Virus record (IMG/VR): IMGVR_UViG_3300028888_000091
Strand: one strand, 5' to 3'
DNA length: 64,000 nucleotides
DNA from: an uncultured virus (IMG/VR IMGVR_UViG_3300028888_000091)
Taxonomy: Duplodnaviria > Heunggongvirae > Uroviricota > Caudoviricetes
The position numbers and the translations under genes were made by a program. Below the pieces are notes generated by a model. That model made no database searches. It had not been told where the DNA came from and worked only from the letters and a program-made list of their open reading frames with translations. The first letter of the stretch is position 1. The number at the start of each line of letters is the position of its first letter. Below are positions 1 to 64,000 of the stretch, piece after piece.

Positions 1-16
1 AATTGATGATAGTGAT

Positions 17-244
17 ATGAGTAATGATACAGAAATGTATATATTCATAGATACAAAAATAAAAGAAGATGATTTTAACAATTATGATATGTTTGAATTG
101 TATTTAAATGATTTTAAAAGTGAATGTGATGAATTTATTGAATTACTTGATAAATCTATTCCATTTGAACATTTAAATATGAGTTATATTTATATGGTAA
201 ATTGTTGTGAGTTACATTTTAGAATAAAAGAGTTGGATTTTTAA
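17..244 (+). CDS. Small acidic hypothetical protein (early region)
   Basis: ORF with upstream GTGAT SD-like site; D/E-rich; no recognisable family. Confidence 0.6.
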   Translation: MSNDTEMYIFIDTKIKEDDFNNYDMFELYLNDFKSECDEFIELLDKSIPFEHLNMSYIYMVNCCELHFRIKELDF

Positions 245-250
245 ATAATA

Positions 251-294
251 AACCGAAAGGTTTATATACTATGGTAACCAACATAATAATAGAT
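251..294 (+). promoter_or_regulatory. Strong archaeal early promoter, copy 1 (BRE CCGAAAGG + TATA TTTATATA)
   Basis: aaccgaaaggtttatatactatggtaaccaacataataatagat; 42/44 identical to 844-887; intergenic. Confidence 0.85.
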
Positions 295-316
295 GAATTA
301 AAGTCATCAGAGAAAG

Positions 317-526
317 GTGATAATTATGGAAATAATAGAAAAAATGATTAAAGATATTGAAGAATATTTTAGTAAAATTCATTTCAAAGTAATAGAATAT
401 ACTGATAATACTATTACTTGTGAAAGAGATGATTTTGATTTAAGAATTTATGATTATATTGAAGAAGAATATAATCTGAATATAGAATGTGATTTAGGAT
501 TTGATACAATAACAATAATGTGGTGA
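317..526 (+). CDS. Small acidic hypothetical protein
   Basis: First ORF after promoter copy 1; AGGTGA SD suggests the true start is a few codons downstream. Confidence 0.6.
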   Translation: MIIMEIIEKMIKDIEEYFSKIHFKVIEYTDNTITCERDDFDLRIYDYIEEEYNLNIECDLGFDTITIMW

Positions 527-843
527 TAAGAATGAAAAATAAGCATGATGAAATAATTGATAAGATTACAGATATATCCGAAAAATATGAATTTGAATAT
601 TTAGACCAAGATGATGACATAAATGAATTGAAATTAGAATATGTTGGAGATGATTTAATTATCAAATATGAAGAGGATTTTGAAAGATATGAAGAATGGA
701 GAGAAATATTAGATGAACAATCAAAAATAGTTGAAAGAGAATTTGAAAAAGCAATCAAAGAAATCAAAAAGAGTATTAATGTTAAAGAATATGTGTATGA
801 TGATTATGATTATCCATGCGTATACTTATATTATAATATATAG
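520..843 (+). CDS. Acidic hypothetical protein
   Basis: ORF coupled to the upstream gene, GGTGA SD. Confidence 0.65.
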   Translation: MVIRMKNKHDEIIDKITDISEKYEFEYLDQDDDINELKLEYVGDDLIIKYEEDFERYEEWREILDEQSKIVEREFEKAIKEIKKSINVKEYVYDDYDYPCVYLYYNI

Positions 844-887
844 AACCGAAAGGTTTATATACTATGGTAACTAATATAATAATAGAT
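844..887 (+). promoter_or_regulatory. Strong archaeal early promoter, copy 2
   Basis: aaccgaaaggtttatatactatggtaactaatataataatagat; near-identical to 251-294. Confidence 0.85.
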
Positions 888-930
888 AACATATTTGTTA
901 TCTTAAAATAAAAAAAGGTGTTGATTAAAA

Positions 931-1203
931 ATGATAGAATTATATTTAGATGAAACTATGAGAGAACAATTAATAACATATGATTTTGAACATTCAGAAA
1001 TATGTTATGATAATATAAAACAATATGTCAGAAATACTGAAAGTCAGATATTATATGATATTATTTATGATTTATTATATACTAACAAAAAGAGATTAGA
1101 AAAAATGGGATTTGAAAAAAAAGATTTAGAAATCATAAAAGAAAATGATGTGAATATAAAATTTACAAACAAAAGGAAATATTACATAAAAGAAATTAAT
1201 TAA
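931..1203 (+). CDS. Hypothetical protein, MIELYLD paralogue family copy 1
   Basis: Shares MI(E/K)LYLD..MR, Y(I/V)xN(T/S)E..IL, GF, (K/R)FT motifs with 1243-1560 and 1590-1862; leader AAGGTGTTGATTAAAA. Confidence 0.8.
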   Translation: MIELYLDETMREQLITYDFEHSEICYDNIKQYVRNTESQILYDIIYDLLYTNKKRLEKMGFEKKDLEIIKENDVNIKFTNKRKYYIKEIN

Positions 1204-1242
1204 AATCAATAATTTAGAGATAAAAAAAGGTGTTGATTAAAA

Positions 1243-1560
1243 ATGATAAAATTATATTTAGATAAACATATGAGAAATTTAATATTAGGTTATGAATTTG
1301 ATTATAGAGAATATGATTTTGATGAGTTTTTATTTTATATTAGAAATTCAGAAAAATATATTTTAAAAAACATATTAGAAAATTTAGAATATTATGTATT
1401 AGAAAGATTTGGATTTGATGAAAAAACAATTGAAATAATCTATGAATGTGAATTTGAAGTTAGGTTTACAAATAAAAAAGGATATTATTTAAAAGGACAT
1501 GAAAATATTGAATGGGTTGAATGTAATTTTGAAAATTTTGTAAAAAATTATTGTGGTTAA
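1243..1560 (+). CDS. Hypothetical protein, MIELYLD paralogue family copy 2
   Basis: Paralogue; leader identical to copy 1. Confidence 0.8.
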   Translation: MIKLYLDKHMRNLILGYEFDYREYDFDEFLFYIRNSEKYILKNILENLEYYVLERFGFDEKTIEIIYECEFEVRFTNKKGYYLKGHENIEWVECNFENFVKNYCG

Positions 1561-1589
1561 AAAAAATAAAAAATATGGAGTGATTTAGT

Positions 1590-1862
1590 ATGATTGAATT
1601 ATATTTAGATGAATGTATGAGAGAAAGATTGTTGAAATATGATATTGAAAGAAGTGAAATGACTTGTGATAATTGTATGTATTACATTAGTAATACTGAA
1701 AGTCAGATATTATTAGATATTATAGATAATCTTGATTTTGGAGATATTGACTTATTGAAAGAATTAGGATTTAAGGAAGAAGATATTGATTTGTTATTCA
1801 ATTATGATATAACTATCAAATTTACAGATGAAGATGAGTATTATATCCATAAATGTGTGTAG
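1590..1862 (+). CDS. Hypothetical protein, MIELYLD paralogue family copy 3
   Basis: Paralogue; different SD (GGAGTGA). Confidence 0.8.
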   Translation: MIELYLDECMRERLLKYDIERSEMTCDNCMYYISNTESQILLDIIDNLDFGDIDLLKELGFKEEDIDLLFNYDITIKFTDEDEYYIHKCV

Positions 1863-1915
1863 GTGTTAAAAAATATTGAATATGAATTTAGAATTAAAAT
1901 TAAAAGGTGTTGATT

Positions 1916-2473
1916 ATGAGTTTAAAACAAGCATTTGAAGAAATTAAAAAACAAGATTTAGAAATTGTAAAAGAATGGTTAGAAGAAAACAAAAATGAGT
2001 TACATTACAATAAAGAAAAAGAAGTATGGTTAATTGATGGAGTGGAAATTGTTGATGAATTATGGTATGAACAAAAAACAAATCTTCATCCAAAGGTAAT
2101 AATTAAAGATATTGAAAATATTATTGAAAAAAATATAATGAATACTGACAAAAATAAAAAAAATTATGCAAAAATTGTATTACTTGATGGTAATTGGGAT
2201 TATGAAGTATATTATGATGAAATATATGATAATGAATATTATACTCTCATAGATAAGCAATTAATGGGAGCAAAAATTAGTGAGGAAATTAAATCAAATA
2301 TTGAAGTTACTGATGTTCTTAAAGAAAATGCAAATGAATGTGATGATTTATGGGAAATGTTTGATGATGAATTTGTTGATGATTTACTTTCAGAAATAGA
2401 TGGACATATAACAAACAAATTAAGAAATGAAATTGCAACATATACATTAGGAGAATTATTAGGGGGTTGGTAG
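1916..2473 (+). CDS. Acidic hypothetical protein (start revised to ATG 1916)
   Basis: AAGGTGTTGATT directly precedes the in-frame ATG at 1916. Confidence 0.7.
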   Translation: MSLKQAFEEIKKQDLEIVKEWLEENKNELHYNKEKEVWLIDGVEIVDELWYEQKTNLHPKVIIKDIENIIEKNIMNTDKNKKNYAKIVLLDGNWDYEVYYDEIYDNEYYTLIDKQLMGAKISEEIKSNIEVTDVLKENANECDDLWEMFDDEFVDDLLSEIDGHITNKLRNEIATYTLGELLGGW

Positions 2474-2474
2474 A

Positions 2475-2738
2475 ATGGATTGGTATGATATTACTTGGGA
2501 ATTAAGACAAGATGAAATGATTAAATCTTGTGGTTGTGATGGATTAGTAGATAGTTATTATAGTTTGAAAGGATTATATCATATGTGGGAATTAGGAGTA
2601 GATTTAAAAAATGAGTTTATATTAGATGTTATAAATTCTGCTATTGATGGTAGGAATAGATATTGTGGATTAAATGGAGTAAAAAAATTAGAGTATGTAA
2701 AATTTGAAAATGGAGAATTTATTTGGAATAATGAATAA
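2475..2738 (+). CDS. Hypothetical protein, paralogue pair copy 1
   Basis: WEL.QDE..SLKGLY..VDLK.EFILDVINS..LEYVK.E.GEF.W shared with 2757-3029. Confidence 0.8.
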   Translation: MDWYDITWELRQDEMIKSCGCDGLVDSYYSLKGLYHMWELGVDLKNEFILDVINSAIDGRNRYCGLNGVKKLEYVKFENGEFIWNNE

Positions 2739-2756
2739 TATTATGGTGATGATTTT

Positions 2757-3029
2757 ATGAATTGGCAAGAAATAATTTGGGAATTACAACAAGATGAAGT
2801 AATAGATGCTTATCAGAATAATGATTTAAGAAATGCTTATTGTAGTTTGAAAGGATTATATTGTATAAGGGAATTAGATGTAGATTTAAAAGATGAGTTT
2901 ATATTAGATGTTATAAATTCTGTAATTAGTGAAAGGAATATATATGGAAAAATAGATGGAGTAAAAGATTTGGAGTATGTAAAGATAGAAGATGGAGAAT
3001 TTGTATGGGATAATGAATGTTATGTATAA
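2757..3029 (+). CDS. Hypothetical protein, paralogue pair copy 2
   Basis: Tandem duplicate of 2475-2738, also similar at DNA level. Confidence 0.8.
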   Translation: MNWQEIIWELQQDEVIDAYQNNDLRNAYCSLKGLYCIRELDVDLKDEFILDVINSVISERNIYGKIDGVKDLEYVKIEDGEFVWDNECYV

Positions 3030-3043
3030 TGGAGTGATTTAAT

Positions 3044-3355
3044 ATGGGAATATATTTTAATATGGTGAATGGAAAAGGTGAAGAAATAATTTGTAATTGG
3101 AAAAAAATGATTGGAAAAATTGAAAGTAGAATATTAAAAGAAAAAGGAGAATTAATTGAATTAGAATTAGATAAAGAATATTATCTTGATATTCAAGATA
3201 TTACAAGAATTATAGATTATTATGAAGAATTAATTGATGGATATACAGATAATATGTGTCTTGGAGATGTAGGAATTGTAAGGAATATATACTTACCAAA
3301 TTTAAAAAAACAATTAGATAAAAAAGAACAAAAATACATAATTGTATGGAATTAA
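3044..3355 (+). CDS. Hypothetical protein
   Basis: ORF with GGAGTGA SD. Confidence 0.7.
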   Translation: MGIYFNMVNGKGEEIICNWKKMIGKIESRILKEKGELIELELDKEYYLDIQDITRIIDYYEELIDGYTDNMCLGDVGIVRNIYLPNLKKQLDKKEQKYIIVWN

Positions 3356-3377
3356 TATATATGGAGTTTGATTTAAA

Positions 3378-3857
3378 ATGAATTTTAATGAACAAAAAAC
3401 TATGGTAATGTTAATTGATAATGTATTATCTAATATATATAATACTGATGATATGTTTAATATAGGATTTCGTTTGTGTGAAATTCTTGAATATAATAGT
3501 AAAAAATACAATATAAACAAATTAGAGTATAATGATTATATTGATGTTGAAGAAAAATTACAAAATTATTTAAGTGATATTGAAAAAAATTATAATGAAA
3601 AATTAGGTGGTTTAATGACTGGAAAATTAATTAGAGTATGTAAAAGATGTGGTTGTGAAGTTGTATATGATGATTTGGAAGATTTTGTAAGTAAGGATTA
3701 TGATTGTGCTTGTCTTGTATGTGATGAAGATTTAGATTTATGGGAAACAGAATTAGTGCCAAAAGAAGAAGTAAAAATGTTTGTGAATGAAGAAGATAAA
3801 AATTATTATTTAAAGAATGGTTATTTACCATCAAAATTTGATAAAGTTACAGTATAA
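3378..3857 (+). CDS. Hypothetical protein with C-terminal Zn-finger (CxxC...CxxC)
   Basis: CKRC and CLVC; internal SD AGGTGG plus in-frame ATG at 3615. Confidence 0.7.
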   Translation: MNFNEQKTMVMLIDNVLSNIYNTDDMFNIGFRLCEILEYNSKKYNINKLEYNDYIDVEEKLQNYLSDIEKNYNEKLGGLMTGKLIRVCKRCGCEVVYDDLEDFVSKDYDCACLVCDEDLDLWETELVPKEEVKMFVNEEDKNYYLKNGYLPSKFDKVTV

Positions 3858-3874
3858 AATTCGGGGGAAAATTA

Positions 3875-4384
3875 ATGATTATAGATGAAAAAATATATAT
3901 ATTTCCAAATGGAAATATGAGATTATTATCAAAAACAAGATATACTTATAAGATAGATGAAATAGAAAAAAAACTTAAAAAATGGTATTCTCTTCATCCG
4001 TATAGTAAAAAAATAAATGAAACAGTATTTTGTGGGGATTATAGGATAGACCAACAAAGACCACAACGAAATGTGTATAGTGAAGTATATTGGAAAATAA
4101 TTAGTATAAGTGAAATGGAAAAAAGAGTATTAGATGAAACAGTAAAAAAAATAGAGAGTAATATTAATTATCCAACAGTTTATGATGATGGGAAAAATAT
4201 ATATTATGAAGAAACAATCCATTGTCCGAATTGTGGAAGAAGAAGAAAAGTATTAACAAGTAAAACAAATTGTGAATATTGTGGATTTGAATTTAGTAAA
4301 GGGGAACGATGTCCTAATTGTAATGATTTGAATTTAAAAAATTCTAATTATTGTATTCAATGTGGAAATAAATTAAAGGAGTAG
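3875..4384 (+). CDS. Zinc-ribbon (double zinc ribbon-like) protein
   Basis: CPNCG, CEYCG, CPNC, CIQCG. Confidence 0.8.
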   Translation: MIIDEKIYIFPNGNMRLLSKTRYTYKIDEIEKKLKKWYSLHPYSKKINETVFCGDYRIDQQRPQRNVYSEVYWKIISISEMEKRVLDETVKKIESNINYPTVYDDGKNIYYEETIHCPNCGRRRKVLTSKTNCEYCGFEFSKGERCPNCNDLNLKNSNYCIQCGNKLKE

Positions 4385-4389
4385 ATAAA

Positions 4390-4830
4390 ATGAGTAATGA
4401 GAGTAAAATATTAGAACATATTAATAATATAATGAATTTAACAATGTATTGTAGTGAATGTGGTTCAAAAAATAGTAAAGAAAATAATTATTGTCTTAAT
4501 TGTGGACATAAATTGAAAAGTATTTCTGAAAATGATGAATTGTATAGGAAATATTGTGTCTTTTGTGGAGAACAATTAAAAAAAGATGATGATTATTGTA
4601 GGTATTGTGGTAATAGTGTATCTTATGAAACAAGAAAGATAAAAATATGTTCTGTTTGTGGAGAATGGTGTGATGATGAAAGATATTGTTGGAATTGTGG
4701 GCATGATAATTCTAAAAATGTTCATATTCTAAAATTATTAAGTGAAAAAAAATGTCCGAATTGTAATTCTTACTATGATGGTTGTTATAGTTATTGTGAT
4801 GATTGTGGAACAAAATTAATAAAAAAATAA
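4390..4830 (+). CDS. Multi zinc-ribbon protein
   Basis: Eight CxxC motifs forming four ribbons. Confidence 0.85.
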   Translation: MSNESKILEHINNIMNLTMYCSECGSKNSKENNYCLNCGHKLKSISENDELYRKYCVFCGEQLKKDDDYCRYCGNSVSYETRKIKICSVCGEWCDDERYCWNCGHDNSKNVHILKLLSEKKCPNCNSYYDGCYSYCDDCGTKLIKK

Positions 4831-4874
4831 AAAGTTAGGAGTGTTAAATATTTAAAAAGTTTGGAGGAATAATT

Positions 4875-5390
4875 ATGAGTGTAAAATGTGAAGTTAAAGC
4901 AAGAGAAGATTTAGGTGATTATTGGGCAAAATTATCATTTTCTTGTAATGGAAAACCATTGGAGTTAGATGATGATTTAATGGAAGAATTATGTGAAGAG
5001 ATTGATTTTACATATGGGCAAGAAGGAAATTATCTAATTAATGATAATACTTCATTGTTTTGTGAAATTTCAAGATACCATTGGGGTGTATTTGAATTTA
5101 ATGATGAGTATTATAAAGAAGAAACCAAAGAAGTTATGGAAGAACATATTAGAAGTGCAGAGGAAATATTCAAAAAACAATTAGTTAGAAATCTTGGAAT
5201 ATATACTATTGCAAGTGAATTAGTGGCAAAAAAACTATTGGAGAATTATGAAATCGCAAGTGTTGATGATGGGAAAGTAGATAAAATTGCTTCATCTATT
5301 GAACAAATGTTTGAACAAATGGATTTGAATGAATTATATAATATGTCTGATGAAAAAGTTATAAAAATAATAATTGAAGAATTTATATAA
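4875..5390 (+). CDS. Acidic hypothetical protein
   Basis: GGAGG SD; no family recognised. Confidence 0.75.
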   Translation: MSVKCEVKAREDLGDYWAKLSFSCNGKPLELDDDLMEELCEEIDFTYGQEGNYLINDNTSLFCEISRYHWGVFEFNDEYYKEETKEVMEEHIRSAEEIFKKQLVRNLGIYTIASELVAKKLLENYEIASVDDGKVDKIASSIEQMFEQMDLNELYNMSDEKVIKIIIEEFI

Positions 5391-5426
5391 TAATTAAAAT
5401 TTTCAAATAATATGGAGGTATTAAAA

Positions 5427-5741
5427 ATGAGTAATTATAATCAATTAGTATTATGGATAGGTACAATTGTAGGTGAAGAAAATATTGAAGAATTTGAAAA
5501 ATATTTTGAAGAACAATTTGGATTTAGAGTAAAATACTTTAAGGAATTTAAATTACTTAATGAATATGAAAATAATTGTGTATTATTTTATATTCATTCA
5601 GAAGATATTCCAAAGTTTAGTTTATTTAGAATACAAACAAATGATATGAAATGGTTTGAAGATTATGTTGAAAATAATATATCTGAAATTCCATCTGAAA
5701 TTTTGGAATGGTATCCTAAATATATAAAAAATTATTTATAG
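5427..5741 (+). CDS. Hypothetical protein (start revised to 5427)
   Basis: GGAGGT SD precedes in-frame ATG 5427. Confidence 0.7.
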   Translation: MSNYNQLVLWIGTIVGEENIEEFEKYFEEQFGFRVKYFKEFKLLNEYENNCVLFYIHSEDIPKFSLFRIQTNDMKWFEDYVENNISEIPSEILEWYPKYIKNYL

Positions 5742-5769
5742 TATTAAATTATAATATAAAATAGAGATT

Positions 5770-5968
5770 AAAAATAATGTTTGGGAGAATGGATGTGTTA
5801 TTAAAAGAATAAATTTATTTAATTTATTTTATTAAATATTGTTTATTTTTTATCAACACCTTATAAATAATATTTTAAATCGGATTTGGAAGAACAAACT
5901 TTTAAGAAATACAACACCTTTGTTATTCTTTTTTTAATATATCCATTCTTCCAAATATTATTTTTTTT
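5770..5968 (+). ncRNA. Candidate structured small RNA with loops antisense to early-gene ribosome-binding sites
   Basis: 42-bp closing stem 5771-5812/5923-5964 (36 WC, 4 G-U, 2 U-U); inner 13-bp hairpin 5834-5875; two CAACACCUU motifs; ends in a U-tract. Confidence 0.65.
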
Positions 5969-6206
5969 CTTCAATAAAAAAAAGTTATTTTTAAAAATTT
6001 TAGTTATTTTTTTTCTTCAAAATAAAAAGGAGTGTGAAGATTTTTAGATTATTCTTTCCATTTAAATCTATTGAAATCTTCATTTTGTTTTAATGATTGC
6101 AATGTATATGATAAAGAAAATTTAATTATATTTTCATAATTTTTTTCACCAGTATATTTTCCAATTTCTTTAATCCAATGATTATGTGAAAATTTTTGAA
6201 TTTCTT

Positions 6207-6506
6207 TCATAATTTCATTGCTCTTATTTTTGATTTTAATTTTTCATTTTCACGATTTATTTTATTCATTATTTTTGTGCAATTTTCTGCTTCTTCATAA
6301 TTATAGCACATTATTATTTCATCTGATAATTTGTCAAGTACATTTATTCCATCTTGATAATATCTGTCAATGTTGATTTTTTTAATTTTGACTTCATTTT
6401 TTTCTAACCATTTGATGTCTGCATCATAAAAAAATGTATTGTCTGATATAATGTTTTTATTATTTATAAAAATGGATAAAATTTCTCCATAAATCATGAT
6501 TTTCAC
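6207..6506 (-). CDS. Hypothetical protein
   Basis: ORF only. Confidence 0.55.
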   Translation of the reverse strand: MKIMIYGEILSIFINNKNIISDNTFFYDADIKWLEKNEVKIKKINIDRYYQDGINVLDKLSDEIIMCYNYEEAENCTKIMNKINRENEKLKSKIRAMKL

Positions 6507-6680
6507 CTATTTTAATATGTTAAAATTGATTAAATTAATACTTATCAATAAAAGTACCAATTTAATCAATCATTTTTTTATTTTAATTGATATACCAATC
6601 AAAGTCCTTAATTTGATAATGTTTCATATAGATAACATTACCAAAATACATCATTCTTGAAACTCAATTTTTTTAATATT

Positions 6681-7106
6681 TTACCTATCTTCATACATTG
6701 CACATAATAAATCAAAATTATTACTAATAAAAGTAAAAATCTTACTATAAAATTTATATTCCAACTCACAAGATTTCAAAGTAACTTGTAAAGGTTTAAG
6801 TTTTAAATTAATAACACTATCCCTTTGAGTTTGATTAGTAACTTTTGCCAAACCATTACCTTCACGAAGTGCATTTTCTTCATTCCAATTAATACTAATT
6901 TGATAATCATCTTTCTTAAAATCATATCTTAATTTAGCATTAACATATTTCAAATGACTTTCCTTAACTAATTTTAACAATTCATCTAAATGAGATAAAT
7001 AATATTCAATATCTTCAACATCAATATCTTCAATTAAATTTTTATTGTTTTTATCATTCTCAACATTGTTTTCTTCTTGGATTTTTTTAAAATCATCTAA
7101 ACCCAT
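6681..7106 (-). CDS. Hypothetical coiled-coil protein
   Basis: GAGGTGA SD; helical composition. Confidence 0.7.
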   Translation of the reverse strand: MGLDDFKKIQEENNVENDKNNKNLIEDIDVEDIEYYLSHLDELLKLVKESHLKYVNAKLRYDFKKDDYQISINWNEENALREGNGLAKVTNQTQRDSVINLKLKPLQVTLKSCELEYKFYSKIFTFISNNFDLLCAMYEDR

Positions 7107-7118
7107 AATAAATTCACC

Positions 7119-7313
7119 TCAAAATTTCCCATTTTTTGATATTACAAAATCAATTAAACTATCCAAATCCATTTCAATCATATTCATATCACAAATAATC
7201 ATGAAAACTGATTTTGGAGTTATACATATAATTTCATAATCATAATATTGTAAACAATCACCTACATCTAATTGTTTAATTTTTTTAATGTATTTTTTAC
7301 ATATTTTATCCAT
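7119..7313 (-). CDS. Hypothetical protein
   Basis: Short ORF in operon orientation. Confidence 0.55.
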   Translation of the reverse strand: MDKICKKYIKKIKQLDVGDCLQYYDYEIICITPKSVFMIICDMNMIEMDLDSLIDFVISKNGKF

Positions 7314-7324
7314 ATTAAATATAA

Positions 7325-7362
7325 GAAAAAGGAAAATTTATGAAAAATCATAAATTCCTTTT
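7325..7362 (-). terminator. Hairpin plus U-tract after nrdD
   Basis: aatttatga/tcataaatt stem flanked by aaaagg/cctttt; U-run on the - strand. Confidence 0.6.
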
Positions 7363-7367
7363 AATCT

Positions 7368-10300
7368 CTAAATATTAATTTCATGTCTATACCTATCTTT
7401 AAATTCTTGCAATTTCCCATCGTTCCATTGTTTTGTTTCACCATTGGAACTTCTTGATATGACTGGAAGATAATATCCAGTAATTCTATCATATACAATT
7501 AAATCTTCACTTCCACAAATTGGACATTTTGTAATATTATCATTAATTGTATATTGACATTCTTGACAATATGTGAATACTTTACTATATGCCCAAAATT
7601 TTGTATTAGTTTTAAGTATTTTTTGATTTAATTTCCATAATGCTTTTGCATCACTCCAAACTTCACCTAACCAAATATGTAATAAATTACCGGCATCAGT
7701 CAATGGATGGAATTTATCTGCATTCTTAATATGTTTAATAATATTACTTTCATCATTAACTGGAATATGAGTAGAATTTGTTAAATATGGACTATCTTTT
7801 GTACCTTGAACAGTAATATCATCATACTTTTGTTTATTTAATTTACCAAATCTGAAACTGGTACTTTCTGCCGGAGAACCAATTACACTCCATCTCCAAC
7901 CATCTCTTTCTTTAAACTCATCTTTTTTTTGATTGATAAATTTAACAATTTCATAACCTAATTCATCATCTTCTGCAAGACTTTTGCCATTTAATTCTAT
8001 TTGTGCTTCATTTAAACCACAAAAACCAATAGTATAAGTACATCTATCAAGGTCATATAATTGTTCACCAGTTTCTTTGTCTTTCTGTAATAAGAAATCA
8101 GACATATGATATTCATAAATGATTTTTTCAACTTCACTTCTACGATGTTTCAAAGTCTTATAAATCACTTCACAATAATAATCTAACTTATTATAAAAAT
8201 TATCCATATCCTCTGACTCATAAGCAATCAAAGGTAAGTTAATTGTAGTATACATAAAGTTCCCAGTATTACAACAATCTTTACTATAATCATTGAAATA
8301 ATTCATAGGAAGAGCAGTGCGACAATTTTCTGAATGAATTCCACCTAAACCACAAACATAATTATGATTATTTTCAATACTTAAATCATAAACCATTTCA
8401 GTATTATCAACTAATTCAATTGATTTAATTTTGGTTTTATTTTTAGGATTATAATTTAAACCAAAAGAAATTCTATAATTAACTCTCCAATTACCACTAT
8501 CACCTATTCTATTATCTACATAAATAGTAGATTGTCTACCAATATAAGATAATGCATATAATACATCAATTACTAATGGTAAATCACTACAACTCCAATC
8601 CCATCTATACTTACTACCTTTTCTACCATCAAACATTAATCCTTTAATAATATTTGAAATAACATTTTTATCATGCCATACCCAATATGGAAAATGTTTA
8701 ATACCATTTATATCATAACATAAATTACATTTATCTCTTAATTCTTTATTTTTTACATAGATGGTATATGAATCATCTTTTCTATCATGAATTTCATAAT
8801 CATAATTATTTTTTTTACATAATTCAATAATTTGATTATATTTCCATTTTTGTTTAATATGAAATTCAATTATATTACTACTTCTACCACGAATTCTATT
8901 TTTATCTCTAACATATCCATCTGCTAAAAAAACACCTATAAATTCAGATTCAAAATCATCATAAGGAATATATGGTTTTTCAATATAATTATATAATTCC
9001 ATACCTATTTCTAAATCTTCACTTTTCACAATTCCTTTATTAGTAGGCAATTTATGATTTTCAGTAACTTTAAATTGATAATTATTATCAAGAGTAATTT
9101 TAAATACATTTGATGGAGCATTTTTAGGAATAATATTATATATTTTATTCCATTCTTTTGACCCATCTTTTGCATAAGTCATAACTGTATCACCAATAGA
9201 TAATTGTTGTGGATATTTAAATCCTTTATCTGTCATAACTGGGGTATCAGAAGTCAAAGCACCCATTACAGTTCTTTCAATCTCTTGACAATTAACATAA
9301 TATAAAGTCGGATTATTAGCACCTAACTCATGTAATAATTTACAATTACCTTCATATTTATCTAAATCACCTTCACGAAGATTGAATAAAATATTTGGGA
9401 AACGATGCCATCTACCTTGACCATCTTTCTCTTCTGAAACTTCTAATACTGCACGAAATATCATATCTGCTTCCTCTTGATAATCTTTATAAGTTCCAAC
9501 TGTTACACCACCAAAACTAACTGCCGGTTCATCTCTTAATACTGGTGGACAAGATAAATCCAATGCAATACTACTAAATAATATTTGTCCACCTCTGCAA
9601 ACAAGACTCATATTACAATTATACATGAAACCTTGAATTGCTTGTTTTATCCGATGATAAGGTAATCCTTTTGCAAAAGGAGAAAGTAATGTATTGAAAT
9701 TCACATATCCTTGACCACCACTAAAAACAGTAGCACCCGCCATAAATGCTTGTAAAAGATGATTTAACAAAACCTCTAAACTTTTTGCCGGTTTTGCAAC
9801 ACTTCCCATAACTCCTTTTCCATCAATCATTAATCCATTACGAGCAAAGAATCTTAAATCATAATTCATACAATTTTGGGTTAATACGAATCCATTGATT
9901 CCCGCAAGATAGTTATGATTATCTTCAATAGTTAAATTATAAACTGCTTGTGTGCCAGTATATTCTATGCTTTTTACTCTTAATTCACTTATTTCTTTAT
10001 ACTTCTTCATATTAGGATTTGCTTTTTCAATTATTGGAATAAATCTATTACAAATATTCATAGATAATAATACTCTTAAAAGTTTTTCTCCAAATGAAGA
10101 ACTATTATATGCATCTTTATGATTAGGATTATCAAATTCAGTAATATTAATAGAACCTCTTATACCAACATTTAATAAACATAATTGATATAAATCAAAA
10201 ATACTTTTATTTGTATTTGTGAAATTTAATCGTAGTACATTATTAATATCTAATCTGATATGACCATCACTATTAATCAATCCCTCTAATATTCCAGTTA

Positions 10301-11414
10301 AATTATACTTGGAAGTGTATTTTTTAATTAATTCATTTTTACTTAATTGAGGATATATTTTATCTTTAAGATAAAATAAATATGAATACCCAGTATCATA
10401 ATGATTAGATTCTTTTTCAGTATATGTGAAATCAATATTTAATCTTTCTAATAAGTCATATAAATATTGTGCTTTATCTTTTTTACTAAAACTAAACTTC
10501 ACATTACCTTTATTTGATATATACCCATCACCTAAAAAGAATCCAAATAAAGCACTTTCATTATAATTATCCATTTCATTATTTGTAAATTCATGTAAAT
10601 CTGTAATATTACATAATCTTAAATCTTTATAATTATTAAATTCAGATACTTTAATATCATATTGTTTTTGTGGTTTATTCTGATGAGATTTGATAAATTT
10701 ATGGTCATATGTACATTCAATACTATATCCTTTACCAAAAGTAATTAGATATGTTTCTTCTGATGGACTGGATAAATAAGCATTTTCTATTTTTTTCCAT
10801 TCCATACTATTAGTTTTAATATTTAAACTCGGCACATAATAAGTTTTATCAGTTAAAAACATTTCTTCTACAAATTCTTTTATTGTTGTATAAGAAATAT
10901 TGTTACTCTCATCTTTGATAACTATATTATTATTTCCACTTAAACAGTTTGGTCTTGTGTTAAAAAATTCAAGGTCATGATGATGCAAGTATCCATTTAT
11001 ATGTGCTTCACTACATTCTGATGGCATTTTCAATAAAGCATATTCTTTTGCAATACTGTCATATGCATATTTACTAACCATTTCGGGATTATATCCAATA
11101 TTTGCATTATCTTGACAACCAAACTTAACTAATTCTTCAAAATCAGAAACACTCATTCCTAATTTTCTACTTTTCTTCTCTTCTTCAATATACCCTTTAC
11201 TAATTAATTGTTGATTGATTAATGCACGAATTGTTGAAGTAGAAATTTCACTTTCATTATATTTATTTTTCAAAGCATGAATTACATTATTTTGGATTTT
11301 ACTTGCTTCTTCTTTATCCAAATTAGTTTCTTCCATTATTTTATAAGTAATTCTCTTTGGTTGAAATGGTTCTAAATCACCATATTTGTTCATAACAAAT
11401 TTAATTTCCATCAT
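7368..11414 (-). CDS. nrdD: Anaerobic (class III) ribonucleoside-triphosphate reductase with two inteins; mature protein about 678 aa
   Basis: N-terminal ATP cone, HHHDL..N-C, FSGGQG, FPN, MG|CR thiyl-radical motif, SPAES, CxxC..CxxC Zn site, RITGYY glycyl-radical motif. Confidence 0.95.
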   Translation of the reverse strand: MMEIKFVMNKYGDLEPFQPKRITYKIMEETNLDKEEASKIQNNVIHALKNKYNESEISTSTIRALINQQLISKGYIEEEKKSRKLGMSVSDFEELVKFGCQDNANIGYNPEMVSKYAYDSIAKEYALLKMPSECSEAHINGYLHHHDLEFFNTRPNCLSGNNNIVIKDESNNISYTTIKEFVEEMFLTDKTYYVPSLNIKTNSMEWKKIENAYLSSPSEETYLITFGKGYSIECTYDHKFIKSHQNKPQKQYDIKVSEFNNYKDLRLCNITDLHEFTNNEMDNYNESALFGFFLGDGYISNKGNVKFSFSKKDKAQYLYDLLERLNIDFTYTEKESNHYDTGYSYLFYLKDKIYPQLSKNELIKKYTSKYNLTGILEGLINSDGHIRLDINNVLRLNFTNTNKSIFDLYQLCLLNVGIRGSINITEFDNPNHKDAYNSSSFGEKLLRVLLSMNICNRFIPIIEKANPNMKKYKEISELRVKSIEYTGTQAVYNLTIEDNHNYLAGINGFVLTQNCMNYDLRFFARNGLMIDGKGVMGSVAKPAKSLEVLLNHLLQAFMAGATVFSGGQGYVNFNTLLSPFAKGLPYHRIKQAIQGFMYNCNMSLVCRGGQILFSSIALDLSCPPVLRDEPAVSFGGVTVGTYKDYQEEADMIFRAVLEVSEEKDGQGRWHRFPNILFNLREGDLDKYEGNCKLLHELGANNPTLYYVNCQEIERTVMGALTSDTPVMTDKGFKYPQQLSIGDTVMTYAKDGSKEWNKIYNIIPKNAPSNVFKITLDNNYQFKVTENHKLPTNKGIVKSEDLEIGMELYNYIEKPYIPYDDFESEFIGVFLADGYVRDKNRIRGRSSNIIEFHIKQKWKYNQIIELCKKNNYDYEIHDRKDDSYTIYVKNKELRDKCNLCYDINGIKHFPYWVWHDKNVISNIIKGLMFDGRKGSKYRWDWSCSDLPLVIDVLYALSYIGRQSTIYVDNRIGDSGNWRVNYRISFGLNYNPKNKTKIKSIELVDNTEMVYDLSIENNHNYVCGLGGIHSENCRTALPMNYFNDYSKDCCNTGNFMYTTINLPLIAYESEDMDNFYNKLDYYCEVIYKTLKHRRSEVEKIIYEYHMSDFLLQKDKETGEQLYDLDRCTYTIGFCGLNEAQIELNGKSLAEDDELGYEIVKFINQKKDEFKERDGWRWSVIGSPAESTSFRFGKLNKQKYDDITVQGTKDSPYLTNSTHIPVNDESNIIKHIKNADKFHPLTDAGNLLHIWLGEVWSDAKALWKLNQKILKTNTKFWAYSKVFTYCQECQYTINDNITKCPICGSEDLIVYDRITGYYLPVISRSSNGETKQWNDGKLQEFKDRYRHEINI
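8325..9260 (-). mobile_element. Intein 2 in NrdD (312 aa, Ala1...SEN/C) with LAGLIDADG-like domain
   Basis: Splits MG|CR; ALTSDTPV start, VTENH, FIGVFLADG, VYDLSIENNHNY...SEN. Confidence 0.9.
9873..10946 (-). mobile_element. Intein 1 in NrdD (358 aa, Cys1...TQN/C) with LAGLIDADG homing endonuclease
   Basis: CLSGNN start, CTYDH block B, LFGFFLGDG and LEGLINSDG, VYNLTIEDNHNY...TQN followed by extein Cys. Confidence 0.92.
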
Positions 11415-11923
11415 TCACCTCCATATGCTTTGTTATTTTGATATGAACCATCGTATTGACTTGCAGTTCCATCATTTTCATAAGTAACTGCTTGAATAAT
11501 TCTTTCATTTGCACCAATAATAATTGGAACATTTCTATTCGTATTATATAAACCCATCATTAATCTACCATTAAAACCATTATCTCCAATTGCAGAAATT
11601 AATAATAAACCACAACGAGCAAATGTGCTTCTAATAGCATAAGTTTGAGTATATCCATTTGGAATTTTAATATCCCTATCAGTTTTAACAAAATAATATT
11701 TCATAGGTTCTAATAGATAAACTGGTTTTTCATCTAAATAACTAATTTCTAATTCATCAAGATTTGGTAAAATTTTTTCATCTTCAATACAACCTAAAAA
11801 TCTATTAGGATAATCATCTTCATTTTGAAAAATACTACCCACTCTCAAATCAATACCATTTTCTTGCACATCATCGGCAAAATCCGGAAACAATTTAATT
11901 AAATTTTCTCTTCCAACAATCAT
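11411..11923 (-). CDS. Trimeric dUTPase / dCTP deaminase family protein (archaeal type)
   Basis: GIDLR, RSTFARCGL, GDNGFNG, ERIIQ, YDGSYQ motifs. Confidence 0.88.
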   Translation of the reverse strand: MIVGRENLIKLFPDFADDVQENGIDLRVGSIFQNEDDYPNRFLGCIEDEKILPNLDELEISYLDEKPVYLLEPMKYYFVKTDRDIKIPNGYTQTYAIRSTFARCGLLLISAIGDNGFNGRLMMGLYNTNRNVPIIIGANERIIQAVTYENDGTASQYDGSYQNNKAYGGE

Positions 11924-12022
11924 TTTTTAATCCACCATTTTTTTTACTAAATATATTGCTAATAAAATACATATTACTACTGGTATCCAAAAAACCAAAT
12001 GCATTATTAATACTGTCCACAT

Positions 12023-12256
12023 TCAAACACCTTTTAAATACCTATTAAAATTGTATTGTCCATCTTCACTTATCCTTTTTACTATAAATTCCTCTCCTTC
12101 CTTAAAATCTGATTGAAACCATTTTTTAATATCAATAATATGATAATAACCTCTATTAATCTTACGATACTCACAAGACATATGAGATTCAAAATCATCC
12201 ATTGGAGATATATTGAAATATAAACTGGATAAGACTTTACATTTATCTGTTATCAT
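12023..12256 (-). CDS. Hypothetical protein
   Basis: ORF only. Confidence 0.5.
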   Translation of the reverse strand: MITDKCKVLSSLYFNISPMDDFESHMSCEYRKINRGYYHIIDIKKWFQSDFKEGEEFIVKRISEDGQYNFNRYLKGV

Positions 12257-12433
12257 TTTCTAAAACATTCCTACGAAGAATAATACTAATATGTTCTAAT
12301 TTTAAAGACAAATTCCAAACTTCATCTTCATTATCATAATTAGTATTAATTATCGAGTTCATCAATTCATTTTTTTCATTTTCTTTAAAAAATTTATTAT
12401 TTCGACTCATAAAACATTCATCTTCTTCCTAAA

Positions 12434-13177
12434 TTATTCATTATTTTCTATTCTTGGTGCAAGAAGATAGTTTACTACAATATTATTTGTTTCAATTTCT
12501 ACCAACATTGGATATTCATTGCCCATTTTTATTTTCAAATTATCTGAACTTAATTTTGTATTAAATATCTTCATTAACCAATCAATACCATATGTTGCAG
12601 AACAATTACCAATTGATTCATTTAATTGGAATTCATTTTTATATTTCCCAAAACTACCCTCACAACTTAAAACTAACCAATTATCTGCACAAGTAAATTT
12701 TAATCTATCTGAATACAAATCTGCATCTTTCAAACTATTATTAATAGAATCAAAATCAAATTCAAACTCAACAGTAAAATTCATATTTGGAATTTCTCTT
12801 GAATTATCATCTATATCAATTTGTGTAATTGAAAATGTTCTTGTATTCTCATTTTTAAAAACAATATCAAATGTAGAATTATCTGCTTTAAATAATAAAC
12901 AATCTTTTTTATTACCTCTTTTTAGAACTTTAACTAATTCATTTAAATCAATATATAAAGACATTAAATTATTAATTTCATATTCATCAAAAGATGCTTT
13001 TGGAATCTTACAAGCAAAAAAACATATATGACTCCTATCCAAAGCATTGAATTTCAATCCCTCCGGATTACATTCAATTACTATTTCATCAATAATTTCA
13101 TTAATATTAGTAAAAATGTTTTTTAAAACACTCCAATCTTCCAATTTAAATTGTAATATTTTAAACACCCCTACCAT
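12434..13177 (-). CDS. pcn: PCNA sliding clamp
   Basis: 247 aa; GLKFNALDRSHI, FDEY, YPM, C-terminal YLLAPRIE. Confidence 0.95.
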   Translation of the reverse strand: MVGVFKILQFKLEDWSVLKNIFTNINEIIDEIVIECNPEGLKFNALDRSHICFFACKIPKASFDEYEINNLMSLYIDLNELVKVLKRGNKKDCLLFKADNSTFDIVFKNENTRTFSITQIDIDDNSREIPNMNFTVEFEFDFDSINNSLKDADLYSDRLKFTCADNWLVLSCEGSFGKYKNEFQLNESIGNCSATYGIDWLMKIFNTKLSSDNLKIKMGNEYPMLVEIETNNIVVNYLLAPRIENNE

Positions 13178-14813
13178 TAATAATTAATCTTTTTTGTACA
13201 CTATCTTTGATATATTTCGGACAATATTTATTCTTCAAAATTGATTTAAACGATGAGTCAATTAAATAATTTTTACAATAATCATCTTCATGCCTCATAC
13301 CCCTACCAACAGTTTGAATTGTTTTACGAATAGTTTCTAATAAATACCATGTGTAATCTGCTTTTTGCCTTGCTTTAATTTGTTTATCTGCAAGACTTGG
13401 ATATGGACATTTCAACAATATTTGAAATCTAATATCATCATCGGGCAAATTCAATCCCTCTTCAAGACTATAAGCAACAATAACTCCATTATCACTATCT
13501 TTTAACTCTTGAATTGCAATTTCTTTCTCATAACTATTTTCATAAGTAATAAATCTACCATAATCCCAACAATTTTCAAGAATTTTATTTGCAAATTCTC
13601 TACTATTACAATGAATAATGCCTTTATCATTCATATGAGTTGTTAGAATTTCATCAATTTCTTTGTATGCTTTTGGCAAAGTATTATTTTTTTCTTTATA
13701 AGTTAATTTTCCACAATATTTAGGAATCAAAGGATTATTATTAACAACATCAAAAGAAGATTCTTGTTGAATATAATAAACTTCATCTTCACTTAAACCA
13801 AGATATTTAGCAAAATTTTTATAATCAACAATACTTCCACTCATTAACAAATGATATTGTGCTTTATCTAATAAATATGGTTTAACATAATTATGAACAT
13901 CAATAGGTTTAATAGTAATTTTTTTCCCACGAGTATCATCAACAATATCTACAAACCATATTTTCGGATTTTCTTTTATTTCAGATAACCTATCTTCAAT
14001 CTTATCAATCATATGAGTCATCTCACTCATCTGATTTTTACTGAAATATATTTCATGTGAATCATAAACAGTATATCCCTCTGTATTGTTTTTGACAAGT
14101 ATATCTTTAATCTCATTTAATCGATTAACCCAATATCTAATAGTAGTGTTTTTCTCATAAAAATCTTCATTTTCAAGAAACACCCCATATTCGCCCAATA
14201 TTGATTCAGATAAAGTAATACTAACACGATTCATAATTTTAGTATCAATATTATGTGCTTCATCACAAATCATTAATTTTCTATTTTTATAATGGTTTGG
14301 AAAATCACTTAATAAAACATCATAATTTAAAATACAAACATCACTATTAACTGCATTTAATTTTTGTTCCCAATAAGGACAAGTACCTTCAAAACAACCA
14401 ATATCCCAATCTTCTACATTATGTAATCCCCATTTACATCGGAATTGCTTATCGGTTGTAATTCTACATTCTCCTTTATTACAAGAATCATGATTTAATC
14501 TACATTCAAAATTACCTCTTCCTTTCCCAACTTGGTAATCAATATTAAATTTATTGAACAACAATGACTCTTCATAGTATTGATTTTGTAACATTTTTGT
14601 ACTACTTAATAAATAAGCAGAATAATCCTCATTAACATTAAAATAATCAATAACTGTACGAGCAATTGCAGATTTACCACTACCAGTTGAAGCATCTAAA
14701 ATCACATATTTATACCCTTTTTCAATAGCAGTAATAATTTTATCAATAGATTCTCTTTGCCCAGTTTTAAATGATTCAAATGGAAAATACTCCAATAATA
14801 TATCATTTTGCAT
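13161..14813 (-). CDS. DinG/XPD (Rad3) family SF2 helicase
   Basis: Q motif, ASTGSGKS, GKGRGNFEC Fe-S region, DEAH, MSGS, EGLN, QTVGRGMR. Confidence 0.92.
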   Translation of the reverse strand: MQNDILLEYFPFESFKTGQRESIDKIITAIEKGYKYVILDASTGSGKSAIARTVIDYFNVNEDYSAYLLSSTKMLQNQYYEESLLFNKFNIDYQVGKGRGNFECRLNHDSCNKGECRITTDKQFRCKWGLHNVEDWDIGCFEGTCPYWEQKLNAVNSDVCILNYDVLLSDFPNHYKNRKLMICDEAHNIDTKIMNRVSITLSESILGEYGVFLENEDFYEKNTTIRYWVNRLNEIKDILVKNNTEGYTVYDSHEIYFSKNQMSEMTHMIDKIEDRLSEIKENPKIWFVDIVDDTRGKKITIKPIDVHNYVKPYLLDKAQYHLLMSGSIVDYKNFAKYLGLSEDEVYYIQQESSFDVVNNNPLIPKYCGKLTYKEKNNTLPKAYKEIDEILTTHMNDKGIIHCNSREFANKILENCWDYGRFITYENSYEKEIAIQELKDSDNGVIVAYSLEEGLNLPDDDIRFQILLKCPYPSLADKQIKARQKADYTWYLLETIRKTIQTVGRGMRHEDDYCKNYLIDSSFKSILKNKYCPKYIKDSVQKRLIINGRGV

Positions 14814-14817
14814 ACAT

Positions 14818-15273
14818 TCACCTTTTCATTTCTTTTATTATCCTTTCTTCTGCATTAAGATAATCCTCAATTAATTTTTTATTATCATGAATTTCTTCAA
14901 CCATTTTTCCAATAGTATTACGATGTTTTGGAAAATAAATTACATCTAAAACAGAATCAACTCCATATTCATCCAAATTATTTTCAATTTCTTTCCATTG
15001 AGAAATATAATCATATAATTGTTTATTCTCTTTTTCTAACTGAACTCTTTTATTTTCAAGTTTTTCTAATCTTTTAGAAAAAGGTTTAATTAAAATACAG
15101 TTATCTTTATGAGAACAATAAGTACAATCACCCTCATTACTATAATTACACCCTTTCACTAATTTTTTAGAGTTAGATTGTAATATACAATTATTTTCAC
15201 ACTTATCAAATAATTTACACTTATTTGTACAAATTACTTGATAAGGATTATATTTCTTGGACATTTTCATCAA
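14818..15273 (-). CDS. Cys-rich hypothetical protein with coiled coil
   Basis: Multiple Cys clusters in the N-terminal half. Confidence 0.65.
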   Translation of the reverse strand: MMKMSKKYNPYQVICTNKCKLFDKCENNCILQSNSKKLVKGCNYSNEGDCTYCSHKDNCILIKPFSKRLEKLENKRVQLEKENKQLYDYISQWKEIENNLDEYGVDSVLDVIYFPKHRNTIGKMVEEIHDNKKLIEDYLNAEERIIKEMKR

Positions 15274-17356
15274 TTATTTCATAATTTGGATATAAAAACT
15301 CAAGAAAAGTATCAAATTTCACATACATTCTTGTACCTTTTACACCATTAACAGTTACAAAACCATAATTCCACCCTAATAGTTCACTAACACTCTTTAA
15401 ATTAGAAGCACTTGAAATTTCAAGATTATCAAATAACTCTTTGATTAAAAGAGTATTAAAATTAACATATAACTCTCCATCATTTTTGTTATTTAAATTG
15501 ATAAAAGGAATTAAATGTTGATTAATAACTGAAAATGTCCTATTTTTGAAATCATCCATATCAGATAATTCAGTCGGAGAATAATCATCTAATTTCTTTT
15601 CAGAATATTTAAAATCATGTTCTTGAACATATTCAGTTAAATTAATTTTCCTATTAAACTTATCATTAATAAGATTTAATAAAAAGTTTCTAATTTCTTC
15701 AATCTCTTGATACTCTTTATCTTCATCTGAACTTAATGATTCATCATAGTATAGTAACCATTTAGGTGGTTGTTTCCCAATAAATTCATATGCTTTAATT
15801 ATAAAATAATTACCCAAATCATCCCAGTCTTTATCTAACAATTCCGGATTATCGCAAATAATACGAGCAGAATAATTACTCAAACCATGCAATTTCATTA
15901 ACATTGATTTTTTTGGTTTATCAATATTAAATTTTTTATTGAATTTTTTTTGAGAAGTTTTATCTTTTTTCTCATCATGAGTAAATGCAATCGGAACAAA
16001 TCTTCTAATTAACCCATCATCAGATGGTAATTTATGATTTGCAGTAAATACAACTGGTGCATATGCCGGTTTTCTAATAAACTTATTACCTTGTTGTCTT
16101 GACCTTGAAATAGGTGATTGAACACAAGATTTAAGCATTTCAACAACATTTTTCTTTTTTAAAGCACCACCCGGTTCATTAACTAATAATGGTAAAGAAG
16201 ATTGCATTAATTGTTCACCTATTCTAAATTCAGTATTAAAACTACTTCCTTCTAAATTATTCTCAATTGTTGGATATGACCATAAATAAAGAATAATTTT
16301 TCCCAAAGTAGTTTTACCACTTCCCGCTTTACCATATAAAAACAAATAAGGTAAAAAATCACTACCTTTTTGCTTTCGAGCAAAACTAAAAGCACTAACT
16401 AAACCCCATTTAATTCCAGTACCTAATTTATATTTAGATTTGCCAAAATAAATTGCAAGTTTATCAATAATATCTAATGCTTCTGACACTTCGTTTTTTG
16501 TAGGTTCATGTAAATCATAATTAACAATTATCTTATCTTCTTTTTCATTATAATAAAAACCATCTTCTTCAATATAATCTCTTATTATAGCCAAATCATA
16601 AATAATACTTATATTGATGATTGCAGAAAGAGTATCATCTAATTTTTGTTTATTTAATACCCATCCAGTTTCTTTTAATTCTGAACTTAATTCAGAAATA
16701 GTTTTTTTTTCAATCACTAATGGTTTTTTAGTAAATGAATTTTTCCAAGATGTTGTAAAACTCCTCCCTACAATTGGATTATCATGAATAATTATTGTAT
16801 CGGGATATGCATTTATTACTTTTATCCAAGAATCATTTTTACTTTTTGAAGAAATTTTATGTTGTCGAACATTATAATTTTTAGAATCCATAACAACATA
16901 ATTATCAGAATCTAAATCTAATTTATACTCAACATCATTTTCATAGTTTCGTAAAATTTTAGATAAAGGATTTATTATTTCTAATATTTCATAATCTTCA
17001 AAATATTTTGCTAATACTTGTTTTTCCAAATCAATAAATCCATTATTATATTGAACTTTTTCAAGATATACATCATTCAAATAATTCTTAAAAAAATTCC
17101 ATTTATATGATTCTTCAGAACAAATATTATTGTAAACTCCTTCAATAATATATTCAACAACTTCCGGATTTGTATTTCTTTGATAAAACTCTGAAATCAA
17201 AGATTTAAGAATTATTTCTTCATCATAATTGGAAATATGAATATCAACTGTTAAAATATTTGATATATCTTCAATAGTTTTATTATGTTCATTTTTTTCA
17301 ATTTCTGTTAAAGATTCATTATTATCAATATCCTTTGATTTAAGCATATTCCCCAT
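15248..17356 (-). CDS. Putative replicative helicase (SF3/DUF927-like P-loop NTPase)
   Basis: LYGKAGSGKTT Walker A, LLVNE Walker B-like, FTAN, LIRRF; replication-module context. Confidence 0.75.
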   Translation of the reverse strand: MGNMLKSKDIDNNESLTEIEKNEHNKTIEDISNILTVDIHISNYDEEIILKSLISEFYQRNTNPEVVEYIIEGVYNNICSEESYKWNFFKNYLNDVYLEKVQYNNGFIDLEKQVLAKYFEDYEILEIINPLSKILRNYENDVEYKLDLDSDNYVVMDSKNYNVRQHKISSKSKNDSWIKVINAYPDTIIIHDNPIVGRSFTTSWKNSFTKKPLVIEKKTISELSSELKETGWVLNKQKLDDTLSAIINISIIYDLAIIRDYIEEDGFYYNEKEDKIIVNYDLHEPTKNEVSEALDIIDKLAIYFGKSKYKLGTGIKWGLVSAFSFARKQKGSDFLPYLFLYGKAGSGKTTLGKIILYLWSYPTIENNLEGSSFNTEFRIGEQLMQSSLPLLVNEPGGALKKKNVVEMLKSCVQSPISRSRQQGNKFIRKPAYAPVVFTANHKLPSDDGLIRRFVPIAFTHDEKKDKTSQKKFNKKFNIDKPKKSMLMKLHGLSNYSARIICDNPELLDKDWDDLGNYFIIKAYEFIGKQPPKWLLYYDESLSSDEDKEYQEIEEIRNFLLNLINDKFNRKINLTEYVQEHDFKYSEKKLDDYSPTELSDMDDFKNRTFSVINQHLIPFINLNNKNDGELYVNFNTLLIKELFDNLEISSASNLKSVSELLGWNYGFVTVNGVKGTRMYVKFDTFLEFLYPNYEIIDENVQEI

Positions 17357-17392
17357 TTCCTTCTATAAAAAAATAAAAGAAATTAGAATATC

Positions 17393-17908
17393 TTATTTGA
17401 TATTAATAATTTCAAATGTAGGATACTCATCATCAGTTGCTTTAACTTTAATAGTTATTTCATCTTGTTCGGCAAGAGTATCTAAATATCCTTTTACAGA
17501 AACATTTTTTAAACAATTAACTGGGTTACCATCTTTATCAAAAATGTTTTTCATTCCAACTAATTTGAGAATACTGAATATTGCATTGTAAGTATTTCTT
17601 TCATATTTGTTGTCTTTAAATACATTAGTTAATGGGTATCCATCCGGTGTCCAACCAGTTGGTTTTGGGATTTGGCAGTAGAATTTTACTTTAATTGGAA
17701 GTCCATCATCTGCTTGGGAAAGAATAAAAAATCTCATACTGTCAGATTTGTATTCTTCTTCTGCTACAAAAGTCATAGCAACTGGTTTACCAGTAATTTC
17801 ATCACCATCTGCTAATTCATCTAATGTAACTTCTTCGTAGCCACCTAAATCATAGTATTTTTCATCACTTACTTCATAGCCAAATTCGGCAAATTCTTTA
17901 AGACTCAT
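17393..17908 (-). CDS. Hypothetical protein, possibly ssDNA-binding
   Basis: Acidic beta-rich protein between recombinase and helicase; function is positional inference. Confidence 0.55.
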   Translation of the reverse strand: MSLKEFAEFGYEVSDEKYYDLGGYEEVTLDELADGDEITGKPVAMTFVAEEEYKSDSMRFFILSQADDGLPIKVKFYCQIPKPTGWTPDGYPLTNVFKDNKYERNTYNAIFSILKLVGMKNIFDKDGNPVNCLKNVSVKGYLDTLAEQDEITIKVKATDDEYPTFEIINIK

Positions 17909-17910
17909 TC

Positions 17911-18633
17911 TTAATCATCTCCATTTACTATTTTAGTATTAATAATTTCCTTTTTAGGAATATTATTATTTAATTCAACATCTTTCTTGGATTCCATTGT
18001 GTTTTTTAAGGAATATTCATCCGGCATTTCTTCTTCAATGTATATTCCAGTAACACCCTCTCCAAGTCTACAAACTTCTTTTTCTGCAACTTTACGAATC
18101 ATTGCAGATTTATTTGATTTCCAAACTGATTTTTTCTTATCATATTCATCAGTTTGAACAAATATAAAAAGTGGTTCTAATCCATGATACTTTAAACTTG
18201 CCCATGCACCAATACATTCACCTCTGTCTTTAATTCCATGACTATGAGTAAATGAATCTAATTCACCATTCACCCATGACACATTAAAATTATCGTTTTC
18301 ATAAACTGCACTACTTTGTAACTTTTCAAAAGCCGGATTGTTTTTGGCAATTCTAACATATCCATCTCTTGCAGTCATAATTGTTGGTCTACCATCAATT
18401 TTAGTAAACCAAATTTCTTTTCTGAATGGGTCTAAACCATAATTTTGAGCAACTTTTAAAAACATTAGCAATTCACTTCTGTTTGCCTTTTGGGCAACAG
18501 TATCACTAATTGCTTGAACCATTTCCTCATCATAAATTGCTAAAACATTCCCATTCTCTTCACTCTTGATAATTATTTCATCAGTTAAATTCTTCTTTTT
18601 ACTTTTTTTAGGTTTTGGAGTAACAGTTACCAT
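17911..18633 (-). CDS. RecT/Red-beta family ssDNA annealing protein
   Basis: YGLDPFRKEIW, RDGY, AVYEND, GAWA, W..AMIRKVAE. Confidence 0.88.
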   Translation of the reverse strand: MVTVTPKPKKSKKKNLTDEIIIKSEENGNVLAIYDEEMVQAISDTVAQKANRSELLMFLKVAQNYGLDPFRKEIWFTKIDGRPTIMTARDGYVRIAKNNPAFEKLQSSAVYENDNFNVSWVNGELDSFTHSHGIKDRGECIGAWASLKYHGLEPLFIFVQTDEYDKKKSVWKSNKSAMIRKVAEKEVCRLGEGVTGIYIEEEMPDEYSLKNTMESKKDVELNNNIPKKEIINTKIVNGDD

Positions 18634-18634
18634 A

Positions 18635-18850
18635 TTAACTCTCCTTTGAAATTATTTGAGTTATATCAGATTTTGATAACCCAACGATATTTTTCTTGAA
18701 TTTAGAAGCCGGTACATTTCTTTCAATATACCCATTATTCATTCTAAATGAATATTCTTTATCTTCTTTTTCAATAGTTTCAACTAACTTTTTAGATAAA
18801 TCTATTAATTCATCACTAACATTTATTAATCCAATCATAAGACCACACAC
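18635..18850 (-). CDS. Hypothetical protein
   Basis: First ORF after the promoter at ~18930. Confidence 0.55.
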   Translation of the reverse strand: MCGLMIGLINVSDELIDLSKKLVETIEKEDKEYSFRMNNGYIERNVPASKFKKNIVGLSKSDITQIISKES

Positions 18851-18923
18851 CTAAATTATTTTTTTGATGAAATTTCCAATTTTTGAAATCAGTATATTTC
18901 ACCTATATTTATGTTGTTTTAAG

Positions 18924-18942
18924 TAGTATATAAAGTTATCTG
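18924..18942 (-). promoter_or_regulatory. Archaeal TATA promoter for the replication operon
   Basis: - strand AACTTTATATACT, same TTTATATACT core as the early promoters. Confidence 0.6.
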
Positions 18943-18958
18943 TATGTGCTTTTCTCTC

Positions 18959-20122
18959 TTATTGGAAAAATGTCAAATGAGGCATGACTTGTAAATAAGT
19001 ATTTTTAATACTTTCTTTATTAAATAACTCTTCACTTTCACCTACATAAAATTTATCAGTATTAATTGAAGATGCATGACCTTCCATCAATAAACTAATA
19101 TCTCTATTAGTAGTATATGCACGAAGTGTACTAATAAACCTATGTCTTAAACTATGAGGATGAAATCTTGGAATAGATTCTTTTCTTTGTTTCCATTCTT
19201 TTCTACTAATTTTGTGATTTTTAAATAACTCATCTAATTCATTTTCTTTATGTTGTTTTAATAATTTATTTTTATTAAAAAACATAACTGAAATACTTTT
19301 TTCATCAAATTTTCCAATATAATTTCGTTTTCTACTACTAAACAAAGGACATTCTCCATCTAATACTAAATCATCACCATATTCTTTATTATGTCTTTCA
19401 ATACTTTTCATTCTTAATTTTAAACTTTGAATGAGTAAATTAGATGCTTCTGTACTACAACATACTTTACATGGTAATCCAGTTTTTTTAGTTTTATTTG
19501 GAATAAACTCAAAATAAGGTATCATATTTTGTGGTGCTTTTTCCAAAAATTCTTCAACAGATACTGCATCAACATAATCACAACAAGCATAAATAAGACA
19601 ATCTATTGTAAATTCATGAACTAAATCATATCTTCTAACTCCAGTTGAAGCCATAAAAGTAATTAATGCTTGATGATGAATATTTGAATTATTTAAAATA
19701 AATCTAATATCATCAGTTGTTATCAATTGAACTTTACTTTGTGTCTGTTCTGATTTAAAAACAACTTTTGGAGTTTCAATATTACTTTTTTTTAATATTA
19801 CTAATAATTGCTTTATTTTTAAATTTATTGTACTTTTTTTATTATTTTTTTCGACAAGATAATTTGTAAATATACGAATATAATCATTAATTAAACTATC
19901 ATTAGGATTATATCTTATAATATCTGTTCCATTAATGATTTTATCTCTTTGAAGTTCTTTAACTTCTTTAACTATATCTGAATATGGTTTTCCTATACAA
20001 TTGCAGAATTGTTTTATTACTGAATAATATGTTGCAACTGAATATGGACTTAATTCATTTTTATCAATTATTTTTAATACTTCTATATCTTCATCAACAT
20101 TATATGTTTTTGCATCATACAT
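18959..20122 (-). CDS. int: Tyrosine recombinase / integrase
   Basis: STGVRR (R), KTKK (K), HSLRH (HxxR), MEGH, FY catalytic Tyr; own TATA (~20160) and AGGTGA SD. Confidence 0.9.
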   Translation of the reverse strand: MYDAKTYNVDEDIEVLKIIDKNELSPYSVATYYSVIKQFCNCIGKPYSDIVKEVKELQRDKIINGTDIIRYNPNDSLINDYIRIFTNYLVEKNNKKSTINLKIKQLLVILKKSNIETPKVVFKSEQTQSKVQLITTDDIRFILNNSNIHHQALITFMASTGVRRYDLVHEFTIDCLIYACCDYVDAVSVEEFLEKAPQNMIPYFEFIPNKTKKTGLPCKVCCSTEASNLLIQSLKLRMKSIERHNKEYGDDLVLDGECPLFSSRKRNYIGKFDEKSISVMFFNKNKLLKQHKENELDELFKNHKISRKEWKQRKESIPRFHPHSLRHRFISTLRAYTTNRDISLLMEGHASSINTDKFYVGESEELFNKESIKNTYLQVMPHLTFFQ

Positions 20123-20291
20123 AAAATATCACCTATTATATGTATATATAGGTTATTATATATAAATGTATTTATTTATGGGAAGAAATAAGATATGATG
20201 TATAGAATTATATCTATACTATTTTGTATTGTATTAGATGTTAATAAGATATAAATATTGTGATATTTTGTGTTGTGAATTTACCAACACT

Positions 20292-20326
20292 AAAAAAAAG
20301 ATTATTGTTCGAGAAAACCCGAACAA
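20292..20326 (-). terminator. Hairpin plus U8 ending the late operon
   Basis: - strand TTGTTCGGG-TTTT-CTCGAACAA followed by T8. Confidence 0.65.
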
Positions 20327-20339
20327 AAATTAAAATTAT

Positions 20340-20648
20340 TTAAATTTCATCTTCAATTACTTCTTCATCTTCTTCAATAACATCAGATTCCATTTCACAT
20401 TGACAATTTTCATGAGAAACACAATCTGCAATAGTTTTAATATTTTGCCTATTATTATTCAAGAATTTAAAGAAATTTGGATAATATGCATTAACAATAC
20501 TAAATGTTAATCCAATAACTGCACCAATTACAATTGCTACTTGAGAAGTTCCTCCAAGAGAATCAATAATTGCTCCTCCACCAAGTGTACTAAACACAAA
20601 CATTATAATTGTGGTTATATTACCAATAATTACTTCATTTTCACTCAT
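20340..20648 (-). CDS. Holin-like membrane protein
   Basis: Two TM segments and a charged tail; last gene of the late operon. Confidence 0.55.
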   Translation of the reverse strand: MSENEVIIGNITTIIMFVFSTLGGGAIIDSLGGTSQVAIVIGAVIGLTFSIVNAYYPNFFKFLNNNRQNIKTIADCVSHENCQCEMESDVIEEDEEVIEDEI

Positions 20649-20671
20649 TTTAACTTTTTACCTCTAAAATT

Positions 20672-20872
20672 TTATTCTAAATAAACATTATCAACAATTG
20701 CACCTATATTAAATGCTAAAACTATCCAAAATAAAATAAATAACAAATCAGATAATTCTATATTAACAATGCCTACAACAAAACTAATATTATATACTAA
20801 TAAAATTAATTGTAGTATAATTATTCCAATAAGAACAATTATACACATTTTATCAAATTCTTCAAACTTCAT
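20672..20872 (-). CDS. Small membrane protein (2 TM)
   Basis: Hydrophobic composition. Confidence 0.6.
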   Translation of the reverse strand: MKFEEFDKMCIIVLIGIIILQLILLVYNISFVVGIVNIELSDLLFILFWIVLAFNIGAIVDNVYLE

Positions 20873-20883
20873 AACTATTTATC

Positions 20884-23823
20884 TTATGTTCTTGTTGTGA
20901 AATAATTACTATACACATATGCTTGACTGGTATCATTTTCCCTATCCATTCTATAACCAATACTTAAACTTGTTTCTGTTAAGTTTGGAGTATATCGAAT
21001 AGTTACTGGTGTATCATAAGCAATAGGATATTCAAAGACTATTTTATTTTTCTGATAATCAACAGTAAAATCAATATCTTCAACTAATTCATCTCTTGTT
21101 AAAGTATCTTCATCATCCCACAAAACAACTTCACGAAGATTATCTCTTGGTGCTACTTTTGTAGTATATTCTATTTTTCCATCGGCATTCATATACTCTT
21201 CACTAACAACAAATGTTTCTGTCCACATATCCATTTTCAATGGGAAATCTTTACTTGTTAAATCTCTTATCCATAATGGGTTATAAGTAATTAATAATTC
21301 ACAACTACTTAAATTATTTCTCATACTGGATTTAGGAATTAATGATTTAGTATTATAATCAACAGTATAATTCATATGTTCGATATAAGCAGTATCTCTT
21401 AAATTAATAACTAATTGTATAATGTTACCGGTGTAACCATCTTCTGTAACATCTTCTGCTCCTTCTACAACATTTCCATCAAGAGTTCCATCTAATGCTT
21501 TGAAACATTTGATATTACCATCATCTCCAAGAACAATGTGCTTTTGCATATTAGCACCATTCAAGTTAAATATAATACCTTTTTTATCTTGGGTGAAAGC
21601 ATAATCTTTATCAGATGAAAATCCAGTTTGCCTACTTGTCCAATCAGTAACATAAGTATAATTCTCATCATATTCCAAAACAGTTTCAATAACTCCCTCT
21701 TGTTTATCATCTTCATTTTGAGGTTCTTGGAATACAATATTAATTAAATCAGAATTTACTTCTCTATTTAATTTTAAAATATACTCTGTATTCGGTGGAT
21801 TATAATTACTTTCTTCAAAATCTTCTACATCAATTATTGCTTCACCTAATATTTTATTACAAGATAATAAAGGATATGCCGGATAATGTAATAATTCTAT
21901 TTTATCAAAGTATTCAAAGTATTTTTCATGGTTTGATGGATAACTACTGATAATATAAACTGGTGGTTCTAATGTTTTTAAGAATGCTCTAAATTCATAA
22001 TCTTTCTGAATTTCTTCTCTAAAAGCATCATCATCACTAAATTCACTTTTTTGAGCAGTAGGATAAAATGCTCTATAATAATCCCATAAATCTTCAATAG
22101 TATCTTTACGAATACTTATTGTTTGTTGTGCTTCAACTTCTTTAATAATATCAATCTTAACATCTGCACCATCTTCTTGTTCATAATCTGCATTCACTTC
22201 TGACCAAATACAAGCCGGTAACATTGTTTCAGACTCTGGACAATAAGGTAATGAACGAATATATGCTTTTCGTGTAGCAGTTGTTTCAACAAGGAAATGA
22301 ACAGAACGAAGAGTAGGAGTTTTATATTTATTAGTGTTTTTTAAATTACATCTCACAACAATAAATGTAGGTTTATCTTGAGATAAATCATAATCTCCCG
22401 CACCATTATTTACATCACCAATCATATGGTTATTGTTGAAATTATCCCCATCATAACTAATATCCCATAATATTTCACACTCTTCCGGTACATCACCACA
22501 ACCTCTTTCATCGATTGTTAATTTAGTAATTGGATTGGTTGCCGGTATATTAAAGTAAAGATAATGGTCACCCACATTATAAATTGGTGTTTCAACAGTA
22601 GTTGGTTCATATCCAATTAACTTTTTACCACTTTTTGGTTTGGTTTTAATTTTAGTTTTTGTTGGTTGAACATAAACTTCAAAACCAAAAGCAATTGGCA
22701 TAGTAGATTTACTTGCATTTAATTTACCATAAGCATTTTTATCATATCTTAACCATGTTTTACCATTGTCTAATGATTGGAAAGCATATCCATAATAATA
22801 TGAACCTTTCATATAATTAGTATAACAAGTTCTTGGCCAACCGGCGATACGATAACAAGCACCTTCATGTGATAATGGACTTCTCATAACAATAGCATAC
22901 TTATGACCTTTTGTAACCATTGCTTTCTTTTTAAATTTGAATGTTCTGATGTGAGCACCACTATAAGCATTTGAATCAGTAAAACTTTCTTCTACTCTTG
23001 CAATCGGCCCTCCATATGGCACACCTTTTTTTGTTTTCCAAATTTCACAACTGAAAGGTGATGCAGTTTTTTTGTTGGATTCTGTAATTACATTAAGATT
23101 GACTTTTGTGATATATCCAGTATGTCGAGCAGTAAATGTTTGGGCTCTGCATTTTGTTGGTATTCCTTCGGTATATGGTTTCTTTTTCCATTTTGATTTG
23201 ATATTATAATTTTTGTTTTTATCAAATCCCACATACCACCAACCATTTGGTTTCATAGCACCATAAGGCCCGTAACAGTAACTATCTTTTTTAGGACTCC
23301 CAACTTTTTTGGTTGTTTGAATTGTAGTTGATTTTTTTTCCGGTGAATAGATTGGTTGGCTTTTATCTTCTACTTCGGTTGGTTCTACATCTTCATGAAT
23401 ACGAACATATCCATTTTCTTCATTATCTGTAACAAGAATATCAACATCTTCACTTCTATTAAAATCAATTATTGATTCATCATTATAATAAATAGTACCA
23501 TTTATATCAATAACATCATCATCTTTTGTATTGAAATTTATACCAAAATTATAATCTCCACCATTATCAAATTTATAGCATTTTTTACCATCTTTTTCAC
23601 TTGCTACATATCCAAAACTTTTAATTTCATTTTCAAAGTTTGGTGGATGGAATCTTTTTCTTGATTCGGGGTCAGTTAAATCTAAAAGAATCCTTATTTG
23701 TTGATATAAATATTCATCATTTTTACAGAATTGTTTAAGGATTTCTTCAGTAACTTTTTTCTTATTACCAAATGTTTCCAACCCTAAATTTTTATATCTT
23801 GCCGGACATTTAGTCTTTGCCAT
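20884..23823 (-). CDS. Large baseplate/tail-associated structural protein
   Basis: AQTFTA..GYITKVNL beta-sandwich motif, repeated D(Y/F)TVDY modules; follows baseplate genes. Confidence 0.65.
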   Translation of the reverse strand: MAKTKCPARYKNLGLETFGNKKKVTEEILKQFCKNDEYLYQQIRILLDLTDPESRKRFHPPNFENEIKSFGYVASEKDGKKCYKFDNGGDYNFGINFNTKDDDVIDINGTIYYNDESIIDFNRSEDVDILVTDNEENGYVRIHEDVEPTEVEDKSQPIYSPEKKSTTIQTTKKVGSPKKDSYCYGPYGAMKPNGWWYVGFDKNKNYNIKSKWKKKPYTEGIPTKCRAQTFTARHTGYITKVNLNVITESNKKTASPFSCEIWKTKKGVPYGGPIARVEESFTDSNAYSGAHIRTFKFKKKAMVTKGHKYAIVMRSPLSHEGACYRIAGWPRTCYTNYMKGSYYYGYAFQSLDNGKTWLRYDKNAYGKLNASKSTMPIAFGFEVYVQPTKTKIKTKPKSGKKLIGYEPTTVETPIYNVGDHYLYFNIPATNPITKLTIDERGCGDVPEECEILWDISYDGDNFNNNHMIGDVNNGAGDYDLSQDKPTFIVVRCNLKNTNKYKTPTLRSVHFLVETTATRKAYIRSLPYCPESETMLPACIWSEVNADYEQEDGADVKIDIIKEVEAQQTISIRKDTIEDLWDYYRAFYPTAQKSEFSDDDAFREEIQKDYEFRAFLKTLEPPVYIISSYPSNHEKYFEYFDKIELLHYPAYPLLSCNKILGEAIIDVEDFEESNYNPPNTEYILKLNREVNSDLINIVFQEPQNEDDKQEGVIETVLEYDENYTYVTDWTSRQTGFSSDKDYAFTQDKKGIIFNLNGANMQKHIVLGDDGNIKCFKALDGTLDGNVVEGAEDVTEDGYTGNIIQLVINLRDTAYIEHMNYTVDYNTKSLIPKSSMRNNLSSCELLITYNPLWIRDLTSKDFPLKMDMWTETFVVSEEYMNADGKIEYTTKVAPRDNLREVVLWDDEDTLTRDELVEDIDFTVDYQKNKIVFEYPIAYDTPVTIRYTPNLTETSLSIGYRMDRENDTSQAYVYSNYFTTRT

Positions 23824-23849
23824 TATTTAACAATTTCTCCTATATTTTT

Positions 23850-24473
23850 TTATTGTAATTTAAACACATATTCTAATATAATATTAGTTCCAAATGGAAG
23901 ATTGTATGGTGCATGAATATCATGACTTACTAATCTTCCCCAATTTGTTTTTACACCTATTTCAGTTGTTCCATCTAAATATTCTTTTTCAATTTCATAT
24001 TTCATTACCAATTCAGTTGATTTTAATACAAAATCTTCTATTTTACATTCTTTTGAAGGATTGTATAATTCAGTATCATATTCTGATGGTTTTGATGTAT
24101 TTTCATCAATGAAATTACATCTTCCAATACATATTTTATCCAATTTTTCATAAAAATCAACAAAATTTTCACCATCAAATTTGTATTGTTTATTCGTATC
24201 TTTATCAATGAAATTTACATTTTCATCATAACTCCCATCATTATTATCTAATTTTACTTCATAAGTGTCATCAACATTATGTTGATTATAAAAGTCATTA
24301 TCATAATAATAACCTAATTCAATTCTATAATCATCATTGTCATGATACCATTTTTCTAAAAAGAATTCATAACCTTTTTTTGTAATTAAATTATGATTTG
24401 TTATTTTTACTGAATATACATCAAACATTGTATAAATGTTATATTGTATATTATATTCTCCAATTATATTCAT
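23850..24473 (-). CDS. Tail-collar/fibre attachment-like protein
   Basis: NLITKKG...ICIG...EIGV pattern; follows baseplate wedge genes. Confidence 0.55.
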   Translation of the reverse strand: MNIIGEYNIQYNIYTMFDVYSVKITNHNLITKKGYEFFLEKWYHDNDDYRIELGYYYDNDFYNQHNVDDTYEVKLDNNDGSYDENVNFIDKDTNKQYKFDGENFVDFYEKLDKICIGRCNFIDENTSKPSEYDTELYNPSKECKIEDFVLKSTELVMKYEIEKEYLDGTTEIGVKTNWGRLVSHDIHAPYNLPFGTNIILEYVFKLQ

Positions 24474-27400
24474 ACAGTTAATTCCTCCATTGTTAATGGT
24501 AATTTTCTTTTTAATTTGAAATCTTTGAACATGAATGGTTCATTTCGATAAATTTTTATTTCAAAAGAATTATCAGATTTATTCATGAATGGAATTCTAT
24601 AATAATACCCATTTTCACCAATTTCTAAATAATCTTTGAAGTCATTTAAGATTAATTTTTCTTTACTTGCAGTATTATCCTCATTAAATACTAACATTAA
24701 AATTTCTATATTAAAATCATTTATAACATTATATTCATCAATGTAAAATGGTTTAAATAATATTTCATATTCACCTTTTTTAACATATTTATTAAATTTA
24801 TAAATATGTTCATAATGATTATCTGTTAAAGTATCAACATTAATTTCATCTTCTGCAGATACAATACCACTTTCCACATCTAACCAATTATCAAAGTAAA
24901 TATTTGTTTGAGTATCTAATTTCATATCATTACTTTCAGTAGTATCATTAAGCACAAAATTGAAAAATCCTTTTTTTGCGAGAGGTAAACTACGATTTAA
25001 AATATTTCCAAAAATATTTAAATTATCATATCTGATATTACTTGGAATTTCAGTATAATCTGCATATAAATCATAAACACAACTATTATAATCAGTTGTT
25101 GTTCTCATATACTCACTATCTAAATGATTAACTGTTACTCTTTGTAATGTTATATCACTTATTTGGAATTCGGATTCAGATTCAAGAACTATTTCAACAT
25201 TTTGTGCAGTAGGTAAAGTTAAGAAATTAGTACAAATATATTCACATAATATACCCCATTCATCATTATAATTAGTATATACTAATTCATTATATTCATT
25301 AATTTCATCATAATCTTCTCTTAAAGGCACATACTCTTCAACTTCTCTAATATCTCCATTATTATTTTTATAAATAACTCTTAATTTTAAATCAGTTTCG
25401 GGATATTCTTTAACACAAAAACGAAGTTGATAACGAGTATTTGGAACTACTTTTAACGAATTAGTTAATTTTATTTGATAATCAGAATTAATTCTTTCTG
25501 CAAGATACCAATTAAATTTCCTTGAAGCAGACTCATATTTAATAACATATTCATCATTTTCATTAATATAATAATCATAATCAATTCTTACAAGAGTACC
25601 ATTTATATCTCTAATATAATTATCATTCTCATCAACTAATATACCATTTCTATTATGACTGTATTCTTGAGGAGTTATGATTGATTTAAATTTTGGTTTT
25701 TCAAGATTTGATTCTTCTGTTTTAATTTCATAATCTGAATTATTATAAAATGATTCAACTTTATTTTTACTTAATTCATTAATGTATTTGTAATCATCTG
25801 CATCAAGAGTTTTCATATAACTGTAATTTTGTTCTGCGATAATTACTTTACGATTTACTAATTCAGAATCTATATGGAAATATTTCCATAATTCAAGACA
25901 TGGGAAATATATTTTATTATAATTATTTATATAATATTCTAATCTTTTTTGATAATGATAATCATCTTCATTTAATGTATTACAAAATGTAGGATATGTT
26001 TTTGAGTAAAAATCAATTTCTTCTTCTTTTGATTCAAATTGTGGTTGTGTAAAAACATGGCGAGGAACATTATAAAAAGTACCAAGTACATCTAATGATA
26101 TATCATGATAAAATATATTATCTTCACATACATATCTTTTCATTAATGTTTTATCATAATATGAATCATATGGATGAAGAGAATCATAATAAGTAACTTT
26201 TAAATCATAATTATTCTTTAATTCTACAAAATTACCGTTTTTATCAAATATTTTATCTTCATCTTTTATTTCATATCTCCATACATACTTATTCACATCA
26301 AGGTCTATCTCTTCAATATTATCAGTATCTTTTAAAAATGGATAATATACTTGATTATCATTGTAATTATAGATATGTGCAAACTTATCACTTATCTGTT
26401 TACTATCATATCCAAAATTTTCAATAACGAAATCTGCAATATATATAGGTGAATCATCTTTAAATATTTCAATTAATTTAATTCCAAATTGATGAACACG
26501 AAAAGTTAAATAATCCTTATTATTTATTGTTTCTAATTCAATATTTAAATTATCATATGTTCTTTCATTTGCATCAATAATATTATTATTATTATAATCT
26601 ATAAAGTCAATTTCCGGAAATCCTTTGAGAAAATGATAATCATCCCATGTCCACACTTCTAAAACATACTTATCATTACTTATAATAGGAGTTATATCTT
26701 CTTGTTCTACTAATGGGATTCTTACAGTATCATTTGAAGCAACATCTGTAAATAAATAATAATAATCATCATCATTACCATCAACAATGATTTTTTCATC
26801 ATTATCATTAATATAATAATATTCGGAAATTTCTATTTCTTCATCATTCTCATTTGTTTCAATTGATACATCAGAATTTACCCAAATAAGTTTATCATCA
26901 TCAACTTCTTTGAATTTCCCATCTTCCATGACACCATACTTCTTTAAATTAATATCATAATATAAAGTATAATTATCAGATATTTTTGAAAATGTCCATT
27001 CAAATTTTCCATTATTATCATTGCTTGGATTTATTATTTGTTTATATTTCAATGTATTTGTATTAATAGTTTCAATCAAAGGAATCTTTGAAGAAATATC
27101 ACTTCCAACAATTTCTGAAGAGATATAATAATGATTATTATTTATTAAAATTTTATCATTATTTTCATCAATAAAATAATATGTCAATATATCATTAGAA
27201 TTTTCACAATAAATTTTATCAACTTTGTGGATATAATCACTTCTAATTTTTTCAAAATTCTTTCCATTATAAACATAATAATTATTATCAGAAATATTAT
27301 GACATAATGTAAAATTATTTTCATTATTAGAAATAGTCAATAAATATTTATCATCAACTATATCATATTCATTTAAAACATTAAAGTTATTTTCTGCAAT

Positions 27401-28054
27401 AAATTTATTTATAATATCTGTTCCAGTAATATCTTCATAAACAATATGTCTGAAAAAATGAGAATAATTATCTATGAATGATTCACTATGAATAAGAGAA
27501 GTTTGTGGAACTTCATTTTCATCCACTTCCATATAATTATCTTCATATTTATAATACTTTTTAGTGATTAAATCATAATAATATTTACCATTTTCACCTT
27601 GAATAATATTTTTATATTCATCACCAAGACTAATAGATGGTTCTTGATAAGAAAAATCTTCCTCATTAACATCAAAAGAATTATCAGTAATTACTTTTGA
27701 ATGATTTTCATAAAATTCATTATTATGATAATAACCATTCACAACATCATAATTATTAACAATATGATTATCTTTTATTGTAGGATTTTTATAAATATTA
27801 ACCCATTTTAATCTTGGAACATTAACAGTAAATTCAACTTCCCATTTATAAGGTTCAGTTTGAGTTTTATTAATCTGTAATGGTTTATTAAGTAATCTAC
27901 TCCAATCAACAGTTTTAATTTTATGCCTAATATCTCTTTGTTGATGATTAAGTATACTTAAATGTTTACTAAAATTACTATCTTCATTTTTATCAAGCCA
28001 ATGGGGAAATAATTTCTTTGACTCTTCTAACATATCCCATTTCATAAATATCAC
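24470..28054 (-). CDS. Baseplate wedge protein (P2 gpI / Mu gp48-like) with large insertions
   Basis: LFPHWL N-terminus, LDVLGTFYNVPR, EDDYHYQKRL; directly after the J-like gene. Confidence 0.65.
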   Translation of the reverse strand: MIFMKWDMLEESKKLFPHWLDKNEDSNFSKHLSILNHQQRDIRHKIKTVDWSRLLNKPLQINKTQTEPYKWEVEFTVNVPRLKWVNIYKNPTIKDNHIVNNYDVVNGYYHNNEFYENHSKVITDNSFDVNEEDFSYQEPSISLGDEYKNIIQGENGKYYYDLITKKYYKYEDNYMEVDENEVPQTSLIHSESFIDNYSHFFRHIVYEDITGTDIINKFIAENNFNVLNEYDIVDDKYLLTISNNENNFTLCHNISDNNYYVYNGKNFEKIRSDYIHKVDKIYCENSNDILTYYFIDENNDKILINNNHYYISSEIVGSDISSKIPLIETINTNTLKYKQIINPSNDNNGKFEWTFSKISDNYTLYYDINLKKYGVMEDGKFKEVDDDKLIWVNSDVSIETNENDEEIEISEYYYINDNDEKIIVDGNDDDYYYLFTDVASNDTVRIPLVEQEDITPIISNDKYVLEVWTWDDYHFLKGFPEIDFIDYNNNNIIDANERTYDNLNIELETINNKDYLTFRVHQFGIKLIEIFKDDSPIYIADFVIENFGYDSKQISDKFAHIYNYNDNQVYYPFLKDTDNIEEIDLDVNKYVWRYEIKDEDKIFDKNGNFVELKNNYDLKVTYYDSLHPYDSYYDKTLMKRYVCEDNIFYHDISLDVLGTFYNVPRHVFTQPQFESKEEEIDFYSKTYPTFCNTLNEDDYHYQKRLEYYINNYNKIYFPCLELWKYFHIDSELVNRKVIIAEQNYSYMKTLDADDYKYINELSKNKVESFYNNSDYEIKTEESNLEKPKFKSIITPQEYSHNRNGILVDENDNYIRDINGTLVRIDYDYYINENDEYVIKYESASRKFNWYLAERINSDYQIKLTNSLKVVPNTRYQLRFCVKEYPETDLKLRVIYKNNNGDIREVEEYVPLREDYDEINEYNELVYTNYNDEWGILCEYICTNFLTLPTAQNVEIVLESESEFQISDITLQRVTVNHLDSEYMRTTTDYNSCVYDLYADYTEIPSNIRYDNLNIFGNILNRSLPLAKKGFFNFVLNDTTESNDMKLDTQTNIYFDNWLDVESGIVSAEDEINVDTLTDNHYEHIYKFNKYVKKGEYEILFKPFYIDEYNVINDFNIEILMLVFNEDNTASKEKLILNDFKDYLEIGENGYYYRIPFMNKSDNSFEIKIYRNEPFMFKDFKLKRKLPLTMEELTV

Positions 28055-29592
28055 TCAATACTTACATTTACATCTCTACAAACACATATACTTTCATCAT
28101 CTATTTTAATATGAGCATTATAATCACTAATACTTTCATCTATACCATTAATAATTATTTTAGAAATAGAAGCATTATCTTTAAAAGCAGTTAATTTTAT
28201 AACACTACCATAAATATCAATATCTGCATCAATTTCAAAATGAGATTTCTTTGAATGGAAAATAGTTTCATCATCTTGAATAAATTCTACAAGATACCCA
28301 TCATTATCACTTTCAAAACTTGTAGCATTATTAATTAATAACACATCACTTTGACAAGCATCACCATAATCACCGACTAACTTGTTATTAAACACATCCA
28401 TTGTTGGAGATGAATGAGTTTTAATTTCTTTATCTTCATCAACATAAACAATAGGTGAAAATTCATATGCATAAATACTTTCATCAAAATTTTTAACAGT
28501 ATTACTGAAATCAATACTTTTTAATTGAGGAACTTCTTGCAATATAAATACTGCACATTGTAAAGGAATAAAATCTTCACCAATTAATAGACCAGTATAA
28601 TACTCTCCATTGTTTCGGTAACCACCATCAATATAGATTTTTATTGCATTACTTACTTTCTGTTTTATTAATTCTTTTTCTTTGTAAGAATAATCTTCTA
28701 TACTATCAATGGAAATATTTCCAATTGCATTAACATCAATAACTTTTCTATTTGCCCCAGTTACAAAAACATCATCATCAAATAATTCAACATTATATAA
28801 TAATCTTTCAGTAACATCATTAATAATCCAATCATCTGATGGGTCTATAATAACTTTAACTGTTCCAGTTCCATCCCATTTAGGAACAAGTCTATAAGAT
28901 TCAATACCATCATAGAATGCAAAGAATAATTCATATGCTTCTTTTGTTCCTTTTATATGACTATATGGCCAATTACGAATTAATTCACGATATTCATCAT
29001 CTGAATACTCACTTCTCCCACCATAACTACCTTTTGGATTAGTTACACTCACATTAGCATTTAAATTATTACTACTTCTTTCAATATAATTTAAAGTATA
29101 TCTTCCAACATGAGTATTATATCCACCATCTACTGATAATGCTCCAACATTTACACTTGTTCTTCCTTTAATTATTGTACCAGTTTCGATTGTATAATAT
29201 GATGTACCATTTCCATCACTCACAATAGTTCCTTGTGGAATTCTTATATCAGTATCCATAGCAGAATTAACTTCAAATCTCAAAGTAACACTACTTTTTC
29301 TTGCTTGTGGTCTGCTAATTCCAACTTTTGCACCAAGAATATCTAAATCTTTACCAACTGCTTTATCTAAATCATTACTATTATATAATTTAGTCATTTC
29401 TTCATAGAATTCACCAGTTTGCATAGCATAAACAGACAAGAACAAAATATACATATTCTCAATATCTTCTCTGTTATTAATATAATCAAGAAAATGCTCA
29501 TCACTACTGATTAACTCATATTGATAAGCATCTTGAAGCATTTCTTTGAAAATTTGGTCAAAATCTTTTTCACGATAATTAACACTTCTCAT
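28051..29592 (-). CDS. Baseplate J / gp47-like wedge protein
   Basis: AVGKDLDILG..GISR, IPQGT, GG..E.SDDEYR, GTKEAY, WDGTGTVKV. Confidence 0.9.
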   Translation of the reverse strand: MRSVNYREKDFDQIFKEMLQDAYQYELISSDEHFLDYINNREDIENMYILFLSVYAMQTGEFYEEMTKLYNSNDLDKAVGKDLDILGAKVGISRPQARKSSVTLRFEVNSAMDTDIRIPQGTIVSDGNGTSYYTIETGTIIKGRTSVNVGALSVDGGYNTHVGRYTLNYIERSSNNLNANVSVTNPKGSYGGRSEYSDDEYRELIRNWPYSHIKGTKEAYELFFAFYDGIESYRLVPKWDGTGTVKVIIDPSDDWIINDVTERLLYNVELFDDDVFVTGANRKVIDVNAIGNISIDSIEDYSYKEKELIKQKVSNAIKIYIDGGYRNNGEYYTGLLIGEDFIPLQCAVFILQEVPQLKSIDFSNTVKNFDESIYAYEFSPIVYVDEDKEIKTHSSPTMDVFNNKLVGDYGDACQSDVLLINNATSFESDNDGYLVEFIQDDETIFHSKKSHFEIDADIDIYGSVIKLTAFKDNASISKIIINGIDESISDYNAHIKIDDESICVCRDVNVSIE

Positions 29593-29603
29593 AATTATTT
29601 AAT

Positions 29604-30416
29604 TTATCCTATATATACCCAATACCCAGCAATGTTTGCTTTTGTCTTTGTTCCATTATAACACCATATTTGGAAATATCCATTTTTAGATTCATTTGTG
29701 GCTAATCTTGCATCACGATTTAATGTATTATTATTACAACCTACAAAAATCCTTCCCTCTCTTGCAATTGGAAGATTTATATCAATATACTCATAATCAT
29801 TTGCACCAACGGATTTATTGAAATAACCAGTATAAATACTTAAATTTGTGACATTACCTAAACCAATTTGAGATTTTGTTACTGCATGAGGATTACTTTT
29901 ATTTGATGTATGTGAAGATAATTGTGTTTTATCTGCTTTTAAATCAATAGTATCATTAAGTGAACGAACCTCATCAACACTATGAGTATGAGAAATATTA
30001 GATTTATTTCCCAATATTCCTATAATTTCATTAAATTTATTATTTATTATATTATTAGATACTGGATTTTGACTATTTTTCAATGTATTATCAATCACAT
30101 ATTCATCTTTATTTAATTTTTTATCAACTTCAGAATCTAATCTATTAATATTAACTTTAATTAAAGATTTTAAATATTTAATTAATCTTTTTGTTGTAGA
30201 AATATTAATTTTACCATTATTTTCTTCTAATTGATATGTACTAATATCATTTTCAGTAAAATCATCTTCCCCACTTATCTCATCTTCATTATTAATATTA
30301 TTTATTTTATTATAAAAATAACCACTTAATTTCAATGAATAAACACTACCTCTATCTTCCGGTTGAGGAACACCAGTAGTATCATATTCTACTTCAATTT
30401 CATCATTATATCCCAT
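29604..30416 (-). CDS. Tail fibre-like protein
   Basis: SHTH, NPHAVTKSQIGLGNV fibre repeats; beta-rich tip. Confidence 0.7.
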   Translation of the reverse strand: MGYNDEIEVEYDTTGVPQPEDRGSVYSLKLSGYFYNKINNINNEDEISGEDDFTENDISTYQLEENNGKINISTTKRLIKYLKSLIKVNINRLDSEVDKKLNKDEYVIDNTLKNSQNPVSNNIINNKFNEIIGILGNKSNISHTHSVDEVRSLNDTIDLKADKTQLSSHTSNKSNPHAVTKSQIGLGNVTNLSIYTGYFNKSVGANDYEYIDINLPIAREGRIFVGCNNNTLNRDARLATNESKNGYFQIWCYNGTKTKANIAGYWVYIG

Positions 30417-30433
30417 GTCTTATTTTTACTCCT

Positions 30434-31780
30434 TTAATATTCATTATCAAATAAATCTATATGATAATATAAATGACCATCATCAAAATCTATTTCAAAT
30501 AAACCATTATCACCATCATCAATTAAAAAATGAACTTCATTTTCATTATCTGTATTTAATTGAACATTACCAGTATTTATAGAACGAGAAAAAGATAAAA
30601 TTAATCCACTACCATCATTTTTCCATGAATATGCATCATAGTATTTTTTATTTGTTCCCTCAATATAATGATTAGTTGGGATTAAATATAATTTCCTTTT
30701 TTCATTTTCATCATATTCCAATTTGTTATGTATATCTTTTGTATATTCATTAATATCTTCTATTGGAATAAAATTAGATAATACTATATTTTCAACAAAT
30801 ACATAATCAGACAATAATTCACCTAATCTAAATTTATCTCTACTATTACCTAATGAATCTTCAACATATAATATTTGTTTATCTATCACATCAACATCTT
30901 CATCATATTCATCTTTAATTGTTTTATAAGTATATCTTGATTTAATATAATATGCCACACTCTCAATATCTACAATTTTACTAATTGATGGATTATATAA
31001 ACTATTTCCTTTAAATACAAACATTACTTGAGTATGTACACTTAATCCTTTTGGTGGAATAGTTACTGATGCAACACCATCATAATTTGTTGCTTCTGTT
31101 ATACCATAAAATTTAAAATCAGAATCATTATCATTTTTGATATAAATATAAATAACCTCTCCCTCTATAACTGCACCATATTCATTTTTTAAAGTACATT
31201 CTACAAATAAAGGATTTGAAACACTTGTATAAGCATGATTATATCTTATATCTAATACACTACTATTCCTATTTGAATCAGTATCAAGATAAAATTCACC
31301 ATCAACAATTGAATTAGTAATACTTATAACTTTAAATACTACTTTATACATATAAGGATTATCTGCAACATCATATACTTCTAATGATTCCACACTATAT
31401 ATTCTTCTCATACGATTTAAACAATCAATGAAAAATTGTTTAATTTTATATTTAGTATTTGTTCCTTTATTTTTTTTAAGTAATGAATATGATTCATTAC
31501 CAAATTCAGTATAAATAGGATTTCCAGTACGATTAAGATAATTCCAACTTGTTAAACAAGCAACAATAATTCCTACTTGTAAACTATGTAATCCTTTCGC
31601 ACTTACAATATCCCCATCAACAATATCTAAATATGGATTATTCTGATAATTTTTACTTATTTCATCTTGTCCAAACCATAAATCCCATGACCCACCACTT
31701 CTTCTAACTAATCCTATATCGTGATGTAATGTTTTATACTCTTCAATATAAGCAGATGGAACTTCCTCTCTTTCAAACAT
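30434..31780 (-). CDS. Baseplate gp25/GPW-like (sheath initiator) protein with Ig-like extension
   Basis: FGNESYSLLK..IDCLNRMRRI core; T..DGVA...F.G...YNPS Ig-like domain. Confidence 0.65.
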   Translation of the reverse strand: MFEREEVPSAYIEEYKTLHHDIGLVRRSGGSWDLWFGQDEISKNYQNNPYLDIVDGDIVSAKGLHSLQVGIIVACLTSWNYLNRTGNPIYTEFGNESYSLLKKNKGTNTKYKIKQFFIDCLNRMRRIYSVESLEVYDVADNPYMYKVVFKVISITNSIVDGEFYLDTDSNRNSSVLDIRYNHAYTSVSNPLFVECTLKNEYGAVIEGEVIYIYIKNDNDSDFKFYGITEATNYDGVASVTIPPKGLSVHTQVMFVFKGNSLYNPSISKIVDIESVAYYIKSRYTYKTIKDEYDEDVDVIDKQILYVEDSLGNSRDKFRLGELLSDYVFVENIVLSNFIPIEDINEYTKDIHNKLEYDENEKRKLYLIPTNHYIEGTNKKYYDAYSWKNDGSGLILSFSRSINTGNVQLNTDNENEVHFLIDDGDNGLFEIDFDDGHLYYHIDLFDNEY

Positions 31781-31798
31781 AATTATTTTAATCTTTTT

Positions 31799-31972
31799 CT
31801 ATTGTACAAACTCATCATCAGTTTCGTTAATATTATATTTATTTCTTAATTCATTTAATTGGATTTGTAATTCTAATACATCATCAGTTAATCCATCTTT
31901 TTCATATGCTCTTGTAACCATTTTTTGTGCAAAACTAATAATCTTTTTTTGAATGTTTCTACGAATATTCAT
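31799..31972 (-). CDS. Small protein downstream of endolysin (57 aa, not in ORF track)
   Basis: MNIRRNIQKKIISFAQKMVTRAYEKDGLTDDVLELQ...; AGGA SD; fills the intergenic gap. Confidence 0.6.
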   Translation of the reverse strand: MNIRRNIQKKIISFAQKMVTRAYEKDGLTDDVLELQIQLNELRNKYNINETDDEFVQ

Positions 31973-32000
31973 TTTATATTTATCCTTAATTGTTATATAA

Positions 32001-33074
32001 TTACTTTTTTGTCACAATCCAAATACTTTTAACACCAGTCTTATTATTAATATATGTTTTTTCTAAATCATAACTTCTCCATTGCAAATGACCACAATAA
32101 CCAGTAGATGAACATTTACTACCAAGACTATTTAACACTCTAATTTGTTTTTTTGATGTGTCAATTTTATCAAAACATTCATAATGTCCAAATACTTTAC
32201 TCCCTCTTTTCTCACCACTATCTTCATAACCAATATGTGTTCCAACTGCTATATTAGATTTACACATTAATTTTCCTATTGCAGTGAATTGAGCAACAGT
32301 TGAAGTTCCAAAATCAGATAAATATTTCTGTTCAACTTTTAATTTAATACCTTCTTTACGAGCAATATACTCCAAAGCAGTTCTTAAACCACTTGGGTCA
32401 GTACCACTACTTGTTGTACCGGCCAATTTTGCAATATCACTTTGACTATACTTGGTAATACCAAATTTCTTTAACATTTGATGAACCATATTCGGCCCAC
32501 AATGATGATTAGTGATTTGACCTAATTTACCTACACCTTGTTCAGTATAATGAGGTTTACTTGTATATGGATTAGTACAATTAGATTTACTTGTTGGGGA
32601 ACTTGTTTTTTTTACATTTGTGGTTTTTTTAGTTTGTTTTTTAATTGTTTCACTTGTTTTAAATCCACATGATGTAGGTAATCTACCATTCTTATCATAG
32701 AATACTAATATTTTAGCAAAACTATAAATAAATACTCTTTGTTTTATTTTTTTATTTTTTCCAGTTAAGTAATTTGGTAATCTCCTACTATTTTTTGGTT
32801 TCATGAATGTAATTAAATTTTTTGCTAATGATTTATATTCATTAGTAGTTAATGATAAATTAACTGTTTCACCAGTAGGTGAAGGTGCTTTACTCATTTT
32901 TATTAATTCAACATCTTTTTTAGGATTAATTATTGCATTAGTCATGAGATAAGCACAAGTTGGATAATTATACTCAACTTTATCAACAGTTACTGTTTTA
33001 GGAAGTTCACCTTCTTCCTCAACATAATTTTTTATTTTTTCAGATATTTTTATAATTGTTTTAAATTTAATCAT
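32001..33074 (-). CDS. Pseudomurein endoisopeptidase-type endolysin (pseudomurein-binding repeats plus papain-like/C39 peptidase)
   Basis: Repeats EGELPKTV, RRLPNYL, YDKNGRLP; catalytic Q..CGP, GHYE, VLNSLG. Confidence 0.85.
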   Translation of the reverse strand: MIKFKTIIKISEKIKNYVEEEGELPKTVTVDKVEYNYPTCAYLMTNAIINPKKDVELIKMSKAPSPTGETVNLSLTTNEYKSLAKNLITFMKPKNSRRLPNYLTGKNKKIKQRVFIYSFAKILVFYDKNGRLPTSCGFKTSETIKKQTKKTTNVKKTSSPTSKSNCTNPYTSKPHYTEQGVGKLGQITNHHCGPNMVHQMLKKFGITKYSQSDIAKLAGTTSSGTDPSGLRTALEYIARKEGIKLKVEQKYLSDFGTSTVAQFTAIGKLMCKSNIAVGTHIGYEDSGEKRGSKVFGHYECFDKIDTSKKQIRVLNSLGSKCSSTGYCGHLQWRSYDLEKTYINNKTGVKSIWIVTKK

Positions 33075-33088
33075 AATTATTTTTTCTC

Positions 33089-34918
33089 TTAAACTTCTTG
33101 TCCACTTTTATTATACCATTTATCAAAAAGTAATATGTTTGAATTTGGGAAATATATCTTTAAATTAAGATAAATATCCTCACCAGTAGTATTTACTTGG
33201 TAATTAACATTATAAGTATAATTTTTTTGTGAAATTGTAGTTGTAAATGATTCATATCCATCTGCCCCTATATCATCATAAGGACGATAATAAAAACCTC
33301 CTTCCATTCTCAAGCCAAATACATTTGTTTCAAAAATAAATTCTACACTATTAGGAGATGTAGAATATCTTCTTGTACTAACTACAGATATTTCTATGAG
33401 ATTACTAAAACATTTTATAATATTATATAATGCACTATTTGATAAATATTGATTATTATTATTTGTTAATGTAGATACTTTATTTGAAATATTTTCTTTT
33501 GAAGATAAAGCAGTAGTTACTGCATTTGTTGTTGGATAAGTAGTAGAATTACTATTATTTAAAGTATTTACTTTATTAGATGAATTTTCTTTTGTATTAT
33601 CTATCATTTCTAAATTATTAGATAATGATGTCATACCTTCATAAACAATCTTATTTTGTATTGGATTTATACTTGTACTACTCCATTCTGAATCTACTAT
33701 TGTTTGTAAATCTGATATATCCCCTATAAGCATATATACAGACCCACTCCATCGATAACTATTACCAGTTCCAGTATCTAAATAAATCTTACTTTTTTGT
33801 TCTATTAAATTCGATTCTGATGAATTTGATGGTGTAAAAGTTTGTCCATCTTGACTCATAGTTCCTTCAATCACATCATCAATATGAGTTGGCAATTGAC
33901 TTGATGGAATTTTACCGGCATCGTTCAATTGAGCAATACCATTAGGTTCACCTAATTTATTAATCACATTATTTTCAAATAATGTATCAACATCACTCAT
34001 ACTATAAAATTGTCCACGAGTACCTCTTGTTAATAATTTCAAGAATACATCTTTCTCATCTTCTGAAAGTTGTTCTGATTGTGAAACTTCAATTTTTAAT
34101 TCATCAATGACATTATAATTCATTTCATAATCATTACTACTGATTAATTTAATAGGTACTGTATTTGCTTTTTTACATAAGTAAATATTATAATGCATTA
34201 TTTCATTGTCATCAAGACCATGATTATTATATAAGTAAAGAGCATTTTTTTCCAATGGAACACTTGCATAATCATCATTACCATCTAAAACAAGATTACC
34301 ATCATCATCATAATATTTACAAGTATTAACTAACACATTATTATCATCAAGATATATACTTGATTTTGGGTCATCTTCACAAATATAATATTTAATATCA
34401 CCCTCAATCTCATCAAAGAAATTCTTAAATTTCTCATCATTCGGATTAGCAGATACTAATGTATCAACAATATGTGGAGAAATATCTGAAACTAATTTAC
34501 CATATCCTTCATTATCATTATAAATATAAGCAGTAACATCACTAATGAAACTGGATTCGGCATATTGAAGATTACCATTTTCATCTATTAATTCTCCTTG
34601 TTCATTAGTGAAATGTCCTTCACTATCTATCCATATTGGTTTATATTCATATCCATATACTGCTTCATCAAAAGGTTCACCTTGAACATCAGTAGGATTA
34701 AATTCTTCATCTAAAATATATCCTTCTTCATTACATATTTCACCATTTAAGTCAAGATAATATTGTCTAATATCACCAGTTCCTTTTAATGTTACAAATT
34801 TATCGTTTTGTTTATCATATTTGAGGTCAGTATAAGATGGTGTACTTCCTTTATCTCCTTTTTCACCTTTTTCACCTTGAATGCCTCTAACATTACCTAT
34901 ATCAATTCTATTGTTCAT
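33089..34918 (-). CDS. Tail fibre-like protein with collagen triplets
   Basis: GIQGEKGEKGDKG; GKIPSSQLP..YRWSG; KENxSNKV repeats. Confidence 0.7.
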   Translation of the reverse strand: MNNRIDIGNVRGIQGEKGEKGDKGSTPSYTDLKYDKQNDKFVTLKGTGDIRQYYLDLNGEICNEEGYILDEEFNPTDVQGEPFDEAVYGYEYKPIWIDSEGHFTNEQGELIDENGNLQYAESSFISDVTAYIYNDNEGYGKLVSDISPHIVDTLVSANPNDEKFKNFFDEIEGDIKYYICEDDPKSSIYLDDNNVLVNTCKYYDDDGNLVLDGNDDYASVPLEKNALYLYNNHGLDDNEIMHYNIYLCKKANTVPIKLISSNDYEMNYNVIDELKIEVSQSEQLSEDEKDVFLKLLTRGTRGQFYSMSDVDTLFENNVINKLGEPNGIAQLNDAGKIPSSQLPTHIDDVIEGTMSQDGQTFTPSNSSESNLIEQKSKIYLDTGTGNSYRWSGSVYMLIGDISDLQTIVDSEWSSTSINPIQNKIVYEGMTSLSNNLEMIDNTKENSSNKVNTLNNSNSTTYPTTNAVTTALSSKENISNKVSTLTNNNNQYLSNSALYNIIKCFSNLIEISVVSTRRYSTSPNSVEFIFETNVFGLRMEGGFYYRPYDDIGADGYESFTTTISQKNYTYNVNYQVNTTGEDIYLNLKIYFPNSNILLFDKWYNKSGQEV

Positions 34919-34972
34919 GATTATATTATTTTCCTTAATATTTATTTTATGTTTAAATTTGGATTTAACTAT

Positions 34973-36904
34973 TTATGGGTTAATAGGATATTCAAGTACA
35001 ATAATTGTATCTCCCCATACTTTAAGCACATCAGATTTACCAATAACTATATCATTACCCCTATTAGTAAGTTCATTATCATAATAACCAAATGCTATCA
35101 TTCCAGTTGTTGAATCATCATTGTTAAGAGTAATCTGATTCCATGAAAATTGTCCATCTGGTGTAATATTCCCAGTTGTTGAATCAATATTGAATACTGC
35201 AAATGATGAAGTTAATGGTAATTTTGTTCTTGTAATTATATCTGTTTCTAATGATTCAATAAATGACAATGGAATATTATCATTAGGATTTGGATATGTA
35301 TTTATTAATGTATTCATACTTGCTACTGTTAATTTTTTATATTTTAATACAGTTGGTACAACTTTAGGTATTCCTTTAGATAAAGTTACAACAATATCTA
35401 TATAATCAACTGATGTGTCAATATCAATTGGGTCATCACTATTAATTGCATATTGTGGTATTGGGTTATTTTCATCAGTATCTAAATAGAAATACACATC
35501 TGATTGAGAATATTTCTCTTCTTCAGTATGTATAGATGGAAAACCAGTATTAACTTTTACTTGAATTGTACCATTACTATTTGTATATACAGTTGATTCA
35601 CTATAATTTTTATCAGTTACTTTACATTCTAAATTAGATATTGGATTTCCATCAGTATCAATATAAGTAACATATGCAGTCCAACTGTTAGATTGAATAT
35701 CTTCTGAACTTGGTTCAATAATATATACATCTTGATTTTCAATCACATCAAACTCTACAAAATTAATAACTCCATTATCAATAATATTTACTGATAATGT
35801 GTATCCTTCCCCATTTGGTATATTTAAAAATTCAAACACATAATAATCAATATTATCAATAGTTTCAGAATAATGATTTATACAATGATATTCATCACCA
35901 TATTTAATACTCAAATAAGCAATTAATCCCCTATATGATTTAGATATACTACCTTCACTTTCAAATCTTCCTTGTGGCACTTTTAGAGTAATAATACGAA
36001 CATTTTTCTTATTAGCATTTTCTAATAATAAATTTTCAAATTCATCTAATCTTGAAATAATTTCAGTATCATCGTAATTACTTAAATTTGCTAATTTGTT
36101 TTTTTCATTAGTAGTATAATCTTCGGTACTTAATCCTTTACCAGTTATAGTATTAACTTTACTATCTAAATAAGTATCAACTTCTCTTTTAGTATAATAT
36201 CCACTTAAACTTTGATGTTCTTGTAAATATTTATTATCAGATTCTGATTTAGTATAATAATCATCTAAACTTTGATGTTCATTAATAAACCCAACATCAT
36301 TAACTAAATCAGATACATTAACTGGAATACTTTCCCTTATATCATTATGTGATTCAAAATCATTATCATGAATAATTATTTTTTCATCAACTTCAAGATG
36401 AGTAGCATAATCTTCATGTTCATGAAAACTTGGATTAAATTCTAATGGAACATTCTTCAAATCAGAATACTCACCACTCAACCCTACATTACTTATCTCT
36501 GATTTATTTATTTTATGCCTTAATCTCTCATTAAGTTCATGTAAAATATCTTTTGAATATTCTTCATCAAGAGAAGATAAATCTTGTGTATATCCACTTG
36601 TGAATAATTTAACTTTTAATTCATTAGTTGTAATTCTATAATTATCATTAACCCCATAAACACTAACATAGAAATGTTTATTTTTCACAACTGGATATGG
36701 AACAACAATACCTTTTTCTTTATCATAACTAAATTGGAATGTTTCATTATCTTCATTTTTAAGAAGAACAAATATATCCATATTATTCCAATCAACTGTT
36801 CTAAAATCAAATTTTAATCTAATATAATTATCTGATTGAGATACAAGATATTTATGTTCTATCTTAATTAATTTTTGATTTTCAACTTTAAAATTCAAAT
36901 CCAT
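34973..36904 (-). CDS. Tail fibre / receptor-binding-like protein (BppU-like N-terminus, Ig-like C-terminus)
   Basis: N-terminal LKFDF..DW..F; EHQSL repeats; GKGLSTEDYT; DGNPI..TNSNG. Confidence 0.7.
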   Translation of the reverse strand: MDLNFKVENQKLIKIEHKYLVSQSDNYIRLKFDFRTVDWNNMDIFVLLKNEDNETFQFSYDKEKGIVVPYPVVKNKHFYVSVYGVNDNYRITTNELKVKLFTSGYTQDLSSLDEEYSKDILHELNERLRHKINKSEISNVGLSGEYSDLKNVPLEFNPSFHEHEDYATHLEVDEKIIIHDNDFESHNDIRESIPVNVSDLVNDVGFINEHQSLDDYYTKSESDNKYLQEHQSLSGYYTKREVDTYLDSKVNTITGKGLSTEDYTTNEKNKLANLSNYDDTEIISRLDEFENLLLENANKKNVRIITLKVPQGRFESEGSISKSYRGLIAYLSIKYGDEYHCINHYSETIDNIDYYVFEFLNIPNGEGYTLSVNIIDNGVINFVEFDVIENQDVYIIEPSSEDIQSNSWTAYVTYIDTDGNPISNLECKVTDKNYSESTVYTNSNGTIQVKVNTGFPSIHTEEEKYSQSDVYFYLDTDENNPIPQYAINSDDPIDIDTSVDYIDIVVTLSKGIPKVVPTVLKYKKLTVASMNTLINTYPNPNDNIPLSFIESLETDIITRTKLPLTSSFAVFNIDSTTGNITPDGQFSWNQITLNNDDSTTGMIAFGYYDNELTNRGNDIVIGKSDVLKVWGDTIIVLEYPINP

Positions 36905-36920
36905 TATTTTTTAATTCACC

Positions 36921-37706
36921 TTAATTCTTTTGTCTTATAATTAGTAATATTGAAAATAATAATATCCATACTGGATTACCAGTTTTATTAGATTTATTCA
37001 AATAAATTTTTTCATTATTTTTTATTTTTTTTATTATTTTTTTATTTTCAAATGTGAAATTTATACTTTGATTAAAATTAGAATTATTTATATTTATTTG
37101 AGTATTATTTGATGAAATATTATTATTTTGGATAATATTATTTGTAATATTCATTAAATCGAATTGGTAAGCAAAATAATTTTGATGATGTTCATATTCT
37201 GATAAGAATATTCTAAAACTATATTTTAATCCAGTAGTATCATTTAATTTAATAATTCCATCATTTGGATAATGTTTTGGATTTTCTTTAATATAATCAA
37301 CAAGAGATTGATTTATTCTCCAACTATGGAAATTATCAGAAAATGTCCAAATATAATGTTGTGTAACTATTTTATCTTTAATAGCAATATCATGATAATC
37401 AATAAAGAATGTTTTTAAATAATCACCAATATATTCACCAGTATTACTCAATGCATAATCCATACTCACAACATAAAATTTATCACCTTTAACTGCTTCT
37501 TTTTCCCCATATTCCAAACAATACCCATTATAATCATTACTGAAACTTGTATTAAAATGACCATCTTCATCTGCAATAACAATTTCATCATATACTGGTT
37601 CTTGAATTAAAGTAGTATTATATTCAATTGTATTATTTCCGGCAGTTACACATGGAAAAACTAAAAATAAAATTAAAATAATGAAAAATATTTTCTTAAT
37701 ATACAT
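36921..37706 (-). CDS. Secreted, membrane-anchored thioester-domain (TED/TQXA-like) adhesin
   Basis: Signal peptide; GYCLE, TQHYIW, HQNY motifs; Asn-rich stalk; KTGNP + hydrophobic helix + basic tail. Confidence 0.75.
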   Translation of the reverse strand: MYIKKIFFIILILFLVFPCVTAGNNTIEYNTTLIQEPVYDEIVIADEDGHFNTSFSNDYNGYCLEYGEKEAVKGDKFYVVSMDYALSNTGEYIGDYLKTFFIDYHDIAIKDKIVTQHYIWTFSDNFHSWRINQSLVDYIKENPKHYPNDGIIKLNDTTGLKYSFRIFLSEYEHHQNYFAYQFDLMNITNNIIQNNNISSNNTQININNSNFNQSINFTFENKKIIKKIKNNEKIYLNKSNKTGNPVWILLFSILLIIRQKN

Positions 37707-37885
37707 AGTTATTTTCTGTTTTTAATAATTATTTTCTCTTCAAATTCATTTATAATACATTTATTGTTTTGTAAATAATTACATTTACTTATATCTCCAT
37801 TGTGCCATTCCTTATAGCAACAACCATCACATTGATTAGTTTTATTGTTTTTCATTGTTATGCAGTCCTTTTCTTTAATAACACA

Positions 37886-38404
37886 CTAATAACTTGTAAA
37901 AGATATTATGTTTGATTGAGCAGTCATTGTTGGGAATTTAATATAACTATCAGTTGCAACATCATAATATATGAGTATTAATACACTATTTTGATAATTA
38001 CTACTTAAATCAACACTAATACTGGCTCTTGCTTGTTGAACTATTATACTCCCAGTTTCACCATTTAAACCATAGAACTCACCACTTTCCATTTCATCGC
38101 CACTTATTCTTGCAAATTCAACAAATTCTAATAAATCATCATCATTTATGGAATTATAAGCACTTTCATACTCTTCAACTGTTGTTACTTGATAATTTGG
38201 AAACAAGGCAAAATATACTTCTACATTATAATTTAGAATAGAGTTCCTTAAATTTGGAAATACAGTATTTATTGATAATGGTTGCTCCAATAAAGTCCCA
38301 CTACTGCTTTTCTGATACCAATACTTATTATTATCCAAGCAAAGTATACTTTCAACTTCTTTGTTGTTGAGTATTACACTTGAAACATTATCAAAAATCC
38401 CCAT
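37886..38404 (-). CDS. Hypothetical protein of the fibre cluster
   Basis: Coupled to neighbours; no family recognised. Confidence 0.6.
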   Translation of the reverse strand: MGIFDNVSSVILNNKEVESILCLDNNKYWYQKSSSGTLLEQPLSINTVFPNLRNSILNYNVEVYFALFPNYQVTTVEEYESAYNSINDDDLLEFVEFARISGDEMESGEFYGLNGETGSIIVQQARASISVDLSSNYQNSVLILIYYDVATDSYIKFPTMTAQSNIISFTSY

Positions 38405-38410
38405 ACTTAT

Positions 38411-38671
38411 CTAACTTCCAGTATATTTTAATAATTTAATTGTTTCGCTTGTACTGTCTGTATAATTGATTTGCAAGTTCACAATGCTCACATTATTAAT
38501 ATCAGAGTAATTATGTGTATGTGATGTTACACTTCCATTAGTTACTGTGAATGTTGATGTTGTATTGTCTGTATATGTGATTGTGTATGTGTCTACAAGT
38601 CCTTGTGTGCTTGTTTTTGTTATACTACTTATTCCTTTACCGACTACATTTCCCAAGTCATATGTTGCCAT
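38411..38671 (-). CDS. Small fibre-associated protein
   Basis: DLGNVVG, GISSITKTST.GLVDTYTITYTD..TFTVTNG fibre motif. Confidence 0.65.
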   Translation of the reverse strand: MATYDLGNVVGKGISSITKTSTQGLVDTYTITYTDNTTSTFTVTNGSVTSHTHNYSDINNVSIVNLQINYTDSTSETIKLLKYTGS

Positions 38672-38673
38672 TT

Positions 38674-39519
38674 TTAACTACCTCCACTTGTATTATAGAT
38701 TAAATGCCCATTTGCATTGATTGTATAAGGATTTGACATTCCATTCGGTAACTCTACGATGAGATGACCATTACTATCAATAGAGAAGTATCCGACTGCA
38801 TTTACAGTTGTACTGCTCCCTCCTTCTTGGATAGTTATATTTCCACTTCCAAGCAAACTATTCCCATTAACTGTTTTAATATTTGTACCACTTACCAATG
38901 TTGCTTGTTTTCCATTTAAACTTGTTTGTAAATTAGTAACATCTGAAATCTTATGAGTATGAACAGAGTCTGCTTTATCATTTGCAAGGTCATATGCAGT
39001 CTTTACTGCCTTTGGTGTCGCAGACAATACTTCACTTGTACTTGTTGTACTGCTTGATAATTTTGTAATCCCATAATATGTTGTTGTTGCAGTTCCACCT
39101 TCTAATAAAACCATATTTGTTCCATCATAGACAAATCCAACCACTTCACCAGATTTCCAGTAATATCTGCTTGTTTTTGTTGTTCCTACTGTCGCAATAT
39201 CTTTTTCTACTCCATCAATGCTTATTATTGCAGTACCATTATATTTGTTAGAATCATTGAATTTCACAAACAAGATATTTCCAGTATTGAAACTCCAATC
39301 ATCGACTGTTACTACTTTTATTTGAGTTGTACCAACAGTATCACAAGTTCCATAGAAAACATTTTGTTCACCACTCCCATTAATAGTAATATTCCCATTT
39401 CCAAGTAAAGTTTCACTATTAATTGTTTTTATATTTGTACCGCTAACAAGTTTGTCTTGATATATATTATCGAACCAACTTCTTAACCAACTTATAAGAC
39501 CAGTTACATCTTGACTCAT
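38674..39519 (-). CDS. Tail fibre protein
   Basis: LVSGTNIKT(I/V)N..LLG.GNITI twice; YGITKLSS..ATPKAVKTAYD. Confidence 0.8.
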   Translation of the reverse strand: MSQDVTGLISWLRSWFDNIYQDKLVSGTNIKTINSETLLGNGNITINGSGEQNVFYGTCDTVGTTQIKVVTVDDWSFNTGNILFVKFNDSNKYNGTAIISIDGVEKDIATVGTTKTSRYYWKSGEVVGFVYDGTNMVLLEGGTATTTYYGITKLSSSTTSTSEVLSATPKAVKTAYDLANDKADSVHTHKISDVTNLQTSLNGKQATLVSGTNIKTVNGNSLLGSGNITIQEGGSSTTVNAVGYFSIDSNGHLIVELPNGMSNPYTINANGHLIYNTSGGS

Positions 39520-40814
39520 TCTTCATCACCATAATAAAGTCTTATTGCTCCGGTTTCATCATCAGATTTAGGAACAAGTTCAATACTGGTTATACAATCA
39601 CCAATATTTTGTTTTCCTGCAATATTTGTCTTCATAGTACCGATTGTAGTATTTATTGCAGAATCAACATCGGCTTGTGAACCAGACCCATCATAACCAA
39701 TATTAGAATAAGAAATTTGTGCTCTTACAAATCCAAAAGGTAATATAGAGTTATACACAATCTCATTACTTCTATTCAATACTAAAATACCATTCATACT
39801 TGAACCGGTTAATCTTTGGGTTAATGTTCCATCATTATTAATATATCCATGATTATGACTTGCATTTGCGAAACTACTTGGTGTACTACTGCTAAATGGA
39901 TTATTCAAGACATCAGACCAGTCTATACTCAATTCATCAAGAATATCAGTATCCATCTTCTCCCAAGAGTAAGTCGCAGATGAACCAGTTCCACTTTGCT
40001 TAACATAATATACATTTACTTTTGAATTTTCTGAAACAATGAATAATTTCCCTAATTTATCGGCACTTGCAGTTCCTTTGTCAGAAACTACTTCAATTGC
40101 TCTAATATTACTTAAATCACCAATAGCAGTATCAATTGCTTTGTTTATTTCTGATTGAGTATCATCTTCAGGAGTAAATGAAGAGTAAGTATTACCATCA
40201 ATTATTTGTGTTGTTGTATGTGAATGTGTTGAATTTGCTTTTCCATTCAAAGCAGATTGAATAACTTTGTTCTGTACTGGATTAGTTGAACTTGAAGATA
40301 ATGCACTATCCACAACAGTCTTATTCGCCTCTGCCTCAATATTCGCCAATTTAGACTTCTCTGCACTTGTATAATCCTCTGTACTCAAACCTTTACCAGT
40401 AACCTTATCAACTTTATTATCTAAATTTGTTTGCAAATTAGTAATATTTGAGATAGGATGATTATGTGATGGTAAATCACTTGCATCAACATTAGCAGTA
40501 CCAGTAATATGACCTTGTGCATCATACTTAAATTTCTTAAAAACATTAGAAGTTTGTGCAGTAATACTATTACTATGATTTAAAGTAGTTCCACTTTTGG
40601 ATAAACCAGTTCCCGCAGTATCAATTTTCCCACTAACATCGGGAATAGTTGGTTTTGCCTCTGTGGTAATATTCCCACTACTATCAGTCACCACATTCAT
40701 ATTTGCATTGGTTAAATTTTTATTTGCTTTTGCATTAAGATAAGTATTAACTTCTTCTTTTCTATAAAACCAACCATTTAACCAATCAATAATTCCTTTT
40801 AAATCAACACTCAT
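39516..40814 (-). CDS. Tail fibre protein
   Basis: KVTGKGLSTEDYT, VDSALSSSSTNPVQNKVI, HxH motifs. Confidence 0.8.
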   Translation of the reverse strand: MSVDLKGIIDWLNGWFYRKEEVNTYLNAKANKNLTNANMNVVTDSSGNITTEAKPTIPDVSGKIDTAGTGLSKSGTTLNHSNSITAQTSNVFKKFKYDAQGHITGTANVDASDLPSHNHPISNITNLQTNLDNKVDKVTGKGLSTEDYTSAEKSKLANIEAEANKTVVDSALSSSSTNPVQNKVIQSALNGKANSTHSHTTTQIIDGNTYSSFTPEDDTQSEINKAIDTAIGDLSNIRAIEVVSDKGTASADKLGKLFIVSENSKVNVYYVKQSGTGSSATYSWEKMDTDILDELSIDWSDVLNNPFSSSTPSSFANASHNHGYINNDGTLTQRLTGSSMNGILVLNRSNEIVYNSILPFGFVRAQISYSNIGYDGSGSQADVDSAINTTIGTMKTNIAGKQNIGDCITSIELVPKSDDETGAIRLYYGDEE

Positions 40815-40824
40815 GATAATCTTT

Positions 40825-41022
40825 TTATGCTCCTAACTTTGTGAAAATTAAACTAATTAATATATAAAATAATATTACAAATGCCCACCAATTTATTCCA
40901 GTAAATCCAAAATAATTTGCAAATGCTATTCCTACAATAATTGTTACAATTATTGGTAATAATAATCCTACAAGTATTAATAATACTATACCAGTTGCTC
41001 CTAATTCTATTAAACCCATCAT
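40825..41022 (-). CDS. Small membrane protein
   Basis: Two hydrophobic helices. Confidence 0.6.
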   Translation of the reverse strand: MMGLIELGATGIVLLILVGLLLPIIVTIIVGIAFANYFGFTGINWWAFVILFYILISLIFTKLGA

Positions 41023-41044
41023 TATATTATCCTTAAATTTTTAT

Positions 41045-41824
41045 TTATATTTTCTTTGCCCAAATTTCTTTTGTAGTATTTGTTTTTTTAACAATTGAAG
41101 TATTTATAGTAATTGTACTATCAAACCCACTTAATCCAAAATTCATATCTAAATCAACTTCATATTCTGATAAATCAACATTTCCACTTGATGAATTATT
41201 GTTTGAAGTTTTTATCAATTCTTTCAAAGAATTTGTGATAATATTTGTTTCATTTTTATCATAATAATTATCTAATTTCGGTTCATTATATGGCAACCCA
41301 TTTATAAACAACATAGGTGTCATTATATTAATTCTTTCATCATCAATACCTATACTGCTTGAACCACTCTTTAATAATATTTCACCATCTTCACTACTTG
41401 ACTTTAAATCACCATTGTCATGTATATTAACATAACTAATTACAATATTTTCATCATCAAGATTATTCCACCTAACCTTAATCACAATACCATAAAGGTC
41501 ATCATAAGGAACAATATATTTTTTACCTTTAAACATATCTTCATCAATCTTTTCAGAACCTTTTGGTAAGTAATCAATACTCATATTACTCCCCATAATT
41601 TCATGAGATAATCTTGCAAAAGTATTATTACCAGTATTTAATATTTTTACATAAACTTTATCCTCATAATTATAAATCCTTAATATTTTACACAAAAATA
41701 CATTACTTTCATTATGTACTTTTTCAATTTGTGCATTTAATTGTGGATTTTGAGCAATAATATTGTTCATGATAGTATCAACTTCATTCTCTCCAATATG
41801 AGAATCCAACACTTTTCTACTCAT
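41045..41824 (-). CDS. Baseplate spike (gpV/gp45-like) candidate
   Basis: OB-fold-like N-terminus, GEILLKSG.SSI.ID..INI beta repeats; follows the hub. Confidence 0.55.
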   Translation of the reverse strand: MSRKVLDSHIGENEVDTIMNNIIAQNPQLNAQIEKVHNESNVFLCKILRIYNYEDKVYVKILNTGNNTFARLSHEIMGSNMSIDYLPKGSEKIDEDMFKGKKYIVPYDDLYGIVIKVRWNNLDDENIVISYVNIHDNGDLKSSSEDGEILLKSGSSSIGIDDERINIMTPMLFINGLPYNEPKLDNYYDKNETNIITNSLKELIKTSNNNSSSGNVDLSEYEVDLDMNFGLSGFDSTITINTSIVKKTNTTKEIWAKKI

Positions 41825-41848
41825 ATTTTATCACCCTTTTTTCTCAAT

Positions 41849-43234
41849 TTAATTTGAATTATTTCCAGTATTTGAAGAATCTGAATTTCCACTATCAGAA
41901 TTATTATCATTATTATCAGAATTAGTATCTGAATTACTATCAGTAGAATTAGTATCTGAACTTGATGAATCAGTATCAGAACCTTCCTCTTGTTCTTCTT
42001 GTTTCTTCTTATCCGGTTTACCAAGACTTGGAGGATAATCAACTAATGTTAAACTATTAATATACTCACTATCTCCACCACTCTCAAAACTACACTTACT
42101 AATGAACATATAACTATCTTCATTAAATGATGGTAATCTTACATGACACCATTCACCCATTTGCCAATTATTATTACCAATAACTTTCAACTCAATAGTA
42201 TGACCATCTTCTCTCTTCGCCTTACCAACTTCAGTCATACCAAAACGAATCGCTTCTTCCCTATCAGTAATTGGAACTTCTTCTGTTTTTGGTGCATTCT
42301 CACTATCACCAGTTCCAGTTGCCTCATCAGTAAGACCAGTACCATTAGCACCAGTAGTATCAACATTTTCAAGATTATCTGTATTGGCAAAAATACTATT
42401 TGCTATACTACTATTATCATCTTCATTCTTATCCTTATCATTTGAATCAGAATTATTATCAGAATTAGTACCAGTAGAAGAGTTAGAATCCTCATTAGAC
42501 TCACCATTCTCATCAGATGATTCTTTATCATCAACTACTTGATATTTCTTTGCCTCAATAACAACTTTCCTTTCACCAAACATATTCTTATGTTTGTTAA
42601 AAGTAAACTCTAATTCATTTTCAAAAGATTCACCCCATTTAATAATAAAAGTATTATAAATCTCCGGTGTATAATCAGTTATACTAACAGAATCATCAAC
42701 AACATTAATTCCTTCATAAGCCCATAATTCTGCACTTTGAGGCATTTCAATTCTTTTAACAACAACAAAATCACCTCTTTGCACCATCATTGCTTGACCA
42801 TCTAATGGTTTAAGCAAATCACATAATCCTTCCCAACCGGACATATAAGTAGTTTCTCCCTCATCAGTAGTAGATGCTTCTTCATCCTCATCTTCTTCAT
42901 TACTAATATCATTAGGATTAACAGTAGTCAAACTTGCCCTATAACTATCTTGCAAATCATAACCATCTTGACCACAAAACTCTTCCCCACAATCCTTACA
43001 CACAACTTTACTTGCTTGGGTAGGTGTATTAATCAATACATTTTCATCATCAACTTTCTCTTTTTCACTATGATGGTCAATTTCAACATTATCAGTTGTT
43101 TCAACAACTAATTTTCCTTCAACTCCACAAGCCGGACATTTGTTCTCAAAATAATTTGGTTGGGCATTTGCACTATCACCATTACCACAAGTACAAACAG
43201 TATTTGTAGAAACTACATTACTTTTAGAAACCAT
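41849..43234 (-). CDS. Baseplate hub C-terminal part with N-terminal Zn-binding domain
   Basis: CTC, CPAC, CKDC..FC; EGINV, YNTF, FGER, LKVIG..GEW..FISK typical of XkdQ/Mu gp44-like hub C-half. Confidence 0.65.
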   Translation of the reverse strand: MVSKSNVVSTNTVCTCGNGDSANAQPNYFENKCPACGVEGKLVVETTDNVEIDHHSEKEKVDDENVLINTPTQASKVVCKDCGEEFCGQDGYDLQDSYRASLTTVNPNDISNEEDEDEEASTTDEGETTYMSGWEGLCDLLKPLDGQAMMVQRGDFVVVKRIEMPQSAELWAYEGINVVDDSVSITDYTPEIYNTFIIKWGESFENELEFTFNKHKNMFGERKVVIEAKKYQVVDDKESSDENGESNEDSNSSTGTNSDNNSDSNDKDKNEDDNSSIANSIFANTDNLENVDTTGANGTGLTDEATGTGDSENAPKTEEVPITDREEAIRFGMTEVGKAKREDGHTIELKVIGNNNWQMGEWCHVRLPSFNEDSYMFISKCSFESGGDSEYINSLTLVDYPPSLGKPDKKKQEEQEEGSDTDSSSSDTNSTDSNSDTNSDNNDNNSDSGNSDSSNTGNNSN

Positions 43235-43240
43235 ATTTAT

Positions 43241-43546
43241 TTATAATCCCCAATTCCATTGTTTTTCCCAATCAAATTCACCTAATAAAGTATAAGTACC
43301 CGCACCAAAACTATAAGTATTTGTATCATAGTAAACTTTATTATCAATCACATACTGTTTACCATAAGTAACTGGTTCTACTTTTTCATTAAAATACAAA
43401 ACATAAAAAGAACAACGATACTGGAAAATATTTTTTTCAACTTCTTCTTCACGATTAATTATAGTATCCCAATCATTCAATTTCCAATATTTTATAGGAA
43501 TATAATATTTTAAAGCAGTTAATATATTCTTTTTAGTTTTCTCCAT
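43241..43546 (-). CDS. Hypothetical protein inside the hub cluster
   Basis: Tightly packed ORF with GGAG SD. Confidence 0.6.
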   Translation of the reverse strand: MEKTKKNILTALKYYIPIKYWKLNDWDTIINREEEVEKNIFQYRCSFYVLYFNEKVEPVTYGKQYVIDNKVYYDTNTYSFGAGTYTLLGEFDWEKQWNWGL

Positions 43547-43549
43547 AAT

Positions 43550-44395
43550 TTAACTCCTATTACCATACCAGTCATTTCTATATTCCGGTATTTTACCATC
43601 TGCACTTGGAGGTTCTCTTGAAGTTTTATAATCACCACTTCTCATTCCACCAGTAACTCCTAATCCACTATCCATACCACTATATTCAGATGGAAAATCC
43701 CAATCACCACTTTTTTTAGTTTGAATTACATGGTGAGTTCCACTTTGACCAGTACCCGCTCCAACAATATCTCTTGCCGGTACACCAACTTTAAAATTCA
43801 ATACATAATATAACCAAGCAGTAGCATCATAACAATCTGCACTATGCCCTTTTTTAGTACCCATAGTTTTCCATGCAAGTTCGGGGTCATGGTCAGACCC
43901 CCATCCACCATATGGCCATGTTTGAGCAATTTCCCAACATTCTTCCCATGTCATACTACCATCACCAGTCATATTACCTCCTCCACCAGTATTAGATGAT
44001 GAAGAATTAGATGTACTATTATTCCAACTTATAGTATCATCCGGTAATCCAGTAAAATCTACAATAGGAACAAGACCATAAGATTTAATCACTTCCTCAA
44101 TCACTTGACTTCTTGGCATATTCTGAAAACCTAATTCAATCTTATTATCTTCAAGACAATAACCCCAATCTTTGATTTCCACTTCTGTACCTTTTTGGTC
44201 ATGAGTAACTTCTGTAATAAATCCATATACAGTATCATCTCTTGCATATCGTGTATGAGGTTCAACTGGTTCAACTGGAATCTCATTTATAGTAATACCA
44301 TATTTAGCAACTGCTTCTTTATTAATATTTTTATTAGCATCAGTTGATGTATTATTACTATCAGTATTATTATTTGTATTATTATCAGTAGGCAT
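43550..44395 (-). CDS. Baseplate hub middle part fused to a transglutaminase-like/papain-like peptidase (putative exolysin)
   Basis: YGFITEV..IKDWG..F.N..RSQVIEEVIKSYGL; ADCYD, HH, DF candidate Cys-His-Asp triad. Confidence 0.65.
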   Translation of the reverse strand: MPTDNNTNNNTDSNNTSTDANKNINKEAVAKYGITINEIPVEPVEPHTRYARDDTVYGFITEVTHDQKGTEVEIKDWGYCLEDNKIELGFQNMPRSQVIEEVIKSYGLVPIVDFTGLPDDTISWNNSTSNSSSSNTGGGGNMTGDGSMTWEECWEIAQTWPYGGWGSDHDPELAWKTMGTKKGHSADCYDATAWLYYVLNFKVGVPARDIVGAGTGQSGTHHVIQTKKSGDWDFPSEYSGMDSGLGVTGGMRSGDYKTSREPPSADGKIPEYRNDWYGNRS

Positions 44396-44398
44396 AAC

Positions 44399-45595
44399 TT
44401 ACCAGTATAATCCTAATCCTCTTCTTCTCAATCTCTTAATTGTTTGTGTATCATATACACTTGTCTGTTTTGCCATATTCTTTGCTTGTGATGGTGATAA
44501 AGAATTAATATAACTACCACTCAATGACTTTCTACCACTACTTGATGAAGACCTACTTGTAGTGCCAGTCCTACCACTATGTTTATTACTCCTATTAACT
44601 GGTGAACTACTACTTGAACTACTTGAAGAACTACTACTTGAACTACTTGAACTACTTGAAGAACTATCACTTGAACTACTTGTATCACCAATTTCTGATG
44701 AATCAGTAATTATCTTCATACCACCATTCCTCTGTTTACGATAATTCGGCAAACCCAATTCTTTCAACAACTCATCAGTTGGAATATGTTCTTTAAAGAA
44801 AATTTCACTTTCTTCATAATTAGGTTCTTCAACACCAGTAGCACTCCATTCGGCATCACAACTCCTTCTCAACTTCAACTTCATTGCAACACCTTTATAT
44901 AAATACTTATAATCTTTTCCTCTAAATACTAATTCAACATTCCCACTACCAGTAGGAGAATCATAAGACTTATCAAAACTAATAGAAGCAATTTCCATAT
45001 AAGGTTTTATCTGCATAATATTTCCCTTATGTGGAGTAAAATTATCTTTATCATCCCATTCTTGTTCATCATCTTCTTTATTCTCATCACCTTGATTACC
45101 ATTAGATGATAAAGGACTACCACTAATAGCACTTAAAAGATTAGTAACTGCTTCTTTAGAATTACCGGCATAAACACACCGACATCTATCTTTTGCTATT
45201 TGATTAATCTCTGCATAAGTTTTACCTTGCCACTTATCACATAACTTACCAACACAATCTCCATGATGGTCTTTTGGAATACCTTTTGTATCAAAATCAT
45301 TTTGTGATTTGATTAATCCACTAATATCACCACGAATAACAAAATAATGATAATCAAAACCCGGTCTTGCAGAATACCCATCAGTAACTGACACCAAACT
45401 TGCCGCCATCAAATATATACCAATTTTACCTTTTGGATTTTTACCATTTTTTGCATAATCATAATTTGCAAAATAACCCGGCCCAATACTTAATTTTTCA
45501 ACTTGATGACCGGCATCCTCTAAACCTTTTGCAACTTCATTTTGATAACTGGCATCAGAACCATTACTATCACAACCAAGAACTATTGAAGCCAT
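44399..45595 (-). CDS. Baseplate hub N-proximal part with N-terminal alpha/beta cargo domain
   Basis: IASISFDKSYD..G.G.VEL..YKGV.MKL hub-like strands; Ser-rich tail. Confidence 0.55.
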   Translation of the reverse strand: MASIVLGCDSNGSDASYQNEVAKGLEDAGHQVEKLSIGPGYFANYDYAKNGKNPKGKIGIYLMAASLVSVTDGYSARPGFDYHYFVIRGDISGLIKSQNDFDTKGIPKDHHGDCVGKLCDKWQGKTYAEINQIAKDRCRCVYAGNSKEAVTNLLSAISGSPLSSNGNQGDENKEDDEQEWDDKDNFTPHKGNIMQIKPYMEIASISFDKSYDSPTGSGNVELVFRGKDYKYLYKGVAMKLKLRRSCDAEWSATGVEEPNYEESEIFFKEHIPTDELLKELGLPNYRKQRNGGMKIITDSSEIGDTSSSSDSSSSSSSSSSSSSSSSSSSSSPVNRSNKHSGRTGTTSRSSSSSGRKSLSGSYINSLSPSQAKNMAKQTSVYDTQTIKRLRRRGLGLYW

Positions 45596-45644
45596 AAAAA
45601 ATCATTAAACCTCCAAAAAAACATTAAAATATATCTAAAATAAA

Positions 45645-45715
45645 TGGGTAGTATGGGATTTGAACCCATAAAAAAATTGTAACATGATGTCTTTTTTCTC
45701 CTCTTCTGACTACCC
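45645..45715 (-). ncRNA. tRNA-like element (acceptor stem plus canonical T arm; no D stem, no valid anticodon arm)
   Basis: GGGUAGU...AUGGG-UUCAAAU-CCCAU-ACUACCC-A; perfect 7-bp and 5-bp stems; intergenic. Confidence 0.75.
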
Positions 45716-45736
45716 AATATGAAAAAATAAAAAAAT

Positions 45737-46120
45737 TTATGAATCACCATTGTTAGATGATGAATCATTATTACTATTACTATTATCATCAGAATTACTA
45801 TTACTATCACTATTATTAGTATCAGTATCTGATGAATTACTATCACTACTTGTATCAGTACCAGTATCAGAACTACTATCATCTGATGAAGAAGAAGCAC
45901 CAACATTATAAGGACTTATATACGGAATATACTCTAACTCATTCGTGCGATATACTTCCATATATGGTATAGTAATAGGTGCATTAGATGGAACTAATTC
46001 TTCAATCTTAAAAATCTTAACATCTTCTGCATCAACTTCAACTTCACCAGTAATATTTTTACCAGTAGTATCAGAAGTAGTATTATTTACATTAAAAGAT
46101 GAATCATTTGTTTCAGTCAT
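45737..46120 (-). CDS. Small Ser/Asp/Asn-rich protein, possible first fragment of the hub
   Basis: IPYMEVYRT strand followed by a low-complexity linker. Confidence 0.55.
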   Translation of the reverse strand: MTETNDSSFNVNNTTSDTTGKNITGEVEVDAEDVKIFKIEELVPSNAPITIPYMEVYRTNELEYIPYISPYNVGASSSSDDSSSDTGTDTSSDSNSSDTDTNNSDSNSNSDDNSNSNNDSSSNNGDS

Positions 46121-46123
46121 AAT

Positions 46124-46744
46124 CTAACCCGAAGTTCCCGGCAAATTAGAATGAGAGCCGGGTGTATAATCATCATAAAGTTCTTTCCTCTTTTTAACTT
46201 CTTTCTTATCGTTAGTTTTCCTTTCTTTCACATTAACATCACTAATAGTATTGATACTTGGATATTTAATGACTGGGTCACCTTTCAATCTTGCCATTGC
46301 CTTCGGTATTTCTTTAATAGTAACCTTACATTCAATCACATGAGGACTTGTTTCCGGATTAGTAACTTCAATAGTAACTTCTGCATTAAACATACCTCCT
46401 AAATAAGGAGATGTAACTCTACATATTTTATTTTCCATTAAAGAGAAAATATTCAAATAATCATCAAGATGAGATGGGTCAATATCAATAGTAGTATCAA
46501 AAGAAAATTCTTTTGGAATATATTGACCTCTTGTTACAAACTCACCACCACTCATGATTTTTGTTCTTACAAACTCACGATGACTAAATGATTCACTACC
46601 TTCAACTTGCTTTGGAAAAAATAAATATCCATCAATATCAATTCCAGTAGTATCATCATCTAATTCAAAATACTTATCTGCAATTGTAGGTAAAGAATGC
46701 TCTACATCAGTAGTTATTTTTGTATTATTATCTAACCAAGTCAT
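46124..46744 (-). CDS. Tail tube initiator / distal tail-like protein
   Basis: Directly after tape measure; EFSF, VTSPYLG, VTIKEI pattern. Confidence 0.55.
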   Translation of the reverse strand: MTWLDNNTKITTDVEHSLPTIADKYFELDDDTTGIDIDGYLFFPKQVEGSESFSHREFVRTKIMSGGEFVTRGQYIPKEFSFDTTIDIDPSHLDDYLNIFSLMENKICRVTSPYLGGMFNAEVTIEVTNPETSPHVIECKVTIKEIPKAMARLKGDPVIKYPSINTISDVNVKERKTNDKKEVKKRKELYDDYTPGSHSNLPGTSG

Positions 46745-46745
46745 A

Positions 46746-49700
46746 TTATCTTAAAATACCATGTTTTCCAACAGTTCTATTATATCCGAATGCACCAACA
46801 AACATCTTCTTCGCTTCTTTTTTAGTCATATTTCTTGCATCAATAGGCATACTACCTTCACTAAAATTCTGATTAATAACTACTTGTCTTTGATTATTTG
46901 TATTATTATATGTTCTACCTAAATTACGAACATTATTAACATTTCTTGTAATATCTGAATTACCAATAGATTTCCTTATATTACCATTATATTTATTTTT
47001 ATTAGAATCAGATTTATCATCTTCTTTATCCCATCCAAGTAATTTACCAATAAAACTATTTTTAATTACTTTTGAAGTGGTAGTCACTAATGCAGAAATC
47101 CTTTCAATAATATTCAATACAACTCCAAGTGGGCCGGAAAAGATTTGACCAACAGAACTGAATAATTTTATTATACCTTGAATTGCAGAACTAATTGCAT
47201 TTACAATGAATAATATTGATTCACCTACACCAGTTCCAACAAGACTAAATAACCATATTACTGCATCTATAACTTGTCGCAATGAATCATAAATGAATCT
47301 TAAAGGTGCTATAAATGATTCCCAAATAACATCTATTCCACCTAAAAATTCTGATGCTCCTTTAAGTAAACTAACAATACCACCAATAACATACAATACT
47401 ACTCTTATTGGTGTTAAAATCGCTCTAATCACAGTAGCAATAATCCTAATAATTGGAAGAACAACAACACGAATAACAGTTGCAATACCTTTCAATAATT
47501 CTACAATAAGATTAATTCTATCTTCAGTACCTCTACCATTTGGGTCACTTCCTCCACCAAACAATTCTCCAAACATTTGCATAATCTCATCAATGAGAGA
47601 TGCAATTTCTTGGAATGGTGCTTGTAATTCTTCCCAAACTTCACCAAGACCTTCCATTAATTCTTGGAATTCAGTAGTTCCAGTAAATCTATCAATAGCA
47701 TCGGCAATATCTTCAAATAATGAACCAATTTCATCTAAATGGAACATTATAATTCCTAATGGATTTAACCAAGTGATAAATCCTAATGGGGAATCTGCCC
47801 AATCATTAATTAAATCCCAAACCCATTTGATAGTATCTCCAAGAGTACCGAACAAGTCAATGATTGTTTGAACAATATCAAAAGTACCAGTATTACTATT
47901 ATCCCAACCGAATAACATACTTAATGCATTATTTATACTGTCAAATACATACTGAATACTTGTAACAAAGTTTTGGAAGTAAGCAATAATGCCTTGAATA
48001 ACATCAGAACCCATGAAAGCATTCCATAATCTACTAATACCATTACTAATACTTTCAATCAGACTTCCAAAGTCTTTCCACCAACCTAATGCTTCGCCAA
48101 CTTTTTCAAATGCAACAATTAATAAAAGAATTGCTCCAACAATAGCGAGAATTGCAATAAGTTCCGGTGCTAACATGGCATTTAATACACCAACTGCAGA
48201 TGCTAAACCTAATGTTGCTCCAATTTCACCTATTTTTGCATTAATATTCATTACACGAGCAATAGTATTAGCAAACACACTTTCTGTACTTAACCATTCT
48301 ACCACAGTATCAAGTACCTTTGCACCAGTTTCACTTAATGTAGTAATCAAACTTCTTAATTTTGCAATGGAATTAGTTGCTATTGCAACAGAATTGTTAT
48401 GTTTTGCAAGAGTATTAAGTTGTTCAGTTATTGCTTCACTTAATTTTGCATCAGTATTTCTCCATGTCCAAAATATGTCGGAAATGGTCATATATATTAC
48501 ATTACCAACTGCTATAACTTCTCCAACTTTTGCTCTAATCTTATTAAATATTGCAACAACCAATGCCCTATTAGTAACAATTTCTCCTTCTGCAACCACT
48601 ACTCCAAGTCTACGAGCAAGAGTATTTTTAATAGTAGCAACAGTTTCACCCCATGTGGCAAGAGTAATTTCACCTTTTAAATATTTTTCTCTTTCTTCCA
48701 AACTCATACTCATCATGAGTAAAGTATTAAATATTCCCCTTTGCTCATTATTCATACTCATTGCGAAACTTAATGCTTCCATACCTAATGTGATGGTTTC
48801 AATCATCCTAAATGATGAAGATAATATAATTAATCCACCACCAATAGTAGCAAATATACCAACAAGAATTGTTGCGAATACAATAATTAATTGACTTATT
48901 CTTCCACCAAATATTGTATCCATTGTATTATAAAATTTCATTAAAGGTTGAGTAACTGCAAGAATAACTTCACCTAAATCTGCAAATGCTTTTTGGAAAT
49001 GCCCTTTCAATTCTTCCAGTTGATTACTTGCAGATTCATATCCACTCATTCCATCAAACCCAGTATTTTTCAATGCTTTTTCTAATGCTTGGGTTCTTTC
49101 TAAAACAGTATTCCTATTTTTTAATAAATCAAGTTCACTTGCAATTACAGAGTTTCTCATTCCTCTTGTATCACCAGTAGTAATATACTTCCTCAAATCT
49201 TTTTGGGTTTCATAGGAATTTTCACCTTTCATAGTAGCAGACATATAATAATCAGTAATTGCCCTACCGGCACTTTCCAAATTATCAAGTTTAAGACTAC
49301 TATCCATAGCAGATGCCATGTTAAGAATATTAGTTAGAAAAGTATCATCACCCGGCAATTGAGTAACAATATCCATTATCTCATTATAATATGTGGTGGC
49401 TTGTTCTTTACCTTTTTGATGCATCAAATACATCATATTTTGTTGTCTTTGACTTGCACCCGCCCACATTTTTTCAATCATACCACTCAATCCGGCCGCT
49501 CCAAAAATACCGGCTACTTTAGTACTTAAATCATTAAATGTACCACCTACAACAACCATCATGTTGTTTAACTGGTGGAAAGAGGAATATGATGATTTAC
49601 CGGCATTTTGAGTTGCTTTTGAAAAGTTTGATGCACTTTTTGAAGCATTATCATAACTTTTACTTAAATCAACAAGAGGTTTACTTCCATATGTTCCTTC

Positions 49701-50222
49701 TCCACTACCAAGTAATTTAGTTGGGTCATATGACATACCAACCATCTGAAAATTTGGAGTATATCGAGATTGAGGACTACCGGCAAATGATTGAGATGCA
49801 TTTTGAACAATCTCACTCATTCTTGCTCTAACATTATTTACAAGTCTTTCAGTATCTCTTACTCTAACTTGGGCATTATTGACTTCACCGGAATCAATTT
49901 TAATCCTAATATTCTTTTGAGCAGAATTCCTTAATCTTTCTAATTCTTTATATGCATCACTCAAAGAATTAGAAGAAGAAGGAGATGTTTTAGGAGTATT
50001 ATTAAAATCTCTCAATGCCTTTTGGGCATTCATTATCCCATTTTGAACTTGATTGAAATCATAAGCAATAGCAGTAACTTGATTTCCACCATTGATATTA
50101 GGCATTGAAATACTCTTACCAATGTTTTGAAGTGCAGATAAACTTTTTCCAAGTTTACTTAAAATTTCACTTGCATAATCATTTGCCCTAATATCAATTA
50201 AAACTTGTTCCGGATTAACCAT
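46746..50222 (-). CDS. Tail tape measure protein
   Basis: 1158 aa helical; IDIRANDYAS start, hydrophobic segments, periodic aromatic repeats. Confidence 0.9.
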   Translation of the reverse strand: MVNPEQVLIDIRANDYASEILSKLGKSLSALQNIGKSISMPNINGGNQVTAIAYDFNQVQNGIMNAQKALRDFNNTPKTSPSSSNSLSDAYKELERLRNSAQKNIRIKIDSGEVNNAQVRVRDTERLVNNVRARMSEIVQNASQSFAGSPQSRYTPNFQMVGMSYDPTKLLGSGEGTYGSKPLVDLSKSYDNASKSASNFSKATQNAGKSSYSSFHQLNNMMVVVGGTFNDLSTKVAGIFGAAGLSGMIEKMWAGASQRQQNMMYLMHQKGKEQATTYYNEIMDIVTQLPGDDTFLTNILNMASAMDSSLKLDNLESAGRAITDYYMSATMKGENSYETQKDLRKYITTGDTRGMRNSVIASELDLLKNRNTVLERTQALEKALKNTGFDGMSGYESASNQLEELKGHFQKAFADLGEVILAVTQPLMKFYNTMDTIFGGRISQLIIVFATILVGIFATIGGGLIILSSSFRMIETITLGMEALSFAMSMNNEQRGIFNTLLMMSMSLEEREKYLKGEITLATWGETVATIKNTLARRLGVVVAEGEIVTNRALVVAIFNKIRAKVGEVIAVGNVIYMTISDIFWTWRNTDAKLSEAITEQLNTLAKHNNSVAIATNSIAKLRSLITTLSETGAKVLDTVVEWLSTESVFANTIARVMNINAKIGEIGATLGLASAVGVLNAMLAPELIAILAIVGAILLLIVAFEKVGEALGWWKDFGSLIESISNGISRLWNAFMGSDVIQGIIAYFQNFVTSIQYVFDSINNALSMLFGWDNSNTGTFDIVQTIIDLFGTLGDTIKWVWDLINDWADSPLGFITWLNPLGIIMFHLDEIGSLFEDIADAIDRFTGTTEFQELMEGLGEVWEELQAPFQEIASLIDEIMQMFGELFGGGSDPNGRGTEDRINLIVELLKGIATVIRVVVLPIIRIIATVIRAILTPIRVVLYVIGGIVSLLKGASEFLGGIDVIWESFIAPLRFIYDSLRQVIDAVIWLFSLVGTGVGESILFIVNAISSAIQGIIKLFSSVGQIFSGPLGVVLNIIERISALVTTTSKVIKNSFIGKLLGWDKEDDKSDSNKNKYNGNIRKSIGNSDITRNVNNVRNLGRTYNNTNNQRQVVINQNFSEGSMPIDARNMTKKEAKKMFVGAFGYNRTVGKHGILR

Positions 50223-50314
50223 AATAAATCAAATTAAAAAAAATAAAATAATTCTCCTTTTTTCTACACAAAAATATTAATTTAATAATTATAAAAAATA
50301 AAAAAATAATAATA

Positions 50315-50509
50315 TTATATTTTAGGCATATTTTTTTCCATTTCTTTTATTTTTTCATATTCTTTTTGTTCTGCCATTATAATATTATAATATTTGTTAA
50401 GTAATAATTTAAAATCGGGATGGAATTTATTTTTTATTACTTCAGAAATAGTAATACCAAGATGTTTACTTACACGAAAATAACATTCCCCAATGACAGT
50501 ATTATTCAT
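50315..50509 (-). CDS. Tail assembly chaperone, downstream ORF (gpT-like)
   Basis: Between chaperone and tape measure; overlaps the upstream stop in the +1 frame. Confidence 0.6.
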   Translation of the reverse strand: MNNTVIGECYFRVSKHLGITISEVIKNKFHPDFKLLLNKYYNIIMAEQKEYEKIKEMEKNMPKI

Positions 50510-51242
50510 CGAGAAAAAGTCTATCGTTAAACTCTTCGGTTAAACCTAATTTTTCTAAAACTTTACTATATATTTGAACCCTTGCTACAAAATTAAAATT
50601 ACTCCAAAATGCCTTTTTCTCTTCAAAAGACAAACTAACTGGTTCTTCAACTTGTGATGCAAGTAATTCTGTAATGTTCTCCATTTGAGAACGAGATTGA
50701 TTTTCACTAATTTTATTTTGTATATGTTGTAATACTTTTTCTTCTTTACTATTTAACTCTTGGTTGTTTTGGTTTTTATTGTAGATTTTTCTTTCTTCAT
50801 CACTTAAATCTTTGAAAATATCTACATGAGGTTCTATAAATTTTACTGCATTACTATCATCTAATGGTTTAACAGTAAAATTAAATTGTTTGTATACACC
50901 ATTTATTGGTAATTGTATTTTGATTACTGGAGGTTCTCTATTATATACAAATTCTAATAATTCTTGTTCAGTACCAAGAGTTTCATTCAATATCTCATTT
51001 GATTTGATAATTTCATTAGCATTATATTTTCTTAATGGTTCATCATAATCTATACGAAGTTGTTTAATAACACTAATTTCTTCTTGGGATAATTCTTCAC
51101 CATTTTTTACTTTATCAATAATTGCTTGTTCAGATGATGATAAAACTTCATATGGTAAAGTTTCAACCTCTTTTGGTAATCTGTTTTTTATCCAAAATTC
51201 TTCTATTGCTTTTGCACTTTCATTTTGATTATTATTTTCCAT
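50502..51242 (-). CDS. Tail assembly chaperone (gpG-like)
   Basis: Position between tube and tape measure; helical, acidic. Confidence 0.6.
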   Translation of the reverse strand: MENNNQNESAKAIEEFWIKNRLPKEVETLPYEVLSSSEQAIIDKVKNGEELSQEEISVIKQLRIDYDEPLRKYNANEIIKSNEILNETLGTEQELLEFVYNREPPVIKIQLPINGVYKQFNFTVKPLDDSNAVKFIEPHVDIFKDLSDEERKIYNKNQNNQELNSKEEKVLQHIQNKISENQSRSQMENITELLASQVEEPVSLSFEEKKAFWSNFNFVARVQIYSKVLEKLGLTEEFNDRLFLDE

Positions 51243-51326
51243 AACTCACCTTATTTAATAAAAAAAATTTTTTTACAGAGAATTATAAAATATTATAAAA
51301 CTCTGCATTCAATATTTAAAATATTA

Positions 51327-52055
51327 CTATCCAATTAGACTTCTAACTCCCTTAACTGCCGGACTTACTACATTATCGCCAAGATAATCAAATCCACCGG
51401 AAAGGAATCCATATGTAGTATTTACAATTTCATCACCAAGATTGTAAGTTCCACCACCTAAAACTCCTAATCCCGCACTAATTACATCATCATTGCCTAA
51501 TACACCTAAACCGGCATTAATAACATCACTATTACCTAATACACCTAAACCGGCTCTTGCAACTGCATTTGCAGTATTGCTTCTTCTTTTACCACTTGAA
51601 CCAGTTCCATCTAAAATCTTATGATGTAAAGCAACTCCTTTAATAGTTCTTGTTACTCCTTCACCATATTCTCTACCAATTTCAGTAATAATACATCCAG
51701 TTAAAGTTTCTTTACCAACCCAATCATCAGTTCCACAACCTTTAAGTACAAAACCAGTAATAGACATACCCATTTTGTCACAAAATTGAGTTTTAAATCT
51801 TTTATCAAAGAATGGACTGTCACATGGAGCAGTTAATTCCCATTCCCATTCAACATTGCTTAATTTCCAACCATAACCTTCATAACAAGCACTATTTTTC
51901 TTTCTTTCGGCATTTAATTTACCACTAATTTTAAATCCTTCACAAATGATTCTATTGTTAAAACCATCATTAGGACTGTTAAATACTACTTCACAAAGGT
52001 CATAATCTTCACAAGCACCATCATAACATCTACCTATTTCGCTAATTTCACTCAT
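51327..52055 (-). CDS. Tail tube protein with Gly-rich repeat extension
   Basis: Follows sheath; ~145-aa beta-rich core (LTGCII..IKGVAL) plus AGLGVLG repeats. Confidence 0.7.
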   Translation of the reverse strand: MSEISEIGRCYDGACEDYDLCEVVFNSPNDGFNNRIICEGFKISGKLNAERKKNSACYEGYGWKLSNVEWEWELTAPCDSPFFDKRFKTQFCDKMGMSITGFVLKGCGTDDWVGKETLTGCIITEIGREYGEGVTRTIKGVALHHKILDGTGSSGKRRSNTANAVARAGLGVLGNSDVINAGLGVLGNDDVISAGLGVLGGGTYNLGDEIVNTTYGFLSGGFDYLGDNVVSPAVKGVRSLIG

Positions 52056-52118
52056 AATTATTTTCTATCTCCAAATTATTCTAAAAAAAAATATAATAAA
52101 ATATTAAAAATATTTTAT

Positions 52119-53810
52119 CTATACATAATTACTTGCAATTGCATATGGACTTCCAACAGTATTTTCAAATTCAATTGCTAATGTTGAATTTACTGGAGTA
52201 ATCCTTCCACGAATTAATAATGCATATGGATTATAACTTGATTCAATTATATCAAAAGCATATTCCATAATAGTACCATTACTCAATTCACTATCTAAAT
52301 ATTCATCAAGTTGATTTTTAATATGTCTTAAATTAACACTTGTTTCATTTCTTTTGAGTTGTGGTGCAATCATAGACAACATTCTTCTCACATGATGGTC
52401 TACATTTCTTCTTGCATGAATTAATGAATCAGTAGTTCTTGCATCATGGTCTTCAACACCCCATGCAGTACTTGTTGCAAGACAAATACGAGGAGTAATA
52501 CTTGTTAAAGTGTAATCATCTTCATTAAAAATCAATCCAGTACCGAATAATGCATCTCTATCATCATTATCTAATTGTCTGAATGTTCCTTGTACAACAC
52601 TCATATATGGTAAATAACCCGGTTCAACAAAATAAGGTGTTGAACAAATTCTTGCAATTGTTTTACCAAATAATTCTTTTTCTACAATTGCTATACGAGA
52701 AGATGCAACTTTTCTTGAAATATATGCATTTCTTTCACAATATTGGTCAAATGTTTCATTACTACCTCCAACTTCTTTCTTGGTTGATGGTATGAAGAAT
52801 TTGTAATCATTGTCATCTTCATATAATAAAGTATCTTTTTTGTATACTACATTTATAGAAATATAATTTGAACCATCATATGTGTATGCATCTTTATGTG
52901 AATCATCTCTTGTATTTAAGTATATTACAGTAGGATTTGGAGTTACTTCTGTAGATTGTACTGAATCTTCATAAAATTTACCAGTAGTATTATCTTTATA
53001 TACTTCAATAACTTCTGAATAGCCTTCAAGTGAATCTAAATCAACTTCAACAAAAGAATTGTTTTCATATTTATAATCTTTAGAAGTTTCTAAATCATGA
53101 TAAATAATATTTTTACTTTTTTCAAGTTTATCTGCATTTTTGTATTCTTTTGTTTTATAAAAGTCTTGAATTACATTCTCTTCATCAGAATTATCTGTTT
53201 TCAAATATCCTTTAACTTGATTTTTGAAACCATGATGGTTAAAATTAGGTAAAATAAGATTTCCAATTGTACATCTTGTAAATTCACCTTGACCGGTGAC
53301 TGCAAAATATCCTATTCTTAACAAACCACTTTTGGTTTCTTCTTTCAATTTAATATTAACTTGATTCATGAATTCAATATCTTCAGTATTTGGGAATACA
53401 ACTACTGTAGAATTTTTCTTCACTTCACTAACAGATAATGCTTTAATATAATGGTTTACAGTTGGATTATTTCCCACATCAATTATGTAAATATATGGTA
53501 CTGTTAATCCATAAGTGTTATTTCCACCATACATACTGTTTTCCACAAAGAAATCTTTTACAAGAGCATCTAATTCTTTTATGGAATCATCTAATTCATT
53601 ATATAATGATTCTTCATCACTAATATTGAAATATTTTTTAAATCTACTGTAAGATATAAAACTTAAAACTTTTTCTGAAGTAATATCTGCTACATTAACT
53701 AAATTATTTGTTTTTACAATAAATAATGGAATTTCAGAACCATTATTAATATATTCATTGTAGGATGTAACTTCAGTATAATTTAAATAAGGTGCTTTTT
53801 CAACTGCCAT
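52119..53810 (-). CDS. Contractile tail sheath protein
   Basis: APYLNYTE start, IHARRNVD, L..YL, GRITPV..IEF C-terminal motifs. Confidence 0.85.
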   Translation of the reverse strand: MAVEKAPYLNYTEVTSYNEYINNGSEIPLFIVKTNNLVNVADITSEKVLSFISYSRFKKYFNISDEESLYNELDDSIKELDALVKDFFVENSMYGGNNTYGLTVPYIYIIDVGNNPTVNHYIKALSVSEVKKNSTVVVFPNTEDIEFMNQVNIKLKEETKSGLLRIGYFAVTGQGEFTRCTIGNLILPNFNHHGFKNQVKGYLKTDNSDEENVIQDFYKTKEYKNADKLEKSKNIIYHDLETSKDYKYENNSFVEVDLDSLEGYSEVIEVYKDNTTGKFYEDSVQSTEVTPNPTVIYLNTRDDSHKDAYTYDGSNYISINVVYKKDTLLYEDDNDYKFFIPSTKKEVGGSNETFDQYCERNAYISRKVASSRIAIVEKELFGKTIARICSTPYFVEPGYLPYMSVVQGTFRQLDNDDRDALFGTGLIFNEDDYTLTSITPRICLATSTAWGVEDHDARTTDSLIHARRNVDHHVRRMLSMIAPQLKRNETSVNLRHIKNQLDEYLDSELSNGTIMEYAFDIIESSYNPYALLIRGRITPVNSTLAIEFENTVGSPYAIASNYV

Positions 53811-53817
53811 ATTCTAC

Positions 53818-54102
53818 CTAAATTTCCCTCTTCATATATCTTTTATACATATCATCAAATTCTCCTTCGGAAAATTTGTTGATAACTATTCTATTTTCAA
53901 ATTCCTTTTTGAAATCTTCATCTAAACCATAATAATTAAGAAAACCAACTGCATTTAAAGGTTTAATACTTTTTTTTGCTAATAATTCTGATATTGAAAA
54001 TTCTTCAATTTCAACATTTACATCTTCTATTTTATTAGTAGTTTTAACTGGTTTCTTTTGTGATGGTTTTTCTTTTTTCTCTTCGTTCTTTTTTTTAACC
54101 AT
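53818..54102 (-). CDS. Hypothetical protein upstream of sheath
   Basis: ORF in operon. Confidence 0.6.
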   Translation of the reverse strand: MVKKKNEEKKEKPSQKKPVKTTNKIEDVNVEIEEFSISELLAKKSIKPLNAVGFLNYYGLDEDFKKEFENRIVINKFSEGEFDDMYKRYMKREI

Positions 54103-54116
54103 AATTTCCTCAAATA

Positions 54117-54788
54117 TTACATTTTATTAATAATTTTAAAAGTAGGATTACTTTTTATAACTTTAATTCGTTTATAATCTAAATTGACTTCAATAACACT
54201 ATGTTTTAAAGGTTGTCTTTTATCTCTATAATCTGCTTCATAATCTGGACTAATATGTACACTATTTTTTATTATACCATTTTTACTCATTATATTCAAA
54301 GGATGATTATGATGATTAGGACATTGTCCTCTTAAACCATGCCAACCTTTATTTGTTATTGCTTCACAAACTTCACCACTTGTTTCACATGAATGGTCAT
54401 GTGGGTCATATCTCACACAAAAAGCATAATGTAAATTCATACAATAAAATAAACAATCATAGATTTGGTTTACTATTAATTCTCTTTCTTCTTCTGAATT
54501 ACACCAAACATGAATGTCTACCTCATAACTTTTTACACTATACTCTGCACTATGTGGATACCTTTTTTCCGGATATTTTGGGTCATATAATGGATGGTCT
54601 TCAGATAATTTACTTAAAACATTAACTTGTTGTCTTCTATGTTTCCCTTTATCACGATTAAATCCACTAATAGTTACACATGGAGTCTTATCGTAAGGAT
54701 AATCTTTAATAACAACTGGAATTGGTTTTTCATCAATATGAATTTTTCCTCTTAATATTTTAACAAAAGTTTTTTTAATATGATTCAT
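54117..54788 (-). CDS. Tail terminator / completion protein
   Basis: TPCVTI, DIHVWC..ER..IVNQI; position; Cys/His-rich insertion. Confidence 0.65.
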   Translation of the reverse strand: MNHIKKTFVKILRGKIHIDEKPIPVVIKDYPYDKTPCVTISGFNRDKGKHRRQQVNVLSKLSEDHPLYDPKYPEKRYPHSAEYSVKSYEVDIHVWCNSEEERELIVNQIYDCLFYCMNLHYAFCVRYDPHDHSCETSGEVCEAITNKGWHGLRGQCPNHHNHPLNIMSKNGIIKNSVHISPDYEADYRDKRQPLKHSVIEVNLDYKRIKVIKSNPTFKIINKM

Positions 54789-55240
54789 AACATACCAACT
54801 CCATCAATAATATTTTTCCAACTTATTGGTATTGTTTGAGAAGTGTATAATTCATCCACCGCTCTTTTATGATAATAATTGGGTGGAAATATGTATGGAT
54901 TCCCATCACTATCTGCCCAATTTGTAGAATATCCTTCAATAACTCCTTCAAGAAAATCGGCAGAAGATACAATTTGAGCATGATTATTGGCTTGTTTAAC
55001 AATCTGATGAGATTCAGACAAATAACCTCTATAATGAGTATTATCATATATTTTACCTTGCCAAATTGGTGCACCACCACTTGGTTTATTACCACCGGCA
55101 GAACCAAAACCATATTCACGAATATTCCATAATGATTGTGTAGCAACAGAATCAACTAACTTACTTACATTATTATCCATCCAAGATTTTTGTAATTTTC
55201 TTTGCAATGATGGTGATATTCTCACACTTGTAGAAATCAT
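54785..55240 (-). CDS. Neck protein (HK97 gp10-like)
   Basis: AP..GYLSES, VIEG, PN.Y..RAV; position. Confidence 0.6.
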   Translation of the reverse strand: MISTSVRISPSLQRKLQKSWMDNNVSKLVDSVATQSLWNIREYGFGSAGGNKPSGGAPIWQGKIYDNTHYRGYLSESHQIVKQANNHAQIVSSADFLEGVIEGYSTNWADSDGNPYIFPPNYYHKRAVDELYTSQTIPISWKNIIDGVGML

Positions 55241-55590
55241 ATTTGTTCTCTCCTCTGAACTTGCAATATTATTTTACGAAACATATGAAATCTATTCCAA
55301 TATTCCGGTTCACCAATCACATCAAATGTCCTATCTTCTATGTCATCAATTATTTTAACAATACAACGATTATTAATATGAGTATGTAAAGGAACATAAA
55401 CTTTGAATGTATCTTTTAATTCTTTACCCCATTCTTGTTGTTGTTCTTCTTCACTTAATCTTTGAAAATCAACATAAAGAGTATCAATTAAAACCCATTC
55501 AGTTTTAGGTTCTCCAGTATATTTATCCCACTCTTCATCGTTTTCTTGTTCTTCAAATATTTGAATATAACAATTTGGAAAATAAACCAT
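55237..55590 (-). CDS. Head-closure (stopper, SPP1 gp16-like) protein
   Basis: D.YTGEP...W, TFDVIGEP; position. Confidence 0.7.
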   Translation of the reverse strand: MVYFPNCYIQIFEEQENDEEWDKYTGEPKTEWVLIDTLYVDFQRLSEEEQQQEWGKELKDTFKVYVPLHTHINNRCIVKIIDDIEDRTFDVIGEPEYWNRFHMFRKIILQVQRREQI

Positions 55591-55591
55591 T

Positions 55592-56275
55592 TTATATCAT
55601 CATTACTCTTGGATTACTGTTAAGTAAATCAAGAAGTCTGTCCTTTTTATTATTTATTGCTTTAGGTAAACTATGTGCATTATCATTATCCCATGATACA
55701 GTAACATCTCCTTCTTTAATGCTTTTAACATCTCTTTGATTCATTGGTAATTGATTATATACTAATATATCACCAAGTAAACTACCTAATAAATCCAATA
55801 TTAATTCATCTGCATCAAATTGTGTTGTATATTTTATTTTAACTGATACTGCTATTCCCCAATGCCAGTACCACCACCATCTCCAAAATCCTTTATGCCA
55901 TCTTGGTTTTAAGAATATGATACTATTTTTTTCATCGAATTCGTAATCAATATCTTCTACAAGAATTTTATTGTTTACTTTTATTTCATCAATATGTTTA
56001 ACATGAACTAATGGTAATGTTACTGGTACTCTTGTTTGTTTTCGTGGTTCAGTATAATTCGGATAAACTGTATATTTATGTTGAATTGGTTTTAATGTAA
56101 TCCCCAATTCTGCCAACATACTTTTTTGTGTTATACTTATTAATTGGTTTAATTCATCATCATTAAATTGTGTTTGAATATTATTTAATTTGAATAATAA
56201 TTTTAAGTCCTCAACAGACACCAAATTTTCTGAAGCCCAATTTTTTTCTTCTTCAAGTATATCACAATCTATCAT
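55592..56275 (-). CDS. Head-tail adaptor (gp15/gp6-like)
   Basis: LVSVEDLK, DDELNQLI, VKSIKEGDVTVSW. Confidence 0.75.
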   Translation of the reverse strand: MIDCDILEEEKNWASENLVSVEDLKLLFKLNNIQTQFNDDELNQLISITQKSMLAELGITLKPIQHKYTVYPNYTEPRKQTRVPVTLPLVHVKHIDEIKVNNKILVEDIDYEFDEKNSIIFLKPRWHKGFWRWWWYWHWGIAVSVKIKYTTQFDADELILDLLGSLLGDILVYNQLPMNQRDVKSIKEGDVTVSWDNDNAHSLPKAINNKKDRLLDLLNSNPRVMMI

Positions 56276-56356
56276 AATCCTTTTCCAAAATTTTTAATTA
56301 ATTAAAGTATAAAATAAAAAAAAGATATAAAATTTAAAATATCTTATTTTTTATTT

Positions 56357-56746
56357 TTAAGAAGTTGCAGTTAATTTAACACTTAAACTTGTATTGTTTT
56401 CAGATGTAGTTACTGATGCACTATATTCAGTAAATCCTTCTTTTGTAACTGTAATAGTATATGTATCATCTTCTACATTTTGTAAAGTACATCCACCGGC
56501 ATCACCAGTTGTTGATGATGCTATTTCAGTTGCACCTTTTGTTAATACTACTGATGCTCCTTTGATTGGGTCAGTACCATCAGTTACTGAAACATTAATT
56601 GTTCTTTTTATGGGGGTTTCAGTAGAAGAAGTATTTTCTCCTCCTTCTTCTTCTTCTCCTCCTAAAACTGCAACTAATTCTGATTTCATTCCCTTCAAAA
56701 TTGGGCATGAATCAATCATTGCTAATTGTTTTTTAGTTAATGCCAT
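56357..56746 (-). CDS. Ig-like (carboxypeptidase-regulatory-like) capsid decoration protein
   Basis: DPIKGASVVL..TGDAG..YTITVTKEGF; directly after capsid gene. Confidence 0.7.
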   Translation of the reverse strand: MALTKKQLAMIDSCPILKGMKSELVAVLGGEEEEGGENTSSTETPIKRTINVSVTDGTDPIKGASVVLTKGATEIASSTTGDAGGCTLQNVEDDTYTITVTKEGFTEYSASVTTSENNTSLSVKLTATS

Positions 56747-56761
56747 AAGAGATTATCCTCC

Positions 56762-57748
56762 TTAAGCATCTCCAATTCCGGTGAGCATACCATTTCTATA
56801 TTCTGCTCTGTTATAGAATGTAAAGAATGTGAATAACACTCTTGAAGTGGATAATTTGGTTTTTGCTAATGCAGTAATGGATGGTTTTACTAATTCTCTT
56901 ACACGAAGTGAGTTATTATCAATAAATGAAAACATATCTCCATCAGTAGTATCAATATTTGGGTCTACAATAATAGGAATAGTTTGACCATTTGGAGCAT
57001 GATAACCAGTAACTCTTGTTCCGAGAGTAAGGTCTACTTGGTCGATAATTCTTGTATTTGGATAAAGAATATCATTTAATTGTCTACCCACTTTTGCAGT
57101 AGTTAAAATTGCAGATGGGTTACCACCATCATCAATAATTTCTTGTGCAAGAATATCAATTGCATCTTTGGTAATTGGTTCTCCACCCATATCTTCAGTA
57201 TGAGTAGTAATAGTGTTAAATACCCCATCAAAACCATTATTTGCTTTTTTACCTTGTAATAATGCAATATCTTTGGTTTGTGCCATATCCAAGAAACCAT
57301 CACGAATTTCATCTTCTAATAAATCAATTGCATCTACACCTCTCATTGCAAGGTCACTAATTTCAATTGGATATACGAGAGTTTGCATTTTAGCAATTTC
57401 ATCAGTATATAAAGATGGGTCATGTCTTGGTAAATCTTCAGTTTCTGCAATGAAACTGGAAGTTGTTTTTTGTTCTTTTACTCTGTAACCGACTTTTGCG
57501 GTTTTTGCATCACTAACACAACCATTTTGTTCCAAATAAGTTAAAAATGGTGATTGGTGATTTACTAATCTTTGTAATTCTGCATCATAATCAACAGTAA
57601 TCATTACATCGGCAGTTCCCGGTGCAGATTGCATATTTCCACCCGGTTGATTTACTGCAGTTTGAATATGTTCATCATATGCTTTTTGTAATGCTTCTAA
57701 TTCACTACGAGTTGCGAATTTTGTTTGTAATTGTTCAGATAATCTCAT
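56762..57748 (-). CDS. Major capsid protein (HK97 fold)
   Basis: 328 aa after protease; FIAE, ALLQG..FDG, GGNPSAIL, IPIIVD. Confidence 0.88.
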   Translation of the reverse strand: MRLSEQLQTKFATRSELEALQKAYDEHIQTAVNQPGGNMQSAPGTADVMITVDYDAELQRLVNHQSPFLTYLEQNGCVSDAKTAKVGYRVKEQKTTSSFIAETEDLPRHDPSLYTDEIAKMQTLVYPIEISDLAMRGVDAIDLLEDEIRDGFLDMAQTKDIALLQGKKANNGFDGVFNTITTHTEDMGGEPITKDAIDILAQEIIDDGGNPSAILTTAKVGRQLNDILYPNTRIIDQVDLTLGTRVTGYHAPNGQTIPIIVDPNIDTTDGDMFSFIDNNSLRVRELVKPSITALAKTKLSTSRVLFTFFTFYNRAEYRNGMLTGIGDA

Positions 57749-57816
57749 AATACTTCTTATAATTTAATAATTTTTATTTTATTTTAATTTATTTTATAAT
57801 CTCTAAAAAATCTAAT

Positions 57817-59124
57817 TTAAGGACATAACATTTTTGCAATGTCATGTGTACTCATTGCTTTACTTTTTTCAACTTCTACTTCTTCAACTTCTTCTAATTC
57901 TTTTTCTACTTCCGGTTGTTCAGTTTCAACTGGTTTTCTTTCAGTAGTTAAATCCTTAAATAATTCTTCTTCAACTTCTTTACGAATTGATTCTCTCATT
58001 GCATCAACTTTTTCATTAACTTTAACTTCTAATTCTTCATCGAATTTTTTAACAAAAAAGTCTTGCATTTCACTCATTTTTTTAAGAACATCAGTATTGG
58101 AAACTTCTTCAACAGATATTTTCATTTCCACTTCTGCATCTTCAACTTCCTTTTTAACTTCTACTTCTTTTTCTTTTTCCATTTCAATTTCCTCTTTTGA
58201 TGTTCCTTCAGATTCCTCCAAGTTTTTTTGAACATTAGGAGTTTCTTCAACATCAATAGTTTCTTTATCTTCTGTTTTCATACTTTTTTCTTTCTCCTCA
58301 TCTTCCTTCTTGGAAGAATTCTCATTAGTATTCTTATCATTTGATTTTTCAGATTCATTAGATGAACCTTTTGTATCCAAATGATATTTTTCAATCATTT
58401 TTTTAGTTTCATCAATAATTTCAGATAATAATCTTTCGTATATTTCAAGACTTGCTTCATTAATAATATTGATGCATTCTTTTTCTGTTAGATATTTTTC
58501 ATCTCCTTTTTTTTGTGCATCTTCTAATTCTTTATCAATATCCTTTTCAGAATATTCTTTCAATAATAATTTACAAGCACCATTGAAACATTTTGCAACG
58601 ATTCCATTATCATCTAACTCTTTACTAACTTTCACCGAACCAAATGAATCCCAATTTGCCGGAAGAGGTACAAGTGAAATTTCGTATAATTTTACTTTGT
58701 TTATCTTCCACCCATATTCAGAAGCATCGTTCGGTTCATAATCAGTTGCTTTCGCACCGATTGACAATCCAAGATTAATATCATTTTCTAATAATTCTAA
58801 AATATAATATTCGTATCTTGGTAAAACTTTAAATTTTATTTTAAAATTATCGCCATTAGATTCAAGAACTTGTGATACATTTCCCACAATATCATCTAAT
58901 GTCCGACCATGTTCTTTAAGAACATTTAAACCAATTGCTTGTCTTTTCATATCTTCAAGACAAGATTTAGTCATATAATCTCCATCTTCATCTACATTTG
59001 TAGTTGATGCTATACCTTCAAGATATAATGCACCATCTTCTTGAAATGCAGTTTCAACAAGAGATTTATTTAGTTCTTTCAAATTGGTGGAACAATAAAC
59101 TTTGAAATCTTGTTTAATGTCCAT
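57817..59124 (-). CDS. HK97-family prohead protease with C-terminal scaffold-like acidic domain
   Basis: EGIAST..D.DGD, EH, GLSIG, LYEISLV..PAN. Confidence 0.9.
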   Translation of the reverse strand: MDIKQDFKVYCSTNLKELNKSLVETAFQEDGALYLEGIASTTNVDEDGDYMTKSCLEDMKRQAIGLNVLKEHGRTLDDIVGNVSQVLESNGDNFKIKFKVLPRYEYYILELLENDINLGLSIGAKATDYEPNDASEYGWKINKVKLYEISLVPLPANWDSFGSVKVSKELDDNGIVAKCFNGACKLLLKEYSEKDIDKELEDAQKKGDEKYLTEKECINIINEASLEIYERLLSEIIDETKKMIEKYHLDTKGSSNESEKSNDKNTNENSSKKEDEEKEKSMKTEDKETIDVEETPNVQKNLEESEGTSKEEIEMEKEKEVEVKKEVEDAEVEMKISVEEVSNTDVLKKMSEMQDFFVKKFDEELEVKVNEKVDAMRESIRKEVEEELFKDLTTERKPVETEQPEVEKELEEVEEVEVEKSKAMSTHDIAKMLCP

Positions 59125-59283
59125 AATTATCTATTTTATTCTCTCCTCTCTTTTTTTGATTTTAAAAATAAAATCTCCACCACATTAATAGAGAAATGGA
59201 GGTGATATTTTATTTTATTGTTTTTTTTTTTAAACATGAAAAGGAGAATATTCTCCTTTCCACAAATTAATATGGTGGGTTAT

Positions 59284-59313
59284 AAAAAAACAGAACATAA
59301 AAATTATGTTCTG
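59284..59313 (-). terminator. Hairpin plus U7 directly after the tRNA-like element
   Basis: CAGAACATAA-TTT-TTATGTTCTG-TTTTTTT on the - strand. Confidence 0.65.
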
Positions 59314-59316
59314 AAG

Positions 59317-59378
59317 TTCAACTAAAAGGAATCGAACCTTTGCAATGTAATTCTTTACCTAAATCGAATTATAGTTGA
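59317..59378 (-). ncRNA. tRNA-like element (acceptor stem, D arm, T arm; anticodon arm absent)
   Basis: UCAACUA-UA-AUUC-GAUUUAGGUAAA-GAAU-UACAUUGC-AAAGG-UUCGAUU-CCUUU-UAGUUGA-A. Confidence 0.75.
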
Positions 59379-60220
59379 AAAATATCATCATATTCATCAT
59401 AATATTCATTAGTCATTTGATAATTTGTATTTGAAATTGCATATACACATCTGCAATTTGGATGAACTGGCAGTAAATTATTCACTTCATCTATATGATA
59501 TGGATTATGGGCTTCAAGATTTAAACAATCAGTACATACTTTATTATCTCCCATTGTTACAATATCTACCCATTTTATATTATTGTCTTTATATGCTTGT
59601 AATCTTGCTTTATTTTTAACAGAATTAACTTCTGTTCTTGCAATCATTTTTGCTCTTTGTTGTGCAGTATGTTTATTTAAAGGACTAATTCCCGCAACTT
59701 CTAATTCTTGGGCTATATCACTTACACTTTTTTTATTGATTACACCATCAAGTATAATATCCTTGAAATTCTTATCTAAATCATCGCATAAATTAGTTAA
59801 AAGGTCATAATTATATTGCCTAATTTCAATAAAATTTAATAAATCATTATCAGTTAAAATTGGTTTAAGATTCATTGATTGATAAGATATTCGATTACTT
59901 TCATGATAAAATCCCATCAATAAAGGTAATAATAATACTTCAAATTTATCTTGAAGATAAACTCTCATTTTTAATTTGAATTCATCAAAAAATCCTAATG
60001 GTAAATTTTCAACATCATTTAATAATTGTTCAAAGACATCAGAAGTAACCCAATCTTTAACTTCTTTAACTTGACCATCAAGAATTAATAAAATATAATA
60101 ATAATATTCTTCTTCTTCTTCAGTTAATGCTTCATCATTTAATAACACTTCATATTCGGGAGGTAATGATTTTAGAAGAAGTTTATTAAACAACTCTTCA
60201 TCAACTGTTATTTTACTCAT
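59369..60220 (-). CDS. Minor head protein (MuF / SPP1 gp7 family)
   Basis: RAKMIARTE, D.KVC..C, PVHPNCRC. Confidence 0.9.
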   Translation of the reverse strand: MSKITVDEELFNKLLLKSLPPEYEVLLNDEALTEEEEEYYYYILLILDGQVKEVKDWVTSDVFEQLLNDVENLPLGFFDEFKLKMRVYLQDKFEVLLLPLLMGFYHESNRISYQSMNLKPILTDNDLLNFIEIRQYNYDLLTNLCDDLDKNFKDIILDGVINKKSVSDIAQELEVAGISPLNKHTAQQRAKMIARTEVNSVKNKARLQAYKDNNIKWVDIVTMGDNKVCTDCLNLEAHNPYHIDEVNNLLPVHPNCRCVYAISNTNYQMTNEYYDEYDDIFQL

Positions 60221-61496
60221 GATTATAATATTTTAAATTACTATCTTCAATTAATCCTTCATATTCTAATGCAGACCTATACATTTTTAAATTTTTTTGA
60301 GTTGATGGAATATATGCATTATCATATAAAGGTTCTTGACCATATCCTTTACGAACTTCATTTGGTAATAATGTACCATTTTTTATTCGTATATCTTCAA
60401 TTTGGGCTTTAACTAATTTATCTTCAATATCTAAATCATTATATTTAAAATATTCATGGAATGCACTTCTTCCTAATACTTTATTATAAGCATCTTCAAA
60501 TAATTTTGCTTTACCTTGAAAAGTTTTCTTGAAATTTTTATCTTGACTATTTCCACTACCTAAATCAAGATTACTTGTTTCAATAATTCCAACTTTGTAA
60601 GGTGGCATACCAAAAGTTGCTAATATTCTATCACGAATATTTCGTATCATATCTGCATATTGCATATCTTCTGATGTGATACCAATATTCTTGAAATCTG
60701 CTCCACGAAGAATCATAGTACCATGTCGGTTCTGATGCTCCATTGTTTTCATTCGAGCAATTTCTTGATTGTATGCTTGGTCATTTAATTGTGACTCAAA
60801 TTTAATGTATCCACTTGGGTCTAATCCTTTTCTCTCAAGAATTTCTTGAGTGAAATCATTTCCAAGAATTTCTAAAATTAAATCATGAGCAAGAACATCA
60901 ATTGGGGATTTTCCCCATACTTTACTTCTTAATGATGGTTCTTTAACATGAATTATATTTTCTGCTTCAAATCTATGACTATTATCAATAAAACCCCATT
61001 GGTCTGTATCTTCATAATAAGTCATTATTTCACATGGAATATATTTAAATCCAATTGGTACATTTGAATATACATCATCATAAATAACTTCACAAAATGC
61101 ATCACCCATTAATAATAATGATGCCCACATATTACTCTGTAATGTAGCATATGTATCTTGTGAATATAATCCCATCGGATTATCAAATAAATTTGTCAAA
61201 TAATTAACTCTTGAAAGATTAGTATAACCATCTTCAAGACTTTTAATTTTAAATCCAAGATTTCTCACTTCATTCACATAAACTTGGATACAAGCATTAA
61301 CCCATACATTATTTCCGGCTCTATAATAAGTTCGCCAACCAATTCCAGTTGATTTATTTCGTGGTTCAGTAACCCAACTATATTGACCATTAATAAATCT
61401 ATCGAGAAAATTATCATAAGCAGAATCTACAGTTGGTTTACGAACAAATGGTAGATTATTCTTTAATCCTTCATATGCTTTATTAAAAATATTCAT
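60213..61496 (-). CDS. Portal protein (HK97 family)
   Basis: VNACI, LLMGDAF, IIH, G.SP, I...FGMPP..VG, NEVR...G. Confidence 0.92.
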   Translation of the reverse strand: MNIFNKAYEGLKNNLPFVRKPTVDSAYDNFLDRFINGQYSWVTEPRNKSTGIGWRTYYRAGNNVWVNACIQVYVNEVRNLGFKIKSLEDGYTNLSRVNYLTNLFDNPMGLYSQDTYATLQSNMWASLLLMGDAFCEVIYDDVYSNVPIGFKYIPCEIMTYYEDTDQWGFIDNSHRFEAENIIHVKEPSLRSKVWGKSPIDVLAHDLILEILGNDFTQEILERKGLDPSGYIKFESQLNDQAYNQEIARMKTMEHQNRHGTMILRGADFKNIGITSEDMQYADMIRNIRDRILATFGMPPYKVGIIETSNLDLGSGNSQDKNFKKTFQGKAKLFEDAYNKVLGRSAFHEYFKYNDLDIEDKLVKAQIEDIRIKNGTLLPNEVRKGYGQEPLYDNAYIPSTQKNLKMYRSALEYEGLIEDSNLKYYNHE

Positions 61497-61514
61497 AATA
61501 AACTTCTCAACTTC

Positions 61515-62906
61515 CTAAAATAAATCAATAAACTGTATGTCCGGTGTTATTCCTCTATCCATCCTACAAAGATAATTAAATCCATGAGAGGTCGCATCTA
61601 CTTGGTCATCGTGAATTGTGAATGGAAATCCACTTAATTCTAATTTAAACTCTTTTTTAACTTCTTCTCCAACATCAATATATACTAAACCATCTAACAT
61701 TGCATTTTTGAATGGTGTTGCTCTATCTTCTTTTGATGTTATTGGTAATGCTTGTTCTACAATAAATCCTCTTAATTGTTCTTTATATTCTGCATATAAT
61801 AATTTTCCCGCACCGGCAACACCAGTTTCAATAACTACATGAGTATCAATACCATCACTCATTGCAGTTTCTTTAATGATTTCTTTAACATATGTTCCAA
61901 ATTGTCCACGAACAATATCTGTTATACAAACACAATTATTATCATACAGTTCCATTAATACACCAACTGTATAATCGTTCATATCTCCTTTTTCATCAGT
62001 TGAACCGGCTAAATCCCATGCTCTACATTTACCTATGCAAATTGCATTTGTTGGTTTTCCAACTTTTAATTTAGTTAAATCAAAGAAATCTGAATCTTCA
62101 TCCATTGGAGTTTGTTGATATATTGCATTGAACATTCTCATTCCCATTCTTTCTTTTTTCTTTTCAAGCACATCAATTGTGTATTTTTCTTTCCACAAAG
62201 GTGTACCATCATCAAGAATTGCCGGGAATTCTATGAAATGATAAGAATTTGGGTCATACTGTTTTAAATACCCTTGAATATCCATTGAATTCCATCTTGT
62301 ATGCAATATCACTTCAAGAGTATGACTCTCAATTCTTTGTTCTATGACATTATTATACCAATCAATTGTTTTTTGTAATGCAGATGGAGTAAATTCCTCT
62401 TCTAATCCTTTATATATATCATCCAAAATAAGTACATCTGCATCAGTACCAGTAATACTTCCTCCTTTACCTACAAGTCTAATAGAACCATTATATAATT
62501 TTTTATCTTCATCACAAAACATTAAATAACTTGATGATTTTTTAACATCTGAAAGATAAACATTAAAATATTTACCATATTCATTAATGTATTCTCTTAA
62601 ACTTATACCGAATTTTTCAGATAAACTTCCGGAGTTAGTAACAATTAAGATATTTAAATGAGGATTATGGAATATTAACCACATTGGGAATGCTAATGTG
62701 ATAAGACTTGACTTTGAATGTCTTGGAGGCATTGCTACACATAATCTTTTATATGATTTATCAGAACCATCATACATTTTCATTAATTCCCTACTCAACT
62801 TCTTAATATGTGGAGCGGGTTGATTATCTGCAAAATGTGAACCTACAAAAACACGATAAAATAAATAAAGGTCATTAATTATTTCACTTATCTTGTCCTT
62901 ATCCAT
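61515..62906 (-). CDS. terL: Terminase large subunit
   Basis: MPPRHSKS, ITG.DAD.LILDD, TRW, YQQ.P, AWDLA, HDDQVDA. Confidence 0.95.
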   Translation of the reverse strand: MDKDKISEIINDLYLFYRVFVGSHFADNQPAPHIKKLSRELMKMYDGSDKSYKRLCVAMPPRHSKSSLITLAFPMWLIFHNPHLNILIVTNSGSLSEKFGISLREYINEYGKYFNVYLSDVKKSSSYLMFCDEDKKLYNGSIRLVGKGGSITGTDADVLILDDIYKGLEEEFTPSALQKTIDWYNNVIEQRIESHTLEVILHTRWNSMDIQGYLKQYDPNSYHFIEFPAILDDGTPLWKEKYTIDVLEKKKERMGMRMFNAIYQQTPMDEDSDFFDLTKLKVGKPTNAICIGKCRAWDLAGSTDEKGDMNDYTVGVLMELYDNNCVCITDIVRGQFGTYVKEIIKETAMSDGIDTHVVIETGVAGAGKLLYAEYKEQLRGFIVEQALPITSKEDRATPFKNAMLDGLVYIDVGEEVKKEFKLELSGFPFTIHDDQVDATSHGFNYLCRMDRGITPDIQFIDLF

Positions 62907-62940
62907 AATTTTTCTTTATAACCCATCAAATAAAATTTAA

Positions 62941-63390
62941 TTAATTTTTTTCTTCATCTAATATTTTTGATACTTTATCATTATCAAATAATTCACTAAT
63001 ATCTTCTGATTTTACTTTTGCATTTACATTAGCATCAATTGTTTGTTTCTTACCAAAATCATCATGAGCCATTCTTTCAAGCCACCACGCCGCACTTTGC
63101 CATGATGGGTCTATTCTAATCTTTTCAACCCTACTTGCTACTGCTAATGCTATTGCTTCATCATGTTTTAATTGAACATATTTATATAATGAATCAGAAT
63201 CATCATCTTCTTCTCTACCTAATCGTATCCATCTATAATATGATTCTTTTGATATTCCGGCAATCATACAAGCATAATGTATCGGAACACCTCTTGCAAT
63301 TTCATTATATATCTTATCAATTAATTCTTTTGATATTTTTAAATTTTTATTGCTTTTTGGTTTTTTATATTCTTTTTCTGAATCTACCAT
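62941..63390 (-). CDS. terS: Terminase small subunit
   Basis: HTH (AC..AGIS..SYYRW), WQSAAWWLER; directly upstream of terL. Confidence 0.8.
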   Translation of the reverse strand: MVDSEKEYKKPKSNKNLKISKELIDKIYNEIARGVPIHYACMIAGISKESYYRWIRLGREEDDDSDSLYKYVQLKHDEAIALAVASRVEKIRIDPSWQSAAWWLERMAHDDFGKKQTIDANVNAKVKSEDISELFDNDKVSKILDEEKN

Positions 63391-63394
63391 AATA

Positions 63395-63853
63395 TTATAT
63401 CTTTTTCCAAGTTAATCCTTTACTTTGTACTTTTAATGCTAATTTTCTTAAACTTGTACTGGTTATTGATTGTCTTACATTATTTTTATCATAATATTGG
63501 TATCTATATATAAATCCTTGCTTACATTTTGGACAAGGTTTCTTATTTACTCTAAAATAACCAGTTGTTGTTTTGTTTTTAGATAATTTTTCTTTAACTT
63601 TATCATCTAATTTTTTGCCTTCATGATGCAGTTTAAGATGTTCTTCTACTGTTAATAATTGTAAATTGGAAATAGAGTTATTATGTGGATTGAAATCTTT
63701 ATGGTGGATTACATATCCTTTTGGGATTTTTCTTCCATAGAATTTTTCCCATATTGTTCTATGAAGTAATTTATTATTACCTAATCGATAGTATCCTTTG
63801 TTATTTTGATGGACTAAACCTAATTTGGTTTTAACTTTTTCTTCCGATTTCAT
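63395..63853 (-). CDS. HNH homing endonuclease
   Basis: LHR.IWE, VIHHKD.N..NN...NLQL, H...H; C-terminal TGYFRV DNA-binding region. Confidence 0.85.
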   Translation of the reverse strand: MKSEEKVKTKLGLVHQNNKGYYRLGNNKLLHRTIWEKFYGRKIPKGYVIHHKDFNPHNNSISNLQLLTVEEHLKLHHEGKKLDDKVKEKLSKNKTTTGYFRVNKKPCPKCKQGFIYRYQYYDKNNVRQSITSTSLRKLALKVQSKGLTWKKI

Positions 63854-64000
63854 GTAATTCTTTTACATATTTTTTTATTATTTATAATAATGTCTTCCAC
63901 TATCTCTGCATCATTGCACATATAATAATTAATTTCTTGTTTTATTGATTTTATTTTATCAATATCTTTTGGAATGTTTGGTAATTGTTTTTGAATATTA

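Follow-up and report, generated by a model that had tools for sequence, protein, structure and literature searches.

Gene layout at a convergent viral junction

Within the window, meaning the whole 64-kb stretch of DNA that was analysed, taken from a virus of rumen methanogens, + strand genes occupy positions 17-5741 and - strand genes run from 6049 to past the window end. The gap between the two blocks holds a long inverted repeat that encloses a smaller hairpin, and runs of T lie within and beside this repeat. The features of this junction are given below in order of position.

5412..5741, + strand: last + strand ORF, encoding 109 aa of no known family; the hairpin begins 24 nt past its stop codon
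5765..5812, + strand: 5' arm of the long stem, containing no C and 23% G
5834..5875, + strand: inner hairpin, a 13-bp stem (5834-5846/5863-5875) around a 16-nt loop, 92% complementary with one further G.U pair
5846..5851, + strand: T6, the first + strand oligo-T run of at least six counted from position 1 and a possible early termination site within the loop
5847..5862, + strand: apical loop UUUUUAUCAACACCUU, first anti-leader copy, predicted to be wholly unpaired (P 0.88)
5886..5905, + strand: small 7-bp helix (5886-5892/5899-5905) inside the interior of the predicted fold
5912..5921, + strand: second anti-leader copy, CAACACCUUU, predicted to be unpaired with P 0.32
5923..5970, + strand: 3' arm of the long stem, containing no G and holding the T7 and the first T8 (5929-5935 and 5961-5968)
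5929..5935, + strand: T7 in the 3' arm
5961..5968, + strand: T8 that ends the long stem, likely the main + strand terminator
5976..5983, - strand: T8 (A8 on the + strand), likely the terminator of the - strand block, which is met before the hairpin
6007..6014, + strand: second T8

An earlier note on this DNA had described the gap as the place where early (+) and replication (-) transcription converge. The convergence stands, and the label given to the - strand block proves too narrow: the block spans terminase, structural and replication genes, in that order. Additionally, the record G001 was found to be the same virus, with 99.98% identity over window positions 41709-64000. The joined sequence reaches 92.5 kb, and in it the - strand block ends at ~85.5 kb and gives way to a further + strand block of small genes; G001 covers only 41709-64000 and beyond, and the hairpin region lies outside it.

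The window is very AT-rich (20-33% G+C). Its structural genes encode a terminase, a portal, a Mu-F-like protein, a prohead protease, an SU10-type major capsid protein, baseplate J and tail-fibre repeats, and it also encodes a pseudomurein-binding-repeat protein, RecT, a DUF5906 primase/helicase-like protein, an XPD-like helicase, PCNA, a dCTP deaminase and an NrdD that carries an intein and LAGLIDADG domains. When the capsid protein was compared with GenBank phages, the sole match was Caudoviricetes sp. vir080 (35.7% identity), whose recorded host is Methanobacteriales. Therefore, the gene content and the capsid match together identify the window as that of a tailed virus of a pseudomurein-walled methanogen (Methanobacteriales), confirming the methanogen virus that the earlier note had assumed.

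The inverted repeat and its predicted fold

The inverted repeat (5765-5812/5923-5970) is imperfect, with 48 nt per arm, 83% complementarity and 110 nt between the arms, and of the 13 such repeats measuring 26 nt or more across the 64-kb window it is the longest. It contains the 42-bp repeat (5771-5812/5923-5964) that had been noticed from the letters alone. Within the window the arm sequence is found in the two arms only, with no similar inverted repeat elsewhere in the 64 kb, and direct reading of the flanks revealed no target-site duplication of the kind that would mark a MITE. At the gathering score, Rfam gave 0 matches across the whole window, and in 5500-6300 only four sub-threshold matches (E 0.49-6.8).

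Folding of both strands, which had been proposed as a check, showed the + strand RNA to be far stabler: its predicted fold reaches -61.1 kcal/mol (z -9.35; 0 of 200 shuffles fold as well), whereas the - strand RNA reaches -41.1 kcal/mol (z -4.49). The minimum-energy structure of the + strand comprises 70 pairs, namely 54 A-U, 8 G-C and 8 G.U. A bacterial-type intrinsic terminator was considered and rejected on this composition, as such a terminator consists of a short G+C-rich stem and a T-run and only 8 of the 70 stem pairs are G-C; a consensus scan of 5300-6400 for terminators of this type returned 0 sites. Small ORFs inside the element (for example 5886-6047, with a TTG start) were likewise discounted, being without a Shine-Dalgarno (SD) sequence and in a T-rich frame that is not credible.

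Eight positions of the long stem are not Watson-Crick pairs on the + strand: four are G/T (5779, 5785, 5795 and 5797), with the G always on the side of the 5' arm, and four are T/T. The four G-U pairs had been taken to point to selection on RNA rather than on a DNA cruciform. The pairs are there on the + strand, and as a sign of such selection they are weak, the chance of four in four being p ~0.06 and the composition of the strand being skewed in the same direction. The inner hairpin and its 16-nt loop, also described beforehand, were recovered as listed above. A second CAACACCTT lies at 5912-5920, 50 nt downstream of the loop copy, and AAGGTGTTG is the same site read on the - strand; the presence of this second copy had been correctly reported, and its description as unpaired holds only in part, given the modelled P of 0.32.

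Transcription across the junction

The virus strongly avoids oligo-T on its sense strands. No T run of at least six occurs on the + strand in 1-5741, against a shuffle mean of 4.9 (3 of 300 shuffles also had none), and the first four such runs (T6, T7, T8 and T8) all fall within 5846-6014. Inside - strand genes, runs of at least seven T number 4 in sense and 49 in antisense orientation, and 12 of the 16 sense-orientation runs are intergenic. Two repeats of a T8, CTTCAA and an A-run follow the element, at 5958-5982 and 6004-6028. The U-tract that had been reported after the repeat is the T8 at 5961-5968, which ends the stem. As expected of archaeal oligo-U terminators, the tracts here come right after the last gene and are avoided inside the transcription units.

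Archaeal oligo-T termination is not known to require a hairpin, and this tells against a reading in which the element is a terminator and RNA-stability element only, one that ends and insulates the convergent units and protects the 3' ends of + strand mRNAs while its CAACACCUU copies are incidental or historical. Such a reading, which we hold to be possible but rather unlikely, has further difficulty with a 48-bp stem that far exceeds any other inverted repeat in the 64 kb. In its favour, the element sits exactly within the oligo-T zone of both strands, the two T8-CTTCAA-A-run repeats follow it, no dedicated promoter was found for it, and U-tract termination is known in methanogens (PMC8716108, in the part consulted).

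Because oligo-T is avoided upstream and clustered here, and because U-tracts act as transcription terminators in a methanogen (PMC8716108, in the same part), + strand transcription very probably proceeds into the hairpin and stops in its 3' arm or shortly beyond. Many transcripts might also end early, at the T6 of the loop or at the T7 of that arm. Three promoter-like sequences bear on where such a transcript might begin.

255..268, + strand: BRE/TATA element GAAAGGTTTATATA, an exact twin of that of P2
848..861, + strand: BRE/TATA element GAAAGGTTTATATA of promoter P2, before ORF 931, the virus's own repeated promoter
5376..5389, + strand: BRE/TATA-like sequence GAAGAATTTATATA, with one mismatch to GAAAGGTTTATATA, 23 nt before ATG 5412

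The candidate promoter closest to the hairpin, GAAGAATTTATATA, could give rise to an RNA whose 3'UTR is the hairpin, and its distance of only 23 nt from the ATG suggests that the mRNA of ORF 5412 may be leaderless. Between 5742 and 5765, no match to the BRE/TATA pattern derived from GAAAGGTTTATATA was found. Since no promoter lies directly upstream and the oligo-T runs place the element in a terminator zone, it is more likely to be a 3'UTR or a 3'UTR-derived RNA, belonging to the transcript of ORF 5412 or to read-through from upstream, than a separate sRNA gene. The virus-encoded sRNA of the earlier note retains its sequence prerequisites and is less likely to have an independent gene. In one sheep-gut metatranscriptome run (X1), 0.53 of the words sampled from 3000-9000 were present; these may come from carried-over DNA, and the run does not count here as evidence of transcription.

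The predicted exposure of the loop was followed in transcripts of different lengths. In transcripts from 5412 that end at either T8, the P of 0.88 is unchanged. In a transcript ending at the T7 the loop is predicted to be buried (P unpaired 0.01), as the 5' arm pairs with the loop region at -27.2 kcal/mol, compared with a mean of -26.7 for shuffled sequence of 211 nt. Because the two energies are so close, the buried form being no stabler than shuffled sequence, no fold switch between T7- and T8-ended transcripts is claimed.

Complementarity between the loop and the leaders

The loop had been described as complementary at 15 of 16 positions to the 16 nt before the ATGs of ORFs 931 and 1243, with an 11-nt match before ATG 1916, and the comparison bears this out. 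Three start regions are the predicted targets.

915..933, + strand: predicted target 1, comprising the SD, spacer and AUG of ORF 931
1227..1245, + strand: predicted target 2, comprising the SD, spacer and AUG of ORF 1243, a paralog of ORF 931
1904..1918, + strand: predicted target 3, comprising the SD, spacer and AUG of ORF 1916, which encodes an unrelated protein

The complement of the loop differs by one mismatch each from 915-930 and 1227-1242 and by two mismatches from 1904-1919, and the 11-mer AAGGTGTTGAT is exact at 915, 1227 and 1904 on the + strand and at 5852-5862 on the - strand. ORFs 931, 1243 and 1590 are paralogs with 43-48% identity. The 23 nt before the AUGs of 931 and 1243 are identical, though their proteins are only 43% identical; the leader of ORF 1590 differs, so that the matching leader is found in only two of the three paralogs, and that of ORF 1916 has 15 nt in common with the 931/1243 leader.

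Chance accounts poorly for the match. A 15/16 fit to any of 67 start regions was reached by 30 of 20000 loop shuffles and by 13 of 20000 random 16-mers from the window, in tests that are partly post hoc (the loop having been picked after it was seen) and that do not separate function from shared ancestry. The 9-mer AAGGTGTTG is found seven times in the window where 0.29 would be expected, a count that 0 of 100 shuffles attain. Five of these seven sites, in both orientations, belong to the three leaders and to the hairpin, which has two. Over the 13.1 kb of + strand blocks, the + strand itself carries neither ACACCTT nor the shorter CACCTT anywhere but at the two hairpin sites (0.09 expected). 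Conversely, AAGGTGT lies at most 25 nt from the start in 11 of 27 genes of the + strand blocks and 1 of 116 genes of the - strand blocks (Fisher p 1.6e-8), a count that took in ORFs with an ATG start and 50 aa or more, and that the repetition of paralogous units inflates. The observation is real and statistically unusual, and the regulatory antisense reading, drawn from sequence logic, is coherent and testable. A reading as terminator and stability structure alone does not account for the double occurrence of a 9-mer missing elsewhere from + strand transcripts, for the 15/16 match to start regions or for the placement of that match in an apical loop.

Counting against the antisense reading, the region has 18% G+C, and low-complexity A/U runs give 5-6 of the 16 loop-leader pairs. 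Shared ancestry of loop and leader, the earlier note having named a decayed inverted copy of an early-gene leader as the finding that would overturn its proposal, receives no support beyond the core of ~16 nt. Outside this core, the similarity of the hairpin's - strand to the 931 leader and to its gene start is what shuffling alone produces (matched by 1096 and 1755 of 2000 shuffles); for an inverted copy of the nine promoter-leader units past the window, the observed score was equalled in 49 of 500 shuffles. A half-site common to the sequences, GGATTTG/CAAATCC, was set aside as too common (26 and 19 copies) to carry meaning.

Among the 67 start regions, the predicted loop duplexes rank -16.3 kcal/mol (931 and 1243), -15.0 (1916) and -13.6 (2475), the next best being -10.1. 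The earlier suggestion that pairing could extend over the AUG also holds in the model: the extended duplex reaches -21.3 kcal/mol with ~20 pairs and spans SD and AUG alike, and 4.5-5.3 kcal/mol are needed to open the target. Past the window, eight + strand genes with AAGGTGT leaders give loop duplexes of -8.9 to -10.1 kcal/mol. For two - strand genes, likewise outside the window, the loop duplexes come to -12.5 and -12.8 kcal/mol, so the predicted specificity is not absolute.

These weaker duplexes bear on the idea of a decoy or sponge, in which the exposed CAACACCU motifs would mimic the 3' end of 16S rRNA (the anti-SD) and either bind an RNA-binding protein or titrate SDs, including those of the host. 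The CACCU core corresponds to that of the anti-SD in archaeal 16S rRNA, many start regions of the AGGTG type pair with the loop at -7 to -10 kcal/mol, and one scaffold bears two copies, all of which would suit a decoy. The complementarity to 931 and 1243, however, runs well past the SD, at 15/16 positions and with ~20 pairs across the AUG, and we regard a decoy as very improbable.

The two orientations of AAGGTGTTG would also fit a role at the DNA level. The element could stop replication, as a terminus or as a barrier to forks, it could serve in recombination or packaging, or it could offer a viral DNA-binding protein a set of double-stranded sites, with AAGGTGTTG read in either direction; the inverted repeat would then be a cruciform or a protein-recognition feature. 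With DNA parameters the strands fold almost equally (-31.8 kcal/mol for + and -28.0 for -; z -5.75 and -4.49), the cumulative GC skew has its maximum here (turning from +0.5 to -0.3 at ~6000), and the composition of each arm mirrors its flank, as would agree with such an element. However, the skew changes sign just where gene orientation does, and the motif is no palindrome. The mismatches are all of the kind tolerated in RNA and on one strand only, and the placement of the leader copies, 6-10 nt ahead of start codons where an SD belongs, is a translational one. Additionally, the 54 window proteins scanned with Pfam include no Orc1/Cdc6 or other initiator family. A DNA-level role is accordingly considered improbable. 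A replication origin in particular was rejected, since the change of skew from + to - is terminus-like (and confounded by gene orientation) and neither Orc1/Cdc6 nor MCM is among the 54 scanned proteins.

Relatives and conservation

Related loci were sought with several of the viral proteins. The protein of ORF 5412 was found in viral contigs at four loci (35-40% identity), where the downstream gene order is different and the G+C content apparently higher, and these loci were left out of the further comparison; the Atlas gave nothing usable for this ORF. Contig searches with the proteins of ORF 6681 and ORF 931 gave no relatives, a profile of the three paralogs matched 0 of 578 candidate stretches in metagenome contigs, a 16-row profile matched 0 of 139 in viral contigs, and the capsid protein had no match in genome contigs. 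A search with the C-terminus of NrdD yielded the nearest viruses found, namely five records (L010, L022, L011, L012 and L013) whose NrdD is 54-61% identical; among the 67 window proteins they share only NrdD and the dCTP deaminase. The one convergent junction read among them, that of L010, has no long inverted repeat.

At the DNA level, exact patterns for a 21-mer of the loop and for two stem cores gave no matches. A two-motif pattern hit 13 loci, all of them unrelated coding DNA of 31-44% G+C, and these were judged to be chance. When blastn was run with the hairpin on four related records, all matches were short and A/T-rich; with 5400-6300 on G001 (which starts at window position 41709) they were of low complexity only, and GenBank phages matched neither the DNA of 5400-6300 nor the protein of ORF 931. 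Thus, no relative with the DNA of this region was found in the viral, metagenome or genome collections or among GenBank phages. The motif was seen in no relative, which speaks for the element as a terminator and stability structure only.

Comparison with known regulatory RNAs

The sRNA162 of Methanosarcina mazei pairs through a single-stranded region with the ribosome-binding site (RBS) and start codon of its target, and in vitro data argue that initiation is thereby inhibited (PMC3432209 and PMC3510493, in the parts consulted). The viral element resembles it in being a methanogen RNA with a single-stranded region set against an RBS and start codon, the pairing here being predicted. It differs in that sRNA162 is a host gene from another order with its own transcript, whereas the viral element is a predicted RNA lying in a terminator zone, and no relation of sequence or structure between the two is expected.

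Among viruses, the c4 antisense RNA is processed from an operon transcript and acts at the RBS. In the immI operon of phages P1 and P7, c4 is encoded in the same operon as its targets and blocks the downstream icd and ant by pairing with the mRNA (PMC8198154, in the part consulted). The likeness is that of a virus-encoded antisense RNA arising from the operon of its targets, which in the present case is a proposal. In contrast to c4, encoded ahead of its targets in a temperate phage of bacteria, the element described here would act from a 3' end ~4-5 kb past its targets; its source is an archaeal virus, it carries two seeds, and the two RNAs share no homology.

Two groups of bacterial RNAs offer further parallels. 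The Gram-positive sRNAs RNAIII and RsaE use C-rich, anti-SD-mimic hairpin loops to pair with the SD of several mRNAs, and bacterial 3'UTR-derived sRNAs are stable terminator-proximal fragments that act in trans. All of these are bacterial and depend on RNase III or Hfq contexts, machinery that is not known from Methanobacteriales. The archaeal U-tract terminators (with aCPSF1; PMC8716108, in the part consulted) are akin to the junction in that the U-tracts come right after the last gene and sense oligo-T is avoided; unlike the element, they are not known to need a 48-bp stem or to carry anti-leader motifs.

Proposed mechanism

The sequence-level prerequisites of an antisense regulator are all present in the element: a predicted fold that is stable and strand-asymmetric, and complementarity to SD and AUG carried by an anti-leader sequence in a predicted open, single-stranded loop. 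The reading that we favour, with somewhat less than even confidence, is that the element is a 3'UTR-borne or 3'UTR-derived antisense RNA that would mask SD and AUG in one class of small genes on the + strand. The analysis shows the structure, its strand asymmetry, the complementarity, the motif statistics and the position in the terminator zone; the existence and accumulation of the RNA, its pairing in vivo and the resulting repression of translation are what we infer from them.

Under this antisense reading, the 206-nt element would be made as + strand RNA, as the structured 3' end of the mRNA of ORF 5412 and probably also of read-through from the upstream small-gene operon, with termination at the U-tracts in and after the 3' arm. 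The 48-bp stem, in which G.U and U.U mismatches would be tolerated, would render the RNA very stable. The 16-nt loop of the inner hairpin and the second single-stranded copy would carry CAACACCUU, the antisense of the Shine-Dalgarno leader of AAGGUGUUG type that + strand genes have. This RNA might remain on the mRNA, or it might be trimmed to a ~200-nt 3' fragment. Pairing with the leaders of 931, 1243 and 1916 would cover SD, spacer and AUG and so block 30S binding, the wider AAGGUGU leader class would be paired more weakly, and the outcome would be negative feedback on, or a timed shut-off of, the small-gene class.

In a more specific form, which we put forward more tentatively, the hairpin-protected 3' end would be a class-specific anti-Shine-Dalgarno RNA whose two exposed CAACACCUU seeds silence the genes with AAGGUGUUG leaders, as a timer or feedback on early genes, and the choice of U-tract (T6, T7, T8 or T8) would set whether the seed is absent, buried or exposed.

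Significance and the target protein family

Gene regulation in methanogen viruses is almost unexplored. Term searches of the open-access literature returned no report of a virus-encoded base-pairing regulatory RNA in archaea, a result that is not proof of absence. If true, the antisense reading would describe the first regulatory base-pairing RNA of a methanogen virus, and possibly of any archaeal virus, and would mean that archaeal viruses can control the translation of a gene class through RNA-RNA pairing at Shine-Dalgarno leaders. It would also provide a compact, portable repressor/leader pair for methanogen genetics.

Additionally, it would single out a family of small proteins, of confident and unmatched fold, whose dosage the virus apparently must limit. 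The target proteins gave nothing significant against Pfam and PHROGs, and comparison of the predicted fold of the 931 family with solved structures found no counterpart (best Foldseek match in the PDB at E 1.8; best VIA-align Z 3.3). The family has 14 relatives in a large protein collection, at 39-94% identity, including P0002 (94% identical to ORF 931), P0004 (85%), P0006 (73%) and P0007, P0008 and P0013 (56-63%; contigs of up to 87 kb). The fold prediction itself is confident, with a pLDDT of 91.4.

Oligo-T avoidance and candidate terminators

Oligo-T is strongly avoided on the sense strands of genes throughout the window, and this holds for both strands. The 5.7 kb of + strand genes contain no run of six or more T on the sense strand, and runs of at least seven T inside the - strand genes number only 4 in the sense direction vs. 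49 in the antisense direction. BRE/TATA-like patterns are likewise under-represented in the window (9 observed vs. 18 expected); either bias could help to delimit the transcription units of methanogen viruses. At 5958-6028, in the interval separating the hairpin from the last - strand gene, a 25-nt direct repeat, TTATTTTTTTTCTTCAA(T/A)AAAAAAA, occurs twice with a spacing of 46 nt, each copy forming a mini-palindrome of T8 and an A-run. The repeats are probably bidirectional terminators.

Repeated promoter units and operator-like sites

The + strand holds two copies of a promoter unit of about 45 nt (AACCGAAAGGTTTATATACTATGGTAACYAAYATAATAATAGA):

247-293, + strand: promoter unit copy 1, repeated and matching vir080
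843-890, + strand: promoter unit copy 2, repeated and matching vir080

Over 48 nt, the unit shares 89.6% identity with an intergenic region of Caudoviricetes sp. vir080 (L037 401-448, corresponding to BK063677.1 50200-50247), a distantly related Methanobacteriales virus with a capsid protein only 35.7% identical to that of the window. The common unit may represent a strong promoter or a regulator site, or it may be a copy of a host promoter. A direct reading of the sequence also found a palindrome, GATAACATATTTGTTATC, at 885-902, between the TATA box of the promoter at 848-861 (P2) and the leader of ORF 931. This position should be about that of the expected transcription start, and the palindrome resembles an operator or a hairpin at the mRNA 5' end.

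The stretch 931-1862 is occupied by three tandem paralogs belonging to a 90-aa family. The family has 14 relatives in public protein data and a confidently predicted fold (pLDDT 91.4), for which a comparison with solved structures returned no match.

Repeated promoters recur in a second + strand block, located on G001, the record of the same virus that extends beyond the window:

G001 44-50.8 kb (in the joined sequence, about 85.7-92.5 kb) and L002, + strand: second + strand block with nine promoter-leader units

These nine units (…GGATTTGTTTTAAGGTTTAAATCCTTTCAAATCCTTTAAATTAAAAATAAGGTGT…ATG) are near-identical, and each of them precedes a small gene. Their TATA-like box is flanked by the inverted pair GGATTTG/CAAATCC, which has the appearance of a repeated operator.

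For ORF 5412, the last + strand ORF before the hairpin, a TATA-like box lies 23 nt 5' of the ATG (region 5376-5427) and the start was found to lack an SD; the mRNA is therefore probably leaderless. The Atlas record for this protein begins at the second Met, residue 6.

NrdD and its relatives

7368-11414, - strand: NrdD, 1348 aa, with intein-splicing and LAGLIDADG domains

Because these domains occur at two places, NrdD probably carries two inteins. Its 1348 aa compare with 1015-1016 aa in relatives and 674 aa in L011. Within the genome collection, the NrdD proteins nearest to it (L011, L012 and L013; 54-61% identity) are encoded on contigs in MAGs titled Erysipelotrichaceae, Clostridiales and Bacilli, and McrA was not seen in the AT-rich bacterial bins that hold them. 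These contigs may be mis-binned archaeal-virus sequences or true bacterial phages. In another relative, the 139-kb L010, the + strand genes leading up to the convergent junction end with one (11424-11624) whose translation, read by eye, looks like a putative archaeal histone-fold protein.

Follow-up and report, generated by a model that had tools for sequence, protein, structure and literature searches.

The signal closest to the one described here is the t-element of Haloferax volcanii, a tRNA-like structure upstream of the 5S rRNA that is cut by tRNase Z (PMC4326828). It has been reused to flank crRNAs for release by RNase P and tRNase Z (PMC4326828, which cites Hoelzle 2008, 2012). Plant mitochondrial t-elements, found through the motif GGTTCRANYCC and with ends mapped experimentally, lie at the 5′ or 3′ ends of mRNAs and sometimes in the end of a reading frame (nad6, ccmC) (PMC1920247). 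Phage substrates of RNase P named in PMC11143913 include the P1/P7 C4 antisense RNA, M3 RNA and T4 tRNA precursors, and Escherichia coli polycistronic mRNAs are substrates too. Archaeal RNase P can cut model substrates that are hairpins, recognizing the T stem-loop, N-1 and G+1 (PMC3035440); the elbow is the point from which RNase Z and the CCA enzyme measure (PMC4810234). A tRNA-like gene of halovirus HF2 has been described as attP (PMC8707807; PMC7911831).

We analyzed a 64,000-nt stretch of DNA (the window), which is the first 64 kb of a virus record of 92,534 bases with 26% G+C. The genome comprises a terminase–portal–minor head–protease–capsid block and a tail block that includes the tape measure and baseplate wedge genes; it also carries replication genes and one for an integrase. 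Between two genes of the tail block, and on their strand, lies a 71-nt copy of the top half of a tRNA (element A). Judging from its sequence, we think it probable that element A is a t-element of the late operon, cut by host RNase P and/or tRNase Z. The features of the locus are:

45737..46120, minus strand: upstream gene, 127 aa, conserved in relatives, no family match
45716..45736, minus strand: U-rich spacer of 21 nt past the upstream stop codon, possibly a terminator-like tract or an unstructured RNase P leader (sequence)
45645..45715, minus strand: element A, the whole tRNA top-half mimic (sequence, folding, shuffle test)
45709..45715, minus strand: 5′ strand of the acceptor stem, G+1 first, with U-1 at 45716 (sequence; same in relative X3)
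45670..45708, minus strand: variable middle of 39 nt that replaces the D and anticodon arms, with a weak A/U stem and a 4-bp hairpin
45653..45669, minus strand: T-arm, 5-bp stem, loop UUCAAAU (sequence)
45645..45652, minus strand: 3′ strand of the acceptor stem and discriminator A, no encoded CCA (sequence)
45609..45614, minus strand: GGAGGT, ribosome-binding site for the downstream gene, on the 3′ side of both predicted cuts (sequence)
44399..45595, minus strand: downstream gene, 398 aa, tail/baseplate region, no family match

Like the Haloferax t-element, element A is an archaeal, tRNA-like, non-decoding cis element within a longer transcript, built of an acceptor stem and a T-arm and with the same predicted enzymes. 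The virus elements differ in standing at protein-gene junctions, in numbering up to 12 per genome with many unrelated sequences, and in that their cleavage is predicted. The plant elements are organellar and have mapped ends, whereas the virus ends are predicted. Plant mitochondrial RNase P is protein-only. Phage RNase P substrates are likewise viral RNAs matured by the host enzyme (as predicted here), but they are single small RNAs or true tRNAs of bacterial systems, in contrast to a signal that is dispersed, multi-copy, archaeal and without an Rfam match.

Sequence and pair probabilities agree with a preliminary description of this locus as a 71-nt minus-strand element with perfect acceptor stem and T-arm and discriminator A. 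The acceptor strands GGGUAGU (45715-45709) and ACUACCC (45652-45646) pair at 7/7 positions; the T-arm at 45669-45653 reads AUGGG-UUCAAAU-CCCAU with 5/5 stem pairs, and the discriminator A is at 45645. Folded in silico in its flanked context, the element has 12/12 of these pairs at probability >0.5 (mean 0.96), and its total folding energy is moderately unusual (z −2.2; 6/200 shuffles equally good). The GAAAAAA/UUUUUUU fold claimed earlier for the middle appears in the minimum-energy structure and is absent from the centroid; according to the folding model, the middle is weakly folded. The proposed genome-wide search for the T-loop with a 7-bp stem was fruitful: a strict 7+5 bp/TTCRANY rule applied to the 92.5-kb genome gave 2 sites, element A and 59317-59378 (element B), versus 0 in 150 dinucleotide shuffles of the genome.

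ARAGORN at default settings called no tRNA or tmRNA in the window (relaxed thresholds gave 147–258 noise calls, which we discarded). Rfam gave no match with E ≤ 10 at element A and, at element B, a weak opposite-strand match (E 0.81) that we disregarded. In agreement with these negatives, element A has neither a D arm nor an in-register anticodon stem-loop; the best anticodon-stem register in its middle pairs 3/5 positions by eye, and indels in relatives shift the register. An intron-containing or split archaeal tRNA does not fit either, since intron removal cannot restore D and anticodon arms in a middle that is already just 39 nt. Element A does combine an acceptor stem and a T-arm carrying a GGTTCRANYCC-type loop with a non-canonical cloverleaf, on the coding strand of a gene junction that is presumably co-transcribed. 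It should work like a t-element; strict membership in that class rests on cleavage, here predicted.

Canonical tRNAs and the tmRNA tRNA-like domain have in common with element A the acceptor stem, T-arm, discriminator and 39-nt middle length, but element A is without a D stem, anticodon arm, G3-U70 or tag frame. The tRNA-like domain of tmRNA carries a G3-U70 alanine identity pair, a CCA end and an attached tag reading frame. The tmRNA likeness suggested earlier is not supported: element A has G3-C70 and no CCA, ARAGORN is negative for tmRNA, and the UGCAAAU loop of relatives would lose the U55 contact with the D-loop GG.

Element A is located 21 nt past the stop codon of the upstream gene and 50 nt ahead of the start codon of the downstream gene. 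Its assignment to a baseplate hub cluster is supported only indirectly. Both flanking genes sit between the tape measure gene and the baseplate wedge gene, and 3/5 tested distant homologues of the downstream protein match Pfam YQBQ-like (1 above the cut-off); the flanking genes themselves have no Pfam or PHROG match, and a sequence search of the PDB with the downstream protein found a low-complexity match only. A 107-aa minus-strand ORF (45583-45906) covering element A looks spurious, because it overlaps both neighboring genes and relatives carry 2- and 1-nt indels in it. Residues 1-170 of the downstream protein (44399-45595, minus strand) form an N-terminal domain without a Pfam or PHROG match. 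The domain is found again in larger host proteins and, in related proviruses, as a fusion with YQBQ-like hub proteins; its alignment is matched by 51/251 host-family genomes, and it is possibly cell-wall-related.

The stems of element A are conserved selectively. Two contigs from public runs, X3 and X9, cover the element. Over 1,082 nt, X3 (95% identical) differs from the window by about 34 substitutions (32 tabulated) and 18 gap letters; 0/24 stem positions are altered, and the middle carries a 2-nt deletion at 45670 and a 1-nt insertion at 45694. Loop position 55 changes from U to G, giving UGCAAAU in place of UUCAAAU. Downstream, the 49-nt spacer differs by 9 substitutions and 5 insertions; the U-rich spacer upstream is unaltered like the stems, so conservation extends beyond them. 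X9 has the same three changes in element A (the comparison displays 21 of 24 substitutions). The homologue P0005, 60% identical to the downstream protein, is called from an upstream AUG, and its N-terminus MGSNPIP is compatible with translation of the same T-arm at nearly the same distance; the codons after it differ, which implies, from the protein sequence alone, a different acceptor 3′ strand.

Presence at the site is patchy. Element A is found in 3/7 DNA sources (the window, X3 and X9), is absent from the site in L009, L010, L011/L018 and L017, and has no counterpart of its type at 20 loci of distant homologues of the downstream gene (0/20). Conservation is thus limited to a subclade; beyond this, as its absence from the more distant loci shows, element A can be dispensed with. 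At this site, no intact tRNA is found in any of the 7 sources, and no two-sided compensatory change was seen in element A itself; the covariation evidence comes from sister sites. A search of IMG/VR for orthologues recovered only a near-identical copy of the same virus; the other 23/24 matches were rejected, being mostly real tRNAs in another register (ARAGORN called a tRNA at the match in 11/12 tested loci). In RNA run X2, which is one study seen as assembled contigs that show neither RNA ends nor levels, a contig of depth 37 begins within element A at 45678, crosses the predicted tRNase Z site with no differences and extends into the downstream gene, which shows that molecules not cut there (or DNA) are present. 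Upstream, the contig depth is 6, and no long piece covers 45679-45935, a gap that spans a low-complexity repeat.

With loop variants allowed, the genome holds 12 elements: A, B and ten near-identical copies, one preceding each small gene of an array at 88,530-92,435 (plus strand of G000:C1, outside the window). The array copies fit the same tRNA-mimic rule, with loop TTTAAAT, a 7-bp acceptor, U-1/G+1 and middles of 1–24 nt; in one, the T stem is separated from the 5′ acceptor strand by a 24-nt insert. We scanned 1.11 Mb from 32 related virus records or loci, excluding G001 (near-identical to the window genome) and G018 (a near-duplicate of G020). The rule, which was set after the first matches were inspected and itself demands pairing and loop consensus, gave 41 matches versus 2 in reversed and 0.8 in shuffled sequence. 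These comprise 30 intergenic matches, 7 ARAGORN tRNAs, 3 matches in same-strand ORFs (element A and two copies of one likely chance match) and 1 in an opposite-strand ORF. The intergenic matches and element A make 31 non-tRNA elements in 16/32 records, a count that overstates the number of independent cases, as 10/31 are near-identical repeats; one intergenic match (L055 10301) does not fold and is probably due to chance.

U-1 occurs in 30/31 of the non-tRNA elements and U-1 plus G+1 in 26/31; by sequence group, 8/8 G-starting groups have U-1, and the B class is without G+1. Every element has U or A as discriminator, and none encodes CCA. Same-strand ORFs flank 26/31 on both sides. Loop variation stays within T54-x-x-R57-A58-x-Y60, the TATA-box-like loop TTTAAAT occurs in 13/31, and middles range from 1 to 106 nt. 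Two-sided stem changes are found in further syntenic sets (L039/L045; L033/L034; G013/G024). Folding of sense versus antisense strands does not separate them for most elements; the strand evidence is loop polarity. In 712 kb of host DNA from three draft genomes, the scan gave 6 matches, all real tRNAs (6/7 ARAGORN calls), and 0 non-tRNA mimics. The earlier proposal of a punctuation system rather than chance relics is supported by these data, and the system is larger than then described, with 12 elements in the genome, a family in related viruses and RNase P-type edges in most members.

Several other tRNA-like sequences were seen in these viruses. A degenerate region at ~82,220-82,400 of G000:C1 (minus strand, outside the window) has a TTCGATT T-arm and an A/U-rich acceptor of 7–8 bp; its orthologue in G002 (L049 4610) has a 103-nt middle with a possible Tyr anticodon loop, and the region may represent a tRNA that is turning into a mimic. 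The human-gut Methanobacteriales virus vir080 has an unannotated top half upstream of its packaging genes (L006 10525-10660), a type also present in G012 and G017, with a structured middle of 103–105 nt. L022 (11606), L028 (11604) and the vir080-like group have a top half with a 6-bp acceptor between tube and tail-chaperone genes. Aberrant tRNA-like genes at L018 1467-1566, G019 8434-8636 and G020 (L079 2508-2670) have perfect top halves with oversized or odd middles, and ARAGORN calls them only with introns.

The second strict site is listed as follows:

59317..59378, minus strand: element B, sister top-half mimic at the junction of the minor-head (MuF-like) and protease genes, without G+1

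Element B overlaps the last codons and the stop of the minor-head gene, and its 5′ strand falls within those codons. The 5′ strand belongs to the upstream reading frame in L005 too, and in both cases cleavage by RNase P would take the stop codon off the frame. Element B resembles the plant nad6 and ccmC t-elements in this respect. It folds poorly in silico (mean pair probability 0.31) and is conserved with compensatory changes. We defined a test of this junction by position, not pairing, as the stretch from the minor-head (or portal) gene to the protease gene. A top-half element is present on the coding strand in 17/26 loci and on the other strand in 0, against 0.05 expected; some loci are near-duplicates, and L012 is the same virus as the window. 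The 17 elements have stems that are changed yet paired, middles of 2–50 nt and an insertion point that is always where the lower half of a tRNA sits. Compared by structural register, given middles of differing length, the stems of L013, L014, L015, L016 and L017 show complete turnover and are still paired (middles 2–30 nt). In L018 (1/26 loci) an intact tRNA-Met occupies the junction, and tRNA and mimic are therefore interchangeable there. Just past element B, at 59270-59290 (minus strand), is a motif, TTTTTTATAACCCACCATA, which is kept in L013-L017 despite element turnover and has one clear copy in the genome; it is a candidate late promoter.

We infer that the host is a ruminant-gut Methanobrevibacter, for three reasons: among annotated phage records the capsid protein matches only two copies of vir080, whose host belongs to the Methanobacteriales; relatives of the putative sheath gene occur in 28 viral contigs and 9 archaeal draft-genome loci, 8/9 of them titled Methanobrevibacter; and public runs containing the region are mostly from sheep and goat gut. 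The processing enzymes are encoded there: among five incomplete Methanobrevibacter drafts with related proviruses, RNase P RNA is found in 3/5 and RNase Z and the CCA enzyme each in 4/5.

We further infer that element A folds in vivo and is cleaved. As a conserved 7+5 bp copy of the tRNA top half at a late-operon gene junction, it would be cut on its 5′ side by host RNase P, between 45716 and 45715 at G+1, and perhaps on its 3′ side by host tRNase Z, after 45645 (A73). The RNase P cut would end the upstream message 21 nt past the stop codon, and the message of the downstream tail gene would then have a new 5′ end, capped by a 12-bp helix. With the tRNase Z cut, the downstream message would start 49 nt before its AUG with the ribosome-binding site intact. 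Cleavage would part the tape-measure block upstream from the tail block downstream, and would probably benefit the virus by letting the stability and translation of gene blocks be controlled separately without viral nucleases. B-type elements are predicted to be cut on the 3′ side only and to remain as a tRNA-like 3′ end, because they have no G+1 and twice overlap the upstream reading frame. Besides the family scan, the head-gene junctions, the X3 comparison, the host enzyme genes and the known t-elements described above, two properties favor the t-element reading: the 12-bp acceptor/T-arm geometry is what RNase P, tRNase Z and the CCA enzyme measure, and U-1 and G+1 are both RNase P determinants. 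It is weakened by the patchy presence at the site, by the X2 contig across the 3′ edge, and by the frame overlap and poor fold of element B.

A broader reading, which we put forward as possible and hold tentatively, is that gut-methanogen viruses run a mitochondria-style tRNA punctuation, with up to 12 top halves per genome in two classes, by which late and accessory operons would be cut by host enzymes. Elements with U-1/G+1 before start codons would call RNase P; those without G, after the minor-head gene, would recruit tRNase Z alone, with a tRNA-like 3′ cap as the result. The host itself would not use its enzymes in this way. A tRNA gene carried by the virus, freed from selection on its lower half, may be the ancestor of element A. 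Its 39-nt middle has canonical spacing (related viral tRNAs have 39–43 nt) and its T-arm is identical to that of the tRNA-Thr(UGU) of a related virus, G005. Such an origin is plausible and compatible with the t-element reading.

The conservation and strand bias would also be explained by an uncut structural element: the folded top half would remain part of the mRNA and either block nucleases or be bound by a host or viral protein that recognizes T-arms. The RNA contig continuous across the 3′ edge and the overlap of B-type copies with a reading frame, which cutting on the 5′ side would damage, fit it as well. We nevertheless regard it as unlikely, as a roadblock needs no exact 7+5 ruler, no U-1/G+1 edges and no interchange with a real tRNA. 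Cleavage on both sides would free a 71-nt piece, which could gain CCA and titrate a host tRNA-binding or anti-virus factor. Such a decoy, raised in the preliminary description, is in keeping with plant t-elements recovered as small RNAs with added C or CC (PMC1920247) and with copies that are many in the virus and absent from the host sample. The data speak against it and make it quite improbable: element A has no anticodon loop for anticodon nucleases, no encoded CCA and no G3-U70, sequence and size vary freely across the family, and copies are dispersed at gene junctions rather than gathered in a dedicated promoter-driven cluster.

The decayed tRNA gene that the preliminary description allowed for survives as an origin, suggested by the middle length and T-arm noted above and by the tRNA-Met at the sister site. 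Intact and degenerate tRNAs in the clade and the patchiness of element A could also point to neutral decay, which we rate as very improbable. Decay would strike all arms alike, yet all 24/24 stem positions are perfect and unaltered in X3, a retention that simple decay leaves unexplained, while the middle is unrecognizable and carries indels; no source has an intact tRNA at the site, and members with middles of 1–9 nt are repeated ten times in one array. Highly improbable, too, is a DNA-level promoter or protein-binding hairpin with the loop as a TATA box. Array-copy AAGGTTTAAAT does resemble promoter-like AAAGGTTTATAT at window 256 and 849, and start codons follow 26–70 nt downstream. However, the loop of element A (TTCAAAT/TGCAAAT) is no TATA box, orthologous copies swap TTTAAAT for TTCGATT (L045 versus L039; B site of L015 versus the window), a real tRNA replaces the element at a syntenic site, and inserts are confined to the stretch from the 5′ acceptor strand to the T stem. 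For the array copies, a dual role as promoter and mimic is conceivable. An attP-like copy of a host tRNA 3′ end, for the viral integrase (18959-20122), is largely refuted and retains next to no probability. The precedent of HF2 (PMC8707807) likewise concerns a tRNA-like sequence without function in a tailed archaeal virus that has an integrase, but the 25-nt 3′ half of element A, with ≤3 mismatches, matches 0/201 host-family genomes. Element A is also 25 kb from the integrase inside the tail operon, and it is one of 12 unrelated copies and has a perfectly paired 5′ acceptor strand that attP does not need.

If the elements are cut as predicted, an archaeal virus turns the tRNA-maturation enzymes of its host to the processing of its mRNAs in general, and the literature searched describes no such layer of gene control for archaeal viruses. 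That search, of openly accessible full texts, found no report of such elements in methanogen viruses, and the word 'tRNA' is absent from the MSTV1 paper (PMC11375127). Tools that find tRNAs miss top-half elements, which are thus probably unannotated in many virus genomes. The t-element reading is directly testable, since RNA ends are predicted to the nucleotide. The natural series of middles from 1 to 106 nt, loop variants and an intact syntenic tRNA maps the tolerance of archaeal RNase P and tRNase Z, and also how tRNA genes become cis signals. Compact natural t-elements could be parts for multi-gene or guide-RNA expression in methanogens, comparable to the Haloferax t-element in haloarchaea.

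Two further observations concern the first part of the window. The 1,348-aa product of 7368-11414 (minus strand) matches anaerobic ribonucleotide reductase in three separated stretches, which suggests insertions such as inteins. A promoter-like motif, CCGAAAGGTTTATATACTATGGTAAC, is repeated at 249-270 and 842-863 (plus strand), ahead of early small genes.
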